Made by a program: the position numbers and the translations under genes
Virus record (IMG/VR): IMGVR_UViG_3300042351_000809
Length of the DNA: 64,000 nucleotides
Reading direction: 5' to 3' (one strand)
From: a virus
The notes under the pieces: model-generated
Seen by the model: the letters and a program-made list of their open reading frames with translations, nothing else
Told to the model about the DNA's origin: nothing
Database searches by the model: none
In this document: positions 1 through 64,000 of the stretch, piece after piece
Layout of the letters: each line of letters opens with the position of its first letter
Position numbering within the stretch: position 1 is the stretch's first letter

Positions 1-118
1 AACAGCCGAAAGACCATTCCAAAGTCATATTGCCCACTGGAACGGTATGGCCTGAACATGACGCACAACATAATTACTGTAATAAGTATTGGTATGATCC
101 ACGATTTGATTGTGATAG

Positions 119-589
119 TCACGGCTTGGTCTCCTTGGATTTCATCCACGCATTTGAAAGCTGTTTTTTAACTGACTCTGGGCAGTCTTCAGTCAGCCAG
201 TTAAGCATCCGATTTTCTGATTCTTCCAGTTGCTTTATGCGCTCATTTTTGTTTTTCATACGATCAATTCCAATCTTCAATGCTTCTGTCATTGATACTG
301 GATGAAAGTTAAAAATACTTTCAATGATCTGAAACCACTCCTTGTCTCGTTCACAGATGATTTCACGCACATCACTTTCACTGAATTTTTGTTGCGTTGG
401 TCTATTGTTCATCACTTGACCTTCTTCATGTTTCAGTTCTGAATGAAGCTCTTTGAACCCACGATCCCAAACAGTCATTCTGCAAGAATTGCAGGTGGTC
501 AAGGTGTCGCCACTCCAGCAAACTGGCGATTCGATCAAAGTGGATTCTCTGTTGTTCTTTTTACAGAAGACTCGCTCTTTAGTTTCCAT
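119..589 (-). CDS. Hypothetical protein; N-terminal WSGDT domain is paralogous to the small ORF at 3231-3392
   Basis: 156-aa ORF in a tightly packed minus-strand run; shares the C..WSGDT...C...M..WD..F.E.H pattern with 3231-3392. Confidence 0.6.
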   Translation of the reverse strand: METKERVFCKKNNRESTLIESPVCWSGDTLTTCNSCRMTVWDRGFKELHSELKHEEGQVMNNRPTQQKFSESDVREIICERDKEWFQIIESIFNFHPVSMTEALKIGIDRMKNKNERIKQLEESENRMLNWLTEDCPESVKKQLSNAWMKSKETKP

Positions 590-842
590 GTTTTTCCTTT
601 TTTATCGTAATTATTTCATTGAACTGTTTCTTTGTATATTCAACGCCACTTAAAAACCAGCGTTTTAAACCATTATTTAGGACAATTGCTGGCCCATTTT
701 CATTATGAAGTTGATCGTTTATAAACCAACACTTTGTGCCGTTGGCGAATTCTTCAGCAGGACCATTTTCATTATGAAGTTTACCCTTAAAAAACCAGCG
801 TTTGGTTCCTTGGTCATCAATTTTAACGGTATAAGTTTTCAT
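579..842 (-). CDS. Small LHNENGPA-repeat protein (phage hypothetical)
   Basis: Tandem W(F)xxxxLHNENGPA units separated by G.K.W, a repeat type common in large phages. Confidence 0.7.
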   Translation of the reverse strand: MKTYTVKIDDQGTKRWFFKGKLHNENGPAEEFANGTKCWFINDQLHNENGPAIVLNNGLKRWFLSGVEYTKKQFNEIITIKKEKHGN

Positions 843-847
843 GTAGA

Positions 848-2716
848 TTAAACTTTTTTAAATTGAGAAGTATCAATTGTCTTATCGTAAGTTCGTAGTT
901 CAGTATTAAAGAATAGCCACATAACAAACCTACGAAAATAAGTGGGTTCACGATATATGCTCACTTCAATGGTTGAATCTGGAAAATACCACGCATATCT
1001 TTCTATAACTTTATATTTCATATTTAACTTATTATGGATTGCTGACATTAATTTACATTAGGTGTGGCGGGTATTTGGCCTGATGCTGGTTCATTGAGGC
1101 CAATTGATTTTTCTAGTTCTATGGCTCTTGAATTGATTGCAAACGTCGCAGATTGTATTGCGTCATTATTTGTTTTAATAAATGAAACTACAGCATTGGT
1201 AGCGTTGGACAATCGATAAAGAGCATGGTATAAATTGTCTAGTTCGTTATCTTTATGTTCTTTTGCGATAAATTTATCGGATTGACCATCATACATTTCA
1301 GAATAATTTACTTCTGCTTCATTTGCGATAGATTCAGCTTTTAGTTGAATTTCTGGATTATTCACAATAAACTTGTTGGATTGGGTTTCGTTATTCATAT
1401 TTTTGGATTTTACTAGTTTAGACAGTCTTAACCAGAACAGTCTACACTAGATATACGTTGCGAGCCGAGTGAATCTTTCAAGGTTTTTTGACTTTTTTCA
1501 ATCTTTTCCCATAATGCGGAACTGGTAGCCTTCAGTGCCAAAAATGTCATCGTGATTAGTTTGAACTTCACCCATTAATACCAGCAACTCATTCCAAGTG
1601 TCATCTATTACCTTTTCATCTTCCTTGGCATCAAGATTCTCTGCCCATTCAGCGAGATTCTTGAAGGCATCGACTAGGTTCTTCTTATCGTATTTGTATT
1701 TCATATTATTTAATCTATAAATCCATTTACTTGTTTATTTTTCCACGTTTCAAGATTTTTGACTTGATTTTCGAGGTTATCAACTGACTTGCGCGAAGAT
1801 ACATCATACAAGGCCCAGTTGTCAATACCTTGTTTCTTGAAATAATTTCCAAGGAGCAGGGCTGCGTCCTTGACTTCTTGAGGAATTTCTCTCCACAAAT
1901 TATCTGGAGTCATATTTTATTAAAATATTAAAGCATTTCTAAATTTAGAATTAATGTAACTCTTAACTCTGTCAAAGCCATTATCAATTTGTATAACTTC
2001 GACCTTAAAAGTTAATTTAGTTTTAGTAAAAGGCTTTTTAGTTTCATGATCTAGTGGCGAAGTAGTCAACAGAACTTTACCATCAAATTTGCCCATTAAA
2101 TAATCATTATTGATATCTTCTCCATCTAAGTTCAAAAAGATAGGTCTACCATCCATAAAACCAGATGCAAATGTAATATCAAATAACTTTTCTACTTTCT
2201 CCACGCAACCTAGACCAAGTTCGTCAATTATTTTTTCAAGAGTTTCTTTATTTTCCTCTTCATCCTCAGAAGTAAAATTAAAAGAGTAGGTATGAGTTGT
2301 TTTCATTTTTCGTTCTGATAATTAAATAAAATCAACTTCACCTTATTCACTTTAATACCACACCTTTTTGCAATCTTATGGTATGCCATATTATGCTCAA
2401 GTCTAAGATGCAATACGTTCATCATTATAATTAAGTCTTGTGCGTCTTTGGCTTCGTTATAAGCTCCGCTGGCATGGGAATAAAGATTAGAGAGTGTTAC
2501 TACGTCCATATTAATTGTAAGGTTATATTATTTTTATTCTTCTTTGTTCATTTCTTTCAATTCCTTAACCAATTCAAACAAAGAATCAATTTCAGTAAAA
2601 GTGCCACTAGTGACACAATGTTCACTGAATGTTTTTTTGTCAAGTATATAGCACAAGGCTTTAATGTTGTGGCTTAAGGTTACAATTTTTAATTTATTTT
2701 CATCTGTCATTTTCAT
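848..2716 (-). other. Run of small hypothetical phage ORFs (848-1048, 1048-1398, 1498-1704, 1710-1913, 1920-2306, 2303-2509, 2534-2716)
   Basis: Abutting or overlapping same-strand ORFs of 60-130 aa with no recognisable motifs. Confidence 0.6.
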
Positions 2717-2895
2717 ATTAATCTTTCTTCTCCATCTTTTTCACTTCTGTATCAGTAAAAAAACAACTATCTCCTTTATCATCTACAAAAAACTCAAACT
2801 CACAACCTTTAACTATGCGTCGAGTTCCGGTGTATGTTAGTTCGTATTTTTTGCCAATAATATCAGTGTGGATAAATTTATCGCCTTTTTTCATA

Positions 2896-3228
2896 TTATT
2901 CTTCTACTTTCTCGTAAGTGGCTTCAAAGATATCTGGTTTGCAAGGATAATGTTCTCCTTTGATTCCTGTGATAATATAATCACCGGGGCAAACAATATG
3001 CCCACCTTCTAAAGTATCAATCCAACCATGCCAGCGCATCTTACAGCCACAATGATTGCATTGATGATCTCCGCTGAAGTAAGGTCGCCTGAAATATCTT
3101 ACAATCTTTCCTTCTTTTGGTGCTACTCCTGTATCTTCAGATGGTGTATAAACATCATCTTCAGGATGATCGCCATTATGAAACCATATAAAGGCTTCGA
3201 TAACTACAGGCTTTTTTCTGTATTTCAT
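2896..3228 (-). CDS. PGDYG-like phage protein (KYRKKPVVIEA...TLEG.H...PGDYII.G..GE.YPCKPDIF..TY) with a CxxC insert
   Basis: Characteristic N- and C-terminal motifs of a very common phage family. Confidence 0.75.
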   Translation of the reverse strand: MKYRKKPVVIEAFIWFHNGDHPEDDVYTPSEDTGVAPKEGKIVRYFRRPYFSGDHQCNHCGCKMRWHGWIDTLEGGHIVCPGDYIITGIKGEHYPCKPDIFEATYEKVEE

Positions 3229-3230
3229 AA

Positions 3231-3392
3231 TTAATTAACAAAAGGCTCTCCATCATTCATAATATGAAACTCATCAAAATCAAAATCCCAAATACTCATT
3301 CTACATTTATCACAAACAGAAATAGTGTCGCCGCTCCAAGGAACGGCGCACTCTTCTAATTTTGCTTCTTTTTTGAACTTTAAGCAAGTCAT
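3231..3392 (-). CDS. 53-aa hypothetical not in the ORF track (MTCLKFKKEAKLEECAVPWSGDTISVCDNVEMSIWDFDFDEFHIMNDGEPFVN)
   Basis: Translated by hand; fills the gap between 3228 and 3389; paralogous to the N-terminus of 119-589. Confidence 0.65.
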   Translation of the reverse strand: MTCLKFKKEAKLEECAVPWSGDTISVCDKCRMSIWDFDFDEFHIMNDGEPFVN

Positions 3393-3976
3393 ATCTTCAG
3401 CTTTGCAGGAACAAAAGTTCCCTCATTTTCTACAATATTCTCCATGATTAATTGGAGACGCTTTTTGTCAGATGGGTATTTATTATAAAATACTTCAATA
3501 CGATCATCTTCATCATAATCTCGAAAGTATCCGCCATTTGCTTCAAAATATGTTTCGATCAATTTTAGTTGAGAAGTGCTGAATATTTTATTAAGTTTGT
3601 TAGACAGGTTTACTTTTTCATCAATTAAATTTCCCAAATCTTCTGAAACATCATCAAGATCTTCAAGCAAGGTATTATTATTGAAATTTGTGCAACTCAT
3701 AAAGAGTCCCCCAAGAGCGCACACATTGCAAGATTCGATTTTCTTTTCTACGAATAATTCTTGAACAGAGTCGGTGTATTTAATATCTGCCCAAGTAGCA
3801 GTAGGATTGTAATTTGCCTGAACCCAACATCCAGACTCAGCAACATATCTCTTAGCCTTGAGTTGGGCAAGGACATCTTGAGCAATCATTACTCTTTTTT
3901 GAGATTTGGTTGCTTTTTTGAATTCTGCGTTTAGATTTTTAGTCTTCGTTTCCATAATAGTTTCTGAATTCTCCAT
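3389..3976 (-). CDS. Hypothetical protein with a CxxC motif (SCNVCALGG)
   Basis: 195-aa ORF; true start may be the internal Met (METKTK). Confidence 0.6.
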   Translation of the reverse strand: MENSETIMETKTKNLNAEFKKATKSQKRVMIAQDVLAQLKAKRYVAESGCWVQANYNPTATWADIKYTDSVQELFVEKKIESCNVCALGGLFMSCTNFNNNTLLEDLDDVSEDLGNLIDEKVNLSNKLNKIFSTSQLKLIETYFEANGGYFRDYDEDDRIEVFYNKYPSDKKRLQLIMENIVENEGTFVPAKLKI

Positions 3977-4847
3977 ATCCGAAATAAGAACGGAAATTTT
4001 CTTTGATAGCGTCGAGTTGCGGGTCTATCGTAGGGGCTTGGACAGGATTGTCAAGGATATATTTTTGACTATACTGGCTCTTCAATATGTTGGCTTTTTT
4101 CATTAATTCATACGCTTGGGCTTCAAGATCAAGAACATCTTGACAACCATTAGCATAACGATTTGCAGCTTCATCTTGAGATTGCAAATTGCCTTTATGA
4201 TTAATAATTTTTTGATACTCTATCTTGAATAATTCGTAAGACTCAGCGAGCTTAGGAAAGTCTTCAAGAAAGAAATAGAAACCAATATCCATAGGATATT
4301 GACCTCCTGCATCACCGGGGCATCCTGAACTAGTATGGAAACCTCTAAAACCGGGGCCTCCGCCGCCTCCATAATAACTACCAAAAAGAAGAGAATTAGC
4401 AGACTCTCCGCTGTTTTTACTCTTTTTGTAATTTTTAATAGATCCTTTAACGCGACCAGACCAACCAAGAAAACTAGTAGGATAATTTTTATGATTACCG
4501 CTCCAATTAGTTTTCTCTCCAATTGGCGCAGCGTGAGAGTTACTCACTTGCCCAAAAGTAACATTAATATCAACCTCGCAATCAAATCCCCAGAATTCTT
4601 TTGCTTTTTCTACAATTAGGTTTTCAATTTCTGAAACATTTGTGACATTTAAGCGAATCCAATCTTTCTTTTCAAGATTAGATTTTTCAGCCAGCTTTTT
4701 TTGCTCTGCTGCAATTACGGCATCTTCTTTAGCCTTTATTGCTGCGGCAGCACTACGCTCTGCTTCTGCACGGGAGCGACACTTCTTGCCAGTCTCGGGG
4801 CAAATATAAACTTTTACTTCTTTAATTTCTTTCATAATTAACTCCAA
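3939..4847 (-). CDS. Hypothetical protein (N-terminal CPETGKKC, Gly-rich core)
   Basis: 302-aa ORF co-oriented with its neighbours. Confidence 0.6.
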   Translation of the reverse strand: MELIMKEIKEVKVYICPETGKKCRSRAEAERSAAAAIKAKEDAVIAAEQKKLAEKSNLEKKDWIRLNVTNVSEIENLIVEKAKEFWGFDCEVDINVTFGQVSNSHAAPIGEKTNWSGNHKNYPTSFLGWSGRVKGSIKNYKKSKNSGESANSLLFGSYYGGGGGPGFRGFHTSSGCPGDAGGQYPMDIGFYFFLEDFPKLAESYELFKIEYQKIINHKGNLQSQDEAANRYANGCQDVLDLEAQAYELMKKANILKSQYSQKYILDNPVQAPTIDPQLDAIKENFRSYFGYGEFRNYYGNED

Positions 4848-5185
4848 GTTCTATGTTGTTCAGCAATCCATTCGATACCATCGTAATCTTTAATCTCCCA
4901 TTTAACATCATCAGGCACTTCAACAACCTTCAATCTAGTATAACGAGTATTTGCTAAATCTCCAAGTTGCTCCATAACTTCAACGAGGACTGGATCATTT
5001 CTTTCAATATCCCATTCGGCAAATCCATTTTCGTCTTTGACTTCATTTAGGTAATAATGATAAATATCTTTAATTACTTCATCTTGTTTAGCTATGATGT
5101 TAAGACCTTTCTTCTCACCATACAAGAGGACAGCTTCTTTGCTAAGGTGAAAGCCGCCATAATTTTTATTGATTACTATTTTCAT
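4838..5185 (-). CDS. Conserved phage hypothetical protein (MKIVIN..YGGF...R.DP.LV.V.E.LG...EVPDDV.W.I..YDG.EW)
   Basis: Motif pattern recognised as a widespread phage family of unknown function. Confidence 0.7.
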   Translation of the reverse strand: MKIVINKNYGGFHLSKEAVLLYGEKKGLNIIAKQDEVIKDIYHYYLNEVKDENGFAEWDIERNDPVLVEVMEQLGDLANTRYTRLKVVEVPDDVKWEIKDYDGIEWIAEQHRTWS

Positions 5186-6631
5186 TTTGTTTCTTTTGCG
5201 GAAACGATATCCTCGTCAATAACTTCAGTGTGCATTAATTGTTCATCGCAGAAATCGCCGCTAAGGACTTTAGTCAAAGCCTCGTCCTCTGAATCAGCGT
5301 TAACTACAACAGTCTTATAGACTGTTTGCTTCATTAATACTTTGAATCTTTTTATTTTTTTTATCATTTTGCTTGCGGCTCCCAGTGATTTCGTACTTTC
5401 CCCAATCAATCTTATTCACGCCAAACTGATAATCGGGCGGAATAATTAGATAGTTTTTGAGAATATATTCTTTGATCTTGCGTTGAGCGTTGTTGTTGCT
5501 GCTGTAGACCTTGCCCACAATGTCTGGAGCGAAGTTAGTAGGCTTTTCGCTCTTCTTCAAGCTTTTTTTTGCAGCTTTTTTCGCTTCTTTTGCGGCTTCT
5601 GCGGCCAAAACTCTTTTTTTACTTTCGAGAGCAAGCTTGCCTCTCAGGGCATTTCCACGAAGCTTGTATGTAGGATCAGGATCATTGGGATTGCTTTCTT
5701 CATCAGTCTTAAATCCACGGCGACGTTCCCATGCTTTAAATTTTTCATTGAAATCATTAAAGAGTCCAATTGGAAGATCGGCACCTGCCGCATCCCACCA
5801 TGCAAAATTCTGACGAATTGATCCCCTGTATTGTGAATCGCTCATATATTAAGTGTTAGTAATTAAGTATTAGTAAATGTGTATCTTGTCGTGATTAATG
5901 TAAAGACTTTTAGTTACGATAGCTCTATGAGTTTTGTACCAGTTGTCCATGTTACTTTCTGTACCATAAACATAATCATTACCATATTTTTTGCACATAT
6001 AAAGAGGAACAGGATCGTGTTGATGAACTGTATTCACTTCTACTGAGGCGGGTCGATAGGGATACCCAACCATTTTGATTTCAGGAATGTAAACTCTTTC
6101 TGCTCTTGTAAATTGAATGCTTAGTTCAGCAAAGAATTTGATAGCATTGCCTTCAATTTTATGTTGAGTTTCTCCAGTCAGAATAGAACAGTAACCAGAC
6201 TCACTTCCACGATTAGAAAAATCATAAAAAGTACGATAATAATTTTGATGTTCTCCATACAAGCGAAGATTGGTATGGGCATCACGAAGATCAAAAGAAG
6301 GCTTATAATTTTTAACAACAAGATCAATTAGCTTGTTCTTGTCTGAATACTTGAGATTCAAGCACTCAACATCAAAAGCTTCATCATAAGCATCGCTTAC
6401 AGTATAATATTCAACAAGAATCATTAGTAATTAAGTGTTTTGTTTTCTTCTGTATCGTTGTAATTATAAACTACACCGTCTCTACTGCTTATTATCTTTG
6501 CTGAAATTAGATCTTTTCTGCAAGTTTCTATTACATCCATCGCTTGAGTAAAGCCCTCTCTGTTGTGAGGAAACTGGAGTATGCGGATGCTAGAATGAGT
6601 GTCAAGTTCCAACTCATAGTTCAGAAATATT

Positions 6632-6796
6632 TCATTCATCACGAAAACAATTTACAATTGATAAAACCGCAAGTATTCCAATTGCCACAACAGGTGGCGC
6701 AATGTCTACCCTCAACTTAGAGTAGAGGAGGTAAGAGGTCAAGCAGGAAAAAAGAAAAATTCCTACGGTCCAAAAGAAAAGTCTTGATTCTTTCAT
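6632..6796 (-). CDS. 54-aa two-TM membrane protein not in the ORF track
   Basis: Hand translation MKESRLFFWTVGIFLFSCLTSYLLYSKLRVDIAPPVVAIGILAVLSIVNCFRDE; fills an otherwise empty gap. Confidence 0.55.
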   Translation of the reverse strand: MKESRLFFWTVGIFLFSCLTSYLLYSKLRVDIAPPVVAIGILAVLSIVNCFRDE

Positions 6797-7261
6797 GGGT
6801 TAGGGCATGATTCTATACTTTTTCAGCTTTTTCTCGCACTCTTCAATTCGGGACTTTAATTCTTTTATAGTCTTTTGATCTCTTTCGAGTTGATCACAAA
6901 CGAAGTAGATATCAGCAGTTACTTGCGCTGGAACAATTCCTGCTTCTTCCATCGTTTGGTCAGTCTTGCCGGTGCGCCAATCATTTAAAATACGCAGCCT
7001 AGCTATTACTTCTTTAATCATGATTAGTAGAGAATATGATTTTCTTTACTGTGATGCCCTGTTTGGACTTGTCATGATATTTGGCTCCATAATGCTTTTT
7101 GCTTTCAATGAAGTCGATAATATCTTGTTTGATAGTATCAGCATCATCAGAATCAAAGTGCTTAGGGAGTTCAATAGATATGTAATAACTAGGCTTGTGG
7201 TCCATATATATAAGTACACTATATGAAACACTAAGTGAGCTACCGTTTCTTATGAGAAACT

Positions 7262-7951
7262 TTACAGTTCAAAAGCTGCAACCGTATGCTCAAAAGGATT
7301 CCCTTCAATGTTCTTTACTAAATTTAACATTTCAGCGGCGATCTCTCTAATCTCTTTTTGAGCATCAGGCTTATTACGCAAGCTCAAGAAGTGATTAAAA
7401 GAACGCCAATTAAACATCACATCGGCTTGAATTTGAGAATTATAAGTCTTGAAATAACGAGCAGATTCCTTGGCTCGCTTGCGACCAAGAACAGGCTCAA
7501 GATCCTTCAGAGCGGCATGATACAATCTGTTGCCAGCTTGCGTATACATTTCTAACACATCGGCCCAATTTTTACCGGGAAAATTAAGTTGACTATTTAC
7601 GTCAAGATTATTCGTGACTTCAATATTTTTCCAATCATCAGGAATAAGATACTTGTCTTCTTTGATTTCTTTATAACGAGCGGATTCGCCATTAACAGAT
7701 GTTCCAACTCGGTGTTTTATAATATGAATGTGACTAGCAATATCTGTATCAACTAAGAAGTGAAGAGCAGACTTTTCAAAAGGTGTGTGATGACCTGCGT
7801 CAGCGAGCATCTTAAGGAGTTTAGGAATTCTATTAATTTTATCTTCATTTAAGTCTCTGCTTGTAGAGGTCCAAGCTGAACAAGCGTGAACTTGATCGCT
7901 TCCATAGTAACCAATTAGCTGTACCTTATTATCGTTCTTGTCGTTAATCAT
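7262..7951 (-). CDS. thyX: FAD-dependent thymidylate synthase
   Basis: GHHTPFE, KHRVGTSVNGESARY (RHRx7-8S motif variant), NWRSFNHFLSLR..PDAQKEIR. Confidence 0.95.
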   Translation of the reverse strand: MINDKNDNKVQLIGYYGSDQVHACSAWTSTSRDLNEDKINRIPKLLKMLADAGHHTPFEKSALHFLVDTDIASHIHIIKHRVGTSVNGESARYKEIKEDKYLIPDDWKNIEVTNNLDVNSQLNFPGKNWADVLEMYTQAGNRLYHAALKDLEPVLGRKRAKESARYFKTYNSQIQADVMFNWRSFNHFLSLRNKPDAQKEIREIAAEMLNLVKNIEGNPFEHTVAAFEL

Positions 7952-8718
7952 ATATCTAAAAATTTTTTAATTTCCAACTTACCATTGTTAAATACTATAT
8001 ACTCATTTAATCCATTATCAATACAAAGATTGTCGCAATCTGCTGGATTCACGTTACCGTCTAAATGATGAGGATTAACTCTGCCATTCTTATGGTATGT
8101 ATGACCGACAATTTGTTTTAAACCTTCAATAGGCTGAAACTCTTGTTTGAAATCTAACCAAACAATTCCTCCGCCTTTTTTAGGACCACCTCTGCTTCGA
8201 CCAGCATAATAAAACCAATGATTTTGATCTGTTCTTAAGGCAATGTTCGCACGTTCTATTTCTTTTGTAAGAAAAAGATTTAGGTCATCATTGTTTTTAA
8301 CCGTGGGATCTATGTAATCAGGATAAAGTCCAGCATGAGTACAAAGAAAATCATCAACCCAGATTCGCCATTTGAACTTATTAGTAATATTTTGACGTTC
8401 AAATCCTAGTATTTCATTGATAGCAAAATACTTTCTATCTTCATAACCACTACACATCGCATAATGATTATTAAATAGATAATGCAAGTCATGATTACCA
8501 AACAAAGTGTAATTGTTTGGAACAGAAAGATACTGCATTAAATAGGCAGCAGTTTTTGTGTAATCAGAATTAGCTTCTAAATAAAAACTATCAAACCAAT
8601 CTCCTAAACAGACATTAACATCCGCCGCTTCATGTTTAACAATTTTATCGAACTTTTCAACGTTGTTATGAAGATCGGAAACCAACAAGATCTTCTTTCC
8701 GTAAGAGTTTAACTTCAT
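7948..8718 (-). CDS. Calcineurin-like metallophosphoesterase
   Basis: SDLH, LGDWFD, GNHD, THAG and QIVGHT motifs. Confidence 0.9.
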   Translation of the reverse strand: MKLNSYGKKILLVSDLHNNVEKFDKIVKHEAADVNVCLGDWFDSFYLEANSDYTKTAAYLMQYLSVPNNYTLFGNHDLHYLFNNHYAMCSGYEDRKYFAINEILGFERQNITNKFKWRIWVDDFLCTHAGLYPDYIDPTVKNNDDLNLFLTKEIERANIALRTDQNHWFYYAGRSRGGPKKGGGIVWLDFKQEFQPIEGLKQIVGHTYHKNGRVNPHHLDGNVNPADCDNLCIDNGLNEYIVFNNGKLEIKKFLDI

Positions 8719-8865
8719 TTTTCTTTATTTGATTATGGATTATTTTATTAACTTTGCATTCACAGCTATTCATTTCAGGAAAACCGGGACCAATTAGCAT
8801 CCCTCCCCAACTGTAACAGTGATGCCAACCCTGACTGATTTCTTCGGGAGTTAGCTCATTGAAGT

Positions 8866-9198
8866 CTAAATTTTCCATGCATCGACATTTGGTTGACGAA
8901 TCCTAAGAATAGGAGCGGATTCTTTTTCCTTAACGTCTAGCCATTTAATTTCAAAGTCACCTTTTTCATCTCCTCCCATTCTCATTTGTCTCTCTCCAAC
9001 CTGAAAGACAATACTAGATACCACTAATGGAATCTTTGGGCATGAAGTTCCTAAACCAATATTACCGTCAGTATTTAATTTTAATGGATGAAATTCTTGT
9101 ATTGGTTGAGGTTTTTCTTCTGATTTAAGAAGACTTGGCGCAGCGGTTGCTGCCAAAATACCTCCGAATATAGTTTTGAAAAAACCTTTGCGGTTCAT
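8866..9198 (-). CDS. Hypothetical protein with a Tat-like signal peptide
   Basis: MNRKGFFKTIFGGILAATAAP resembles the S/T-R-R-x-F-L-K motif followed by a hydrophobic stretch. Confidence 0.5.
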   Translation of the reverse strand: MNRKGFFKTIFGGILAATAAPSLLKSEEKPQPIQEFHPLKLNTDGNIGLGTSCPKIPLVVSSIVFQVGERQMRMGGDEKGDFEIKWLDVKEKESAPILRIRQPNVDAWKI

Positions 9199-9210
9199 AC
9201 CTACATTATA

Positions 9211-9789
9211 TCAGTCTTCGTCTTCTTCAGCAAATTTTTGTTCTGGATGATAAACGAATTCTGGTCCAGTGTAGCCATAGCCTGTATCACCATGATCATG
9301 ATAATCATCAGGAGCTTCGCCATTATAGTAAACTTCTTCAAGATATTTTTGACCATCTTGGTCTACGCCATACTGGACAGTTAGCTTCTTTGGATCAAAC
9401 TCTGTGACATTCTCCCAGTAGTAGATATAATTAAATTTCATATCATGATACCACCAGATATTTACTTTGCCTACTTCGTCTGGTTCTTGAGGAATGTAAT
9501 TGCAGCCACCACCTTTTTCAAATTGAAATCGACTCCAATCTGAGGTTGTGAAAATTGGTTCTTCTTGATTTTTAATATATTCATCGCCCCCAAGATAAAC
9601 ATTTATAGAATCATAACCATCAGCACTAAAATAAGGACAAGTCTCATAGACATCTCCTCCGCAAAAACACTCATCTCCATCTCTAAAAGCATCTTCAAAT
9701 TGCTCTTGAGTTTGCTCAGGAGTGGGGCCATCTATTGTGTCGCGGTTGTACTCATTGGTTCCGCGCATCCAGATTTTAATCTTTAGCAT
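9211..9789 (-). CDS. Acidic hypothetical protein
   Basis: 192-aa D/E/Y-rich ORF. Confidence 0.6.
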   Translation of the reverse strand: MLKIKIWMRGTNEYNRDTIDGPTPEQTQEQFEDAFRDGDECFCGGDVYETCPYFSADGYDSINVYLGGDEYIKNQEEPIFTTSDWSRFQFEKGGGCNYIPQEPDEVGKVNIWWYHDMKFNYIYYWENVTEFDPKKLTVQYGVDQDGQKYLEEVYYNGEAPDDYHDHGDTGYGYTGPEFVYHPEQKFAEEDED

Positions 9790-10131
9790 GATTTCCAGTT
9801 AGGATTATTGGGAGTGCTAGTGCCAGCGGTATAAAAAACTGTTGGATAACTAGGATAAGATGGATATGTTGGGTAAGGATAACTAGGCGAAGTCCTTGGC
9901 TCTACTATTCCAAGAACTTTATGCAATTGGTTATAAATATCATAAACCTCGTCTCTTGACAAGACGAACTCTTGATCCTTAATCTTAAGGTTATATGAAA
10001 CAGTAACGCATGATGAACTCATACCGTATTATATCTACCTGTTCCATAAATCAAAAATAAAAACAAGTATCAAAAACAAAACGCAACCTGCGCCAAATGT
10101 AAGCACAAGGTGACAAAACAATTGTTGAAGC

Positions 10132-10629
10132 TTATCTTTTCTCATTTTTTAATTTGAATGGCTTTAAGTGTTTAATTTCTATATTATAACAATCTGCCTG
10201 AAATTTGAAACCGATGTGAGAGCTAGGATCTGGGTCTCCTTTTTTATAGAAGATGGCTTTGTTATAAAAGTCTTCTTTTAGTATGCCTCCAAGAATCCAA
10301 GCTTTACTAAAGTCTTTTAATATTCTAATAAATCCATAAACCTCACAATCTTGACTTGTATTGTAATCAGCAACAGTGCAGTAATAATTAAGGTTAGGCT
10401 TGCTTGTGCATTGCTTTGTTTTGACATCTACTGTTCTGCCTGATCTTACCAAGTCAAAGTCATAAGTATTAGACCGATCTGCTTTAATGTAATCTGCAAC
10501 AAGTATTTCGCCAAGTACGCCATACACATTGCCTTTGCCGCTAAGGATAGAATTATTAAGGATTCCAATCTTCTTGGCTTCTTCTTTAGCAAGAGAAATC
10601 TGAGAAAGAGTTGGAATAATTTCTATCAT
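10132..10629 (-). CDS. Putative PD-(D/E)XK-type nuclease
   Basis: G.LGE...D.D....DVKTK pattern. Confidence 0.5.
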   Translation of the reverse strand: MIEIIPTLSQISLAKEEAKKIGILNNSILSGKGNVYGVLGEILVADYIKADRSNTYDFDLVRSGRTVDVKTKQCTSKPNLNYYCTVADYNTSQDCEVYGFIRILKDFSKAWILGGILKEDFYNKAIFYKKGDPDPSSHIGFKFQADCYNIEIKHLKPFKLKNEKR

Positions 10630-10848
10630 TTTAATCGTGAATATTTATATATCTAATAGAAAGTTCTTCATGCAAACGAGTACGAATGGCTTGAAGAGCT
10701 TCTTCTGGGGTTTTAAACGTATGCCCGTATTTCAAATAACTCCGCAAAGCATCTTCTAAATTACCGATTACGCAAAGCATATCTCTGGCTTGATTTGCCA
10801 TTTGATATTCTCTTTCTTCTTCAGGAAGATTAAATTCTAGGATTGCTT

Positions 10849-11874
10849 TCATTTGTAAATTTCAATGACTTCGAGTAAATTTGTTACAAAGAATTCCTTA
10901 TTAAGTCTACAAGCGTCCTCACTTGCCTTTTTCCCCTTTGCTTCTACGATGCTTGGGTTATTATAGGCGAACCTCATGGATTCTATCAAGTGTTCTTCAT
11001 CATATTTTGACCATTTTGCGCCGGGAGCTTTCCAGAATCCTTCGGCAGGAACTTCTTTATAATTAACATAAAAAGAATTATCTTCTGTCATAAACTCAGA
11101 AAGCCCAGCATAATTAGCAGCAATAACTGGTCTTCCGCAAGCCATACTTTCGTGCTGCATTAACCCCCAGCCTTCTGCACTCACGCAAGAAACAAAGCAA
11201 TCGTTGCTAGAATACCATGATTTTAATTGTTCTTTAGTATAAAACTCTTTGCAAACTTCTATCTTATTAGAAGCAAAAACTTTATCGTAACTTTCTTTTG
11301 GAGATATTTTTATTTTAAGTTGTACGTCTTTTTTATCTGGGAAAGCTTTAGTAAAACATCTAACAACATCTTCTAATCTTTTACGAGGATCTTTATTGCC
11401 TGTTCCAAATACAAATCTATCTTTAATTATGGGAGCTTGATAATTAAATATTTCGGTATCAACAAATAGATTAACAACATGAATAGGAACTTCGCATCCT
11501 TGTCTCTGGAAATTTAACTTGTTCCACTGGTTGGGGACGATCACTGCCTTCATGTTATTCATCTGTTCGATGAATATTTCATTGATCCTTGTACTTTCCC
11601 ACATCGTGAACATTACTCTTTCTTTTTTAGGATTTAAGAAAAAGACAAAGTTTGAGAAATTTAACTCGTTACATGGAGGAATAATTAGTAAATCAAGGTC
11701 TTCTTTGAAAGCAGGAATATTCTCAAAATATTTCTCAAATTTACCTGCATCACTAGAAAAAGACTTTGGTTTTATTAAACAGTTATGCTTTGGAAGCTCA
11801 GAAAGTATACAGTCAATCAAGGTGTTGTAACCTGATTCAAAGTCAAAAAAAGTAGAAATACTTAATTTAATCAT
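10849..11874 (-). CDS. Glycosyltransferase family 4 (GT-B)
   Basis: MWEST, PRKRLED, SAEGWGLMQHESMACGRPVI. Confidence 0.9.
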   Translation of the reverse strand: MIKLSISTFFDFESGYNTLIDCILSELPKHNCLIKPKSFSSDAGKFEKYFENIPAFKEDLDLLIIPPCNELNFSNFVFFLNPKKERVMFTMWESTRINEIFIEQMNNMKAVIVPNQWNKLNFQRQGCEVPIHVVNLFVDTEIFNYQAPIIKDRFVFGTGNKDPRKRLEDVVRCFTKAFPDKKDVQLKIKISPKESYDKVFASNKIEVCKEFYTKEQLKSWYSSNDCFVSCVSAEGWGLMQHESMACGRPVIAANYAGLSEFMTEDNSFYVNYKEVPAEGFWKAPGAKWSKYDEEHLIESMRFAYNNPSIVEAKGKKASEDACRLNKEFFVTNLLEVIEIYK

Positions 11875-12476
11875 TTAATAAAATACCAAGATCCGAACCA
11901 CTCATATCTAGTCGTTTGTAAAGAATAATTATTTTGACTGCAAAATTCGTCTACCGCTGGATTGACTCCGAAGGTAGCCAGTTTTACTCCTGCTTCATTA
12001 AAAACATACTTGTCTATTCCGTTTGGAGCTAAATCAGCAAGGTCTTGCCAGTTATTAAAATAATCGTGTCCAGACAGGATTCCACCATTTCTGACTTTTG
12101 GGAACCAAGTTTCAATATCTGATTTAACAAAGCTATACTTATGATTAGCATCAATATAAACAAAATCTAAAGATTCATTCTCGAAATCACTTGCTGCAAG
12201 TGGAGATTTCTTTCTCACTATTGAATAACGAGATGTGTATCCTGATAAATTACTAGCGCAAATATAAAGATTTGATTCATGATCTTCAGAGTTTGATATG
12301 TCTTCATATTCTTGTGGATCTTGCATTGCCCAAGGGTCTACTAAATATAAATGCCCAAGATACTTGGAAAGTATTGTTCTGGCGTGTTCTCCTTTGCCAA
12401 CTCCTACTTCTACGCCCTTACCTAAAACATTTTTTTCTTGAAACAAAGCGGATAGTTCTTGTCTGTATTTAATCAT
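11871..12476 (-). CDS. Class I SAM-dependent methyltransferase (Methyltransf_24-like)
   Basis: GVEVGVGKG, LVDPW, DFVYIDANH, GGILSGHDY. Confidence 0.9.
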   Translation of the reverse strand: MIKYRQELSALFQEKNVLGKGVEVGVGKGEHARTILSKYLGHLYLVDPWAMQDPQEYEDISNSEDHESNLYICASNLSGYTSRYSIVRKKSPLAASDFENESLDFVYIDANHKYSFVKSDIETWFPKVRNGGILSGHDYFNNWQDLADLAPNGIDKYVFNEAGVKLATFGVNPAVDEFCSQNNYSLQTTRYEWFGSWYFIK

Positions 12477-12514
12477 ATTGTTAATTTATTTTACACATTA
12501 GAATATAATAGAAT

Positions 12515-13132
12515 ATGAAAGTATGCCTTACAACTTTATATACTGATAATTTTAAAGTTTTTGCGCCTTTAGCTATAAAATCTTTTGAGAAATTTTGTGA
12601 GCATAATAATTTTGATATTCAAGTTTATGATAAAGTGTTTGATGACGGTATTCATCCTTCTTGGAATAAGTTGCTCGCTGTCAAAGACGCTTTCTTAAAA
12701 TATGATTATGTCTTATGGAGTGATGTAGATTCTTTGTTTTTGAATAATAAAAAATCTTTTTTGACTGCGGCAACAATAGACGAAAGCACTTCTTTCTTAT
12801 GCAACTCAGATTGGAATGGAATCTGCATGAGTCACTTTTACATTAAAAATAATGAATATAATAACAAATTACTAGACACTCTTTTGTTTCTCAAAGACGT
12901 TAAAGATAATGATTTCTTTGGTAAAGGCTATGGCATGAAATGGGAGCAAAACTGTATGAAAGCATTACTTCATCATTTTGACTTAAATGTGTTGACTTTT
13001 CCTGAAAATACAATTCTTGATTGTCGCGTCGAAGACATTAAAGAAAATACTTTCTTTTATCACTATTGTGTATTAAATAATTTAGAAAGAAAATTCTTAA
13101 TGAAGAATCTCTATGAAAGACTATTCGTCTAA
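12515..13132 (+). CDS. GT-A glycosyltransferase (GT34/MNN10-like)
   Basis: HPSWNKL, WSDVD (DxD) and WEQ motifs; the only plus-strand gene in this cluster. Confidence 0.75.
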   Translation: MKVCLTTLYTDNFKVFAPLAIKSFEKFCEHNNFDIQVYDKVFDDGIHPSWNKLLAVKDAFLKYDYVLWSDVDSLFLNNKKSFLTAATIDESTSFLCNSDWNGICMSHFYIKNNEYNNKLLDTLLFLKDVKDNDFFGKGYGMKWEQNCMKALLHHFDLNVLTFPENTILDCRVEDIKENTFFYHYCVLNNLERKFLMKNLYERLFV

Positions 13133-13909
13133 TAAGCCTTTGATATTTTTACACATATTAGAAAAAAGAGAATTCTGAGAAAGCAAAGATTGTCTTGAAA
13201 TCTTTTTTAAAACATTGTGAACTTTAGATTCAGCCATGTGTTTACTATAGATTCCAGCGTCTCCCCCTTCTATATCTTCATGATAAAAGTCTAAGTTCCA
13301 ATCATACTTATGGAAAGATTCTACTGGTTCTACTTGTATTAAATCAGGATAAATTTTAGATAGTTCGAAAGGCTTTCTTACTGACATTTTGTTCCAGTCA
13401 TAATCATCATAATCAGATAAATAAGCGTCAAACCATAAGTCTAAGAATTTTGAATCTTTTTTGCTTATTATTAAAGCGTTACAAAGTCCATTCACTTGCC
13501 AGTGATTAGAGCCTATGTGGAATATAGCTTCTGTTCCTAGCACAAAGTCTTTATCTAAAGCAGGAAAAAATGGTTTGTAAAAAAGCGTATCTATATCAGC
13601 ATACACCCCGCCATGTTCTTTCAATACTAATAATCTAAAAATATCAGATTGATGCTCTACTCTCCAAACTTTTTTATCATTACAATAGTAAACAATATCT
13701 GGAAGAGAGTGATATTTAACTAATTCAACAAACTGTTTTGCTTTTTCCCACCATTGATTATCTTTAGGTTCATAAAGATAATGCATATATATCTTAGGAT
13801 TCTGTTGAGTTAAATAGCAGCTTTTAATAGATAAATAATGAAAATACTCAAAAGGTTTTTTATTGAAATCTTCTGATAATCCAAATATAAAATGATAGAT
13901 TTTATCCAT
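13121..13909 (-). CDS. Glycosyltransferase, GT32/OCH1-like DxD sugar-binding family
   Basis: HQSDIFRLLVLKEHGGVYADID. Confidence 0.85.
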   Translation of the reverse strand: MDKIYHFIFGLSEDFNKKPFEYFHYLSIKSCYLTQQNPKIYMHYLYEPKDNQWWEKAKQFVELVKYHSLPDIVYYCNDKKVWRVEHQSDIFRLLVLKEHGGVYADIDTLFYKPFFPALDKDFVLGTEAIFHIGSNHWQVNGLCNALIISKKDSKFLDLWFDAYLSDYDDYDWNKMSVRKPFELSKIYPDLIQVEPVESFHKYDWNLDFYHEDIEGGDAGIYSKHMAESKVHNVLKKISRQSLLSQNSLFSNMCKNIKGLLDE

Positions 13910-14567
13910 TTTGAGTTAGTGATTTAAATGATATGTCTTTTGGATTGTTTATTGATATTTGATCTGCAAGAGGAGGCATCATTACATAGTATTTTAACTT
14001 TGGAAGACTTCGCTTTTTTATTTGTATGTCAATGTGAGACCAAACTAAACTATTAGTTTCTATGAGAACTGGCAAAGCAGATTTTTTTATCATGTAGGCA
14101 TGGGTACACATTGGAGGATCAATAGTCTGTATAACATTTTCGCTCACATGGAACCTTCCTTCTTCTGAGCATAGACAGCAATGACCTATAAATGCATACT
14201 GCCAGTCTTCTGGGAGTTGGGATTTGTAATGAATCAGTTTCTCCTTAAAATTATCACATAGCACTACATCATCTTCAAAAATTATATACTCCCCGAATGG
14301 CATATACTGCATAGCTCTCCATAGAGTATAATGAGATAAAATACAACCAATATGCCCCTGACTTATGAAATGAGGAGTCCCATCGTCTGGACTCCAATTA
14401 GGCACATCGTCTGTGTATGGTATTTTTGTAGAAAGGCCGAATTTTTTACCATGAATGCCTTCAAAAAAATCTACTTCTAAATTATGTTGTTTGAAATGGT
14501 TTTCTGCGTACTCTCTCCTTTTTGGAGTTTCTTTTAATGTTAAACAGAATATTTTTGGAAAGATCAT
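13902..14567 (-). CDS. Glycosyltransferase family 25 (LPS biosynthesis type)
   Basis: GHIGCILSH..LW, IIFEDDV, CTHAYMI. Confidence 0.9.
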   Translation of the reverse strand: MIFPKIFCLTLKETPKRREYAENHFKQHNLEVDFFEGIHGKKFGLSTKIPYTDDVPNWSPDDGTPHFISQGHIGCILSHYTLWRAMQYMPFGEYIIFEDDVVLCDNFKEKLIHYKSQLPEDWQYAFIGHCCLCSEEGRFHVSENVIQTIDPPMCTHAYMIKKSALPVLIETNSLVWSHIDIQIKKRSLPKLKYYVMMPPLADQISINNPKDISFKSLTQNG

Positions 14568-15307
14568 AGCAGTCCATCTATCATTTTTTCATCATGATTA
14601 TATATGTAACTGCATATAATTTCTTTTTTAAAGTCTTTATACCAGTGTTCTGAAACGTATTTTATACCGGGGAAAATAAATTTAGGAGAAATCAAAACAA
14701 AAGGATGCTTTTTAGCACAATGAGTTAAAAAGAAACATCCTATTACATCTGCTGAACCAAACCTTCTTGGATTGCCTTCGCAATCTGTAAAAGATTCATC
14801 AAAATATTTTCTATTATTAAAAAAAGAAGAAGGCATTTGTTGTAACATAAAAGATAAAATATTATTATCTTTTGGAGCAATAAAAAATCCATTTGCTAAA
14901 TGAAAAGCGCAATCTGTTCTGCCGGGAAAATAGTTGAACTCCATGTGCATTTGGCTTTTTTTGGGATACCCATTTTCTGTGCAAGCAATAAGCATATCAT
15001 GGTTTATATTTACTAGTTGTTCTATGTCTGTTTGCCAACTAAAAAAATCTACATCGCAATAAAGACCACCGAATTGATTAACTATTTCAATTCTTGCTAC
15101 GTCTGACATTCCATGAAAATCATTTCTTGACTTATAGTAATTATAAATACTGGGATTTTGAAGAGTTAGCTTTTCTATTTCATTTTCTGTCCAAAAATGA
15201 TATTTCCAGCCAAATTTTTCGCAGTAATTTACCCAAGACTGCATTATTCTTTTCGGCGGTTGTTTTGCGTTGCCAACCCAAATTTGATGAATATTTTTTT
15301 GTATCAT
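14564..15307 (-). CDS. Glycosyltransferase, GT32/OCH1-like
   Basis: IHQIWVG, SDVARIEIVNQFGGLYCDVD. Confidence 0.88.
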   Translation of the reverse strand: MIQKNIHQIWVGNAKQPPKRIMQSWVNYCEKFGWKYHFWTENEIEKLTLQNPSIYNYYKSRNDFHGMSDVARIEIVNQFGGLYCDVDFFSWQTDIEQLVNINHDMLIACTENGYPKKSQMHMEFNYFPGRTDCAFHLANGFFIAPKDNNILSFMLQQMPSSFFNNRKYFDESFTDCEGNPRRFGSADVIGCFFLTHCAKKHPFVLISPKFIFPGIKYVSEHWYKDFKKEIICSYIYNHDEKMIDGLL

Positions 15308-16719
15308 ACTTTTATTATTCCAATTTTTTCATCATTTAGTCCAAAACTAACAATAAATTTTCCATCTTTTTCTATAGCACCACAAGGGAATACTGCTAAA
15401 GGGCTGTTGTCTGGTAATAGTCTTTGATCCGCTTCGTTACCATATAGTATTGGTTTTTCAGAGATTTCAGTAATTTTAAATGGAGGCTTCGCTTCAAATT
15501 TATAATATCCCATGAAATATCTTCTTTTTGACCCTTTCCAAGGTAAACTGCTATGAAAAAATCCATGATAATACCCATCTTTTAAAATAGGATTACTACC
15601 CATTCTACATTCGCCAAATTTCCATAATTTACTTATATCTTGAAAGTGTTTATATTCTGCTACCACTTCTCCTCTTGTGTGGTCTATTTCAAGAATTATA
15701 TGAGGATTCATTTTGTATTCTACCATTAGTTTGTCTTCATAAATAAATAACGTCCAATTCTTTTGGTGATTTGTATTGCTTGTAGTGAAAGATCCATTTC
15801 CATCATAATTGATATGTAAATTATTTATATGGTTAAAATACTCATCAAATACTAAAACTTTTTGATGAATGCACCCGCCTTTGTTGGCTATGTAATTAGC
15901 GCATCCTACATAGTATTTATTTTTAAAAAATATAGCTCTGGGGTCTTCGTATTGCTCGTTCTGAACTTCGTCTCTTATTGTTAAAGCGATTTGCTGTTTG
16001 ATTTCAAAATTTGAATCTAGTTGATAGAGACTTAAAGAGTTGTTGAATTCATAAGATTTATTATTAATTAATTTTGAATGTCTTGCCATTAAATAGATGA
16101 CTTCATTTTTTGCAAATATACAGGGATTAAAGAAGAAGTTTTCTTGATTGTAGGGTAAGTTTAATATTTTTACATCTTGCCCTTGGTTAAAGATGCTCCT
16201 GTTTAAATATGCTTCTGCCGATACGCCTTCATTTTTTAAATCTACTCCAAAGGTCCATAGGTCTACTTCTGGGCATTGGTCTACCACAATAGGTTTATTG
16301 ATTCCGAATTCAATTAGAGTTTGTTTATTGTATTCGCTAGAAACACTTACTACGTTTACTAAGCTATTGTTAATCTTCGCAACAAGTTCGTCTGGAACGG
16401 TGTCAAGATTGTCGTAAGTCCTTCCTACAACTATCCTGTTTTCTGTTTTTATTTTAAATTGATCAATTATGATATCCCAGCTTTCTGGATTTGCATCTAT
16501 TACAACTTCTGAATAAGACAGCAGTCTATGTTTGCATTGAGAAAGAAGCTTGTTAAACTTGTTGTCTGCATCTATAGAGTTATCTATTTTATAAGTCTTC
16601 CACAGAACGTTAACTTTATCATTTATTAATTTGTAAATATGCCTCTTGGCATACATCGCCAAATCAGAATCTCCTGATGGACTGATATATAAAACATTTC
16701 TATAATTAATAGATTCCAC
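15304..16719 (-). CDS. Fusion of a GT-B N-terminal-like domain and a GH130/GH43-like beta-propeller
   Basis: C-terminal half has FNP, EDPR, QKNW and VFPCG...SFGLND motifs; N-terminal ~150 aa resemble a GT4 N-domain. Confidence 0.65.
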   Translation of the reverse strand: MESINYRNVLYISPSGDSDLAMYAKRHIYKLINDKVNVLWKTYKIDNSIDADNKFNKLLSQCKHRLLSYSEVVIDANPESWDIIIDQFKIKTENRIVVGRTYDNLDTVPDELVAKINNSLVNVVSVSSEYNKQTLIEFGINKPIVVDQCPEVDLWTFGVDLKNEGVSAEAYLNRSIFNQGQDVKILNLPYNQENFFFNPCIFAKNEVIYLMARHSKLINNKSYEFNNSLSLYQLDSNFEIKQQIALTIRDEVQNEQYEDPRAIFFKNKYYVGCANYIANKGGCIHQKVLVFDEYFNHINNLHINYDGNGSFTTSNTNHQKNWTLFIYEDKLMVEYKMNPHIILEIDHTRGEVVAEYKHFQDISKLWKFGECRMGSNPILKDGYYHGFFHSSLPWKGSKRRYFMGYYKFEAKPPFKITEISEKPILYGNEADQRLLPDNSPLAVFPCGAIEKDGKFIVSFGLNDEKIGIIKV

Positions 16720-16741
16720 AATTTATTGTATCTTAAAAAAG

Positions 16742-16776
16742 AAAAAAGGTAGCAGGATTTTAGCCCTACTACCTTT
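16742..16776 (-). terminator. Intrinsic terminator after the rII operon
   Basis: Minus strand AAAGGTAGTAGG-GCTAAAAT-CCTGCTACCTTT followed by a T-rich run. Confidence 0.7.
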
Positions 16777-16782
16777 ATTCAC

Positions 16783-16851
16783 TTATTTTTTCCTTCTATG
16801 TGATTCTACAAGGAATGATATTATAAATACAAATATCAAAAATAGTAACAT
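16783..16851 (-). CDS. 22-aa single-TM peptide MLLFLIFVFIISFLVESHRRKK
   Basis: ATG overlaps the rIIB TGA; lies before the terminator; hydrophobic stretch with a basic tail. Confidence 0.5.
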   Translation of the reverse strand: MLLFLIFVFIISFLVESHRRKK

Positions 16852-17729
16852 CAGGACACTTTCACTTTTTTAACAAAGCGTCCCAGTTCGTCTCTGACAT
16901 TATAAAAAGACATCGGCACAGAATCCTCTTCATCCCCCTCTTCTGCGGGACACTTGTCACAGTAGCAAGGATCAGTGTAATTATCAAACTCTTCTTTTGG
17001 GCTGTACTGTTCAGTATAGTTGTCAGGAAGCTTCTGAGTGTATTCGGCAATAACCTTGTACTTGCAGGTTCGCAGCTTCTGACAGTCAGAGTCTTTAGGG
17101 ACACTAACAACATCAGAAGGATTAATCTCTACAATCAAGAGATGGCTATTTCTGTTTCCAAATGAAGAAGCGTAATCCAAAGATCCTGCATGGAATCCGC
17201 TAGAACAACCAACGTCTGCATTATCGCAAACATCGTTGCGAACCATTTCAAGCGTATTGCCAATACTATTATTAAAAGTACCAGTATGATGGTCTGTCCA
17301 GTCAGATCGAACAGACTTATAGGCCAGAAAATTACCATTAGGGGTAATAGGCATAGCCTTGTGTTCAAGGAATGAATAAAGCTCAGTGACCGCCCTCTTG
17401 GAGGGATTCTTCATAAGCTTGTCCAGAAATGCGACCAGCGGCTCAAACGGCAGACCTTCCTTCATAAAAGAGAAGATCTTATCGCAAATATAATTATGAA
17501 CAACGCGACCAGCGTACTTGATAGCACCATTTTCAACTTCAATGCTACCATAAGTATATCGGCGCACTGCTTCAGGGATATCGACAAGAGTTGCAATCTT
17601 ATCGAACTTACGGTCAACGACCGCTTGTCTGACGGCGGTATAATTAGGATGCCCGTCGTTCAGCGTATAACTTTTACCATTGACGACAACGGTAATTGAG
17701 TTGTTTGTTATGATGTATGGGATGTTCAT
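16851..17729 (-). CDS. rIIB: RIIB-like protein
   Basis: NPSKRAVTELYSFL, ITPNGNFLAYK.VR.D..D.H, CS.GFH, INPSDVVSVP.D....KLR.C.Y; directly downstream of rIIA. Confidence 0.9.
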   Translation of the reverse strand: MNIPYIITNNSITVVVNGKSYTLNDGHPNYTAVRQAVVDRKFDKIATLVDIPEAVRRYTYGSIEVENGAIKYAGRVVHNYICDKIFSFMKEGLPFEPLVAFLDKLMKNPSKRAVTELYSFLEHKAMPITPNGNFLAYKSVRSDWTDHHTGTFNNSIGNTLEMVRNDVCDNADVGCSSGFHAGSLDYASSFGNRNSHLLIVEINPSDVVSVPKDSDCQKLRTCKYKVIAEYTQKLPDNYTEQYSPKEEFDNYTDPCYCDKCPAEEGDEEDSVPMSFYNVRDELGRFVKKVKVS

Positions 17730-17740
17730 ATTATTAAATT

Positions 17741-19927
17741 TTACTTGATGTAGGACAGGATGGACTTTTCGAATTCAGGCTTTCTCATGTAACCAAAGTA
17801 AGAATCATTTACATAATTCAACATAGGATTTCTTTCCAGAAAAGACTCCATATTTTTAATAAAGGGATGGATCTCTTGCGAGGAAAGCTTTTCTAAGAAA
17901 GTCTGATAGCAATTGAAATACATAAGACTAGCCTTCAATTGAGTAAATGATGTATTCTTCATTATGTTACTTACCTCTTCATAATCTTTAATAAGATTTT
18001 TTAAATCTTTTGAATCATCAGAGATTTGATGCTCAATAGACTTGATAAACTTCATCAATGAAGTATAAGAGTAAGGAAGTTCAAAGTTAGATAGTTTTAA
18101 GAAACAGTTGAATTCGTTGATTGTACCGTCATTTTCTAATTTCTTGGATGCGGTTTCTACAACCCACTTCTTGACTTCTACAAAATTAGCATTCTTTTCT
18201 AGACCTTTTGGAACTTCTTTGAAGCCGTAGATCTTGGGCGTAGAGTTAGTAATTCCCAAGGCAGAAGCAAAAGAAGACAGGCTTTTATTAAAATAATTAA
18301 GCGATTGGTCTTCGTATTTAAACCTATCGATTTGAATCCAAATACCGGAATCGTTTTTGATATCAACAACTGCCGCATCCCAATAGTCTGAAGCAGTTGA
18401 AGAATAACTAGTCATAGAAGTATTGAGGATGAAAGCTTTTTTAGTATGCTTTTCATTCTTCTGGCTAGAAGCAGAGGATAGCTTTGAGATCTTTTCATTA
18501 ATGTTGATTGGGTATTCAAGCTCAGAAAGCTTGGTAAAAGTATAGTTCTCCATGCCTCTGGTCTTGAGAGCCTTATCCCAAAGAGCTTGGTCACGAACTT
18601 TTATTACATTGATTTCCTTATAAGTCTTTTTGTCTATGATAGTATAACGCATTCTCTTTAAGAGATTCTTTCCATCGCAGTCATCAATAACATTTAATGT
18701 TTCTTTCTCTGACGAAAGACGGTTGGATAAATAAAAGTTTACCGATTTCCTAGAGCGACGAGTTGATCCATAGCAGTTAATAGAAGCAGCTTCTTTTCCA
18801 TCAGCAAGGCATTCATCTTTAGAAAAGATAAATTCAACAATAGGAGAGTCTACTTCATGTCCATTCCAATTGCACTCTTTAGAAAGAAAACTCAGCGCAC
18901 TATAACAACCAAAAAGATCTCCAAAGAAATCTTTATAGACTCTCTTGGCTTCAAGCAGGTTGCTGGCGCAATTTATCTTATCATTGACTCTTGAAACAAG
19001 TTCATCATTGAAAGCTTTAAAGATTTTACCAATATTCTTCTTGGTGTAGTCAGTATACTGAAGATCCTCTCTGGAAGCAGAGACTTCAAGAGTTCCAATA
19101 TCAGTATAAAAGACAAACCCACTCAACATTGGAGCGTAAAAAGTCTTTTGATTACAAGCTTCAACAAACTCCTGAGATACCTCATTCGGCACAAGAGGAT
19201 AGGCGACATTTCCCATTACAATAACAGGAGAAGAAGTAATGCCCTTATTATTAATAAAAAACTTCCAATTAGAACCCTCAATAACAGGAGCAGGGTTTTC
19301 GGCGGGGAAACCTTCGATGCCCCTAACATCAGGAATCGGATTCCAATACTTAAAGAACTCCTTTATCTTTGAATGAAAAGAGGAGATGTCTTTAGACTTG
19401 ACAGGAACGCAAATCTCAACTCCATTCGGCTCGCAGGTATCCTCTTCGTACATCTTGGCGATCATGCCAATCTGAGTAGGATCAATGTAAGCATTGTAGG
19501 TAACCTTCTTACCATTCACAAAAGAATTGATAAGAAAGTTGTCGCCATAAGCAAAAGCTGACTTGGAACCAAGGCCAAGCTGACCAATTAACTTATTGGA
19601 GTTTCTCTTAGTAGATTCTCCATAGTTGGAGTAAATGTCACGAATCTCATCTTCATTGAGACCGGAGCCGTAGTCTCTTACCTTGAAGACTGGATCAAGA
19701 GAGTTGGGAGCGGTGACGACTATAGGTTTGTCGCTGCCAGCCTCGACGTTTGCGTCCAAGGCATTGGCAGAATACTCTCTGATGACCGCAAGGATCTTGT
19801 CAGAGTACAGTTGGTTGCGGAGAACGCCAAAGATATGGGCAAGCCCATCCTGCTTGATGCCGAAAGATACGGACTTGAAGTTGTCCGACAGCAGCACAGA
19901 ATTCTCGTTTTTCGGAGCAATTTGCAT
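17741..19927 (-). CDS. rIIA: RIIA-like protein (N-terminal GHKL/Hsp90-type ATPase)
   Basis: LYSDKILAVIREYSANALDA, VRDYGSGL, YGESTKR, GQLGLGSKSAFAY, NGVEI.VPV. Confidence 0.92.
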   Translation of the reverse strand: MQIAPKNENSVLLSDNFKSVSFGIKQDGLAHIFGVLRNQLYSDKILAVIREYSANALDANVEAGSDKPIVVTAPNSLDPVFKVRDYGSGLNEDEIRDIYSNYGESTKRNSNKLIGQLGLGSKSAFAYGDNFLINSFVNGKKVTYNAYIDPTQIGMIAKMYEEDTCEPNGVEICVPVKSKDISSFHSKIKEFFKYWNPIPDVRGIEGFPAENPAPVIEGSNWKFFINNKGITSSPVIVMGNVAYPLVPNEVSQEFVEACNQKTFYAPMLSGFVFYTDIGTLEVSASREDLQYTDYTKKNIGKIFKAFNDELVSRVNDKINCASNLLEAKRVYKDFFGDLFGCYSALSFLSKECNWNGHEVDSPIVEFIFSKDECLADGKEAASINCYGSTRRSRKSVNFYLSNRLSSEKETLNVIDDCDGKNLLKRMRYTIIDKKTYKEINVIKVRDQALWDKALKTRGMENYTFTKLSELEYPININEKISKLSSASSQKNEKHTKKAFILNTSMTSYSSTASDYWDAAVVDIKNDSGIWIQIDRFKYEDQSLNYFNKSLSSFASALGITNSTPKIYGFKEVPKGLEKNANFVEVKKWVVETASKKLENDGTINEFNCFLKLSNFELPYSYTSLMKFIKSIEHQISDDSKDLKNLIKDYEEVSNIMKNTSFTQLKASLMYFNCYQTFLEKLSSQEIHPFIKNMESFLERNPMLNYVNDSYFGYMRKPEFEKSILSYIK

Positions 19928-19953
19928 GATTTACAAGTGTTGAGTTCCTACCG

Positions 19954-19991
19954 ACAGGGACACTTTAGGCGAGGCCAAAGCGGAGCGCAAG
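19954..19991 (-). promoter_or_regulatory. Sigma70-type promoter for rIIA (TTGCGC-17-TAAAGT)
   Basis: Consensus-like boxes with a 17-nt spacer in the intergenic gap; boundaries approximate. Confidence 0.55.
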
Positions 19992-20006
19992 GGATTTTTC
20001 GAAAAT

Positions 20007-20210
20007 TTATTTCTTCGACAAGTTGAGGATCTGGTCGAGGCTTTCTTTGACTTTGATGCCGCCAGCACTGCCATTATTAGTATAAATGATAGTGTGGACT
20101 TTGCTTGGCTCTATAGATGTTACATCATCTAAATTAATAAGAATAGGAATATAATCCTTTCCATTGTCGTGATTCAGGTCAAGTGCGTGAACTTTGATTA
20201 AGTGCGCCAT
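20007..20210 (-). CDS. FlbD-like small protein
   Basis: ILINLDDVTSIE...T.I......IKVKES.DQI pattern. Confidence 0.55.
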   Translation of the reverse strand: MAHLIKVHALDLNHDNGKDYIPILINLDDVTSIEPSKVHTIIYTNNGSAGGIKVKESLDQILNLSKK

Positions 20211-20561
20211 ATTAATTATTAGTATTTAATAGTTTCTGATAACCGTCTTCAACCGTCGAGAAAAACTTCTTCTGAAGGTAAAGACCCTCTACTGTCTGCT
20301 CTTTATCTTCCAAAGTCAAGGGATTAAACTGCTCTATTGTGAAATTTCCTTCTGCATCTTCAGTGTAATTTGCGAACATTACATTAAAATGCTTATAAGT
20401 CAAATTATCTTCAGCATCTTTAAATTCACCAGAGATATAAAACGTAGAGCTTTCATCCCATGCGCCATCTTTTCGAAGGCAGACGCAAATTCTAGAGTTT
20501 ATTTCGTCTATCTTGCCTCGAAATAAGAAGGCGTTTATTTTTTGTATCATAAAAATTGGAG

Positions 20562-20632
20562 AGCGAGTAGGTTGAATCGAACATCCATGTCGAATTTGGA
20601 AAAATCGCGCTTTACCATTAAGCTATACTCGC
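20562..20632 (-). tRNA. tRNA-Gly(TCC)
   Basis: GCGAGTA/TACTCGC acceptor stem, GCTT-AATGGTA-AAGC D-arm, TTTCCAA anticodon loop, TTCGATT T-loop; one mismatch each in the anticodon and T stems; CCA not directly encoded after the discriminator. Confidence 0.8.
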
Positions 20633-20709
20633 ATTAGAAAACGTTTTATCAATAAAGTAATATCCCAATAAAGCGGTTTTAAGGATCACCGCAAACCTTT
20701 ATCCCCATT

Positions 20710-21405
20710 TTAGAAGTTCCACCTAAGTCCACCAACTGCAACCACAGAATCATTCAACTCCTTGATTGCAAAATTATACTTACTTACACCGAAATTGTTA
20801 TCATAATAGCCAACTTCAGCAAAAGGCTCAAGATGATTGAATAGGAGCTTTGAAACGGTTAGCTTCGCCGTCTTGAAATCATAATCAGTGAACTTACCAT
20901 ACTCAACGAGAGGAGTAATAGTAAACCAGCCAAATACATCAGTAGGACGCTTCAAGCCAACAACATAACCAGTCTGATCAAGATCTAGATCATGAGTACC
21001 CTTAACATAAGGAGTTGCGACGATATTCTCAATAGCAAGAATACCTGCTACCTCCGTTGAATTTGGCGCACCGGGAATCGCGGTCAAGTGACGAAATGCC
21101 TGACCATCTAGGCGAACTGTCACACCTTCAACAATCTTAAATCCCTTTCCTACGCCAGCAGTCCAGTGAGACTCGTCTAGAGCGGAAGAAACGGGAATAA
21201 TTGTTCCTCCAAGATAGGCATCAACTCCAAGATAAGTTGCGCCAATATTTACTGCACCAAAAGCTTGCGCTTCAGTACGAGCAACGCCGTTTACGATGTA
21301 GTGAGACATATAGCCAGCCTCTGTACTCGCCTTTACGTTTTCGGCTAAAGCCTTAGTTGCGAATAGTGAGACGACCAACGACAATAATGTTAGAATTCTT
21401 TTCAT
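20710..21405 (-). CDS. Outer-membrane beta-barrel protein with a Sec signal peptide
   Basis: MKRILTLLSLVVSLFATKALA signal, alternating hydrophobic strands, C-terminal GLRWNF (aromatic terminal residue typical of BAM substrates). Confidence 0.75.
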   Translation of the reverse strand: MKRILTLLSLVVSLFATKALAENVKASTEAGYMSHYIVNGVARTEAQAFGAVNIGATYLGVDAYLGGTIIPVSSALDESHWTAGVGKGFKIVEGVTVRLDGQAFRHLTAIPGAPNSTEVAGILAIENIVATPYVKGTHDLDLDQTGYVVGLKRPTDVFGWFTITPLVEYGKFTDYDFKTAKLTVSKLLFNHLEPFAEVGYYDNNFGVSKYNFAIKELNDSVVAVGGLRWNF

Positions 21406-21413
21406 AACACCTT

Positions 21414-21442
21414 ATTTTATGCAAGACATCAGGATTTATCAA
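21414..21442 (-). promoter_or_regulatory. Sigma70-type promoter TTGATA-17-TAAAAT, 8 nt before the ATG of the beta-barrel gene
   Basis: Read directly from the sequence. Confidence 0.6.
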
Positions 21443-21446
21443 AATT

Positions 21447-21731
21447 TTATTCGTACCCTTCGATCTCAAAACACCCAAATCCAGCCTGATGCTCAAAAGT
21501 AAGGAGTCCGCACCTCTTGCTGCGAAGATTAGTGCAGACTCCGTAATCTAAATTTAAATCTCTGTTCGCTTTATCATACAGGGGAATAAAATGCTTGCAG
21601 CCAGCACTACAATCAAGATAATGATAATTAATATCTGCTCTTGCTATTTTTCCACCATACTCAGCGTAATCAGTATCTAATACTTTACAAAAGTCAAAAA
21701 GGTTGATTTGATTCTTGTTCTTTTTCTTCAT
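21447..21731 (-). CDS. Cys-rich hypothetical protein
   Basis: CSAGCKHF...YGVC.N..S.RCGLLTFEH....C. Confidence 0.6.
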   Translation of the reverse strand: MKKKNKNQINLFDFCKVLDTDYAEYGGKIARADINYHYLDCSAGCKHFIPLYDKANRDLNLDYGVCTNLRSKRCGLLTFEHQAGFGCFEIEGYE

Positions 21732-22656
21732 AACGCTTCAGGTACTCTTGTCCTTTACCTGTAAGCATTCTACCCTTTTCTGCAATTTGTATCAGATTAT
21801 TTCTCAATAACCAAGTTTCAAAATCCTTTTGTAAGCTGGAACGAGTCATTCCAATAATCGCAGAAAGATTAGTGAGCGTCATTTCTGGTTTACTCTTAAG
21901 AGTTTGCAGGATTCTCAATTCAATTTGATTGAGTCCCAGAGGCAAGATACTAAGCTTATCTTTTAGAAGCTGCCAGTCATCACTAGTAAAGATTCTCTCT
22001 TGCTTTGTTTTTAAATAAGAGTCAATTTTATTAGCCATGACTTGAGCCTGTCGAGCATTGCCTCTCAAGCAAGAAGAAATGTCATAAAGAGATTCTTCAT
22101 CAAATTCACAATTCACGCTCCTCTTAATGATCTGAGAAAGTTCATTGTGAGAATACTCCTGAAGCTCAACTCTCTCAAGGCGATCAAGAAGAGCATGAAA
22201 AATCAACTGAGGCTCAGTTGTGCAGAACAAGAAGCTCTGAACAGCAAAATCAAAATCAACAGAATAATCTGGAAGATTAAGAGTGTTCCTGTTGGCAGGA
22301 TTAGGATTAAAAAGACTCAAGAAATTAATCTGGAGGCTTTTGGGCAATTCGCTGGCTTCATCAAAAAGCACAGTGACTTCTTTATTGGCTATCGCAGGAA
22401 CATAGACATCATTAAAGAAACTCTCGGATGAACCGATAGTTGCACAGTTAATCTCAATAAGTGGCTTGCACTTAGATTTATCTGCCTTGATAAGATTTCT
22501 AGCGTACTGCTTTGCAATGGTAGTCTTGCCAGATCCTCGCGGAGCGACAAAAAGAAAATTAGGAGAGATTTGACTCTTCTCGTAAATATCAAGATAGAAA
22601 TCTAACTTATTCTTAACTGCTTCCTGACCAATGATTGAATCAAAGCGATTGCTCAT
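21694..22656 (-). CDS. ruvB: RuvB-like Holliday-junction branch-migration AAA+ ATPase (start corrected to MSNRFDSIIGQ)
   Basis: F..IIGQ..VK..L, Walker A PRGSGKTT, LFDEA, CTT, LLDR, RGNARQA, C-terminal winged helix (LGL..IE...L, E..LL...LI....GR.LT). Confidence 0.8.
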   Translation of the reverse strand: MSNRFDSIIGQEAVKNKLDFYLDIYEKSQISPNFLFVAPRGSGKTTIAKQYARNLIKADKSKCKPLIEINCATIGSSESFFNDVYVPAIANKEVTVLFDEASELPKSLQINFLSLFNPNPANRNTLNLPDYSVDFDFAVQSFLFCTTEPQLIFHALLDRLERVELQEYSHNELSQIIKRSVNCEFDEESLYDISSCLRGNARQAQVMANKIDSYLKTKQERIFTSDDWQLLKDKLSILPLGLNQIELRILQTLKSKPEMTLTNLSAIIGMTRSSLQKDFETWLLRNNLIQIAEKGRMLTGKGQEYLKRYEEKEQESNQPF

Positions 22657-22657
22657 A

Positions 22658-22897
22658 TTAAAATTCTTCTGAAACTGAGAAAGAAACGACTGGCTTTGCA
22701 GGGTTATCCTGAACAGAAGAACTTGTGGTTTGAGGAATGCTTTCGCCCTCATCGACTAGGTTCACCTGCTTGGCGAACTTGATGCTGACTGGAATTCTCG
22801 CTGCATCGGTCATCTTCTCACGAAGCTGCGAAATGCTAACGAATACAAGGTTTTTGCCTCCCGTAGGACGGCCTCTGGTCTTCAAGAGTTCACTCAT
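22658..22897 (-). CDS. Small protein with an AT-hook-like RGRP motif
   Basis: KTRGRPTGGK; preceded by TTGACC-17-TAGCCT, 8 nt before the ATG. Confidence 0.55.
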   Translation of the reverse strand: MSELLKTRGRPTGGKNLVFVSISQLREKMTDAARIPVSIKFAKQVNLVDEGESIPQTTSSSVQDNPAKPVVSFSVSEEF

Positions 22898-23172
22898 CGG
22901 CAGACAGGCTAAACTAAGCTTTTGAAAAGGTCAAGAGGGGAGTTTAGAAAATCTTTCCAAATCTGATCTGCTCGTTTTTCCCGCAGACCAGCACCTCCAA
23001 ACCAAAAATCATATTCTTTGATTCAGTAGTTGGTGTACTCAAATGAGAATTTAATTCTTTCTCAAATTCATCAAGAAGATTAGAAGGGATGATCACGGCA
23101 TTAAAATGCTCGCCCAACTTGTACCCTCTACCTTGGGCTTCTTGGATTGATTGCTGAATCTTTTGTAACATA

Positions 23173-23775
23173 TTAGTAAAGAAACCATTGCCAGTCTCTA
23201 TGCTTTTTTTCTATATTAATAATAAATGGGTGAGAATTGGGTTTTTTGGGCTTTTTAATCAATGGCATCCCAAATTCTTCAAGAGTTTTATTAGATTTTA
23301 AACTATTAATTTTAATGTCGCAAGCAACCATGTTCTCCCAAGTATTCTTGCCATTCCTTGAGACGGGAATCAGGTGATCTATATTTGCTTCTTCCTTTGA
23401 CAATCTTCGGCCTGTATACTGGCAGGTCCAGTTGTCTCTTTCAAGGATTGCTTTTTTAGTTAATTTAGTGTGGTAGATCGGAACTTTTGAAAAGTTCTTG
23501 CTGATGACGACCGTCGGAATTCGAAAGGTCTGATAAGGAGAGGAGATCGAATAATCAAAAGAGCGCACTGGCAAAGTTTCCCAAATTTCCCATGAAACTG
23601 GTCTGTAGTCTGGGTTTTCAAAATCATATTCTCCATCTACTAAAGGATAATCAACATCCATTGCAAGATATGAACCTTTAAATATCTTACTAATGGCAGT
23701 TTCAATGCCTTCAGTCCCAATGCCCATCCAATTTTTATTTAATTTTAGACAGGTTAGATTATCAAGGTTGAACAT
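23173..23775 (-). CDS. HNH endonuclease (McrA-like)
   Basis: ILERDNWTCQYTG...NIDHLIPVSRNGKNTWENMVAC...N..K.NKT. Confidence 0.9.
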   Translation of the reverse strand: MFNLDNLTCLKLNKNWMGIGTEGIETAISKIFKGSYLAMDVDYPLVDGEYDFENPDYRPVSWEIWETLPVRSFDYSISSPYQTFRIPTVVISKNFSKVPIYHTKLTKKAILERDNWTCQYTGRRLSKEEANIDHLIPVSRNGKNTWENMVACDIKINSLKSNKTLEEFGMPLIKKPKKPNSHPFIINIEKKHRDWQWFLY

Positions 23776-24190
23776 ATTCTTCAAACTTATTGTCTCCGTT
23801 TGAATCAACGGAGTAAAATATTTTCTTCGGATTTAAAAATTTAATCAAATTCTGACAGGAAGTGCAAGGTTTAGAGTTTCTGATCTTGCCGTTTCTGTCA
23901 ATCCTAGTGGTGACAAGATTGGTTTTAGTAAAGTCAATATTAGTAAGATTCTTAAACTTGATAAAAGCGTTAAGCTCGGAGCAGGTATATTTATCCTTTA
24001 CTAATTCGCCATTTAAGCCAGTCTTAGGATTTTTTTGATTGGTTGGATTGCTCTTATTAGAATTTTTACCAATAGTAATAATTCTGTTCTTGTGAAAGAT
24101 AAATGAAAAGTGTTGGCACCTTAGTTTAGAGTCTGTCTCTCGCAAAGCTTTTGTAAGATTTACGCACTTTTCTAAATGAGATTTTTTCAC
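23762..24190 (-). CDS. Cytidine-deaminase-fold protein (CxE...PCxxC variant)
   Basis: HFSFIF..IITIG.N, TCSE, R.D..G....SKPCTSC. Confidence 0.75.
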   Translation of the reverse strand: MKKSHLEKCVNLTKALRETDSKLRCQHFSFIFHKNRIITIGKNSNKSNPTNQKNPKTGLNGELVKDKYTCSELNAFIKFKNLTNIDFTKTNLVTTRIDRNGKIRNSKPCTSCQNLIKFLNPKKIFYSVDSNGDNKFEEYVQP

Positions 24191-24556
24191 AAGAGATTAC
24201 TTTTCGGCTTTCCTAATAACTTCTTTTATGAACTCGACGTAAAACGAATCTTCTTTCTTAGATTCTTTTGCCATGTCAATGATGTCTTTCTTCCACTTGG
24301 GCAGATCCTTGTATAGATCGTCCCAAGCTCGGGAATATTCATTGTTAATTTTTTTGCTCTTTGATTTTTGCATACTCTTCTTCCATGCAATTCTTAAGAA
24401 TCTTCAAGTAATGAGTAAAGAAGGATTCTCCAATTTTAGAAGGATCACTAATCTTATCTTGACGATCTTTCTCATAACTAGCTTCTATAAGCTGTTGAAC
24501 GAGTTTTAATGAATTGTCCATATATTTGGAATATTATCGGGCAAACTTGATGGTTG

Positions 24557-24883
24557 TCAACTTTTTCTTGGTTTTCTTTTTTTAATTTTTCCTTTTGAAG
24601 ATCCGTTAATTTTTTCTAAGAATTTTTCGCTTATTAATTCTACAAGTTTCAAACCTAAAAATCCAGCAATAAAAGCAACGCCGTTTTGGTGCTTGACATT
24701 AGCGATATTTAGAGCATCAACCAGAACAGGGGTCAAGAAGTTTGCGGCAGACATTCCGCCAACAAGAGACAAGACTACAGATTTTACATCGGTTTTTTCA
24801 TTTTTTGTAGCCATCAAAATGGCCCCAAATAAACCGCTAATCAAGAACCCTAATTGAATTCCCATCTTTTGCAACTGTTCCAT
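24557..24883 (-). CDS. Putative holin (about 3 TM helices, basic C-tail)
   Basis: Hydrophobic segments, GG..AA.FLTP and AFIAGFLG, Lys/Arg-rich C-terminus. Confidence 0.6.
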   Translation of the reverse strand: MEQLQKMGIQLGFLISGLFGAILMATKNEKTDVKSVVLSLVGGMSAANFLTPVLVDALNIANVKHQNGVAFIAGFLGLKLVELISEKFLEKINGSSKGKIKKRKPRKS

Positions 24884-24884
24884 A

Positions 24885-25505
24885 TTACTTTTTCTTTTTC
24901 TTTATAGGTTTCTTTTGGGCGACGGGATGGTTATCATGTTTAATTAAATACACCAATGCAATAATAATCAAACACAAGCTATATAAGTATATATTTAATA
25001 ACTGAGTCTCTTCTTTAATAATCCTTTCTGAGCTATCATTAATTAAAGTTCTAAATTTATCTTTGCTGTCATATATTTTCTTTTTATAATCTAAATATTT
25101 TTCACCAAAGAATGCCTTACTATCCATCTTTTCAAAAGCAGGGCCTTCTACTTCTTTTGCTAATTCGTTGCTTATGTCTAAGCCAACTCGAAACTCTTTT
25201 AATTCCTCTTGAGTAAGTATTTTAGAAATAAAAACTTCGTTATTAAAATACTTTTCTCTTTCTTTCAGATGGCCGTTGAATTGCTCTATAAACTTTTTAT
25301 CACCAGTAGCCGTATATGCAGCACCAAGATATGTTAAATGGTCTGTAGACTTTCTAAGGTAAAGAGTTATATCCCTGCCAAATCTAAATCTAACAAATGC
25401 TTTTTCTATATCTTTTAAACAAGATATTGAAAGAATAACTAAAAGCGCAGTTGGTAAAAGTATAACTAATAAATACTTTTTTATATTTGAGAAGATTTCG
25501 TTCAT
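24885..25505 (-). CDS. Two-TM protein with a periplasmic helical sensor-like domain and no cytoplasmic output domain
   Basis: LRKSTDHLT....AY.ATGD.KF, LTQEE, SNEL...E..AF, FGEKY...K.KI resemble MCP/histidine-kinase four-helix sensor domains. Confidence 0.55.
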   Translation of the reverse strand: MNEIFSNIKKYLLVILLPTALLVILSISCLKDIEKAFVRFRFGRDITLYLRKSTDHLTYLGAAYTATGDKKFIEQFNGHLKEREKYFNNEVFISKILTQEELKEFRVGLDISNELAKEVEGPAFEKMDSKAFFGEKYLDYKKKIYDSKDKFRTLINDSSERIIKEETQLLNIYLYSLCLIIIALVYLIKHDNHPVAQKKPIKKKKK

Positions 25506-25513
25506 TTTAGTTT

Positions 25514-26470
25514 TTATTTAATCCACTTTTGTTCTTTTAGAATTTCGTCTATTAAATCTTTTTCATGGCTGTCCATTTCTTTATCGAATCTCTTTAAGGC
25601 TTCTGTTATTGGATAAACTCTATCTGGAAATTCTTTTTGTCTTTCTTTAAGATCTTGGATAACGTCAACAATCTTAACAAGTGGTGCTTTAAATTCTTCT
25701 ACTTTGTCTTTTGAAGTGAAATTAGACATTTCAAAAGCTTTAGGAGTTAAAGCTTTTAATACAGAAATCAATGCTGACCCTAACATATTAAAGATTGAAA
25801 ATGCAGCAGCGGCAGCAGGGTGAACTGTTGCTAGAAGACGAAGAATAACAAATAGGACTACAAATATAATAATTGTAGTTAATGTACTAATAATAAACTT
25901 CTTTAATCCCCATAATACAGCATTAAGACCAAACATTCCGCTCATTGAATCTAACACTGCTTTATTTTGATCTGCTTCTTTGGCGACTTCTTTGGCTTTG
26001 TCAGTTAGTTGCCAAAGTTGATCATCGTATTTTTGATTTAGCTCTGACTTTTCTTTCTGTAATTTATTAATTATGTCGTCGCGTTGAGCTAAAAGTTCTT
26101 CTCCTTTTTTGCGCTCTTCAACTAAAGCAGAGTTTAAAAGATCTACTGTAGTCTTTATTCTCTTCATTTCATCAATATGAGGAGAACCAACAATGGAGAT
26201 GACTCTTTCATTTAACTTTCTGGCAGTATCTACTTGAACGGGGGCATTAGTTATCTGATTGAGAGAATGTTGAATTCCGACAGAAAGACCAGAGGTTTGG
26301 ATTCTCTTGCCTTTGTCGTTTTTTTCTATTTCAACTAAAGTGCTATCTACCTTCTTTTCTTCTTTAGCAATGACCTTTTGATTGTCATCTATCTGTTTAG
26401 AAGGTTTAATTGTAGAGAAGCATCCCGTTAATACTAACAGGACAGAGAGTAACAATAGGGACTTCTTCAT
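25514..26470 (-). CDS. Lipoprotein with a long coiled coil and C-terminal TM segments (spanin-like candidate)
   Basis: Lipobox LTG-C at residue 17, K/E-rich heptads, hydrophobic stretch around residues 185-240. Confidence 0.6.
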   Translation of the reverse strand: MKKSLLLLSVLLVLTGCFSTIKPSKQIDDNQKVIAKEEKKVDSTLVEIEKNDKGKRIQTSGLSVGIQHSLNQITNAPVQVDTARKLNERVISIVGSPHIDEMKRIKTTVDLLNSALVEERKKGEELLAQRDDIINKLQKEKSELNQKYDDQLWQLTDKAKEVAKEADQNKAVLDSMSGMFGLNAVLWGLKKFIISTLTTIIIFVVLFVILRLLATVHPAAAAAFSIFNMLGSALISVLKALTPKAFEMSNFTSKDKVEEFKAPLVKIVDVIQDLKERQKEFPDRVYPITEALKRFDKEMDSHEKDLIDEILKEQKWIK

Positions 26471-26506
26471 GCCTATTATTACACAATTAATAATCTAATT
26501 ATGTAT

Positions 26507-27808
26507 TTATCTACTGATCTCTTCCCAGTCTACTGAGGCGTATACGTCGTCTCCAGCATTTTTAGAAGCTATAATTAAAGTTAATTCAAAACCAGTAGAA
26601 GTAAAAGTATTCCTTTCTAATTGGAATTTAAATAGAGCTTCTTTTAGAATATCTATTACCGCTTGGCCTTGAGTGTTTGAAGTCATATATCCAGAAGCTA
26701 AAACTCTACCGCCTGAGAATGATGTTCCTGAAATATTGTATTGAACTGCTGAATTTGCGCCAGCATCAACCCAATTTCCTCCAGTAGTAGTTCCAGAGGC
26801 TACTACTTGCCAATTAAATACTGCGTTATTTCCAGTACCAACCATACTTAACGCAGTTAAAATAACAATTGCATCTAAAAATTCAGATTTTAATTTAAGA
26901 GAAATAACTGGATAGTAAGTATTTGCAAGAGTACAGTCTCTTGGAGCGTCTAAAGGAATAGTAACTGCTTGTTGCAATCCGCGAAGTTCATAACCTCCTT
27001 CAGAAATTACTGTTGAACAAATTTGCTTTAATGTACTTGCTCCAGAAGTCGCGGCAGCATTTTTAATTTCATAACGAAGTGGTAATGATGCTGTTGTGAT
27101 ATAAGTTGAATTGATTATGTTTGCGTGATGAAAAGAATGGGCAACAATAAATTTACCATTTATAATAAATCCGCAACGCACGGTTCCTAAACCTAGCCAT
27201 TCAACATCCATCCAAAAAATTTGAGCTTTAGAAATATCTAAAGTTAAATTAGAGCTACCGCTACCATTTAATTTATCACCATTCCAAGACGATTGAGGAA
27301 CTCTAGTTTCCATTAAAGAACCGCTTACAGAAGTTCTTTCGACAAAATTTAAATTAGAACCGCTAAGTTCTATATATATTCCATTATTAGAACCGTAATA
27401 TCCAACTCTTTGACGAAGGCCAACTTTTGGTGCTTCCATCACTGCGGTATTCATTATCAATAGTGATTTTCCCGGTTGATAAGAACATACTTTTGTAGTT
27501 TCTCTGATAATTTCATCATTAATCCCGCTACCAACTGTTAAATTAACTAATCCTTGATTAGTATTAAAAATTCCTGTAGCTGTTCCTGAAGTAAAGGTAT
27601 TCCAAAGGCCATTATCTTTATATCTGTGACTGGAGTCAAATAAAGTCATTGGGCTAGAAGTCCTTTGACGACCGAAAGCGTCATTTTGAGTACCAGCAGA
27701 GCTTCCTCCAGCAAAATCAGAGTCTAGTATTGGTCGCCATTGAGCCAATATTGTATCATAAATGTAACTTGATGATACATGGGGAAGCGTTGGAGTTGTA
27801 TCGTACAT
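26507..27808 (-). CDS. Putative virion structural protein (DAFGR...TLFDSSHRY family)
   Basis: Motifs DAFGRQRTS.P.TLFDSS, YQPGKS, WLGLG.VR.GF, TASLPLRYE, WEEI; S/T/G-rich; family known from large phages. Confidence 0.7.
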   Translation of the reverse strand: MYDTTPTLPHVSSSYIYDTILAQWRPILDSDFAGGSSAGTQNDAFGRQRTSSPMTLFDSSHRYKDNGLWNTFTSGTATGIFNTNQGLVNLTVGSGINDEIIRETTKVCSYQPGKSLLIMNTAVMEAPKVGLRQRVGYYGSNNGIYIELSGSNLNFVERTSVSGSLMETRVPQSSWNGDKLNGSGSSNLTLDISKAQIFWMDVEWLGLGTVRCGFIINGKFIVAHSFHHANIINSTYITTASLPLRYEIKNAAATSGASTLKQICSTVISEGGYELRGLQQAVTIPLDAPRDCTLANTYYPVISLKLKSEFLDAIVILTALSMVGTGNNAVFNWQVVASGTTTGGNWVDAGANSAVQYNISGTSFSGGRVLASGYMTSNTQGQAVIDILKEALFKFQLERNTFTSTGFELTLIIASKNAGDDVYASVDWEEISR

Positions 27809-27825
27809 ATACACTCTATTACACT

Positions 27826-27849
27826 AAAAAAGCCGCCTTTCGGCGGCTT
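27826..27849 (-). terminator. Intrinsic terminator
   Basis: Minus strand AAGCCGCC-GAAA-GGCGGCTT followed by a T run. Confidence 0.9.
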
Positions 27850-27858
27850 GAGTGTTTT

Positions 27859-28110
27859 TTAATCTGGTCTTGAAGGAAATATCCCTTGAGTACAAATTAT
27901 ATACTTCAAAGTAGTTCCTTGAATAAGTGGAGTTTTATTTAAATTAGGAAGAGCAAAAGTATGAACCCTATCTCCTCCATATTGATTTCCTATTAGCGCA
28001 TACAAGGCTTGGTATTGCGAGATTTGCAAAATTTGCCCATCACAATACATATAGTCATGAGGGCAAAAGTTTCCAGCGATTAGTTTGATTGCTCCTAAAA
28101 GTTCATCCAT
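27859..28110 (-). CDS. Stand-alone phage tail-collar domain protein (MdpB-like)
   Basis: LGAIKL.AGNF.P...YCDGQ.L.ISQYQALYALIG..YGGD...TFALP.L...YIIC..GIFPSR. Confidence 0.9.
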   Translation of the reverse strand: MDELLGAIKLIAGNFCPHDYMYCDGQILQISQYQALYALIGNQYGGDRVHTFALPNLNKTPLIQGTTLKYIICTQGIFPSRPD

Positions 28111-28120
28111 AGACTATTTA

Positions 28121-28627
28121 TTACACCAATTTAAAAACATCACTAGGCTTACCTCTGATATTTTTTCTTTCCCCGACTTTTTTAATTGTGTTTCCAAGAA
28201 CCATTTCTTTAATTTTAAGATATAGTTTTGGGTATGGAATCTTATTTGTAACGAGGAGATCTTTCATGGTAAACTCTCCTTTTGGAATCTTTAATTCAGC
28301 TTGAGTGTTTTCAACTTGTTCTTGCTTATTAGCCAAGATTTCTTTATGCCTATTGATGGCAATATCAAGAGAAAGGCAATCAAAGCCAATCCTGCCGAAA
28401 GCGTTATCATTAGGATAAACCCACTTGGCTTCAATAGTTTTGCCATGAAACACGAATTGATCTTGCCTTTTAGGCTTAACCAATTCATATTTTTTAGTTT
28501 TAGTAGACTCTTTTGTCTTTTCGTAGATCATCCAGCCACCTTCAAGTTTTTTTATGAACTTGAACTGGTAACCTTTGTGAGTGAATTCTTTGGGAACCAA
28601 GAGATAACCGTCCTTATCTTTTTCCAT
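28121..28627 (-). CDS. Hypothetical protein with a possible C-terminal winged helix
   Basis: FTMKDL...I.KVGE....RGKPSDVF. Confidence 0.5.
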   Translation of the reverse strand: MEKDKDGYLLVPKEFTHKGYQFKFIKKLEGGWMIYEKTKESTKTKKYELVKPKRQDQFVFHGKTIEAKWVYPNDNAFGRIGFDCLSLDIAINRHKEILANKQEQVENTQAELKIPKGEFTMKDLLVTNKIPYPKLYLKIKEMVLGNTIKKVGERKNIRGKPSDVFKLV

Positions 28628-28882
28628 TTTTTCTATATACTTTGTTATACTTGCTGATAGTCTGCTTCATCAGGATATTGTCTTTTGAAATGACAACATA
28701 TTCGTCGTCAACCAAATGAACTAAATCTCCTGCTTGAAAATTATCCCCCACTTTGGGTTGGTGGTATTTTTTTAAGTCTTTTTCTTTGAGTTCCATGATG
28801 TTTACTGGTCTGTTCATTGTTAACTGGTTTATTCCAGTTAATCTCATCATAGTTAGATTTGAACTGTTTACTAAAACAATTT

Positions 28883-29074
28883 CTAGGATTGCTTCCTTTT
28901 CCGTTCATTTTGTTCGTTTAATAACAGAGATTCCATTATTTCAAGTCTTGTTTTCTCAGAATACTGAGTCCAATCAGCGATTTGCTGCCAAGACCTGTTG
29001 CAACCTGTACAGAAACCATCTTTTAATTTACAAAGTCTGATGCAAGGGGTTGAAACCTTAGCAGCAGTGTCCAT
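28883..29074 (-). CDS. DUF1289 (YdhL-like putative Fe-S) protein
   Basis: PCI.LC.L..G.C.GC.R...QI..W..YS...R. Confidence 0.8.
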   Translation of the reverse strand: MDTAAKVSTPCIRLCKLKDGFCTGCNRSWQQIADWTQYSEKTRLEIMESLLLNEQNERKRKQS

Positions 29075-29244
29075 TCTTTTGTTGAGTTATCTGCTTTCTA
29101 CCATCAACCATGTCGTAGAATTTAGTATAATAGTCTTGAATAATCTTATCGATGTTCTTAACTATGCGGTTTGGTTGTTCGCTGGCATCAATGCTGCGAA
29201 TATTTTTTGCCAGTTCATTCAATAGTTTTTTATTTTGCGACACT

Positions 29245-29595
29245 TTAGTCTCCTTTTTCAATTCTGTAGCTGTCTTCATCGAAGTGCTGGGTACTAATTT
29301 CAATAATTTCGCTATCTTTAAGAGCAGAGAATTGGTGAATCATCCCTGTTGGGATATGGAAGCTATCACCTCGACCCAAGGTGATCCAGTTATTTCTTGC
29401 GGTTTTTTCATCCATGCCATAATGCAAGACAATTTTTCCACTTTGTACATAGAAAGTTTCATCTTTTATTTTGTGATAATGAAGACTACACTTGCGATCT
29501 TTGACGACAAACAGAATTTTACCGCAGTATTTATCGTTATTAACAATCCACTTCTCATATCCCCAGCCTTTGGGTACAAAATGCAACTTTGACAT
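29245..29595 (-). CDS. Cupin (mannose-6-phosphate-isomerase C-terminal / sugar isomerase-like)
   Basis: KGWGYE.W, CSLHYHKIKDETFYV.SG, G.IHQF.A, EIST.HFDEDSYR. Confidence 0.85.
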   Translation of the reverse strand: MSKLHFVPKGWGYEKWIVNNDKYCGKILFVVKDRKCSLHYHKIKDETFYVQSGKIVLHYGMDEKTARNNWITLGRGDSFHIPTGMIHQFSALKDSEIIEISTQHFDEDSYRIEKGD

Positions 29596-29790
29596 ATTAT
29601 TTTAAAAGAGATTCTATTTTCTTTATTGTTCCATAATTATTATAAACATAATCAAATAACCAATCTTCTGCTTTTGTAGGCACATCTAATTGATTACTTA
29701 GATTAGTAAATAAAGCAGTTTGCTCGTCTTCTAATTTTTGTATCTTTCTACGAGTCTCTTTAATGAGATCACGCTGTTCTGGGGTGAATT

Positions 29791-30444
29791 TCATATCCAA
29801 AGAGCGTCGTAATATTTAGCAAAAAGAATAAGGCCGTTTTCTTTTCTTGCATACATTTCATTGCTTTTCTTCATGTACTCATCCCAGCCATCTTTTTCTT
29901 CTACGGTTTTTTCAGAACTGCCTCTAACGACACCTTTCTTTGGCATAAGTACTTCTGGGAATTCACACATCTCATCGCCTCTGATAGTATATTCAAAAGC
30001 AAATATCATTTCATCTAAAGCGTGATTCCATTCTTTTATAGCCGCCTTTTCTGCGTAGTCAGCCTCTTCGCCTTTTAGAAGGTGATAATTATTAGGTAAA
30101 AAACAAGTAGGGATTCCAGTCTTGCCTTTGCTCTTAAAGTATTTAAGTCTAGGAAGGATAAACTCTGCAATACTATGCCCCAAAGAAAATACATCATCAT
30201 CAGAAACTCCATATCGAATCTTCTGATAAGTGCATTTTACTTTCCATCTAATTTCGCTAGGCCAGTTCCTGCATCTCCACCCCAATCTGAACGGGATAAG
30301 ATCTAGCAAGAAATCTATATACTTATTGTAAACATATCCGTCGTCAGAGAACATCTGCTCCAAGACCTTTTCGTTTTCTTCCTCAATCTTTTTATGTTCA
30401 GCGATCTGTTCTGGAGACCTGAATTCAAATTCTAATTGATTCAT
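29791..30444 (-). CDS. Conserved phage hypothetical protein
   Basis: I.PRLK.F...W...LDEMIFAFE...GL.LF.KYY..LW pattern. Confidence 0.65.
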   Translation of the reverse strand: MNQLEFEFRSPEQIAEHKKIEEENEKVLEQMFSDDGYVYNKYIDFLLDLIPFRLGWRCRNWPSEIRWKVKCTYQKIRYGVSDDDVFSLGHSIAEFILPRLKYFKSKGKTGIPTCFLPNNYHLLKGEEADYAEKAAIKEWNHALDEMIFAFEYTIRGDEMCEFPEVLMPKKGVVRGSSEKTVEEKDGWDEYMKKSNEMYARKENGLILFAKYYDALWI

Positions 30445-30814
30445 TGTAATTGTCTATGTATTTTTTAATGTTTTCTGCACCCACGGGATTCATTGAGTGG
30501 ACTTCGTATTCTGGGTGAGGTACGCTTTGATCTTGACAAACCTCAACCAAATACTTAGCACAATCGTAGCCAGTCTTTTCTTTATATTTAGAGTAGTCAA
30601 TTTTATTAGTTTCTAGGATTGTTTTAAGATCACGGTAGTGTTGCGCTCCAAGATCATGATCATAGCAGATAAAAGAAGGAACGCCCTTTATCTTTATTAT
30701 ATCCCGAAACTGAAAAAAATCACGGGCAATTGTCCATTCATATTTTGGAATTTGTACCCATGTGACATCTTCTGGATATCTTATATCATCTAAAAATATG
30801 TAATAGTTTTTCAC
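30425..30814 (-). CDS. Cyclic-phosphate-processing receiver-domain protein
   Basis: IFLDD.R.P, YDHDLG, TGYDCAKYL, VHSMNPVG. Confidence 0.8.
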   Translation of the reverse strand: MKNYYIFLDDIRYPEDVTWVQIPKYEWTIARDFFQFRDIIKIKGVPSFICYDHDLGAQHYRDLKTILETNKIDYSKYKEKTGYDCAKYLVEVCQDQSVPHPEYEVHSMNPVGAENIKKYIDNYNESIRI

Positions 30815-30841
30815 TTAAAATGGAGCCTATAGAAAGATTCG

Positions 30842-30913
30842 AGCCAAAAACTGGATTTGAACCAGCAACCTCCGCTTTACAAAAGCGATGCTCTACCGTT
30901 GAGCTATTTTGGC
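30842..30913 (-). tRNA. tRNA-Thr(TGT)
   Basis: GCCAAAA/TTTTGGC acceptor, GCTC-AACGGTA-GAGC D-arm, TTTGTAA anticodon loop, GCTGG-TTCAAAT-CCAGT T-arm. Confidence 0.92.
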
Positions 30914-30919
30914 GGCGAA

Positions 30920-31831
30920 TTAATTACTAATTGACTTAGCAAACTCTTTGAGTTTAAAGATTGCCAAATCCTTACTCTTCAATTCTATGTCAAAGTCTAC
31001 ATTCTGTCCAAAGTTTTTTGGATGATTAAGTGGCATATCTGCGTGTTTGCGAGAACCATCTATACCTTCAGAATAATGGAACAGGGGTTTAGTAGGCCAA
31101 GTGCGATAAGCGTCATTGAAAGCCTCTTCATCAGATTGATCGCCGTGCAGCAAAGACTGGTGCAAGGAGTCGAATGTAATAGGAATCCCATGTCGCTCAT
31201 AAAAGTACTTTATAAGATTCTTGATTGACCAAGTGCCGTTCTTGTTGTCATTGACCTCAAGCACCAATCTATCTTTTACACTAGGATTGAGACGATTGTA
31301 AACTGAAATAAACTTCTGAGAAAGTTCTTCTGGGTCGCCATCTTGTCTAATATGAATATTGAGAGGAGAGCGGTAATCTTTTGGGCAGTCAAACAGATCA
31401 AACAAGAGAGCGTGTTCATTTAGATCTCTGATTGAGTTGTTAATGACTTCTTCTTTCTGACTGGTGAAGCTTACAAACTCTGGGGGGTGAGCGGAGATTC
31501 TGATGCCCGATGTCTTGATCTGATTTTTAATCTTGTCAATAATAGAAAAAATCTCTTCCGCATCGTTAAGTTCAGTGAGATCAAAATTAAGATCAGGATG
31601 ACTAAGAAGAGGAGTAATTTCGCTAGAAAGTCGATAAGCTCCGATTTGATTTTCATTGCAATGAGTTATCGTTTTGAGAGTGATGTTGAAATTATTGAGG
31701 ATTCTCTTGGAGAGAACCTTCATGCCTTCTTCTCTGCCAAGGGTTTTGAATCTGGTGTACGTCAGGGTTTGAAATTTCTCGCCCTTTTCGGACAAAACAA
31801 GGGAAATGCAGCAAAGTCCATAATTTATCAC
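30920..31831 (-). CDS. uvsE: UV-damage endonuclease
   Basis: GLCCIS, YRLSS, RISAHP..F, NIH, RLVLE.ND, PITFD..H, FHYSE, HAD, ELKSKD. Confidence 0.92.
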   Translation of the reverse strand: MINYGLCCISLVLSEKGEKFQTLTYTRFKTLGREEGMKVLSKRILNNFNITLKTITHCNENQIGAYRLSSEITPLLSHPDLNFDLTELNDAEEIFSIIDKIKNQIKTSGIRISAHPPEFVSFTSQKEEVINNSIRDLNEHALLFDLFDCPKDYRSPLNIHIRQDGDPEELSQKFISVYNRLNPSVKDRLVLEVNDNKNGTWSIKNLIKYFYERHGIPITFDSLHQSLLHGDQSDEEAFNDAYRTWPTKPLFHYSEGIDGSRKHADMPLNHPKNFGQNVDFDIELKSKDLAIFKLKEFAKSISN

Positions 31832-32091
31832 GCCCCCATCCTAGCGGCTCGCAAGAGGAAAGCAAGGTCAAAATTCGAAATCTTCTTCTTCCATGCGCTT
31901 GATCAAGTTGTCGATTCGGGCAACCTCTGCCCCAGCCTTGTTCTTCAAACAGATAAGATTATTTAAATGAAGAAGAGTTTCTTTATCATCTTTTGCTTCA
32001 TCAAGAAGTTTCATCGTCGCTGCGATTTCCTTCTTTAACCAAACAGAAGTTTTCTTAATCATAAGGCACTGATTTTTTGCTTCTCTTTCAG

Positions 32092-32544
32092 TCATTTTTC
32101 AGCCTTTATCTCTTCTAGGATAGCAAGCAGATCATTATCATAATTACTAATCCAACCACTATTAAATCCAGCTTGATCTTTGCAAAGAGTTTTAATCCAA
32201 CCTTTTGAATTGATTCCTACAGTTTCGTTAAAAACTCCACTCTCCTCGCAAATGAAACAGCTTAAAGATTCTGCCGCAGATACATGATTAAAAATTTCTT
32301 CGTTGTCAGTTCCAGTGTGGTAAACTCTAAGAGATCCAAATTTTTCTTTAACTTGCAGAACGATGAAAGAATCTTTTTCCTCTGGCGGCTTGTCTTTGTT
32401 TATGTAATTGAGAGAGTTTTCAACTCGCAAAAACATCCAATTTAAGATAAAAAACCACCCATCAGAGCAATCAAATGAAAGTCCTTTAGAGTCAAAGAAC
32501 GAGGAGAAACGATTGCAAAGATAATTTTCTAGTTTTGCGTTCAT
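32092..32544 (-). CDS. Conserved phage hypothetical protein
   Basis: C.DGW...QVKEKFGSLR.Y...CE..G...GWI.TLC. Confidence 0.65.
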   Translation of the reverse strand: MNAKLENYLCNRFSSFFDSKGLSFDCSDGWFFILNWMFLRVENSLNYINKDKPPEEKDSFIVLQVKEKFGSLRVYHTGTDNEEIFNHVSAAESLSCFICEESGVFNETVGINSKGWIKTLCKDQAGFNSGWISNYDNDLLAILEEIKAEK

Positions 32545-32836
32545 ACCTTTTCAGATAAGTCTTCGATTACAGTATTTGATGTATCCCATTTAAGATACTT
32601 AGCTAAACCCATTATATCAAATAATTCATCTTTTGCCCAAAGAATTTCTTTGTATGCACCAAGGTTAGACTCTCTTTCGCTTATAGATCCCATTGCAGCA
32701 CAAGAAGAATAATTGTAAGCGAAGTCAACAGAGAAATATTCGTTCTCTGTTTCTCCCTTCCATATCTCAACTAAAAGTTCTAAATCAGTATTAAAAAATT
32801 TCTCCATCAAAGTCAGGCGGCTAATTTTTAATTGCC

Positions 32837-33502
32837 TCATGTACTTAGAAGGATTTTCTTTTCGTGCTTCACTATTACTTGTGGATGTATCCATACTTTA
32901 TGACCTTTTTCTTTAGCTTTGAGGCAGAAGCCTACGTCTTCCATGCAGAAGTCGTGAGCGTTGCCAATATTAAAAAAGATCGGCTGGAACCAAGGATAAT
33001 CCAAACTCTCAAAAACGCCTTTCTTAATTAAGATAAAACCAAATCCAGTGTAGTCAGCTACAAAGGGTTCCGTTTTACCCACTACATCTTCTCTCTGAAC
33101 GAACTTAAAGTAACCATTTTTTTCAAAAAACTTTTCGTCCCAATCGACCACAGTGGCAAATTGATTTGGCTCTCTTGAACCATTAGTCATTAAGTATAAA
33201 CCAGAAGCAATATCCTTCTCCATTTGAAGAAGTCTAATAAAGTCTTGAGGTTTGAAGACAATATCAGAATCTATCCAAAGTATATAATCATAATCAAAAG
33301 AACCTCCCCAAGGTTTTTGGCTCTTGCCAGCTTGGACATTGCCGCCAAGGCACATATTTCTTACATAGTAAATATTACAAGATTCCTTTCTTGAAAGAAA
33401 TACCTTGATGTTGTTGTGAAGACACCAATGATAAAATTCTAGAAAAGAATCAAAAAAAGACCCGGAAAAGTTATTTCCGGGGATGCAAATAACTAACTTC
33501 AT
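32837..33502 (-). CDS. GT-A fold glycosyltransferase-like protein
   Basis: R N...DYILWIDSD, GFGFILIK..VFE...PWF, EDVGFC. Confidence 0.75.
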   Translation of the reverse strand: MKLVICIPGNNFSGSFFDSFLEFYHWCLHNNIKVFLSRKESCNIYYVRNMCLGGNVQAGKSQKPWGGSFDYDYILWIDSDIVFKPQDFIRLLQMEKDIASGLYLMTNGSREPNQFATVVDWDEKFFEKNGYFKFVQREDVVGKTEPFVADYTGFGFILIKKGVFESLDYPWFQPIFFNIGNAHDFCMEDVGFCLKAKEKGHKVWIHPQVIVKHEKKILLST

Positions 33503-33510
33503 AATAAGAA

Positions 33511-33657
33511 TTACTTCTTCGGCTTCTTCTTATCTTGATTCAGGCAAATCGCAACACGTTGCTTTGGATTTGGATATTCGTCCTTTGGAATGTCGGTCAT
33601 ACAACGTCCCATGAACTTTTTTGAGTCTTCACCTTTACGTTTATTTGGTACTGGCAT
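33511..33657 (-). CDS. 48-aa phage protein not in the ORF track (MPVPNKRKGEDSKKFMGRCMTDIPKDEYPNPKQRVAICLNQ...)
   Basis: Hand translation; matches the common phage pattern MP.P...GE....F..RCM....EYP...QR.A.C. Confidence 0.7.
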   Translation of the reverse strand: MPVPNKRKGEDSKKFMGRCMTDIPKDEYPNPKQRVAICLNQDKKKPKK

Positions 33658-34123
33658 ATTATTTAATTTTAATTTTTAACTGCAAATTTTTATTGGATTT
33701 TTCTTCGATGTAATTTTTAGCTGCTGCCTTTCCTTCTTTTGTATGAGGGAAAGCACCATAAGTGTAATTATTTTTCTTTGAAATTACAATATAAAATTTT
33801 TCACGTTTTAGTTTTGGCATTTTTTTCCTTTTCCTTTTTTTCTACCTTGTCGATCTTAATGAGAAGATCTTCGATTTTCTTTTCCTCTATTTTTTTACGA
33901 GCCAAAAAAGTACCAAGTTTATGACGAAGGCTCTCTAGTTCAGTTTCATTTTCTAAAGAGAAGTCTTCTTTTTCAAGATCATCTATTTTTTGAATAATTT
34001 TAGCAGTCTCTTTAATCCACCAATTAGTACTTTTCTGAAGTAAGAGAGCTTCTTCAAAAATTTGATTCTCTTCAATAGTCATATTCAGCTATATCTTATA
34101 TTACACATTTTATTTTATCGTGT

Positions 34124-34783
34124 TTATTTGGCTAACTCTGGCTCATTCTTGAACTCATAATACATAAGTTCCTCATCTCCAGCAGTCCACTTGTGAGCAA
34201 GACCTTCGCAAGAAAATTCGTGGCTAAAAGGTTTCCATGTTTTTGATTCTGCGGGTAATGAAGACCCAATGAATGCTCCTGAATCGCGCCAAATGATTCT
34301 ATTGTTTGGTTGAGCAAACATTTGACCTCCTTCTCCCCAAAATACATGAGCGCACTTATGTCCGCTTGAGATTTCAGAATACCCTAAATTATAATCTTCT
34401 CCATTACACCAATCAATTGTAAACGCATACTTAGCTGTATGCTTAGACTTATCTTTCATCAGCATATAGGCTGAAGCGTTTTTAAGATAATCGAATCTTT
34501 GGACTGAAAAATAATAACCGAAACAATCCCAAAGTTGAATCCAATGTAACTCAAAATTTGTTTGAGGCTCAGGAATTTTTGACAAGTAATGAATTGGAAC
34601 TCTAGCAAATTGCGCCCCGAATTCGCTCATTACGTTAAATAGCAAACACCTTCTGGAAATTGAAACTACTGAGAATATCTCTACAGGAATCCATTTTCCA
34701 CTTGTTCTTGGTAAAGAGTCATTAAGAAACGAAGTATCAAGGTATGCTGTTTGAGTTGGTATTGATGTAGTTAAATAAGCCAT
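34124..34783 (-). CDS. Conserved phage hypothetical protein (MAYL..SIP...QLWDCF.Y...FTIDW...HKCAH...AQPNNRI.W.D)
   Basis: Motif pattern recognised from aquatic phages; function unknown. Confidence 0.7.
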   Translation of the reverse strand: MAYLTTSIPTQTAYLDTSFLNDSLPRTSGKWIPVEIFSVVSISRRCLLFNVMSEFGAQFARVPIHYLSKIPEPQTNFELHWIQLWDCFGYYFSVQRFDYLKNASAYMLMKDKSKHTAKYAFTIDWCNGEDYNLGYSEISSGHKCAHVFWGEGGQMFAQPNNRIIWRDSGAFIGSSLPAESKTWKPFSHEFSCEGLAHKWTAGDEELMYYEFKNEPELAK

Positions 34784-34790
34784 AAAAATG

Positions 34791-34813
34791 AAAAACCCCG
34801 CACATAGGCGGGG
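34791..34813 (-). terminator. Intrinsic terminator after hsp20
   Basis: Minus strand CCCCGC-CTATGT-GCGGGG-TTTTT. Confidence 0.85.
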
Positions 34814-34819
34814 AGTAAC

Positions 34820-35137
34820 TTAAGTTACTTTTATTTTTTTCGGTTGATGTTCGCCCTTTAGGGGAATTGTCAGAGTAAGCAATCCGTTTTCAGCGGATGC
34901 TTTTAGTTGAGAAGAATCTGCGGCAGACGGAATCCACAAAGATGCTTCTGCCTTCTTCTTTCCATTAGAAGCTTTAACGGTAACAAGATCTCCTTCATTT
35001 TCAGTCTTGATCGTTACATCCAAGTTTTCTTTAGAAAAACCCGGAACTTCAATCTCAGTAGTATATTGATTACTAAGCTTGTCTAGAGTGAATAAGTTTT
35101 TATTATTTGTTGGAGTATTAGAATATATGTATATCAT
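34820..35137 (-). CDS. Small heat-shock protein (Hsp20 / alpha-crystallin)
   Basis: EVPGFSKENLDV, A..ENGLLTLTIP, PKKIKV. Confidence 0.85.
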   Translation of the reverse strand: MIYIYSNTPTNNKNLFTLDKLSNQYTTEIEVPGFSKENLDVTIKTENEGDLVTVKASNGKKKAEASLWIPSAADSSQLKASAENGLLTLTIPLKGEHQPKKIKVT

Positions 35138-35153
35138 AGACGATTATCTTCTA

Positions 35154-35169
35154 GCAAGAATTGTGCCAA
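35154..35169 (-). promoter_or_regulatory. Sigma54 (-24/-12) promoter for hsp20
   Basis: TTGGCACAATTCTTGC, an exact GG-N10-GC with the TGGCAC-N5-TTGC consensus. Confidence 0.85.
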
Positions 35170-35198
35170 CCTTAAAACCCGCTTTTTTACTGCTTATT

Positions 35199-35237
35199 TG
35201 AGACATTCTGAGACAAAATTGGCTGTCACAGTGACAG
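35199..35237. promoter_or_regulatory. Putative enhancer-binding-protein sites upstream of the sigma54 promoter
   Basis: TGAGACA direct repeats at 35199 and 35209 (10-nt period) and the palindrome CTGTCAC-A-GTGACAG at 35223-35237. Confidence 0.6.
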
Positions 35238-35239
35238 AG

Positions 35240-35725
35240 TTACACTCCTGTACTTCCAAATCCGCCCGTTCTTTCGGTTGTAGACAAAGATTCAACCTGC
35301 TGCCAATCAACAGCATGATACTTTTCAATAATTAATTGAGCAATTCGGTCTCCAGCTTTAATATTAAAATCAAAACTTGAACCAGCGATATTTGGAGTAA
35401 GTCCCATCATGCTTGCAAGATCGATGCTTAGATTCATCAAGACAACTTTAACTTCTCCACGATAGCTAGAGTCTACAACGCCAGCAAGGACATCAATACC
35501 ATTCTTAACTGCCAAGCCGCTGCGAGGAGCAATTCTAGCGTAGTAACCTTGAGGCACTTCAACCGAAAGCCCAGTGCTAACGAGAGCGCGACTCATAGGC
35601 TTAATTCTTACATTCTCGGTTGCGTAAAGATCGTAGCCAGCATCTCCAGTCTTTTGACGAGACGGGACAATTGCTAGATTGTTTAGTTTAACGAATTTAA
35701 CTGTGACTATTGTTTCTATATCCAT
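35240..35725 (-). CDS. dut: Trimeric dUTPase
   Basis: AGYDL, PRSGLA, GVVDSSYRGE, GDRIAQL, RTGGFGSTG. Confidence 0.97.
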   Translation of the reverse strand: MDIETIVTVKFVKLNNLAIVPSRQKTGDAGYDLYATENVRIKPMSRALVSTGLSVEVPQGYYARIAPRSGLAVKNGIDVLAGVVDSSYRGEVKVVLMNLSIDLASMMGLTPNIAGSSFDFNIKAGDRIAQLIIEKYHAVDWQQVESLSTTERTGGFGSTGV

Positions 35726-36174
35726 AATTGTAAATGAGATTTGATTTTAGAAAGGCTTTCAGGATTTAATTCCTTATAGTAAATTTTGTAATATTCAAAT
35801 ATTTCTTTGAACTTGTTACATTGATCGTATTCCTTAATATAAAATACTCTTTGAATTTCATGAGAAACTATATCCTTCGCGCAAGCGAAGCAAGGCGATA
35901 TCGTCAAACATATAGTATCTGCATCTCCTTTTCTTATCAAAGACAAGGCGTTGGTTTCTGCGTGGAGCATTATTTCGCGCTTCTTAGGGCGATTTTTCTC
36001 CTCCTTCATCCAATCTTTAACAGGGAAGCCTTTTTTAAGACCATTGTACCCTGTTGAAATTATTCTGCCTTCTTTATTTAAGATGCAAGCTCCAACCTTG
36101 GTGTGCGGATCTTCACTTCTAGACGAAGCAGCAAGAGCCATCATGCACCCGTACTCATGCCAAGAAAGTCTCAT
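35716..36174 (-). CDS. dCMP deaminase (start corrected to MRLSWHEYG)
   Basis: RSEDP.TKVGACI, TGYNG, HAETNAL, SPCFAC. Confidence 0.92.
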   Translation of the reverse strand: MRLSWHEYGCMMALAASSRSEDPHTKVGACILNKEGRIISTGYNGLKKGFPVKDWMKEEKNRPKKREIMLHAETNALSLIRKGDADTICLTISPCFACAKDIVSHEIQRVFYIKEYDQCNKFKEIFEYYKIYYKELNPESLSKIKSHLQLWI

Positions 36175-36181
36175 GGAAAGT

Positions 36182-36246
36182 ATTCTCGCTGGAGCAAAAC
36201 AAAAGATCAAGTTTATTTGGACCTTTTTCTGGCATTCTTGTATCAT
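36182..36246. promoter_or_regulatory. Back-to-back sigma70-type promoters at the strand switch (minus: TTGATC-17-GAGAAT; plus: TGGACC-17-TATCAT)
   Basis: Both have 17-nt spacers and end 5-7 nt before the ATGs at 36174 and 36252. Confidence 0.55.
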
Positions 36247-36251
36247 TGATT

Positions 36252-36671
36252 ATGACAATCGCTGACGCTTCAATTAAGTTATACCAATGGTATTTTAAAA
36301 ATGATAGTTTTTGTGAAAATGATTTTATAAAGATTCTTGAGATTTCTGAACAACCCGAATCTGAAAGAGCTTGCATTTTGTGCGCTCTTGAAGAATTTGA
36401 GAAAAATGGAGTCGTAAAGAAGGCTCTCTTTAATGAAAATAATTATTGGATTCTTTCTAAGAAGTTTGATGCCTATGAGCAGAATGTCATAATTTCTCCT
36501 AAAACTGCTTTCATAATCGCAGAAATTATTAATTCTTACTGCGCTTTAATTGAAAACGAATCTGAAAGATGCAACCCTGCTTCAGTCAGCGAGAAGGACA
36601 TCAAGAACCTTCTGGTCATCTTCAACGAGATGCGCGAAAAGATTTTTGACAAAACCAAAAACCCTGAATAG
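36252..36671 (+). CDS. Hypothetical protein, first gene of the plus-strand arm
   Basis: ORF starting at ATG 36252 just after a -10 box. Confidence 0.6.
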   Translation: MTIADASIKLYQWYFKNDSFCENDFIKILEISEQPESERACILCALEEFEKNGVVKKALFNENNYWILSKKFDAYEQNVIISPKTAFIIAEIINSYCALIENESERCNPASVSEKDIKNLLVIFNEMREKIFDKTKNPE

Positions 36672-36674
36672 GAT
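36646..36674 (+). promoter_or_regulatory. Sigma70-type promoter TTGACA-17-TAGGAT driving the putative ncRNA
   Basis: Perfect -35 at 36646-36651, -10 at 36669-36674; no ORF follows for ~450 nt. Confidence 0.75.
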
Positions 36675-36679
36675 GAGCT

Positions 36680-36912
36680 AGTTCTTTGTCTGGGTGAATA
36701 GCCTACTGGGGAGATCCCAGTTTGAACGCATCAGAGACATCAGGCCCGTAAAAAGACCCTAGTCAACTGGATCTAAGAAATCCAACGCCATTTCGGGAAA
36801 AGGCGACGTTCCGCAAGGAGAAGACTTTGAAAAAGCTGAAACCTCATTTTTCTCAAAAGAAAAAGCTGGCAGTTCGTCCTAAAATAAATCCCACCCGTGA
36901 AGACAAAGAACT
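36680..36912 (+). ncRNA. Putative structured non-coding RNA of unknown family (possibly extends to ~36975)
   Basis: Perfect 12-bp terminal helix AGTTCTTTGTCT(36680-91)/AGACAAAGAACT(36901-12), extended by GGGTG/CACCC; several internal hairpins including a GCAA tetraloop; the 5' end matches the predicted transcription start. Confidence 0.65.
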
Positions 36913-37126
36913 TAAACAAAGAGTTAGTCATTAGCTAGGCTTTCTTGAGAAGGCCGAAGACCTGCGAAACAGGCTGCGAAGGATTGAAATGGGTAGCTCT
37001 TGATTATTTTAAAACTCTATAATTATTTTTAGAGATGACAGCCTTTTCCTATTTTAACTCAAAGAAAAATCATAAAGCTGGCAGTTCTCTTTACAAACAC
37101 ATCTCTTCTAGATACTATGTTTTACT

Positions 37127-37759
37127 ATGTCTAACTTATTCCTAGGAATTGCTGGTGCTGCAACTGTAGGTAAGGATACTTACTATAGATTACTAAAGCA
37201 GATTTGCTCAGAAGAGTTTGGAGTGAATGTAATAAGATTTGCTCTTGCTGATTCGTTAAAGAGTGATTTGTATTCTTTGATCTTATATAAATACGGAGTT
37301 GACATTTTTAATTGCTCAACTGAGGATAAGAACAAGGTAAGGCATTTATTAGTAAGTCACGCTAGAGTAATGCGTCAAAATACTAAAGGCAGGTATTGGA
37401 TAGAAAAGCTTCAGTCTGAAATTGATGAGTACAAGAAATCTGAAAATTTTAAGCCTTCAGATATTTTTTGTGTAACAGATATTAGACACTTCGAATATTT
37501 AAAAGACGAAGTTGTTTGGATAAAGGAAGAAAATAAAGGAGTTTTAATTTATGTTGAAAAATATTTTTCAGACGGTTCAATTTGCAATCCTGCAAACGAT
37601 GACGAAAGCAGAAACGATCCCGCTCTTAGAGAACATTGCGATTATTTGCTTCGTTGGATGCATGGATCTGATGAACAAGCTTTGAAAATTTCCGTCAAAG
37701 AAAGTATTGACAACTTGATAAAACAAGGTAAGCTTTACGCACATGATAGACTCAACTGA
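37127..37759 (+). CDS. Deoxynucleoside monophosphate kinase-like P-loop protein
   Basis: GIAGAATVGKDT, ALADSLK, K...R.LL, YWI, VTDIRH...E; promoter TTTACA-17-TACTAT ends 8 nt upstream. Confidence 0.75.
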   Translation: MSNLFLGIAGAATVGKDTYYRLLKQICSEEFGVNVIRFALADSLKSDLYSLILYKYGVDIFNCSTEDKNKVRHLLVSHARVMRQNTKGRYWIEKLQSEIDEYKKSENFKPSDIFCVTDIRHFEYLKDEVVWIKEENKGVLIYVEKYFSDGSICNPANDDESRNDPALREHCDYLLRWMHGSDEQALKISVKESIDNLIKQGKLYAHDRLN

Positions 37760-38330
37760 CAATGAACTTGTAACGAAGGTAAAACTTCATCAATGCAACC
37801 AATCATTAAAGACTCTGATAGATAGGCATTCTCCTCTCTGTTTTGATATCTTTAAAAAATATAATAAGATTCTTCAAGAAAGAGGCGTAAGCCCAGAAGA
37901 TCTTGCTAATGAAAAAGATTACATTATTTACAAGTGTACTCTTAATTTTGATGAAACTCAAAATAGCAAATTCTCAACTTGGCTTGCTAACCACGTTAAA
38001 TACAAATGCTTAACAAACATTACTAAACATAAGTGGACGCTTTCCATAGATGATGAAAATCAAAAGAATCTTGTAGCAAATCTTAGTCAAGATACTAATG
38101 ATTTTGAAGAGAAGAAGGAGTACATTTTTAATCTCCTTTCTCAAATGAAAGATAAACGACTAGAGAAGATTATCATGTTGAGATACTATGGAGATAAGCC
38201 TTCTCGTAAGTGGAAAAATATTTCAAAAGAACTAGGCGTAACTTATCAGACAGCAATCACTTTACACAAAAAAGCTCTTGAGTTCTTGAAGACCAAAATA
38301 GAGAGTAAAGAAATGCAAGATTTCGTGTAA
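37743..38330 (+). CDS. Phage-encoded sigma70-family sigma factor
   Basis: D.ELV, L..RH..L, FD.....KFSTWL.N (region 2); II.LRY......W..I..ELGV.......LH.KAL..LK (region 4). Confidence 0.8.
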   Translation: MIDSTDNELVTKVKLHQCNQSLKTLIDRHSPLCFDIFKKYNKILQERGVSPEDLANEKDYIIYKCTLNFDETQNSKFSTWLANHVKYKCLTNITKHKWTLSIDDENQKNLVANLSQDTNDFEEKKEYIFNLLSQMKDKRLEKIIMLRYYGDKPSRKWKNISKELGVTYQTAITLHKKALEFLKTKIESKEMQDFV

Positions 38331-38380
38331 AAACACTTTACTTTTTTTGTCAGGACAGGTAGTATTTACTTGCATATCTT

Positions 38381-38731
38381 ATGCCTACTCCTAATACTAA
38401 CAATACTGACAGTAATTCAATTCGACGCGAACTTGGCGCACTTTGGAGCCGCAAAGGCTCTAGTGGTTCTGAGTATCTAACTGGTAAGTTCCGACTTAAG
38501 GACATCAAGGATAACTTTGATGAAGTTAAGATCATTGTGTTCCCAAACAACAAGAAGAAGAACGACGGGTCTCCCGATTTTCAGATCTTCATGGAAAAGG
38601 CTCAGTACGAGACTTTAACTGGAACTCAAGTTCCATCAAACAACAACACGACCCGCCTAGCATCCAAGCCTACCGCAAAGCCAGCGAAGGCCGCTGTCAG
38701 TCAAGTTAATTCAGATGATGATTTGATCTAA
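38381..38731 (+). CDS. DUF736-like protein (probable ssDNA-binding) with an acidic tail
   Basis: GALW.R.....EYL.G...IIVFPN..K....SPDF.I; C-terminal DDDLI. Confidence 0.7.
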   Translation: MPTPNTNNTDSNSIRRELGALWSRKGSSGSEYLTGKFRLKDIKDNFDEVKIIVFPNNKKKNDGSPDFQIFMEKAQYETLTGTQVPSNNNTTRLASKPTAKPAKAAVSQVNSDDDLI

Positions 38732-38732
38732 C

Positions 38733-39812
38733 ATGAAATTTGCCCTACATCTTCCGGTAAACACGACCAGTTTTGGTCAGGTCTCAATTCAACTTCTTAA
38801 AGAGATTTATTCTTTGAAGTTGGAGCCATCTCTATTTATGATTGGCAATCCTGATTTCGGTCAGGAAGAGATTACGGAAGATTTTAAGAATTGGTTTAAT
38901 TCTTGTTTGAAGAAGGGTCTCCGATACCATTCAAGAAAAGATCCAGTTTTTAAACTGTGGCATATTAATGGCTCACTTGAGTCTTATAGTGATCGGCAGT
39001 TTTTACTTACTTTCCATGAACTTGATGCCCTCACTCAGACTGAAATTAATATCTTAAAGAATAATGACAAGGTATTAGTTTCTTCCCCTTATTCAGTGAA
39101 GGTATTCAGTGAACATGGGGTAGGTAATGTAAGTTATTTACCCCTGTTCTTTGACGCAAAGAATTTCAAAGCTACAAACAAGACTTACTTTAATGACGGC
39201 AGAATCACTTTTAATCTTTGTGGCAAGTTTGAAAAGCGTAAGCATCATGTAAAGGCAATCCGTGCATGGATCAATAAGTACGCTAACAATAGCAGCTACT
39301 CTTTACAGTGCGCTCTTTATAATAATTTTCTATCTCAAGAAGATAACACTAAATTGATTAACATGGCAGTTGAAGGCAAGAAATTCTTCAATGTCAGCTT
39401 TTTTGGGCACATGGCTCAAGTTAATCTTTATAATGAATTTCTAAATTCAGCAGACGTTGTTCTTGGAGCTTCAGGAGGCGAAGGTTGGGCATTACCAGAA
39501 TTTCAATCAGTTGCAATCGGAAAACATTCTGTAATTATTAATGCTCATGCTTATTCAGCTTGGGCTAATGATAAGAATTCAGTTCTAGTAAACCCATCAA
39601 GCAAAATTCCTGCTTATGACAATATGTTCTTTCACCAAGGGCAAGAATTTAATCAGGGAAATATTTTTGACTGGTCAGAAGATGCTTTTATTGAAGGCTG
39701 CGAAAAGGCAATCGCAAGAGTAAAGCAAAGCAAAATAAATCAAGAAGGTTTGAATCTTCAAGAGCAGTTCACCGTCAGAAAGACAACTGAACAGATCCTT
39801 TCTCTTTTTTAA
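38733..39812 (+). CDS. Glycosyltransferase family 4
   Basis: SFGQVS, GKFEKRK, SGGEGWALPEF. Confidence 0.85.
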   Translation: MKFALHLPVNTTSFGQVSIQLLKEIYSLKLEPSLFMIGNPDFGQEEITEDFKNWFNSCLKKGLRYHSRKDPVFKLWHINGSLESYSDRQFLLTFHELDALTQTEINILKNNDKVLVSSPYSVKVFSEHGVGNVSYLPLFFDAKNFKATNKTYFNDGRITFNLCGKFEKRKHHVKAIRAWINKYANNSSYSLQCALYNNFLSQEDNTKLINMAVEGKKFFNVSFFGHMAQVNLYNEFLNSADVVLGASGGEGWALPEFQSVAIGKHSVIINAHAYSAWANDKNSVLVNPSSKIPAYDNMFFHQGQEFNQGNIFDWSEDAFIEGCEKAIARVKQSKINQEGLNLQEQFTVRKTTEQILSLF

Positions 39813-39813
39813 T

Positions 39814-40158
39814 ATGCCAGTTTATATTTTTCAAAATCCTAAAACTAAAGAATACAAAGAAGTTTTTCTTTCGATTGACGCAGAGAAAGTGTATTCTGAA
39901 GGAGGAGTAAAATGGCAAAGAATTTTCATCTCTCCTAATGTAAGTGTAGATACACAGATAGATGCGAACTCTGAGCGAGATTTTATTGAAAAAACTAAGA
40001 GAAAAAATTATAATCTTGGTGAAATGTGGGATGCTTCAAAAGATCTTTCTGAAAAACGAGAAAAAGAAAGAGGAGTAGACCCTGTTAAAGAAAAGTCTTT
40101 AAAAGAATACTCTAAAAAACGTCGCGGCGCAAAGCACACGAACAGAGTATCTCTTTAA
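39814..40158 (+). CDS. FmdB-like small protein lacking the zinc-ribbon cysteines
   Basis: MPVYIFQNPKT.E...W.RIF..P. Confidence 0.55.
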   Translation: MPVYIFQNPKTKEYKEVFLSIDAEKVYSEGGVKWQRIFISPNVSVDTQIDANSERDFIEKTKRKNYNLGEMWDASKDLSEKREKERGVDPVKEKSLKEYSKKRRGAKHTNRVSL

Positions 40159-40208
40159 TTTTTTAGTTTCCCAAATCGGTTTTTCTTCGGTGTAATTATT
40201 ATCCCTAT

Positions 40209-42176
40209 ATGAGCAAAGCTATTAACTTCCTAGACGAAATGGCGAACTTTACGTTCGTAACAAAATACGCAAAATATGACGAAAAGAAGAAGCGCAGAGA
40301 GACATGGGACGAGACTGTTACAAGAGTCGAGACCATGCACTTGAAGAGATTCAAGCATCTACCAAAAGAAGACAAGTATGAAATTTCAAGAGCTTTCGAC
40401 TTGGTTAGAGAAAGGAAGGTTACTCCTTCAATGCGTAGTATGCAATTCGGCGGTAAAGCGGTTGAAGCGCATAATGGAAGGATCTTTAATTGCGCTGTAC
40501 GTCATATTGATTCTATTCGTTCTTTTGCTGAATCTTTTTATACTTTGCTTTGTGGTACTGGCGTTGGATTTGGTATCACTGATAAGTTCCTCAATCGCTT
40601 ACCTGATCTCGTCAACGCTAAAGATAAGACTGGGACGGTAATCACCTATACAGTTAATGATAGCATTGAAGGGTGGGGCGACTCAATTGAAGCTTTGCTA
40701 AACTGCTATTTTAAGAATACCGCTTATTCTGGCCGCAAGATTGTATTTGATTACAGCAAAATTCGCCCAAAGGGAGCGAAGCTTAAGACTGGTGGAGGAA
40801 AGGCTCCCGGCTATAAAGGTCTCAAGAATTGCCATTTCAAGGTTAAGTTGCTGCTTGATACCATCATTGAAGATAGTAATCAAACCCGCCTTAAGACTGT
40901 CAATGCTTATGATATTTTGATGCATTGTGCTGATGCCGTATTGTCTGGAGGTATTCGCCGTTCTGCTTGCAGCGTTATCTTTGACGCTCAAGATAAGGAC
41001 ATGATGAATGCCAAGACTGGCAACTGGTTCCTTGATAACCCTCAGAGAGCTAGATCAAATAACTCTGCAATTATTATTCGCGGCAAGACTTCTTATGACG
41101 AGTTTGAAACTCTAATTAATAAGACTAAGGAATTTGGTGAGCCGGGATTCTTGTATGTTGTTGATGAGAATCAGCTTTTGAATCCTTGCTTTGAGATTTC
41201 TTTTATTCCAATTACTAAAGATGGACGTTGCGGATTCCAGTTCTGCAATCTCACTTCTATCAATGGAGCGAAAGTTAAGTCACTAGAAGATTTTAAAAAT
41301 GCTTCTTGGGCTGCGTCATTGATTGGAACGTTACAAGCTGCATATACGACCTTCCCTTATCTCGGTCATACTTCCGAAGAGTTGACCGAAGAGGAAGCTC
41401 TGCTTGGAGTTTCTATTACTGGAATGATGGATAATCCAGACATCCTTTTTAACCCAGAATACCAAAGAGAAGCAGCCAAGGTTTCAGTAAATACTAATAT
41501 TGAATGGGCTAAGAAGATTGGAATCAATCAGGCTTCTAGAGTTACTTGCATCAAGCCAGAGGGAACTAATTCCATTGTATTGTCTGCTGCTTCTGGAATT
41601 CATCCTCACCACGCTCGTAAGTACTTCCGCCGCATTCAGGTCAATAAGGAAGATAATGTCTATAAGTTCTTCAAGATGTTTAATGAACACGCTTGCGAAG
41701 AGAGCGTTTGGAGCGCAAATAAGGTTGATGATGTTATTACATTCCCTATTGAAGTAAGTGAGAATGTCAAGATTAAGTCTGAACTAAATGCAATTGAGCA
41801 TTTGGAACTTATTAAATTGACACAAACTAACTGGGTTAATTGCGGCACAACCGCTTCAAACAAGAAGCCATTGAACCATTCAGTTAGCTGCACCGTTATT
41901 GTTAAAGACGACGAGTGGAAGACCGTTACAGAGTACCTTTATAACAATCAAGAGTACTTTACTGCTGTTTCTTTGCTTCCTTATTCTGGAGACAAGATCT
42001 ATCAACAGGCTCCAATGGAAGCAATTGTAACGCCTGAAGATGAAGTTAAATTTAATAAGCTTCAAGAAGAGTGGTCAAAGGTTGACTTTACTAAACTTAT
42101 TGAAGATGAGGATGAAACTAGTCATACTCAGGAAGCTGCTTGTGCTGGCGGAAAATGTGAGCCAGTAAGTCTATAA
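40209..42176 (+). CDS. nrdJ: Class II (B12-dependent) ribonucleotide reductase, monomeric RTPR type
   Basis: FNCA, GTGVGF, GGIRRSA, NPCFEI, FCNL, TCIKPEGT, C-terminal CAGGKCE; no class I small subunit in the window. Confidence 0.9.
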   Translation: MSKAINFLDEMANFTFVTKYAKYDEKKKRRETWDETVTRVETMHLKRFKHLPKEDKYEISRAFDLVRERKVTPSMRSMQFGGKAVEAHNGRIFNCAVRHIDSIRSFAESFYTLLCGTGVGFGITDKFLNRLPDLVNAKDKTGTVITYTVNDSIEGWGDSIEALLNCYFKNTAYSGRKIVFDYSKIRPKGAKLKTGGGKAPGYKGLKNCHFKVKLLLDTIIEDSNQTRLKTVNAYDILMHCADAVLSGGIRRSACSVIFDAQDKDMMNAKTGNWFLDNPQRARSNNSAIIIRGKTSYDEFETLINKTKEFGEPGFLYVVDENQLLNPCFEISFIPITKDGRCGFQFCNLTSINGAKVKSLEDFKNASWAASLIGTLQAAYTTFPYLGHTSEELTEEEALLGVSITGMMDNPDILFNPEYQREAAKVSVNTNIEWAKKIGINQASRVTCIKPEGTNSIVLSAASGIHPHHARKYFRRIQVNKEDNVYKFFKMFNEHACEESVWSANKVDDVITFPIEVSENVKIKSELNAIEHLELIKLTQTNWVNCGTTASNKKPLNHSVSCTVIVKDDEWKTVTEYLYNNQEYFTAVSLLPYSGDKIYQQAPMEAIVTPEDEVKFNKLQEEWSKVDFTKLIEDEDETSHTQEAACAGGKCEPVSL

Positions 42177-42227
42177 AATTTTTAGACTTTTTTGTGCTAT
42201 AGTATTTTACAGAGTGTAGAATACTAT

Positions 42228-42521
42228 ATGCACATTATTGTTGATTTCTCTAAAGAAATCGAAGCAGCACAAAAGCAATACGGCGGTAAAAAACGCAGTG
42301 AGCTAAAGGACAGCGACTTTCTGTTTCCAGAGAGTCGCTCTTTTCCTATTGTAACGCCTCAAGATGTAAAAGATGCTATCAGTAATTTTGGAAGATATGG
42401 CGGCAAAATGTCTTATCAAGCATTTCTAAAAAGACTATATTCATTTGTAAAGAAAAAAGGATCAGAGTTCGTTTCCGCACTTCCAGAAGCAAGCAAAGAA
42501 AAACTTGGACTAAAGAAGTAA
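42228..42521 (+). CDS. DUF6582-like small protein (start corrected to MHIIVD)
   Basis: RSELKDSDF.FP..RSFPI.....V..A...FGR. Confidence 0.65.
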   Translation: MHIIVDFSKEIEAAQKQYGGKKRSELKDSDFLFPESRSFPIVTPQDVKDAISNFGRYGGKMSYQAFLKRLYSFVKKKGSEFVSALPEASKEKLGLKK

Positions 42522-42524
42522 ATT

Positions 42525-42812
42525 ATGAACCCAACAACAGGAGGAGCTATGGATTGGCAAACTTTATTTAATATCGCATTATCTATTCTTAGTTTCTTAG
42601 CTGCATGGGTTTTTAAAAGAAACTTTGATATCATAGATAAACAAGAAGACAAGATATCGGATCTTGAGAAGAAAATCTATGGCATTGAAATATCTCTTCC
42701 TAAAGAATACGTTAATAAAGAAGATCTTAATAAATTCTCAGAGCATATTAATGCTAGATTTGATAAACTGGAAGCTAAACTTGATAATATCATTGAGAGA
42801 AGCAAAACATGA
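42525..42812 (+). CDS. Single-TM coiled-coil protein
   Basis: N-terminal TM followed by LP..YV.K.D...RFDKLE.KLD. Confidence 0.6.
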   Translation: MNPTTGGAMDWQTLFNIALSILSFLAAWVFKRNFDIIDKQEDKISDLEKKIYGIEISLPKEYVNKEDLNKFSEHINARFDKLEAKLDNIIERSKT

Positions 42813-43612
42813 TTTCATTTCTAGTTTTAAATTACAACAGACCTAAAGAAACAGAACTTTGTTTAAAATCAATAAAAAAATTTACGACCTTCTCTCACGA
42901 AATAGTTTTGCTAAATAATGGCGGACAAGATCATGATGCCATTTTTCAGTTTTTCAAAGACGGCTTGATTGACAAGTTAACTCTAAGATCAAAAAATTCA
43001 GGGTGTGGGCTTGGAACAAGAGAGCTATTTAATGACTTCAATTTAAGCAATGAATACGTTATTTACGTTCAGTGCGATCAGTTCATGATCCGCGAATTCT
43101 CAGAACAGGAAATTGTTAGTTATATAAATGTTTTAAAGTCAGATGAATCAGTGAGCCATATTGATCTTTCTGGAAACCAAGGAAACGGCAACTATTCCGA
43201 AAGAGCGCACCTAATAAACAAAAAGTTTTATAATATTATCCCAAATACAATTGGTGGCCCCGGTCCATACGCAAATGAGATGTGGACTGAAGAGAGCCTT
43301 CAGAAATTCTTGAAAGCTAACAATAAGAAATTTCTCATTTCAAAGAATCTTTTATTTGCAGATAATGGTAAAGTGTCTATTCGTGAATACCCTTGCGGCG
43401 GAGAATTGATACAATATACAGATACTAAGGAAGTATTCATTACCAAACCAATTAAGACAAGAGTAGACTTTCCAAATATCCATTTAACTGATAAAGAATG
43501 GAATATGATTTTATCTAATACATGGGTTGATGGAACTATTCCTCATAAGCATAGGGAAAACTCTTTTTTATTTTGGAAAAAACCATTCTCTTCTGATATA
43601 ATGAATGGATGA
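42809..43612 (+). CDS. GT2-like glycosyltransferase
   Basis: ISFLVLNYNRP..T..CL.SI, EIVLLNNG, N.G.G.G. Confidence 0.8.
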   Translation: MISFLVLNYNRPKETELCLKSIKKFTTFSHEIVLLNNGGQDHDAIFQFFKDGLIDKLTLRSKNSGCGLGTRELFNDFNLSNEYVIYVQCDQFMIREFSEQEIVSYINVLKSDESVSHIDLSGNQGNGNYSERAHLINKKFYNIIPNTIGGPGPYANEMWTEESLQKFLKANNKKFLISKNLLFADNGKVSIREYPCGGELIQYTDTKEVFITKPIKTRVDFPNIHLTDKEWNMILSNTWVDGTIPHKHRENSFLFWKKPFSSDIMNG

Positions 43613-44451
43613 AGGTCTACCTTTGCGGCATAACGCAAAATCAACTTAAAAACATAGATGACCTAACCAAAAATTGCTATCAAGCTTTTGATGGTTTAAT
43701 TTATGTTGATGGCGGATCTACAGATGGCACAAAAGAGCTTCTAGAAGAGAGAAAAGGTTGCGGCCAAGTCATTTATCGCAAGTGGACTAATGACCACGAC
43801 TTTCAGATGAATGAATTTTTGCGTCAAGGACCAATGAAAATTGGCGACTGGTTTGTGCTTAGAGATTCTAGAGAAAGATTTAATACTGAATGGATTGCCG
43901 ATATCAAGAATCTCATTTCCAAAGCTAAGAACTCAGGAATTAGATCAATATATAATTACGGCAAAGGATTCGCTTTTGAATACTATGACGATATGTTCTT
44001 TCATGGTTCTCCTCATTGGGGATTAGTTGGAGCCAGAAATCAAGCAGTAGACTTAAGTCAATTCTTTGATGAAAATAAGAAAGAGCATACTTGGAGGTTA
44101 AGAGATGGAGAAGATGACCCAGAACGAGATGAGTCTTACTATATTGATCATTTCTTTAAATATTACTATGTATACGGAAGAAGCAACCATCTCCTTTTAG
44201 GTCGAGAGAACGATAGAGAAGGTTTTCAGAAAGCTGAAGCCAGAAGAGTAGAGTTTAGAATGTATTGTCATTCTATCGGTTTGGAATTTACGGCAGACTC
44301 TTTCTTAAACTATGCAAGAAACTCTGGAATAGGCGATGCCAAATTTAAGAACTTCATTAACTCAGAAGACATTCTTAAAGATTTCTATAGAAAGAAAATT
44401 CTAAATGAGTCTTTAAAAAGCATTAAAGAAAATAGATTAGTTTTCGTATGA
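43609..44451 (+). CDS. GT2-like glycosyltransferase
   Basis: VDGGSTDGT, W..D...Q.N, WF...DS.ER. Confidence 0.8.
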   Translation: MKVYLCGITQNQLKNIDDLTKNCYQAFDGLIYVDGGSTDGTKELLEERKGCGQVIYRKWTNDHDFQMNEFLRQGPMKIGDWFVLRDSRERFNTEWIADIKNLISKAKNSGIRSIYNYGKGFAFEYYDDMFFHGSPHWGLVGARNQAVDLSQFFDENKKEHTWRLRDGEDDPERDESYYIDHFFKYYYVYGRSNHLLLGRENDREGFQKAEARRVEFRMYCHSIGLEFTADSFLNYARNSGIGDAKFKNFINSEDILKDFYRKKILNESLKSIKENRLVFV

Positions 44452-45086
44452 ATAAAAAAACAGCAATCCTTCCTCAAGAATATGCTAACCACAGCGTTGA
44501 AGGAAAGAGTATCCGTTCAATGCAGAGCTACTCTGAATGGGCAACAGTTCTAAAAGATATTATTCAGCTTTGTGATCCTAAAAACATTTTAGAAATTGGA
44601 TTTTTTGAAGGAGGGTCTAGCTTAAATTGGTTGCTACACACAAGTGCAAACGTAACATCTGTAGATCCAGTTTACCATAGAAGCGATTTAATTCATTGTC
44701 AAATACATGGCACACCATATCCAGACAAGTCTTGGACATTTAAAGCCGTTGACCATTTAAAAAATTCATTTGGCGAAAGATTTAATTTTATAAATGAAGA
44801 CAGTAGAAAAGTAAAAGACAAGATCAAAGATCAAAAGTTCGATTTTATTTTTATAGATGGAGATCACTGGGAAGACTGTGTTAGAAATGATATTCAGTTA
44901 GCACTTGATCTTGAAATAGATTATATGCTCCTAGATGATTGGGGAAGAGATGTAGAAAGAGTATATCAACAAGAATTCTCTAATCACTTTTTACCATTAC
45001 GTTTTTATCACGATCACGATCCGAAACAACTGCTTTGCAAAAGAATCAATAACAAACTAGGCAACGTTCCTATTGTATTCCAATGA
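44448..45086 (+). CDS. Class I SAM methyltransferase (Methyltransf_24-like)
   Basis: ILEIGFFEGGS, FDFIFIDGDH, LLDD. Confidence 0.88.
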   Translation: MNKKTAILPQEYANHSVEGKSIRSMQSYSEWATVLKDIIQLCDPKNILEIGFFEGGSSLNWLLHTSANVTSVDPVYHRSDLIHCQIHGTPYPDKSWTFKAVDHLKNSFGERFNFINEDSRKVKDKIKDQKFDFIFIDGDHWEDCVRNDIQLALDLEIDYMLLDDWGRDVERVYQQEFSNHFLPLRFYHDHDPKQLLCKRINNKLGNVPIVFQ

Positions 45087-45844
45087 AATTTTCTTCATAT
45101 ACTTCTGCATTTAATCTCATAAAAATGGGATTCGATTGGCAGAACTCTCTCCTAAACTATTCTCAGTTTATGGACGAGGTGGTCTTAGCTATAAATAAAT
45201 CAGAAGACAATACTTATGAAATTGTTAATCAGTTTATAATTGACAGAGGCATTTTAAACATTACGCTTTGTCAATGCAATTTTGATTATAATGATTTGGC
45301 GTTTGATGGCAAAATAAAGAACTTCGCTCTCCAGCACACTATTGGAGATATAAAAATTTCTTGCGATATTGATGAAAGGTTCCCTCTCTATCAAAGAGAT
45401 CTTTGGAGGAGAGCCGCCGAATATCTACTTTCACAAAATCAAGCTTCTGCATTTTTAATTCCAAGCATTAACTTGTGTGGTGATATTTACCATTATAAGG
45501 ACATAGGCTATAAATGGTATATGCACAAAGACGGATTGTATCGTGGAATAGTTAATTTTGCTAAAAAGCAAGACGGGAAGATAGACACAGATAAAAGCGA
45601 TACCTGTGAACTAATCGACGCAAATGGAAATCTTGTTCAAACCCTTATGTTTAATAATTCAATAGAAAAACTTAGAGAAGGAGAAACTCCTTATGTTTTT
45701 CATTATTGGGCTGTAGATAAAGAGCAGAGAGAAAGACAAAACGAATTCTGGCAACCTGTCTGGTCTAATCGCGCAGGAAAAGAAATAAATACTAAAACTG
45801 ATTTTTCAAAAATAGAAATCAAAGCTCATAATTTAAAAATATGA
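45083..45844 (+). CDS. GT2-like glycosyltransferase
   Basis: DEVV.....SED.T, KN.AL....GD....DIDE. Confidence 0.75.
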   Translation: MKFSSYTSAFNLIKMGFDWQNSLLNYSQFMDEVVLAINKSEDNTYEIVNQFIIDRGILNITLCQCNFDYNDLAFDGKIKNFALQHTIGDIKISCDIDERFPLYQRDLWRRAAEYLLSQNQASAFLIPSINLCGDIYHYKDIGYKWYMHKDGLYRGIVNFAKKQDGKIDTDKSDTCELIDANGNLVQTLMFNNSIEKLREGETPYVFHYWAVDKEQRERQNEFWQPVWSNRAGKEINTKTDFSKIEIKAHNLKI

Positions 45845-46518
45845 CAGAACAAGAACAAAAGTGCATAAGTAATATGCATCTTCCATTTTTTGGATGCTTC
45901 ATGCAGCAGCACCCAAATGCGCCAAGAGCAATTAACCAGCTTCTGCTTGAAAATAATTTTACTAATATCATAGAGCTTGGAACCCATGATGGAGGACTTT
46001 CTGTATTTTTAGCTCTATACTGTTATTTGAGCAAAAATGTAGCCACATCGCAAAATTCAAATGAGCCAGTTCTTTACAAGAACAGAACTCATCATAAATC
46101 TCCAAAGTCATTTTATACGTTCGATAATGTTATTAGAGATCAAAGCATTGTTAATCTTATTGAAGCATTAGGCGGGAAATTTCATGAGTTTGATATTCTA
46201 ACAAATGAGATGTGCGTTTCTTATGTAGGCAAGCTGATTCAAAATGAAGGCAGGACTCTTTTGCTTTGCGACAATGGAGACAAGGTAAAAGAATTTAATA
46301 TCTATTCTAAATTCTTAAAGCCGGGAGACGTAATAATGTCTCACGATTTCTTTAAAAATGAAAATGACTTTGAGGATGCTAAAAGAGCTAATAAATGGTT
46401 CTCATGGGAAACAAAGCCTCACGAAATAAATCAAGCGTGTTTAGATAACAAAATAAAGCAATGCTATCAAGAAATTTTTGATGAATGTTTTTGGTTTTGC
46501 GGCACAAAGACTAATTAA
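45841..46518 (+). CDS. CmcI-like / class I methyltransferase
   Basis: IIELGT.DGG.S, CDNG.K..EF, LKPGDVIMSHD. Confidence 0.75.
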   Translation: MTEQEQKCISNMHLPFFGCFMQQHPNAPRAINQLLLENNFTNIIELGTHDGGLSVFLALYCYLSKNVATSQNSNEPVLYKNRTHHKSPKSFYTFDNVIRDQSIVNLIEALGGKFHEFDILTNEMCVSYVGKLIQNEGRTLLLCDNGDKVKEFNIYSKFLKPGDVIMSHDFFKNENDFEDAKRANKWFSWETKPHEINQACLDNKIKQCYQEIFDECFWFCGTKTN

Positions 46519-46519
46519 T

Positions 46520-47236
46520 ATGTTTAACATCGTTTTTTTAACTAGCACAAGGCAGCACTATGGACTTAACGACGTAGATATCGTAAGCCTAAAAGACTTG
46601 TTTAAAAAGTCTCAACTAGCCGCCAAAGTAGACAAGTTAGCTCATATAAAAATAATACCCGGAGATGAGAAGATAGCTTTTGAAAAACAAGAGTTCTTTA
46701 AGTCTTTAGGTTTTGAAGTCATTCATACTACAGAGCATTGGAAAAACGACCATGAGAGTCACGCTTTGGGTCTAATTAAAGACATGGCAAAGTGCTACAA
46801 CCATCCAATGACAAAAGCTCACCAGTTTACTTTTCATCTAGAAAACGACTGGGTATTTTATTCTAATGAATTAGACCGCTTGCTTGATAATTCCGTTCGT
46901 ATTCTTGAAGAGAACTCTAATCTTATCTATCACAGATATTCAAGAGTAGACCAGCCAGACATAGTTCAAAGGCTAAAAGGTCAGCCTAAAGACGACTTCT
47001 TTATTGCAAAAACTGAATGGAGCTTCAATCCAGCAATGCTTCGCTCTAGAGACATGATCCATATTTCTAACTTTGTGCTTAAAAATTTCCAAAGGATTCA
47101 TCCTCATGTAGAAATGGCTTATGAACTTGCTGCTAAATATTTATTAAATCAAGAAGACATTTTTAGTTTTACTGACAATAAAATAGTAGAGCATATTGGT
47201 TGGGAAAAGGAATATAATAATTTTATAAATAAATAA
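46520..47236 (+). CDS. GT-A-like glycosyltransferase
   Basis: FHLENDW, SFNP...R, VEHIG. Confidence 0.65.
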   Translation: MFNIVFLTSTRQHYGLNDVDIVSLKDLFKKSQLAAKVDKLAHIKIIPGDEKIAFEKQEFFKSLGFEVIHTTEHWKNDHESHALGLIKDMAKCYNHPMTKAHQFTFHLENDWVFYSNELDRLLDNSVRILEENSNLIYHRYSRVDQPDIVQRLKGQPKDDFFIAKTEWSFNPAMLRSRDMIHISNFVLKNFQRIHPHVEMAYELAAKYLLNQEDIFSFTDNKIVEHIGWEKEYNNFINK

Positions 47237-47237
47237 T

Positions 47238-47864
47238 ATGTGGTTTCAAAAAGGCGTAGATAATCCAGAACACGATTTTCATGATATTCAACAGATGGCA
47301 ATAGACTCTGCTTCTGAAGGAGACCTATTGGTAGAAGTTGGATCTTTTTTAGGAGAATCAATGCATTCTTTAATAGACAAAGGCAAGAAAAGTAATAAAA
47401 AATTGAAATATATAACAGTTGATTATTTCGATTTAGATGTAATGTGTAGAGATAACGACGAAGGAGGCTCCTACCATCAAGAAATGGATAAGCCAATGCC
47501 AGACGGTACTATTCCAAATGAATGGATAAAAAAATATGGCCCAAGATGTATGCTTGTAGAATATTTTAATTATCTACATTTGGCTAAAAAAAATAATGAT
47601 ATGCACTCTGTTATTGTTGCAAAGAGTTATGACGCTGCTGATTATTTCAAAGATGGGTCAGTGCATTTTTGTTTTATAGATGCTGGACATTCATATGGGA
47701 ACGTAACAAAAGATTTGAATGCTTGGTTTCCAAAAATTAAGTATAACGGATATCTATGTGGACATGATTGGCATGGAGAAGGAGTTAGAAACGCTGTAAT
47801 AGATTTCGCAAAAGATAAAAAAATGAAAATTTATACTACGGCCTCTAGCTGGATTTTAAAATAA
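47238..47864 (+). CDS. Class I SAM methyltransferase (Methyltransf_24-like)
   Basis: VEVGSFLGES, FIDAGHSY..V..D...W.PK....G...GHD. Confidence 0.9.
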   Translation: MWFQKGVDNPEHDFHDIQQMAIDSASEGDLLVEVGSFLGESMHSLIDKGKKSNKKLKYITVDYFDLDVMCRDNDEGGSYHQEMDKPMPDGTIPNEWIKKYGPRCMLVEYFNYLHLAKKNNDMHSVIVAKSYDAADYFKDGSVHFCFIDAGHSYGNVTKDLNAWFPKIKYNGYLCGHDWHGEGVRNAVIDFAKDKKMKIYTTASSWILK

Positions 47865-48742
47865 TGGATAAAAAAATTAAAATCTTTGCTGGCAGAGGTT
47901 CTTTAATAGGGGACACAGTAATGTTTCTCCCTGCCTTAACTATTCTAGAAAAGTATTTTCCTGATTCGTATAAAATATTTCCAATTTCACAAAAGACATC
48001 TTACTCTTCTGTATTTTTCTTAAATCACCCATTGATAGATAAAATTCATATCGTCGAGCAGCACGAAGGTTTAGGTCATCAAGATGCCGAGATAATAAAA
48101 AAGTGTGATTATTTTATTCATCCATTTCCACAACACCCTCCTTGTCCCGGCTTAACTGTTGGTATAGATAATTTTTGGTACAATCATTATACTTGCGTAG
48201 AAGAGACCATGAGAATGGCATCTATTTCAATGGACGCATTTAAGTGTCTAGAGGAGCAAGAAAAGAAGCCAAAGCTTTATCAATGGTTTAATTCAGAAAG
48301 GAAAAGCAAGTCTATCGCAATCCACGCAAGGGCTGGCTATAATGATGCCCCAATAAGAAACCCTTCTACCGCTTATTGGAAAGAGTTAACAAAGAAGATT
48401 CAAGACAAAGGCTATAAAATATACCATTGTGGAGTAGAGAAAGAAGAAGATATAGGAGAAAACATAACAAGAATTACTCATTTATCTTTGTTTGACCAGA
48501 TCAAGGTTTGTCTTGGTTGCGACTTAGTTATAGGTACAGATAGCGGATTTAACTGGCTTATAGGTGCTTATGGACACCCAATGATTAGCCTACTGTGCTG
48601 TTCTGCTCCCAATCATAATCAAAATCTTTTTGCTTTCGCTCCTGACAACTATAAAAATAACAACATAAATTTATTAGCTCACGGATCTTGCGACAATATT
48701 AAGCAAGAAGAAATTCTTGATGCTATTGATAAATTAATTTAG
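47864..48742 (+). CDS. GT9 (ADP-heptose:LPS heptosyltransferase-like)
   Basis: IGDTVM..P, HP.ID, CDL.IG.DSG..W...AYG.P. Confidence 0.8.
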   Translation: MDKKIKIFAGRGSLIGDTVMFLPALTILEKYFPDSYKIFPISQKTSYSSVFFLNHPLIDKIHIVEQHEGLGHQDAEIIKKCDYFIHPFPQHPPCPGLTVGIDNFWYNHYTCVEETMRMASISMDAFKCLEEQEKKPKLYQWFNSERKSKSIAIHARAGYNDAPIRNPSTAYWKELTKKIQDKGYKIYHCGVEKEEDIGENITRITHLSLFDQIKVCLGCDLVIGTDSGFNWLIGAYGHPMISLLCCSAPNHNQNLFAFAPDNYKNNNINLLAHGSCDNIKQEEILDAIDKLI

Positions 48743-48758
48743 TATTAATGATATAAAT

Positions 48759-49934
48759 ATGAAAATGAGATATCCATTACAAACAGATAATTTTACTTTA
48801 TGGGATAGAATCAAGGCTGCATTTTTCGTTTTAAATAAAAACAACAGGCTAACTACTGGCCCTAAAGTCATAGAATTAGAAAGAAAGTGGGAACAGATTT
48901 CTGGCCCAGATACTAAATGTGTAGCTGTCTCTTCAGGTTCTACAGCTAATCATCTTTTGGTAGAGACTTTTATTCAGAGCCTTAATCTTAATCCAAAAGA
49001 TATAACTGTTTTTGTCCCTTCTACAACGTGGGCATCATCTATAAGCCCTTGGATAATGAGAGGGTGTAAAATTGTTTTTGTAGATATTAATCTTACTGAT
49101 TTTAGCTTTGACTATAAAGAACTAGAAAAGAAACTAGAAAGCGCAAAAAACTCTAAAAAAGTAAAAGTAATTTGGCCTACTGCTTTAATTGGCTTTATAC
49201 CTGATATCGAAAAGCTAAATGAATTAAAAGAAAAACACAACGCTTATCTGTTTGCTGATCTTTGTGAAACAACGATGGGAGAATATCTCGGCAAGAACAT
49301 TCTTCGTTGTTTTGACATGGCAACAACTTCTTTCTTTTGGGCGCATCAAATTTGCGGCATTGAAATGGGAATGCTTTTCATGCAAGAGAGCTTTATTAAG
49401 AATAGTGAATTCTATATCAATGCTCAAATGATTCGAAGTCACGGATTGACTAGAGTTCTTCCAAAGGAAAACAATGTTAGACAATACATAGAGAAGAATA
49501 ACCCAGATGTTGATCCTGAGTTCTTATTTTATAAAGTTGGCACAAATTATAGAACGACAGACTTAAATGCTTTTTTTGCTTTGATGGATACTGAAAGATA
49601 TTATAAATATATAAATCAAAGAAAAGAAACATGGCAATACTTTGTTTCAAGTCTTCCATGTGATTATATAAAACCCAATATTAATATCGTACCTTTTTGC
49701 TTGCCAATTATTAATGCAAACAAAGACATCAAAGAATTAAAGAGAAATCTAAATAAAAACGGTTGGGAAACGCGACCAATTATATGCTTTTTGCCAATAA
49801 ACCCTGCGTTTAAAGAATATGCAGGAAACGACACTTTCCCCAATAGTTCATTTTTAAATAAAAATGGTTTCTATGTTGGATTAAATAAAGATATTTCTAA
49901 AGCAGAAATCGACCAGTTGATTTCATTACTATGA
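48759..49934 (+). CDS. DegT/DnrJ-family PLP enzyme, ColD/E3-like (His replaces the catalytic Lys)
   Basis: SSGSTAN, DLCETTMG, SFFWAHQICGIEMG, RSHG, NYR, ETRPI. Confidence 0.85.
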   Translation: MKMRYPLQTDNFTLWDRIKAAFFVLNKNNRLTTGPKVIELERKWEQISGPDTKCVAVSSGSTANHLLVETFIQSLNLNPKDITVFVPSTTWASSISPWIMRGCKIVFVDINLTDFSFDYKELEKKLESAKNSKKVKVIWPTALIGFIPDIEKLNELKEKHNAYLFADLCETTMGEYLGKNILRCFDMATTSFFWAHQICGIEMGMLFMQESFIKNSEFYINAQMIRSHGLTRVLPKENNVRQYIEKNNPDVDPEFLFYKVGTNYRTTDLNAFFALMDTERYYKYINQRKETWQYFVSSLPCDYIKPNINIVPFCLPIINANKDIKELKRNLNKNGWETRPIICFLPINPAFKEYAGNDTFPNSSFLNKNGFYVGLNKDISKAEIDQLISLL

Positions 49935-50851
49935 AAATAGCCACATTTGGAGCAAGATTTTTTGGAGGTCAAATATCTAGAATAGAAGATGGCTTTCATC
50001 AACTAGGACATGAGATAAATTTTGAATCTCCTGATGTAATTTTTAGCAATGATCCCGGTTTTTACGAAGAAGCTTATAATCTAAAACAAAAGAATCCAAA
50101 AGCCAAACTAATATTTAATGTATTAGATTTGCCTCCTCATTATATCGATGGATCAAAATATGACATTTCAAGATACGCTCATATACACAATCCAAACAGA
50201 GATTTTAATCCAGAAAAAATAACTAACTGGCTTAAAAAAGCAGACATTATCACCTGCATTTGTGCAGAGGTTCAATGGCAAATAAAAAACTGGTGCGGCT
50301 TTGACAGTATTGTCATTCACAATCCAATCAAAGATGTATCTTATAAAAATATTTCTTATCAAGAAAAAATAAGAAACAAAGAAGGCAGACCTTATAAATA
50401 CCTATATGTAGGTAGAGCTTGTGACATGAATAAAAGATTCAGACTTGTTTATGAAGCTATTGTAAAACTTGGAGGGAATTCAAACTCTTTAGCAATCGTA
50501 GGCTCAGAAAATCCGGGCTGGGGAGATTACTATGGTGTGCTTGAGGATGATATCCTTAATTATTTTTATAACTCTGTAGAGTATTTAATGTTTCCTTCTG
50601 CTTTTAAATCTATCGGATTACCTGCTCTTGAAGCTGTGGTATGTCAAACTATTCCAATTGTAACAAATGACGATCCAGTAACAAAAGAGTTCTGGTCAGA
50701 AATAGGAGTAGATACAGATAAAATTGCAGAAAGTATCGCTGATCCGATTTGGAACAATAAAGCAAAAGAGTTTGTTAAAAAGAATAGCGAAGCATATAAA
50801 CAAAAATTTGATAAAGCCACCATTGCTAATAATATATTAAATCTAGTATGA
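49931..50851 (+). CDS. GT4-like glycosyltransferase
   Basis: YVGR....KR, FYN.....FPS....GLPALEA. Confidence 0.75.
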   Translation: MKIATFGARFFGGQISRIEDGFHQLGHEINFESPDVIFSNDPGFYEEAYNLKQKNPKAKLIFNVLDLPPHYIDGSKYDISRYAHIHNPNRDFNPEKITNWLKKADIITCICAEVQWQIKNWCGFDSIVIHNPIKDVSYKNISYQEKIRNKEGRPYKYLYVGRACDMNKRFRLVYEAIVKLGGNSNSLAIVGSENPGWGDYYGVLEDDILNYFYNSVEYLMFPSAFKSIGLPALEAVVCQTIPIVTNDDPVTKEFWSEIGVDTDKIAESIADPIWNNKAKEFVKKNSEAYKQKFDKATIANNILNLV

Positions 50852-51609
50852 AAATAGGAATTTTGGGTTGTGGATATGACTGCGTTAATGATTTAGACCA
50901 GAGGCTAAAACCTTGGTTTGAAGCAGCGAAAGAATTTAATATTGTATTTTCTTTTGTATCTTGTATGTTTAAAGAATACAAAGATTTAAATGTTAATATA
51001 GACAATTCAAAGACGATTGAATATTTTAATGTTCTAAAAAATAATGGTACTATACAGCATTTTAATACCTCTTCAGAAGCTCTGCTTGAATCTGACGCAA
51101 GAAACTTAGCCTTATTTCCCCTATTGTCTGACAATGTTGACTGCGTTTGGTTGCTGGATCTAAGCGATGAGTATTATTCTTTGAACGACATTAAATCGAT
51201 TATTTCTTATATTAAGAACGATAAGTTCAATCAATGGTATGGGATTAATTTTAAGAACTATATCTTAGATGGCAAACAATGGATTGATGACTTCTGTCCA
51301 CCAAGAATATTCTTTAATTCAAGAGGCTTAAAGGTTGTTAAATTTTATTGGGATAATGACCTCATTTATTCTAATGGTCGTGACGAATTAAATTATAAGT
51401 ATCTAGTCAATCAAAAAATACCTAAACACTTTGCCCATGTCCGTCATATGACTTGGCTTCATTCTAATGGTAAACTAAAGGTGGAATACCAGAATAAACA
51501 TTTTGGTCATTGTTCTTATAAGTGGAATTATTCTACTAATGAATTAGAAATCGACAGAAGTTTTTTTGTAAAAAACAATATCCCGCAACCTATAATACAT
51601 TTAGATTAA
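50848..51609 (+). CDS. GT2-like glycosyltransferase
   Basis: E..ARN.AL...VW.LD..DE.Y, PPRIF, H..W. Confidence 0.65.
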   Translation: MKIGILGCGYDCVNDLDQRLKPWFEAAKEFNIVFSFVSCMFKEYKDLNVNIDNSKTIEYFNVLKNNGTIQHFNTSSEALLESDARNLALFPLLSDNVDCVWLLDLSDEYYSLNDIKSIISYIKNDKFNQWYGINFKNYILDGKQWIDDFCPPRIFFNSRGLKVVKFYWDNDLIYSNGRDELNYKYLVNQKIPKHFAHVRHMTWLHSNGKLKVEYQNKHFGHCSYKWNYSTNELEIDRSFFVKNNIPQPIIHLD

Positions 51610-51948
51610 ATGATTAATCTTTGCGTAGATGAAGCTTATGCTTTTGATTATTTAAGCATACTACAGATAAAAAGTGGTCGATCAGAACAAGCTAAACAAG
51701 CTTGGCAAAACTGCTATAATTATCTAAAAGCGCAATTGCCAAATGACTTGTTTATCCAAATTATTAACTCACAAGAATATGAAAATGTGCTATCAGTTAA
51801 TAAGAAAACTTTTGATGCTGTTGAGCTTGCTAGATATGGTAATATCTCAGCAAAAGAAGTTGATAGCGCGAACATGGAACGTCATTACGCGAAAATAGCA
51901 TTACAAAAAAGATTTTTTCTCACTAATCTAACGGAACAAAAAACATGA
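51610..51948 (+). CDS. Hypothetical helical protein associated with glycosylation clusters
   Basis: D.LSIL.IK...L..N...D...N.ER...K. Confidence 0.6.
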   Translation: MINLCVDEAYAFDYLSILQIKSGRSEQAKQAWQNCYNYLKAQLPNDLFIQIINSQEYENVLSVNKKTFDAVELARYGNISAKEVDSANMERHYAKIALQKRFFLTNLTEQKT

Positions 51949-52994
51949 AAAACGTAATAATTACAGGAATTTCTGGTCAAGATGGTTCTTACATGGTAGA
52001 CTATCTTATTGAGAATACTGATCTTAATATATTCGGAGCCGTTAGGAGGCTTTCTAAACCAAACTATTCTAATTTTCAACAGCATCTTAATAACAAAAGA
52101 TTTAACTTGGTAACTCTTGATCTTTCTGATTCTCAATCTATTGATAATGTTGTAAGAGAAGTTAAGCCTGATTATTTTATCAATTTCGCTGCCCAATCTT
52201 TCGTTGGTTCAAGCTGGCAAATTCCAGAACAAACGTTTGACGCAGGAGCTATGGGCGTGATAAGATGTCTTGAGGCGATTCATAAGCACTCTCCTTCTTG
52301 CAGATTTTATAATGCTGGAAGCTCTGAAGAGTTTGGAGATGTAAAGTATGCTCCTCAAGATGAAAAACATCCTCTTTCGCCAAGATCTCCTTATGGTGCT
52401 GCAAAATGTGCCGCAAGACATATTGTTAAAGTGTATCGTGAGTCTTATAATCTTTTTGCAATTCAAGGATATCTTTTTAATCACGAATCTCCAAGAAGAG
52501 GAGAAGAGTTTGTAACTAGAAAAGTTACTAAAGGCGTAGCAAGAATCATTAAAGCTATCAACAAAGGAGAATCATTTGAACCAATTCGTCTTGGAAATGT
52601 TGACGCAAAGAGAGACTGGAGCCATGCTTTTGATTTCGTAGACGGTGTTTGGAAGATGTTAAATCAAGAAAAGCCAAACGAATACGTTCTCTCTAGCAAT
52701 GAAACTCATACAATTAGAGAATTTATTGAGCTTGCTTTTAAAGAAGTAGGAGTAGAAGGTTTTTGGCATGGACAAGGAACCAACGAAGAATACTCTATTT
52801 CGACTGAATACGCCATCAGGAACGAAGTCAACTCATCTGTACTGGTCAAAATCGATCCAAAGTTCTTTCGCCCAGCAGAAGTTGAGCTTTTGCTTGGTGA
52901 CTCAAATAGAGCTAGACAAGAACTTGGCTGGAATCCAAAATGGTCCTTCCGCCAATTAGTAAAGGATATGGTCGCTTCTGATTTGAACTCTTAA
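51945..52994 (+). CDS. gmd: GDP-mannose 4,6-dehydratase
   Basis: ITGISGQDGSY, AAQSFV, SSEEFG, PRSPYGAAK, FNHESPRRG.EFVTRK, RDW, FRPAEV.LL.GD. Confidence 0.97.
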   Translation: MKNVIITGISGQDGSYMVDYLIENTDLNIFGAVRRLSKPNYSNFQQHLNNKRFNLVTLDLSDSQSIDNVVREVKPDYFINFAAQSFVGSSWQIPEQTFDAGAMGVIRCLEAIHKHSPSCRFYNAGSSEEFGDVKYAPQDEKHPLSPRSPYGAAKCAARHIVKVYRESYNLFAIQGYLFNHESPRRGEEFVTRKVTKGVARIIKAINKGESFEPIRLGNVDAKRDWSHAFDFVDGVWKMLNQEKPNEYVLSSNETHTIREFIELAFKEVGVEGFWHGQGTNEEYSISTEYAIRNEVNSSVLVKIDPKFFRPAEVELLLGDSNRARQELGWNPKWSFRQLVKDMVASDLNS

Positions 52995-52995
52995 A

Positions 52996-53388
52996 ATGGC
53001 AAATTGTAAAGACATTGTTGTAAAATTTGTAAAAGAAGGACATATAGACTGGTCTAGGGATATGAAAGCCGCTTCAAGGCTTTTGAAAAAATTCCCTAAT
53101 AAGGATTTTTGGGATTGGGTCGAGCCTTATCCCTTGGTTCCTAATCTTCACTTTTTACAGTCCAAAGAGAGTTTAGAAATACTAAACAATAGATATAAGC
53201 TTTTTCTTCAACAAAAAGACCTCAAGGAGTCTAAAGAAAAGCTCAAAGAAAGCTTTGACTCAAAGCTTGCGGTAGGCTATAATGAACTAAGCGGCAAAGT
53301 GGGCGAAGATATTCCCATTGTAAAAAAGCCCAAAACTTTAAAAGAATTCCTGAATTATGGCAAGACCTCCGAAACAGCAGCAAGCTGA
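52996..53388 (+). CDS. Hypothetical protein; contains an internal TTGACT-17-TATAAT promoter (53255-53283) for recA
   Basis: ORF plus a near-consensus promoter. Confidence 0.6.
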   Translation: MANCKDIVVKFVKEGHIDWSRDMKAASRLLKKFPNKDFWDWVEPYPLVPNLHFLQSKESLEILNNRYKLFLQQKDLKESKEKLKESFDSKLAVGYNELSGKVGEDIPIVKKPKTLKEFLNYGKTSETAAS

Positions 53389-54508
53389 AGAAAAAGTATC
53401 AACAGTTGGAGCTTCAAGCAGACTCCAAGCGATTTTAAATAATAAAGATCATAAAGATGATCATTTTAATTTTGAAGAAGCAGTTACTTGGAAGATCTCG
53501 ACTGGCAGTCTTCTCTTGGATGCAGCAGTTGGTGGAGGCATCACTCCTTCTCTAATTCGTCTTTGCGGACCAAATAACGAAGGCAAAACTCCGCAAGCTC
53601 TAGAAATTTGCAGAAATTTCCTTGCAGAAATCCCCAAGAGCAGAGTAGTTTGGGTGTTGGCAGAAGGACGTTTGTCCAAGGAGAACAGAGAGCGTTGCGG
53701 GATGAAGTTCGTTACCGACGCTTCTGAATGGACTGACGGCTCTGTCTTCATTCTAGAATCAAATGTCTATGATTTAGTAATTGACGTTATTAAAGATCTT
53801 GTTCTTAATAATGCAGAAGATCATCGTTATTGTTTTGTGATTGATTCTATGGACGGTCTTATCTTGAAGAGGGACAAGGACACCAGCCCAGCAGACGCAA
53901 GCAAAGTTGCAGGAACTCAAGTTATCAGCAAAAAGCTTTTGCAGTCACTAAGTATTGGAATGTTCAAGCATGGTCACTTGATGATTGCTATTAGTCAGAT
54001 TACTTCTGAAATTAAGATCGATCCTTATGCCAAGAATGCTCCAAGAGGAGGAATGTTTAGCGGCGGAAACGCGCTCTTGCATTGGGCAGACTTTATCCTA
54101 GAGTACAGCCCAACAGCAATGGGAGACTATATCCTTGACAATCCATCAGGCAAAATGAATGATGGCAAGACTAAATCAATTGGAAAATATTCCAAAGTAA
54201 TGATTCAGAAGTCTACCAGTGAAGCCACGCGCAAGAACATTATTCAGTATCCAATTAAATTCGGTAAAAAGCCCTCCGGTATTTGGGTCGAGTATGAGAT
54301 TCTTGATTGCTTGTTGATGTGGGATCTTGTTGTCGCAAAGGGCGCATGGATTACCGTTGATAATTCTTTAATTGAAGAATTGAAAACTGTTGGAATTGAT
54401 ATGCCAAAGCAACATCAAGGAAGAGAGAATTTCAGAAAATGGCTTGAAGAAAATGCTGACGCTACTAAGCATTTGTTCAACAAGCTTAAAGCTGTTCAAT
54501 CAAAATGA
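53357..54508 (+). CDS. recA: RecA/UvsX-like recombinase
   Basis: ISTGSLLLD..VGGG, Walker A GPNNEGKT, VIDS, ISQ, SGGNAL.H, KGAW. Confidence 0.88.
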   Translation: MARPPKQQQAEEKVSTVGASSRLQAILNNKDHKDDHFNFEEAVTWKISTGSLLLDAAVGGGITPSLIRLCGPNNEGKTPQALEICRNFLAEIPKSRVVWVLAEGRLSKENRERCGMKFVTDASEWTDGSVFILESNVYDLVIDVIKDLVLNNAEDHRYCFVIDSMDGLILKRDKDTSPADASKVAGTQVISKKLLQSLSIGMFKHGHLMIAISQITSEIKIDPYAKNAPRGGMFSGGNALLHWADFILEYSPTAMGDYILDNPSGKMNDGKTKSIGKYSKVMIQKSTSEATRKNIIQYPIKFGKKPSGIWVEYEILDCLLMWDLVVAKGAWITVDNSLIEELKTVGIDMPKQHQGRENFRKWLEENADATKHLFNKLKAVQSK

Positions 54509-54924
54509 AGCTTTATTCTGTAACCGGCAGAATAATTAACAAAAATGTTTCTCAATTTTTAATAGATTGGGAAAAAGAGTCTCGTTCTAAAATTCAATTT
54601 CAAGTAAAGCAATTCTTGAAACCGTTTTGGAAGACTCACGTTTGTTATGAAGAGTTTCCGGTTTTCGGAAGCAGAATGAAGGTTGATTTTATTAACGCCT
54701 CTCGCAAAATTGCGATAGAAGTAAATGGCGACCAACATTCTTCTTTTAATAAATTCTTTCATAATAATTCAAGATTAAATTACCTTAATTCTATTAAGAG
54801 AGATTACAAAAAGTCTGTGTGGCTAGAGAAGAACGGTTTTCAATTAATAGAATTAGAGACTAGCGATTTAAATAAATTAAGCTATGATTACATAAATCAT
54901 ACATTTAATATATCGTTGGTGTAA
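54505..54924 (+). CDS. DUF559/Vsr-like endonuclease
   Basis: EE.P......VDF......AIEV.G.QH...RD..K..W. Confidence 0.75.
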   Translation: MKLYSVTGRIINKNVSQFLIDWEKESRSKIQFQVKQFLKPFWKTHVCYEEFPVFGSRMKVDFINASRKIAIEVNGDQHSSFNKFFHNNSRLNYLNSIKRDYKKSVWLEKNGFQLIELETSDLNKLSYDYINHTFNISLV

Positions 54925-54932
54925 TATACTGT

Positions 54933-55214
54933 GTGGCAAAAAATAAAGAATTTCATTTCCCAGAAAGCATTCTATCACAGATAGATGAATGTTCGCAGGG
55001 AGGATTTTTGCTCTTTACCTTTGACAAAAAAGGTATGCCTGAAGTAAGGTCTAAATTCGATAATGCACAAAACGCAATGGCGATGCATTATTATATCAAT
55101 AATTGGCTTAGTGCTGTTGAGCAGATTAACTTAGAAAACACTATTCACAACATTATTGCCTCTGATCAAGAAGATGAAGACGGTGAAGATGAAGACGGTC
55201 CTGCTAGTAAGTAA
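54933..55214 (+). CDS. Small acidic hypothetical protein upstream of the helicase
   Basis: 93-aa ORF with a D/E-rich tail, preceded by a GTGTAA motif. Confidence 0.6.
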   Translation: MAKNKEFHFPESILSQIDECSQGGFLLFTFDKKGMPEVRSKFDNAQNAMAMHYYINNWLSAVEQINLENTIHNIIASDQEDEDGEDEDGPASK

Positions 55215-55230
55215 CTCTTTTTTTAGTTAA

Positions 55231-56715
55231 ATGAAGCTTTCCTCTATTAAAGTAGAGCAGCACTTGCTTGGTGCGCTCATTAAAAACCCAGAAGCATTCT
55301 ACGATTTAGATCATTTTATATCAGAAATTGATTTTACAAATGATGTAAATGGAACAGTTTATTCTGTAATTCGACAACTTTGTAATTCCAAAGAGAAAAT
55401 TGACAAAGTAATATTAGCTCAAAAGATTCAGAATCTCGGAATCTCATTTCAAGAAGATCTTGATATATATGACTATATTGACTGTATTTCTTTGCCAGTA
55501 TCAAATAAAGAATCTGCTCTTAAATACGCTCAAGAGTTAAAGCAGTTTTCTATTCGCCGTGATATAAAAGGAATGGCGCAAAGAATCATAGAAACTGTTT
55601 CTACCAATCCTGATAAAAATGTTAATCAATTAATAGCTGAAGTAGATTCTATATATGGCGAAAAGATTAATTCTTTTGATGCTACTGAAGAGATAAGAAA
55701 CATCTTTGATGACATAGAGGCGTTCATAGAAGAAAAAGGTAACAACCCTCAAGATGAAGCAGGAATAGAATTACATTATCCAGAGTTTGCAAGACTCTAT
55801 GGCGGTTTAAGAAATGGAAATGTCTACGCTATCGTAAGCCGCCCCGGTCAAGGTAAAAGCTCTTTCTTAGTTGAGATGTCTCTCGGAGCTTATTTAAAGA
55901 ACAAAAAAGTTAGCGTTCTTTATCTTGATACGGAAATGTTTTCAGAAGATGTCAAGCTTCGCATTGCAGCAGCAAAGACTGGAGTTCCTTTCTGGTATAT
56001 TGACACAGGAAACTGGCGCAAGAATCCTGAAATGGTAACTAAAGTCAGAGGCTTTTTAAAAGAATTTAGTAAATATAATTATACTCATCATTGTGTTGGT
56101 AATAAAGGTATTGATGAGATTGTTTCTTTTATTCGTAGATGGTATTATAGCAAGGTTGGAAGAGGAAATCCCGCTCTTATTTGCTATGATTATGTTAAAC
56201 TTACCGGAGAAAAGGTAGGCCAAAACTGGGCAGAGCATCAAGCTATCGGTGAAAAGATCGATAAACTTAAAAAGATTTCAGAAGAAATTAATGCCCCGCT
56301 ATTCACTGCAATGCAAATGAATAGGTCTGGCGAGAATTTTAATAGGAATGCTGGAGATGTAACTGACGATAGCTCCGCAATCGCTCTATCTGATCGACTC
56401 CAATGGTTTTCGAGCTTTGTTGGAATTTTCCGAAGAAAAACTCTTGACGAAATAGAGCGCGATACGCCAGACTTTGGAACGCACAAGCTAATAACCTTGA
56501 AAAGCCGTTTCCAAGGTAAAGATGCTGCTGGACACCAAGACCTTCTTAGGAGAAGGAATGAACATGGCGATGAAAAATATGTTCAGAATTTTATCAACTT
56601 TCAGATCAACAATTTCAGTGTAGAAGAGAGAGGTTCCTTGGGCGATATTATTGAGAGAGAGCGTCAAACATTCTCGTTGAATGACGCTAATCCCAATGAT
56701 GGCACTTTGTTATGA
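55231..56715 (+). CDS. dnaB: Replicative DNA helicase
   Basis: N-domain E..LLGALI, SRPGQGKS, YLDTEM, YDY, QMNR, KSRF. Confidence 0.93.
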   Translation: MKLSSIKVEQHLLGALIKNPEAFYDLDHFISEIDFTNDVNGTVYSVIRQLCNSKEKIDKVILAQKIQNLGISFQEDLDIYDYIDCISLPVSNKESALKYAQELKQFSIRRDIKGMAQRIIETVSTNPDKNVNQLIAEVDSIYGEKINSFDATEEIRNIFDDIEAFIEEKGNNPQDEAGIELHYPEFARLYGGLRNGNVYAIVSRPGQGKSSFLVEMSLGAYLKNKKVSVLYLDTEMFSEDVKLRIAAAKTGVPFWYIDTGNWRKNPEMVTKVRGFLKEFSKYNYTHHCVGNKGIDEIVSFIRRWYYSKVGRGNPALICYDYVKLTGEKVGQNWAEHQAIGEKIDKLKKISEEINAPLFTAMQMNRSGENFNRNAGDVTDDSSAIALSDRLQWFSSFVGIFRRKTLDEIERDTPDFGTHKLITLKSRFQGKDAAGHQDLLRRRNEHGDEKYVQNFINFQINNFSVEERGSLGDIIERERQTFSLNDANPNDGTLL

Positions 56716-57629
56716 GCGATATAAAAGAAATACTTCAAAACATCGGTTATCAAAATCTTAAAGACTTCGGCGGTTGGTACAGAACTAGACCAATCTACAG
56801 GAGTTCGGATAATGATACAGTTCTAGCAATCAATAAAAATACTGGTTATTGGTATGATTATAAACTTTGCCGAGGGGGTAAGTTAAGCGAATTAGTTCAA
56901 ATCACACTTAATCTAAACGATTTAGATTATGCGGATAAGATGCTCGCCGAGAAGTTTAACTTCACGGGAATTGTCGTAAATCAAGAAAAAAATACAATCA
57001 ATCAAGTAAAGATTTATGACGAATCAATGCTCGTCAGCCTTGAAAAGAATCATGGATACTGGCTTAATAGAGGAGTTAAAGAAGAAGTCGTAGCAGAGTT
57101 TAAAGGTGGAATAGCTAAAAAAGGAAACATGATTAATCGTTATGTGTTTCCTATTTATAATCCATCTGGAAAAATTGTAGGATTTAGTGGCAGGTCACTG
57201 GTTGATTCAAAAAGACCTGATTTCATTAAATGGAAACACCTTGGAACTAAGAAGGAATGGGTCTATCCAGCCTTCTTTAGTAAAAATGCTATATCTGAAA
57301 GTGGCAGAGTTTTCTTGATTGAAAGCATTGGAGATATGCTGGCTTTATGGCAAGCTGGCTATAAGAACGTAATCATTACTTTTGGATTAGCAATCTCTCC
57401 CAAGATCACAAAATTTCTATTAGAGAACTCTGTCCAAGAAGTGGTTATTGCTTTTAATAATGATTCTTTTAATAATTCTGCTGGTAATGAAGCGGCGAAA
57501 AAAGCAAAGTCTAAGCTCTTGATGTTCTTTGACGAGAATCAGGTTAAGATAAAACTGCCTTCTCAAAAAGATTTTGGATTAATGAGCAAAAATGAGATAG
57601 ACTTATATATGAAGGAATTCAATGGATAA
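56712..57629 (+). CDS. dnaG: DnaG-like Toprim primase
   Basis: Y...RG, RYVFPI....GKIVGFSGR, KW, LIESIGD, AFNND, G..AA, KDFG. Confidence 0.85.
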   Translation: MSDIKEILQNIGYQNLKDFGGWYRTRPIYRSSDNDTVLAINKNTGYWYDYKLCRGGKLSELVQITLNLNDLDYADKMLAEKFNFTGIVVNQEKNTINQVKIYDESMLVSLEKNHGYWLNRGVKEEVVAEFKGGIAKKGNMINRYVFPIYNPSGKIVGFSGRSLVDSKRPDFIKWKHLGTKKEWVYPAFFSKNAISESGRVFLIESIGDMLALWQAGYKNVIITFGLAISPKITKFLLENSVQEVVIAFNNDSFNNSAGNEAAKKAKSKLLMFFDENQVKIKLPSQKDFGLMSKNEIDLYMKEFNG

Positions 57630-58548
57630 AAAAGAAGTCTACCTATCTGCCTCGCGTATTAAAGCTCTTGAGACTTGTTCATGGTCTTACTATTGCAAGT
57701 ACCATTTAAATATTCCTGAGAAGTCTAATTCAGGAGCGAAGCGCGGCACAATTTGCCATTTAGTATTTGAGGTACTTCTTAATCCTCGTCATAAAGATAT
57801 CTATAAGCAGATTATCTCTTCTGGCGATACTCTTTCTTGCCCACCAATATCCAGATTAGTAAATAAACACGCAACAAAGGAAGGTATTAATAACCCTGAA
57901 GACATGGCATTAATCAATAAAATGATTCTTGTCGGTCTTAAAAGCGACTTCTTTCCAAAGGGCGGAAACATTCAAAACCCAGAGTTTGAATTTAAAATTG
58001 AAAGAGAAGGTTACAAAGCTAGAGGATTTATTGATCTTCCTATCCTTTATAAGAAAGAAAAGAAGAGTAAGATTAGAGATTACAAGTCTAGCAAAGCGAA
58101 ATTCAAGGGAGAAGAGTTGACAGCCAATGTACAGGCTATGCTATACTCTATTGCTTCTAAGATCTATTGGCCTGACTATGACCCAGAAGTAGAATTCGTA
58201 TTTCTCAGGTTTCCTAAAGAACCAGTTCAGCCGGTAAAATTCTCTGATGATGAATTGTCTGGATTTGAAACTTATCTTAAGTATGTTTATGAAAAGGTAA
58301 CCAATTTCACCGAGCAAGATGCAAAGCAAAATTTTGCCGCAGATGACGTAAAGAGCAAATGGCTTTGTCAAGCAGGAGCTACTTGGGTGTGCCCATTTAA
58401 GAATGAGATGTGGTTTTATTCTATTTACGATAAGGATGATAATTTTGTAAAGAGCTACTTTACCGCAGAAGAAGCTAAAGCCGCAAAGAAAGATGACACT
58501 CAAGTCATTAAAAAGTTTAAATATGAAGGTTGCCCCAGATGGAAATAA
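57622..58548 (+). CDS. PD-(D/E)XK (RecB/Cas4-like) exonuclease
   Basis: LSASRI....C...Y, GT..H..FE, RGFID, DYKS, Q...Y, C-terminal cysteines. Confidence 0.85.
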   Translation: MDKKEVYLSASRIKALETCSWSYYCKYHLNIPEKSNSGAKRGTICHLVFEVLLNPRHKDIYKQIISSGDTLSCPPISRLVNKHATKEGINNPEDMALINKMILVGLKSDFFPKGGNIQNPEFEFKIEREGYKARGFIDLPILYKKEKKSKIRDYKSSKAKFKGEELTANVQAMLYSIASKIYWPDYDPEVEFVFLRFPKEPVQPVKFSDDELSGFETYLKYVYEKVTNFTEQDAKQNFAADDVKSKWLCQAGATWVCPFKNEMWFYSIYDKDDNFVKSYFTAEEAKAAKKDDTQVIKKFKYEGCPRWK

Positions 58549-58557
58549 CTCTTAATC

Positions 58558-59310
58558 ATGAAAATATTACCGCTTTTTAAAAGCCATTACAGTATAGGTA
58601 AGTCAATCTTAACTCTAGACAAAGCAGGGACTTCATCCAAAGAAGGATCTTCTTCAATCGTAGACATAGCTAAAGATAATAAACTAGAGCAAATATTCTT
58701 AGTAGAAGAGAATATGAGTTCTTTTCTTGATGCTTTTAAGAACTTTAAGATTCCATTCTATTATGGCTTGAGACTTGAACTTTGTCCTGATATCAACGAC
58801 AAGACAGAAGAATCTCTTAAAAAATCTAGTAAAATTATAGTCTTTGCAAAAAATGGAAGTGGCTACAAGAAACTAATTAAAATATTTAGTATTGCTGCCA
58901 CAAATGGTTTTTATTACACCCCAAGAATAGACGAAAAGACCTTGACTCAAGAGTGGGATGAGTCTAGCCTGAAGTTGTGTGTACCGTTCTATGATTCATT
59001 CTTGTTTAATAACACAATGTCTTATTCCTTGTGCTGCCCAGAATTAAAGTTCACTAAACCTACGTTTCTGGTAGAAGATAATGGCCTTCCATTTGATCAC
59101 ATTGTAAAACAGAAAGTAATTAACTTCTGTAAAGATGAGTACGAGATGGTTCCTGCAAAAAGTATTTACTATAACACAAGAGAAGATTTTAAATCGTATC
59201 TGACGTTTAGATGCATCAATAATAGAACAACTCTTAATAAGCCAAACTTAGAACATATGTGTAGCGCAGAATTTAGCTTTGAAAGCTGGAAGGAGGCAAA
59301 TGCTGTATGA
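58558..59310 (+). CDS. DNA polymerase III alpha, separate N-terminal PHP domain
   Basis: FKSHYSIGKS.L (degenerate HxHS.YS), G.R, FAKN..GYK.L.KI.S.A...GFYY.PRID. Confidence 0.8.
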   Translation: MKILPLFKSHYSIGKSILTLDKAGTSSKEGSSSIVDIAKDNKLEQIFLVEENMSSFLDAFKNFKIPFYYGLRLELCPDINDKTEESLKKSSKIIVFAKNGSGYKKLIKIFSIAATNGFYYTPRIDEKTLTQEWDESSLKLCVPFYDSFLFNNTMSYSLCCPELKFTKPTFLVEDNGLPFDHIVKQKVINFCKDEYEMVPAKSIYYNTREDFKSYLTFRCINNRTTLNKPNLEHMCSAEFSFESWKEANAV

Positions 59311-59945
59311 TGGAAGATCTGCTTCGTTACGATAAGGATAAAGTTTATACTTTTATAGACCTAGAAACAGAGAATCTCTGCCTAAGTTTTATTAATAATC
59401 GCCCTTGGCAGTGCGGCATGATTAGAGTCAAGGGAAATGAAATTTTAGAGACTTCAGATATCTATATCAAATGGGATAAGCCTATTAATGTCAGCAAAGA
59501 GGCGGCAGTAATCACCCGTTTTGATCAGTATAAATATAATAAAATTGCAGTACACTCAAGCGAAGCAATCAAGACGATTGATCAGTGGCTAGAGAAGTGT
59601 GATTATATTGTGGGTCATAATGTCCTTAATTTTGATATTTATCTAATCAAGGACTATTACGAAACATATGGAAAAGAATGGAAGCATTTGGTTAATAAAG
59701 TCATTGACACAAACTGCCTAGCTAAAGGTATTAAATACGAGATTCCTTATTCTAAGGATATCAGCTTAATTGAATATCAGTATAGAATATTGAACGAAAG
59801 ACGCAAAGGAGTAAAAACTAATTTAACTGCACTTGGAAAAGAATACGATATTGATCACGATTACGAAACCTTGCACGACGCACTTAACGACTTACATTTA
59901 AACATCAAAGTATGGAACAAGCTCAAATTCCAGATCGCAATATGA
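59307..59945 (+). CDS. DEDDh 3'-5' exonuclease (DnaQ/epsilon-like)
   Basis: IDLETE, VGHN...FD, IDT, HDAL.D. Confidence 0.9.
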   Translation: MMEDLLRYDKDKVYTFIDLETENLCLSFINNRPWQCGMIRVKGNEILETSDIYIKWDKPINVSKEAAVITRFDQYKYNKIAVHSSEAIKTIDQWLEKCDYIVGHNVLNFDIYLIKDYYETYGKEWKHLVNKVIDTNCLAKGIKYEIPYSKDISLIEYQYRILNERRKGVKTNLTALGKEYDIDHDYETLHDALNDLHLNIKVWNKLKFQIAI

Positions 59946-62500
59946 ATTTTACTAAAGACTTTCAAAAATACGACCTTGGCTTGCACGGTCTTAGAATGCC
60001 TGTCTTTGAAATTGATCAAAGGCATAAGTCTAGACTTAATCTAGTCGCTGCTACTTCTAATTATGACTTCTTAAGAAGCCTAGCTAGAGAAGGGTTTTAT
60101 AAGCTTAATCTTGAAAAAGGAAGTGAGCTTTATAAGAGGTATGTTGATCGCGTTAATTATGAATTGCAAATTCTGCAAGAACTAGAGTTCATTGATTATA
60201 TTATCCTAATTTGGGATGTAATTAACTATTGCAGAGAGAATAACATTCCCACTGGACCGGGAAGAGGATCTTGCGCTGGTTCACTTCTCTTATTTCTCAT
60301 TGACGTAACCAAAATTGACCCCATTAAGTATGAACTGTTCTTTGAGCGTTTCATCTCTAAAGCTAGAGCAAAGAAAACTGTGATAGAAGGAGTTACATAT
60401 TTCGATGGCTCCCTATTCCCTGACGTTGACCTAGATATCTGTTATTATAATCGCCATAAAGTTATTACTTATCTTGAAGAAAAGTTCAAGGGCAAGACTT
60501 CTAAAATCTTAACTCTTAATACTTTAAGTTCAAAACTCTGCATTAAGGAATCAGGAAAAGTAGTGGCGGAAAAGCAGGAAAGCGAGATGAATGATGTCTC
60601 GTCTTATATTCCAAAGCTCTTCGGACAAGTTAAGAGTCTTGAGGATGCAATTACGGAAAGCGAAAAGTTCGCTGAGTGGGCAGGAGATAATGAAGAGGTT
60701 TACAAAATCGCCTTAAAACTTCAAAATCTTAATAAGAATAAAGGTGTTCATCCTTCTGGTCTTTTGCTGGCTCATTCTCCTCTTGAAGAGTCTTGTCCTG
60801 TAGAGCTTTCTTCTGATAAGCAGATTGTATCTAGCTATGACATGAATAATGTTACGGCATACAATATCAAACTTGATTTGCTAGGTTTAAGAGGCGTTTC
60901 GGTTGTTGATGACGTTTGTAAATCTCTTGGTATTAGATATGAGGACATTGATGTAAATGATGTTTTCATATATCAGCAACTGCAAGATTTTAAACTTCCT
61001 CATGGGTTATTCCAAATTGAGGCAGAAACGAACTTCAAAGTCTGCCAAAAGGTAAAACCAAAAAACCTTGAGCAACTAAGCGGTGTATTGGCTCTTGCTC
61101 GCCCCGGCGCACTTCAGTTCATTGATAAGTATGCCAACTATACTAACAATGATCATTATGAAAGTATCCATCCTTTCTTTGATGACATCTTAGGTGTAAC
61201 TGGAGGCGTTTGCTTGTATCAAGAGCAGTTAATGAAGATGGTGAGCAAAGTTGGCTTTTCTCTTGATGAAGCAGAAATCGTTCGACGCTGTGTAGGCAAA
61301 AAGAAGGTCGAAGAGATGAAAGAATGGGAGCAGAAGATCAAAGACAAAATCTCTGAACAAAAGCTTGATCCTAAGATTGGTGAAGTCCTCTGGAGAATTG
61401 CTAATGACTCTGCTAATTACCAATTTAATAAATCTCATTCTGTGGCTTATGCTGCTCTTGCCGCAATCTCAATTTATCTAAAATTCAAATATCCCCAGCA
61501 ATTCTTCTTGTCTCTCCTCAAGATGAGCAAGCACGAACCAGATCCAATTGGAGAAATTTCTAAAATTGAAAAGGAACTTGTGTATTTCAATATTAAACTT
61601 CTTCCACCTCATCTATTAAAATCAAAAGAAGAGTTCTGTATTGAAGGCGAGAACATCCGCTTTGGACTTCTGTCTGTTAAAGGAATCAGCGAGAAGACTG
61701 TCAAAGCTGTTAATGAGTTCAGAAAAGAATTTCAAAACAAGTTCGACATCTTTGAGACCGCATCCCAAGCCAACCTGAATATCGGAGTTCTTTGCGCCTT
61801 GATTCAAGCTGGTGCTTTGGACGGTGACTTCAAGCAGTCTAGAAGCAAAATAGTATATGAAGCCCAGCTTTGGAACGTCTTAACTAATAAGGAGAAGATT
61901 AATGCAAAGCTATTTGGCGAGACTTTTGATTATGACTTAGTTAAAATCCTTATGCATATGAAGGACAATAAGGATGTTCAAGGCAAACCTTATATTAAAG
62001 AATCAAGACTTCAGACCTTGCGAACCAAAGCAGATCCCTATAAAAAGATCTATGAAATCAATAGTAAGTCAGAGAGTTTTGCTAATTGGTTTTATGAGAA
62101 TTCTATTATTGGATATAGCGTTAGGAATAAACTGAGGGAAGTTTTTATTTCAAAGAAAGATGATCTAGTTTATATTAAAGACATTGCGGACTTTGCCGAG
62201 AAAGATGAAGTCTCATTTATTGGAGTTATTCAAGAGTGCAAGTCAGGAGTTTCAAGAGAGAAGAAAACTAGATATTTCAAGATGCAAATCTCAGATGAAA
62301 CTGCATCAGTTAACGTCATGATCTTCTCTGATAAGATCGATGATATGCAGAACCTAAACAACAGGATGCCAAAAGAAGAAGACATTGTTATCGTTACTGG
62401 ACAGAAGTTTGGAGACTCTGTATTTGCTAGACTTGTAGCCATTCAAACTCATACAGTTTACACTAAACTTTCCCAATTAAAAGCCGAAAAAAATAATTGA
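59942..62500 (+). CDS. dnaE: DNA polymerase III alpha catalytic part (palm, fingers, HhH, OB) lacking the PHP domain; start at MNFTKDF
   Basis: GPGRGS.AGSL, FERF, PDVDLD, HPSG, KLDLLGL, LFQ.E, LARPG, YQEQ.M, YQFNKSHS.AY, IRFGL..VKG. Confidence 0.95.
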   Translation: MNFTKDFQKYDLGLHGLRMPVFEIDQRHKSRLNLVAATSNYDFLRSLAREGFYKLNLEKGSELYKRYVDRVNYELQILQELEFIDYIILIWDVINYCRENNIPTGPGRGSCAGSLLLFLIDVTKIDPIKYELFFERFISKARAKKTVIEGVTYFDGSLFPDVDLDICYYNRHKVITYLEEKFKGKTSKILTLNTLSSKLCIKESGKVVAEKQESEMNDVSSYIPKLFGQVKSLEDAITESEKFAEWAGDNEEVYKIALKLQNLNKNKGVHPSGLLLAHSPLEESCPVELSSDKQIVSSYDMNNVTAYNIKLDLLGLRGVSVVDDVCKSLGIRYEDIDVNDVFIYQQLQDFKLPHGLFQIEAETNFKVCQKVKPKNLEQLSGVLALARPGALQFIDKYANYTNNDHYESIHPFFDDILGVTGGVCLYQEQLMKMVSKVGFSLDEAEIVRRCVGKKKVEEMKEWEQKIKDKISEQKLDPKIGEVLWRIANDSANYQFNKSHSVAYAALAAISIYLKFKYPQQFFLSLLKMSKHEPDPIGEISKIEKELVYFNIKLLPPHLLKSKEEFCIEGENIRFGLLSVKGISEKTVKAVNEFRKEFQNKFDIFETASQANLNIGVLCALIQAGALDGDFKQSRSKIVYEAQLWNVLTNKEKINAKLFGETFDYDLVKILMHMKDNKDVQGKPYIKESRLQTLRTKADPYKKIYEINSKSESFANWFYENSIIGYSVRNKLREVFISKKDDLVYIKDIADFAEKDEVSFIGVIQECKSGVSREKKTRYFKMQISDETASVNVMIFSDKIDDMQNLNNRMPKEEDIVIVTGQKFGDSVFARLVAIQTHTVYTKLSQLKAEKNN

Positions 62501-62534
62501 TAAATCACGTTTTTTCAGGCAAAATAATGTCTGA

Positions 62535-63119
62535 ATGAACCTACAATTTTATAAGGGAAATGCAAAAGTAACTGGAACCGCTTGCTCTTTTCAAACGAAG
62601 GATACCTCTTTGTTTGTTAATTTTATCAAGCAGCACTCTTGGAACGAAGCCAAGAAGCTTGGGTCTTTTCGTGAGAACGCAAAGAACCCAGAGAAGACTA
62701 CTGTATTAAAGTTTAATGCAGTCGAAGCAGCAGGTATCGTAGATGCAATCAACAGAAATGCTGAGTATAAGTTCTATCATACCGCTCCTAACTCAAATGC
62801 AATGGGCAAATTCTGCCCGTATCTCAGAGACAATAATCAGATTGGATTTTCTTTCAACGCCTCAAAGGAACAAAAGGGGGATTCAGTTAATAAGGTTAGC
62901 TTTTTGATTGGCTTCACTTTCGCAGAAGCAATTCTCGTCAAAGAGTTCTTGCAAGAGTTTATCAGAAACTCTTTCTATGCTCAAGACAAGGCCGCTTCAG
63001 CCCCAAAGGAGACTCAAGAGGAGGAAGCCCCAAAGAAGCCAGCTTATAATAAAATTCAACTAAATCAAACTGCTGCCCAAACTGAAGCAGAGGCTCAAGC
63101 AGAAGAACTCGTATTCTAA
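62535..63119 (+). CDS. Probable ssDNA-binding protein (Whirly/PC4-like) with an acidic C-tail
   Basis: Position after dnaE, FYK.N....G.ACSF beta-rich core, tail ending EELVF; promoter TTGATA-17-CAAAAT upstream. Confidence 0.5.
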   Translation: MNLQFYKGNAKVTGTACSFQTKDTSLFVNFIKQHSWNEAKKLGSFRENAKNPEKTTVLKFNAVEAAGIVDAINRNAEYKFYHTAPNSNAMGKFCPYLRDNNQIGFSFNASKEQKGDSVNKVSFLIGFTFAEAILVKEFLQEFIRNSFYAQDKAASAPKETQEEEAPKKPAYNKIQLNQTAAQTEAEAQAEELVF

Positions 63120-64000
63120 TGCGAAAGAAAAAGATAGTAATTCAAACGGATTGGTGCCTCGCTAAAACTGGATTCGGTAGGGCAGCGAAGGAACTAGTCT
63201 CTTACCTGTACAACACGGGCAAGTATGATATTATCCATTACTGCGGGGGAACCCAAGTGGGTTCTCCCGCTTTATCCAAGACTCCTTGGAAGAGTCTTGG
63301 AAGTGTCCCTACCGATCCCAATGAGATTAATAGGATCAATGCCGATCCCGCCCTCGCTAGAGATGTATCCTATGGATCTTATTACATTGATCAAGTAATC
63401 AAGGAAGAGAAGCCTGATATTTGGATTGGAGCGCAAGATCCTTGGGCTTTCACTCAATACTATAATAAACACTGGTATAAGAATATCACTTCTCTTCTTT
63501 GGGTTACCCTTGATTCTCTTCCGATCTATGATGAAGCAATAAATCAAGCAAAGAAGTCTTCTCAATACTGGATCTGGAGTGAGTTTGCTACAAAAGAAAT
63601 GCATAAAATTGGCATCAATAATGCCAGAACCATGCATGGTCCAGTAAATCATTCTAAATTTAGTTATTTGGGAGCCGAGAAAAAGAAGCAGCTTAAGGCG
63701 CGTTTTGGTCTTGGTGATTCTTTTATTGTCGGTTTCGTATTTAGAAATCAACTTCGCAAGTCTGTACCTAACCTGCTAGAAGGTTTTAGAGACTTTACTA
63801 AAAACTATCCCGATGTAAAAAATGCAAAGTTATTGCTCCATACTCATTGGGGCGAAGGCTGGGATATTCATAAGCTTGCAGACGAATATCAAATAGATAG
63901 AAAAGACATTTATACAACTTACGTTTGCAATAAATGTAAAAATTACTTCATTACGCCTTTTCAAGGTCAAGAATTAAAGTGCCCATCTTGTAATTCTGAT
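63119..64000 (+). CDS. GT4 glycosyltransferase with an inserted CxxC...CxxC zinc ribbon (runs off the window; not in the ORF track)
   Basis: Hand translation MRKKKIVIQTDW...TGFGR...EKPDI...QDPW...VFRNQLRKS.P.L.EGF...LLLHT...CNKC...CPSC. Confidence 0.85.
   Translation, partial: MRKKKIVIQTDWCLAKTGFGRAAKELVSYLYNTGKYDIIHYCGGTQVGSPALSKTPWKSLGSVPTDPNEINRINADPALARDVSYGSYYIDQVIKEEKPDIWIGAQDPWAFTQYYNKHWYKNITSLLWVTLDSLPIYDEAINQAKKSSQYWIWSEFATKEMHKIGINNARTMHGPVNHSKFSYLGAEKKKQLKARFGLGDSFIVGFVFRNQLRKSVPNLLEGFRDFTKNYPDVKNAKLLLHTHWGEGWDIHKLADEYQIDRKDIYTTYVCNKCKNYFITPFQGQELKCPSCNSD

Follow-up and report, generated by a model that had tools for sequence, protein, structure and literature searches.

GOLLD and ROOL are large, ornate RNA families represented in Rfam which are often carried by phages or prophages, OLE and raiA being their bacterial counterparts. 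6S RNA is a rod with one central bubble mimicking open promoter DNA, and some of the Y-RNA-like YrlA RNAs are phage-encoded. In a cryo-EM preprint, GOLLD and ROOL are described as forming multimers (bioRxiv 10.1101/2024.12.08.627333). The RNA gene presented here occupies a gene-free gap on the + strand of an uncultured freshwater phage, of which a stretch of 64,000 nt was analysed in its entirety (the window). As GOLLD and ROOL, it was reached by comparative analysis of metagenomes and specifies a large, phage-borne RNA which is non-coding, rich in helices and equipped with multi-way junctions, a pseudoknot and strongly conserved unpaired nucleotides, to which, as to the former two, no function has been assigned. 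It differs from both in its size (326-410 nt compared to roughly 580-800 nt), in not being located beside tRNA genes, in a consensus sigma-70 promoter situated in a gene end and in a module which is duplicated at the 3' end. The likeness to 6S RNA, which is small, abundant, transcribed from a sigma-70 promoter and closed by a stem of its paired ends, does not extend to the fold, which is branched (four-way plus three-way junction) and pseudoknotted. As in YrlA, the 5' and 3' ends make a long stem bearing a branched domain, yet Rfam gives no match, a T-loop-like tRNA mimic is not recognised and no Ro (rsr) gene is present among the neighbouring genes. With CsrB/RsmZ the RNA would share the proposed logic of repeated recognition elements for one factor, although two long composite modules (hairpin plus 14-nt tail), whose binding is putative, stand here in place of many GGA hairpin loops.

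Rfam 15 contains no family to which the RNA could be attributed. Neither the window at gathering score nor the homologous loci gave a match, and a scan of 36500-37150 at E <= 10 produced chance-level matches only (snoR41 with E 0.19 and 0.39, a plastid motif with E 7). None of the Rfam 15 models for RNase P, SRP, group I/II introns, riboswitches, ribozymes or GOLLD/ROOL/OLE/raiA matches, nor do the 6S models in either of these scans. ARAGORN detects tRNAs in the window solely at 20561 and 30841, hence no tRNA or tmRNA at the RNA locus, in agreement with Rfam. The failure of the preliminary description to assign the element to tRNA, tmRNA, RNase P, SRP, introns or a riboswitch is thereby confirmed. 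Its proposal of a new phage ncRNA has likewise held, the element being promoter-driven, non-coding, structured and covarying in related phages. We consider it well supported that the + strand from 36680 to ~37087 constitutes the gene of a non-coding RNA of 326 to ~410 nt whose family lies outside Rfam 15, and we have little doubt that the element represents a real and new structured RNA family.

Fold and covariation of the RNA

The core of the RNA consists of two domains joined by a 5-bp pseudoknot (Table 1). A long stem closes domain 1, which also contains a hairpin arm, a four-way junction and hairpin P4. Helix P2 of the arm also encloses a single strand which is almost invariant among relatives, and the loop of P3c reads GCAA. 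In domain 2 the conserved strand CUGCGAAGGAUUGAA supplies the 3' strand of the pseudoknot (36981-85). The junction strands are nearly invariant while the helices change by compensation. Since many of the conserved G-U pairs would turn into A-C mismatches if the opposite strand were read, it is the + strand which represents the RNA. The conserved 3' extension up to ~37087, whose hairpin P6 retains its stem around a loop of 8 to 22 nt across relatives, probably belongs to the RNA as well, as judged from its sequence, which would bring the total to ~410 nt.

Table 1. Features of the RNA gene and its immediate surroundings (positions in the window).
Feature	Position	Strand	Components
Upstream ORF	36246..36671	+	141 aa, no family match; 3' end houses the RNA promoter
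RNA promoter	36646..36674	+	-35 TTGACA 36646-51, 17-nt spacer, -10 TAGGAT 36669-74
RNA core, 326 nt	36680..37005	+	domain 1 36680-36912, domain 2 36919-37001
5' strands of closing helices	36680..36696	+	P1 36680-91/36901-12; P1b 36692-96/36892-96
P2 arm	36701..36745	+	P2 36701-04/36742-45 around hairpin P2a 36705-10/36716-21
Four-way junction	36761..36826	+	P3 36761-64/36823-26; P3a 36768-72/36780-84; P3b 36786-89/36802-05; P3c 36809-12/36817-20
Module U1	36847..36875	+	hairpin P4 36847-53/36858-64, then tail AAAGCUGGCAGUUC
Pseudoknot 5' strand	36887..36891	+	AAUCC, pairs with GGAUU 36981-85 (5 bp)
Domain 2, three-way junction	36919..37001	+	P5 36919-26/36994-37001; P5b 36928-32/36988-92; P5c 36938-44/36949-55; P5d 36961-64/36970-73
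3' extension (probable)	37006..37087	+	hairpin P6 37015-19/37030-34, invariant GAGAUGAC, module U2
Module U2	within 37006..37087	+	hairpin P4' 37051-55/37066-70 plus AAAGCUGGCAGUUC
Promoter-like site of next gene	37090..37118	+	TTTACA-17-TACTAT, directly after U2

All helices named in the preliminary description are present at the positions it gave. The length of ~230 nt assumed there, however, falls short of the core, which comprises at least 326 nt, and the two hairpins thought to follow the RNA (36938-55 and 36961-73) exist but are part of the second domain, which is closed by a 13-bp helix (36919-32/36988-37001). A folding stability exceeding that of shuffled controls is not borne out either: the single-sequence energy (z = -1.24) is no better than that of shuffles, so that the case rests on covariation and conservation and not on stability.

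To the family we fitted a covariance model, R1, which matches 20 loci over its full length with scores of 252-414 bits. In the model-fitted alignment, which leans towards the structure and from which the pair statistics were obtained (19 distinct sequences, 80 pairs), 98.5% of the cells are paired and 35 of the 80 pairs have changed on both sides; as all members of the family stem from one phage clade, few independent lineages stand behind these changes. Slid controls show 1-7 pairs changed on both sides, and none of 500 shuffles reaches the observed values. A plain MAFFT alignment, which is not fitted to the structure, still reveals 18 compensatory pairs, and an unbiased column-pair scan of it returns the proposed helices and the pseudoknot as its top matches.

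Helix by helix, the closing stem (P1/P1b) exchanges G-C for A-U and U-A for U-G in the L035/L051 clade, and P1b changes from GGGTG/CACCC to GGGCG/CGCCC in L059. P2a replaces A-U by G-C and C-G by U-A in L037, L045 and L073, whereas P2, which encloses it, shows only one-sided variation (G-C to G-U in L071/L072). Within the four-way junction, AGUC/GACU of P3 becomes AACC/GGUU in L059 and L070, and UGGAU/AUCCA of P3a turns into UAAGC/(A)CUUA in L044, four pairs being kept (UAAG/CUUA), and into UGAGC/GCUCA in L071. P3c exchanges C-G for U-A in L044, where its loop changes from GCAA to GAAA; in L071 this loop reads UCAC. Both-side changes affect 7 of the 13 pairs of P5/P5b, 4 of the 7 of P5c and 3 of the 4 of P5d. 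Collecting homologues from related phages, a course suggested beforehand, has thus yielded compensatory changes in almost every helix of the preliminary description, i.e. the 12-bp helix with GGGTG/CACCC, ACTGGG/CCCAGT, AGTC/GACT, TGGAT/ATCCA, TTCC-GCAA-GGAG and both downstream hairpins. CGCC/GGCG (P3b), in contrast, shows one-sided changes only, and TTTTTCT/AGAAAAA (P4) is supported by a matched shortening by one pair on both strands. The multiway junction which AGTC/GACT was supposed to close is a four-way junction, and this version is better than that of RNAalifold, whose GAC/GTC mini-hairpin and AGCUG/CAGUU helix were discarded, both being broken in L059 and L044 and the mini-hairpin also in L070.

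In the pseudoknot, AAUCC/GGAUU changes to AGUUC/GAACU in L044 and L071/72, two pairs being altered on both sides and none broken; since L044 and L071 are sister lineages, this support amounts to one evolutionary event. Three further pseudoknot candidates are perfectly conserved and show no variation among the sequences used, so that a single pseudoknot covaries.

The segment 36700-36900 is the conservation peak of the locus with 96-100% identity in relatives, compared to 64-85% for the flanking genes, and the core is nearly unchanged among phages whose neighbouring proteins are down to ~50% identical. In the most distant members of the family 73-75% of the unpaired positions are kept versus 62-68% of the paired ones.

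Promoter, coding capacity and gene neighbourhood

The promoter TTGACA-17-TAGGAT, which the preliminary description had located correctly, overlaps the last codons and the stop codon of the upstream ORF and is the top sigma-70-like match within 35500-38500 (score 10/12). Relatives conserve it in 12 of 12 lineages checked, the -35 element being TTGACA (once TTGATA) and the -10 element TAGGAT, TAGTAT, TAGAAT or TAGCGT. The spacer between them varies in sequence and measures 17 or 18 nt (in summary TTGACA-N17/18-TAGNNT), and in every lineage checked the first helix begins 5-6 nt past the -10 element. A conserved sigma-70-type promoter of this kind leads one to expect early synthesis by host RNA polymerase; start, end and expression of the RNA are predicted. 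No convincing terminator and no terminator-like site was found after the RNA, and the U-rich GAUUAUUUU following P5 is not retained in L036, L044, L059 and L071. Read-through into the downstream kinase-sigma operon is therefore conceivable, which would permit a role of the RNA as leader. Where a terminator is missing, the 3' end has to arise by another route, and this is one point in favour of a ribozyme which might excise itself from the operon transcript or process another RNA. A near-invariant junction core embedded in covarying helices, together with a pseudoknot, would also conform to the pattern of catalytic RNA. No ribozyme family of Rfam 15 matches, however, and the sequence suggests neither a cleavage site nor a reaction, which makes catalysis decidedly improbable.

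Could the segment be something other than an RNA gene, namely a small protein gene, a recently and horizontally spread piece of DNA or a set of DNA-binding sites? Most close relatives have one frame that stays open for 43-61 codons. Single-base indels, however, break every small ORF and shift lineages into frames that differ from one another, and L059, L044 and L071 do not preserve the peptide; indels in L048, L037 and L059 also disrupt a 36-aa ORF at 37035-37145 that had been considered as a gene. The earlier statement that the region contains no credible ORF is in line with this. A search of 1.8 billion representative proteins with the peptide returned a 35-aa phage ORF as its sole match, which is the query itself. 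Exact-pattern searches of genome contigs gave no match with the first pattern and, with the second, a sole match to the terminal part of a MAG contig assigned to Planctomycetia, where 97 nt are identical and lie inside an open frame. As the peptide search found nothing but the phage mini-ORF, we read this contig end, whose GC content is foreign, as chimeric and not as that of a host or a coding homologue. In addition, the variation of the RNA is compensatory and tracks the phylogeny of the flanks. An origin of the conservation other than an RNA gene is hardly credible in view of these results.

Downstream of the RNA, the dNMP-kinase-like gene, which starts at 37127, is followed by genes for the sigma factor (~0.75 kb from the RNA locus), a DUF736 protein, a glycosyltransferase and ribonucleotide reductase. 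There is no reverse transcriptase gene next to the RNA, its neighbours being the 141-aa ORF, the kinase-like gene and the sigma factor. The RNA region is, as remarked previously, more GC-rich than its surroundings (0.44-0.46 versus 0.31-0.35), the phage having a GC content of ~34%. In the lineages examined other than L071, the hexamers of the promoter-like site before the kinase gene are kept around a variable spacer; in L071 its -35 part is missing, U2 falls inside the spacer and the promoter is weak.

This arrangement raises the question of a cis-acting leader, riboswitch-like or in the manner of a protein-dependent attenuator, which would control the kinase-sigma-RNR operon. The core would sense a ligand or factor, and alternative pairings, provided by the duplicated module together with the invariant GAGAUGAC, would decide on transcription or translation. 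The RNA is located on the same strand directly upstream of the operon, inside a nucleotide-metabolism cluster and with no conserved terminator in between, and invariant junctions within covarying helices are typical of ligand-binding RNA; the poor kinase promoter of L071 would fit as well. A conserved alternative pairing of GUCAUU (36927-32) with GAUGAC (37034-39) competes with P5b, and there are conserved complementarities between UCAUUUU (36844-50) and GAGAUGA (37032-38) and between GGGAAA (36795-800) and UUUCCU (37045-50), while UUAGCU/AGCUGG is a further candidate pairing; since these alternative pairings are invariant, nothing speaks for them. The promoter-like site between RNA and kinase gene would, in most lineages, bypass such control. 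With 410 nt and at least 15 helices the RNA would be far above most known aptamers, and neither a terminator nor a helix sequestering the start codon was identified. As Shine-Dalgarno sites are hardly used by this phage (3 of 50 genes), there is no ribosome-binding site for a leader to hide. We regard a leader as possible but rather unlikely. That the next gene has a promoter-like site of its own in all lineages examined except L071, and also in L063 (TTGACA-N17-TAATTT), favours a stand-alone RNA.

Replication provides another explanation. ColE1 and the T4 origins oriF and oriG are primed by promoter-driven transcripts, and the present element, likewise equipped with a promoter, is situated ~430 nt from the strand switch at 36246, where leftward and rightward genes diverge and the cumulative GC skew turns. 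It might hence act as a structured primer, as an R-loop transcript or, at the level of DNA, as a series of hairpins or protein sites at a replication origin. The repeated 14-mer would suit this, as would the occurrence of different sequences at the site in relatives, reminiscent of origins with their own initiators. The turn of the GC skew, however, coincides with the change of transcription direction and is thus not independent evidence. G-U pairs confined to one strand, a GNRA-type loop and the pseudoknot point to a folded RNA and not to sites in duplex DNA; primer RNAs usually need no set of at least 90 invariant unpaired nucleotides; and the close relatives L060 and L069 possess no such element, which would be odd for an essential origin. 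An origin-associated function accordingly appears improbable.

Distribution among relatives

As far as the searches reach, the family is confined to one clade of uncultured freshwater phages which carry rIIA, a DnaE-type polymerase, ribonucleotide reductase and a sigma factor of their own; the polymerase shares no more than 31% identity with that of any cultured phage. Scanning IMG/VR for exact copies of four core patterns gave the same 12 contigs and, in addition, two chance matches within unrelated coding regions (L026, L058); IMG 3300027736, 3300027770 and 3300009159 are among the samples from which contigs were obtained. A metagenome scan yielded 30 loci, 11 of them chance matches. Neither the region (blastn) nor the kinase gene (tblastn) matches any of 50,697 phage records.

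Among the relatives, the upstream ORF occurs both with and without the RNA. In L060, L069 and L014 the RNA is absent and the ORF abuts the kinase gene, in L060 with direct overlap, and in L061/62, which also lack the RNA, only a 126-nt gap is found at the site. The marine relatives L013, L063 and L074 harbour an unrelated folded RNA, designated type B, at the same place, with the ORF141-like gene on one side and the kinase gene on the other, its promoter likewise lying in the ORF end. This RNA is ~400-450 nt long, GC-rich compared to its flanks and conserved with compensatory changes (two distinct sequences); it shows no homology to the core RNA by model R1 or nhmmer and no Rfam match. On the basis of these genome comparisons the RNA appears to be an accessory module which is absent or replaced in relatives. 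For a leader, unrelated RNAs at one gene position would recall different riboswitch classes controlling the same genes.

The distribution also bears on the suggestion that the RNA is a 6S-like decoy of host RNA polymerase, aiding the replacement of sigma-70 by the phage sigma factor. An early sigma-70-type promoter, the position upstream of the phage sigma gene and the pairing of the two ends into a long closing stem accord with it. The tie to the sigma gene is weakened, however, since kinase and sigma genes are kept without the RNA (L060, L061/62, L069) or with an unrelated one (L013, L063). Moreover, a multi-branched, pseudoknotted fold of two domains is no rod with a bubble, and no 6S model scores at E <= 10. 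We therefore judge this part of the preliminary description very improbable. Its other two suggestions, a sponge for defence proteins and a replication primer, are conjectural.

The duplicated module and a possible partner

The module composed of a hairpin and AAAGCUGGCAGUUC is present twice, as U1 and U2, and in each copy the tail includes GCTGGCAGTTC (36865-75 in U1, 37077-87 in U2). The U2 tail equals the U1 tail in every genome, and in three lineages the module has changed in concert: ten lineages have CAGUUC in both tails, L044 has UAAACG in both and L071 CAAUUC in both, and P4 and P4' are each one pair shorter in the same three genomes, L059, L044 and L071, P4' having lost one U and one A where P4 shortens. 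Gene conversion between the two direct repeats, which are 212 nt apart, could explain such concerted change without any binding partner. A third segment pairing with both tails (AACUG at 36765-69 with CAGUU, corresponding to AAUUG with CAAUU in L071) was rejected, as it fails in L044 and competes with P3a, and antisense targets of the RNA inside the window occur at chance level only.

Tentatively, and with hardly less than even confidence, we favour a stand-alone early accessory RNA which acts by binding a partner through its fold. The compact tertiary fold would bind, most likely, a phage or host protein, for which the duplicated module and the invariant junctions would serve as recognition sites, and the RNA would hold, titrate or scaffold this partner during early infection. 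A more far-reaching and unlikely possibility is that the RNA represents a new functional fold, a sensor of ligand or protein or else a catalyst, whose two co-evolving modules capture a factor governing the kinase-sigma operon and thereby time the hand-over from sigma-70 to the phage sigma factor, type B RNA being an independent solution to the same task.

Large intricate RNAs such as GOLLD, ROOL, OLE and raiA, of which few families are known, rank with the chief open problems of bacterial RNA biology. The degree of constraint on the present RNA implies a precise molecular task in early infection. Its site behaves as a swappable slot, vacant in some phages and filled in others with this RNA or an unrelated one; phages may thus exchange RNA genes as accessory modules in the same way as they exchange protein genes.

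Setting of the element and its relatives

The element, whose core (36680-37005, plus strand) consists of two domains and is followed by a 3' extension, is situated upstream of a kinase and a sigma factor gene (see table). Gene direction switches at 36246, all genes to the left pointing leftward and all genes to the right rightward. The phage, which is a member of an uncultured lineage, encodes rIIA, ribonucleotide reductase, a DnaB-like helicase and a DnaE-like polymerase, to which the closest polymerase of a cultured phage is at most 31% identical. With a GC content of 0.44-0.46 versus 0.31-0.35 in its flanks the element is, as noticed in the preliminary description, richer in GC than its surroundings. 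Within the start regions of the 50 window ORFs of at least 150 aa, a Shine-Dalgarno-type motif (GGAG/GAGG/AGGA) is present upstream of three genes only. Such sites are largely lacking in the phage and presumably in its host; since they are almost unused, their absence from the kinase gene is uninformative. Several starts are preceded by GTGTAA, e.g. 11871-12476 and 25514-26470 (both minus) and 40209.

Related phage loci (L numbers) were gathered via the kinase protein (14 IMG/VR loci), via exact core patterns (19 metagenome loci) and via protein look-ups, which provided L059, L070, L071/72, L073 and element-less relatives. In a sliding identity profile over 6.6 kb, positions 36700-36900 form the conservation peak of the locus (96-100% identity in all relatives), flanking coding DNA reaching 64-85%. 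Nucleotide identity to the window for RNA, orf141, kinase and sigma gene amounts to 82%, 61%, 65% and 78% in L059, to 71%, 63%, 63% and 72% in L071, and to 68% (lowered by a register shift in P1), 61%, 63% and 73% in L044. The variation of the element tracks the phylogeny of its flanks; it has therefore been kept by purifying selection and has not spread recently as one DNA segment. Every member of one clade, within which kinase identity falls from 100% to about 49%, carries the RNA; all family members belong to this clade and represent few independent lineages.

The only bacterial match comprises the final 97 nt of a 13.4-kb contig, which repeat the 3' half of domain 1 letter for letter and lie within an open frame. 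Ahead of them lie about 75 nt of unrelated DNA of low GC content; over roughly the terminal 170 nt, GC amounts to 33-43% versus 56-60% elsewhere. Most likely, this is a chimeric contig end. Given the foreign GC content, a peptide without relatives and a frame unconserved among the phages, we rejected it as evidence of a host or of coding.

Judged by its sequence, the element is non-coding, in line with the initial impression that it harbours no credible ORF. Lineages differ by 1-nt indels at ~36831 and ~36876 which shift the frames, and the only long frame across the element changes register between clades, its peptide being unconserved in L059, L044 and L071. A search of 1.8 billion representative proteins with this peptide returned the 35-aa mini-ORF itself as sole match. 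A 36-aa ORF (37035-37145, plus strand), which starts at the invariant GAGATGAC, crosses the second module copy (U2) and the kinase promoter and enters the kinase gene, is probably no gene since indels shift or stop it in L048, L037 and L059.

Features of the RNA gene and its surroundings (window coordinates unless a locus is named)
Feature	Position	Remarks
ORF141	36246-36671	141 aa, without family match
RNA-gene promoter TTGACA-17-TAGGAT	36646-74	best sigma-70-like match within 3 kb
Intergenic interval	36672-37126	between 141-aa ORF and dNMP-kinase-like gene
P1	36680-91/36901-12	domain 1
P1b	36692-96/36892-96	domain 1
P2	36701-04/36742-45	domain 1
P2a	36705-10/36716-21	domain 1
P3	36761-64/36823-26	domain 1, four-way junction
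P3a	36768-72/36780-84	domain 1, four-way junction
P3b	36786-89/36802-05	domain 1, four-way junction
P3c	36809-12/36817-20	domain 1, four-way junction
P4 hairpin	36847-53/36858-64	
U1, first copy of hairpin + AAAGCUGGCAGUUC module	36847-36875	
Pseudoknot AAUCC/GGAUU	36887-91/36981-85	
P5	36919-26/36994-37001	domain 2
P5b	36928-32/36988-92	domain 2
P5c	36938-44/36949-55	domain 2
P5d	36961-64/36970-73	domain 2
Invariant GAGAUGAC	within 37006-37087	3' extension
3'-extension hairpin	37015-19/37030-34	stem invariant, loop 8-22 nt variable
U2, second copy of U/A hairpin + AAAGCUGGCAGUUC module	37051-87	
Kinase promoter-like site TTTACA-17-TACTAT	37090-37118	abuts end of 3' extension exactly
dNMP-kinase-like gene	37127-37759	
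Sigma factor gene	37743-38330	next after kinase gene
RNA-less regions	L060:1115-2157, L069:54-862, L014:2201-3606, L061:3476-4624	upstream ORF overlaps or nearly abuts kinase gene
Type B RNA-like element	L013:2539-2991, L063:2029-2500, L074 ~735-1255	~450 nt, GC-rich; between ORF141-like and kinase genes
MAG match	L076:1-180	Planctomycetia bacterium WB6_1B_298, RGDT01000092.1; contig end

Fold and covariation

Of the preliminary description, the minimum-energy fold recovers the terminal helix (12 bp) as well as the inner hairpins. A stability no better than that of shuffled controls had been named there as speaking against the proposal, and this is what we found (z = -1.24 for the plus and -1.71 for the minus strand); stability by itself proves nothing. 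Covariation among homologues, a further check proposed, backs most of the helices. In plain MAFFT alignments RNAalifold detects 7 compensatory pairs, and 18 after addition of sequences. The AGUC/GACU helix (P3) suggested at the outset is real, as it is replaced by AACC/GGUU in L059 and L070; a GAC/GUC mini-hairpin put forward by RNAalifold is broken in both loci and was discarded. From the curated structure we built a covariance model (R1), to which 20 full-length members (19 distinct sequences) were re-aligned. The resulting structure comprises 80 pairs in 13 helices, with standard pairs in 98.5% of cells (39-56% in slid controls) and changes on both sides in 35 of the 80 pairs (1-7 in slid controls), counts which are inflated, chiefly for P1 and P4 in L044, because the re-alignment follows the model. 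In none of 500 shuffles do pairing, double changes or covariation score come up to the values observed, and when all column pairs of a MAFFT alignment were scanned without bias, the same helices ranked at the top. Several conserved U-G/G-U pairs would become A-C mismatches on the other strand, which identifies the plus strand as the RNA.

Covariation backs a single pseudoknot, which reads AGUUC/GAACU in L044 and L071/72 (two double changes, one evolutionary event); three other long-range complementarities never vary and hence show no covariation. The P3c loop is GCAA, GAAA in L044 and UCAC in L071, so that a GNRA loop is not universal at this position.

Like the preliminary description, we found no match to a known family. 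Rfam 15 at gathering score reports two tRNAs only in the window, a permissive Rfam scan of 36500-37150 chance-level matches only, and ARAGORN neither tRNA nor tmRNA at the element; in seven homologous or syntenic loci Rfam finds tRNAs only. Positions 36991-37083 weakly resemble the eukaryotic C/D-box snoRNA model snoR41 (22.7 bits versus a gathering score of 40, E 0.19), a score which arises from UGAU.A and CUG. motifs and which we dismissed as chance. We are highly confident that the element represents a real, previously uncatalogued family of structured RNAs.

Promoters and the duplicated module

The promoter initially assigned to the RNA gene proved to be the top sigma-70-like site in its vicinity and is kept across 12 lineages. 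Its -35 hexamer is TTGACA (TTGATA once), its -10 hexamer TAGGAT, TAGTAT, TAGAAT or TAGCGT, the spacer of 17 or 18 nt varies in sequence, and P1 starts 5-6 nt past the -10. This pattern looks like that of a real promoter, though the -35 is also within coding sequence. At the kinase promoter-like site, too, hexamers are kept and the spacer is variable in most lineages; in L071 the -35 part is absent.

The 3' extension is conserved as well, and with it conserved structure extends over about 410 nt. A dimeric DNA site at 37015-34 was rejected because its spacing is too variable. The tails of the module copies U1 and U2 match each other in that both read CAGUUC in ten lineages, UAAACG in L044 and CAAUUC in L071, and one pair is lost from both stems in L059, L044 and L071. 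By sequence comparison, the two copies evolve in concert, which could reflect either gene conversion or a binding partner shared by both. A third segment pairing with both tails in every lineage was sought and not found.

Possible function and exchange at the site

We tentatively favour, at somewhat below even confidence, a trans-acting RNA which would bind a partner. A stand-alone accessory RNA is suggested by its own predicted early promoter, by the separate promoter-like site of the next gene and by its presence, absence or replacement in relatives keeping the same operon. Action via tertiary structure and a specific partner is suggested by the pseudoknot, by the co-evolving module copies and by the invariance of 93 of the 172 unpaired columns; in L044 and L071, 73-75% of unpaired versus 62-68% of paired positions are kept. 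That the element is instead a cis leader of the downstream operon appears rather unlikely, even if RNA and operon share one strand, a terminator is absent after the RNA, alternative pairings with the 3' extension exist and the L071 kinase promoter is weak. An origin RNA is improbable, a ribozyme slightly more so. The 6S-like RNA considered initially is the least probable candidate as the fold is branched and matches no 6S model. At 40559-40571, within the ribonucleotide reductase gene, 13 nt are perfectly complementary to the RNA at 36778-36790 (AAATCCAACGCCA), which is within chance expectation for the AT-rich window.

The element is absent from L060 and L069, where the upstream ORF runs right up to the kinase gene or into it, from L014, where a 265-aa ORF abuts it, and from L061/62, which contain a 126-nt gap. 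The upstream ORF is ORF141-like by size and position in L060 and L061 and measures 61 aa in L069. In L060 an additional 154-aa ORF separates the kinase from the sigma-like gene. Three relatives, marine or otherwise, whose kinase identity is 35-39% (L013, L063, L074), carry at this site an unrelated RNA-like element, type B, whose promoter (TTGACA/TTGACT-N17-TATACT/TACTAT) lies in the ORF end, an arrangement as in the window. Type B, unmatched by R1, nhmmer and Rfam, has a fold z of -2.6 and exists in two distinct versions with compensatory differences; their identity is 79% over 532 alignment columns, short flanks included. Since the element is thus present, absent or replaced by type B, the site acts like a slot in which RNA genes can be exchanged.
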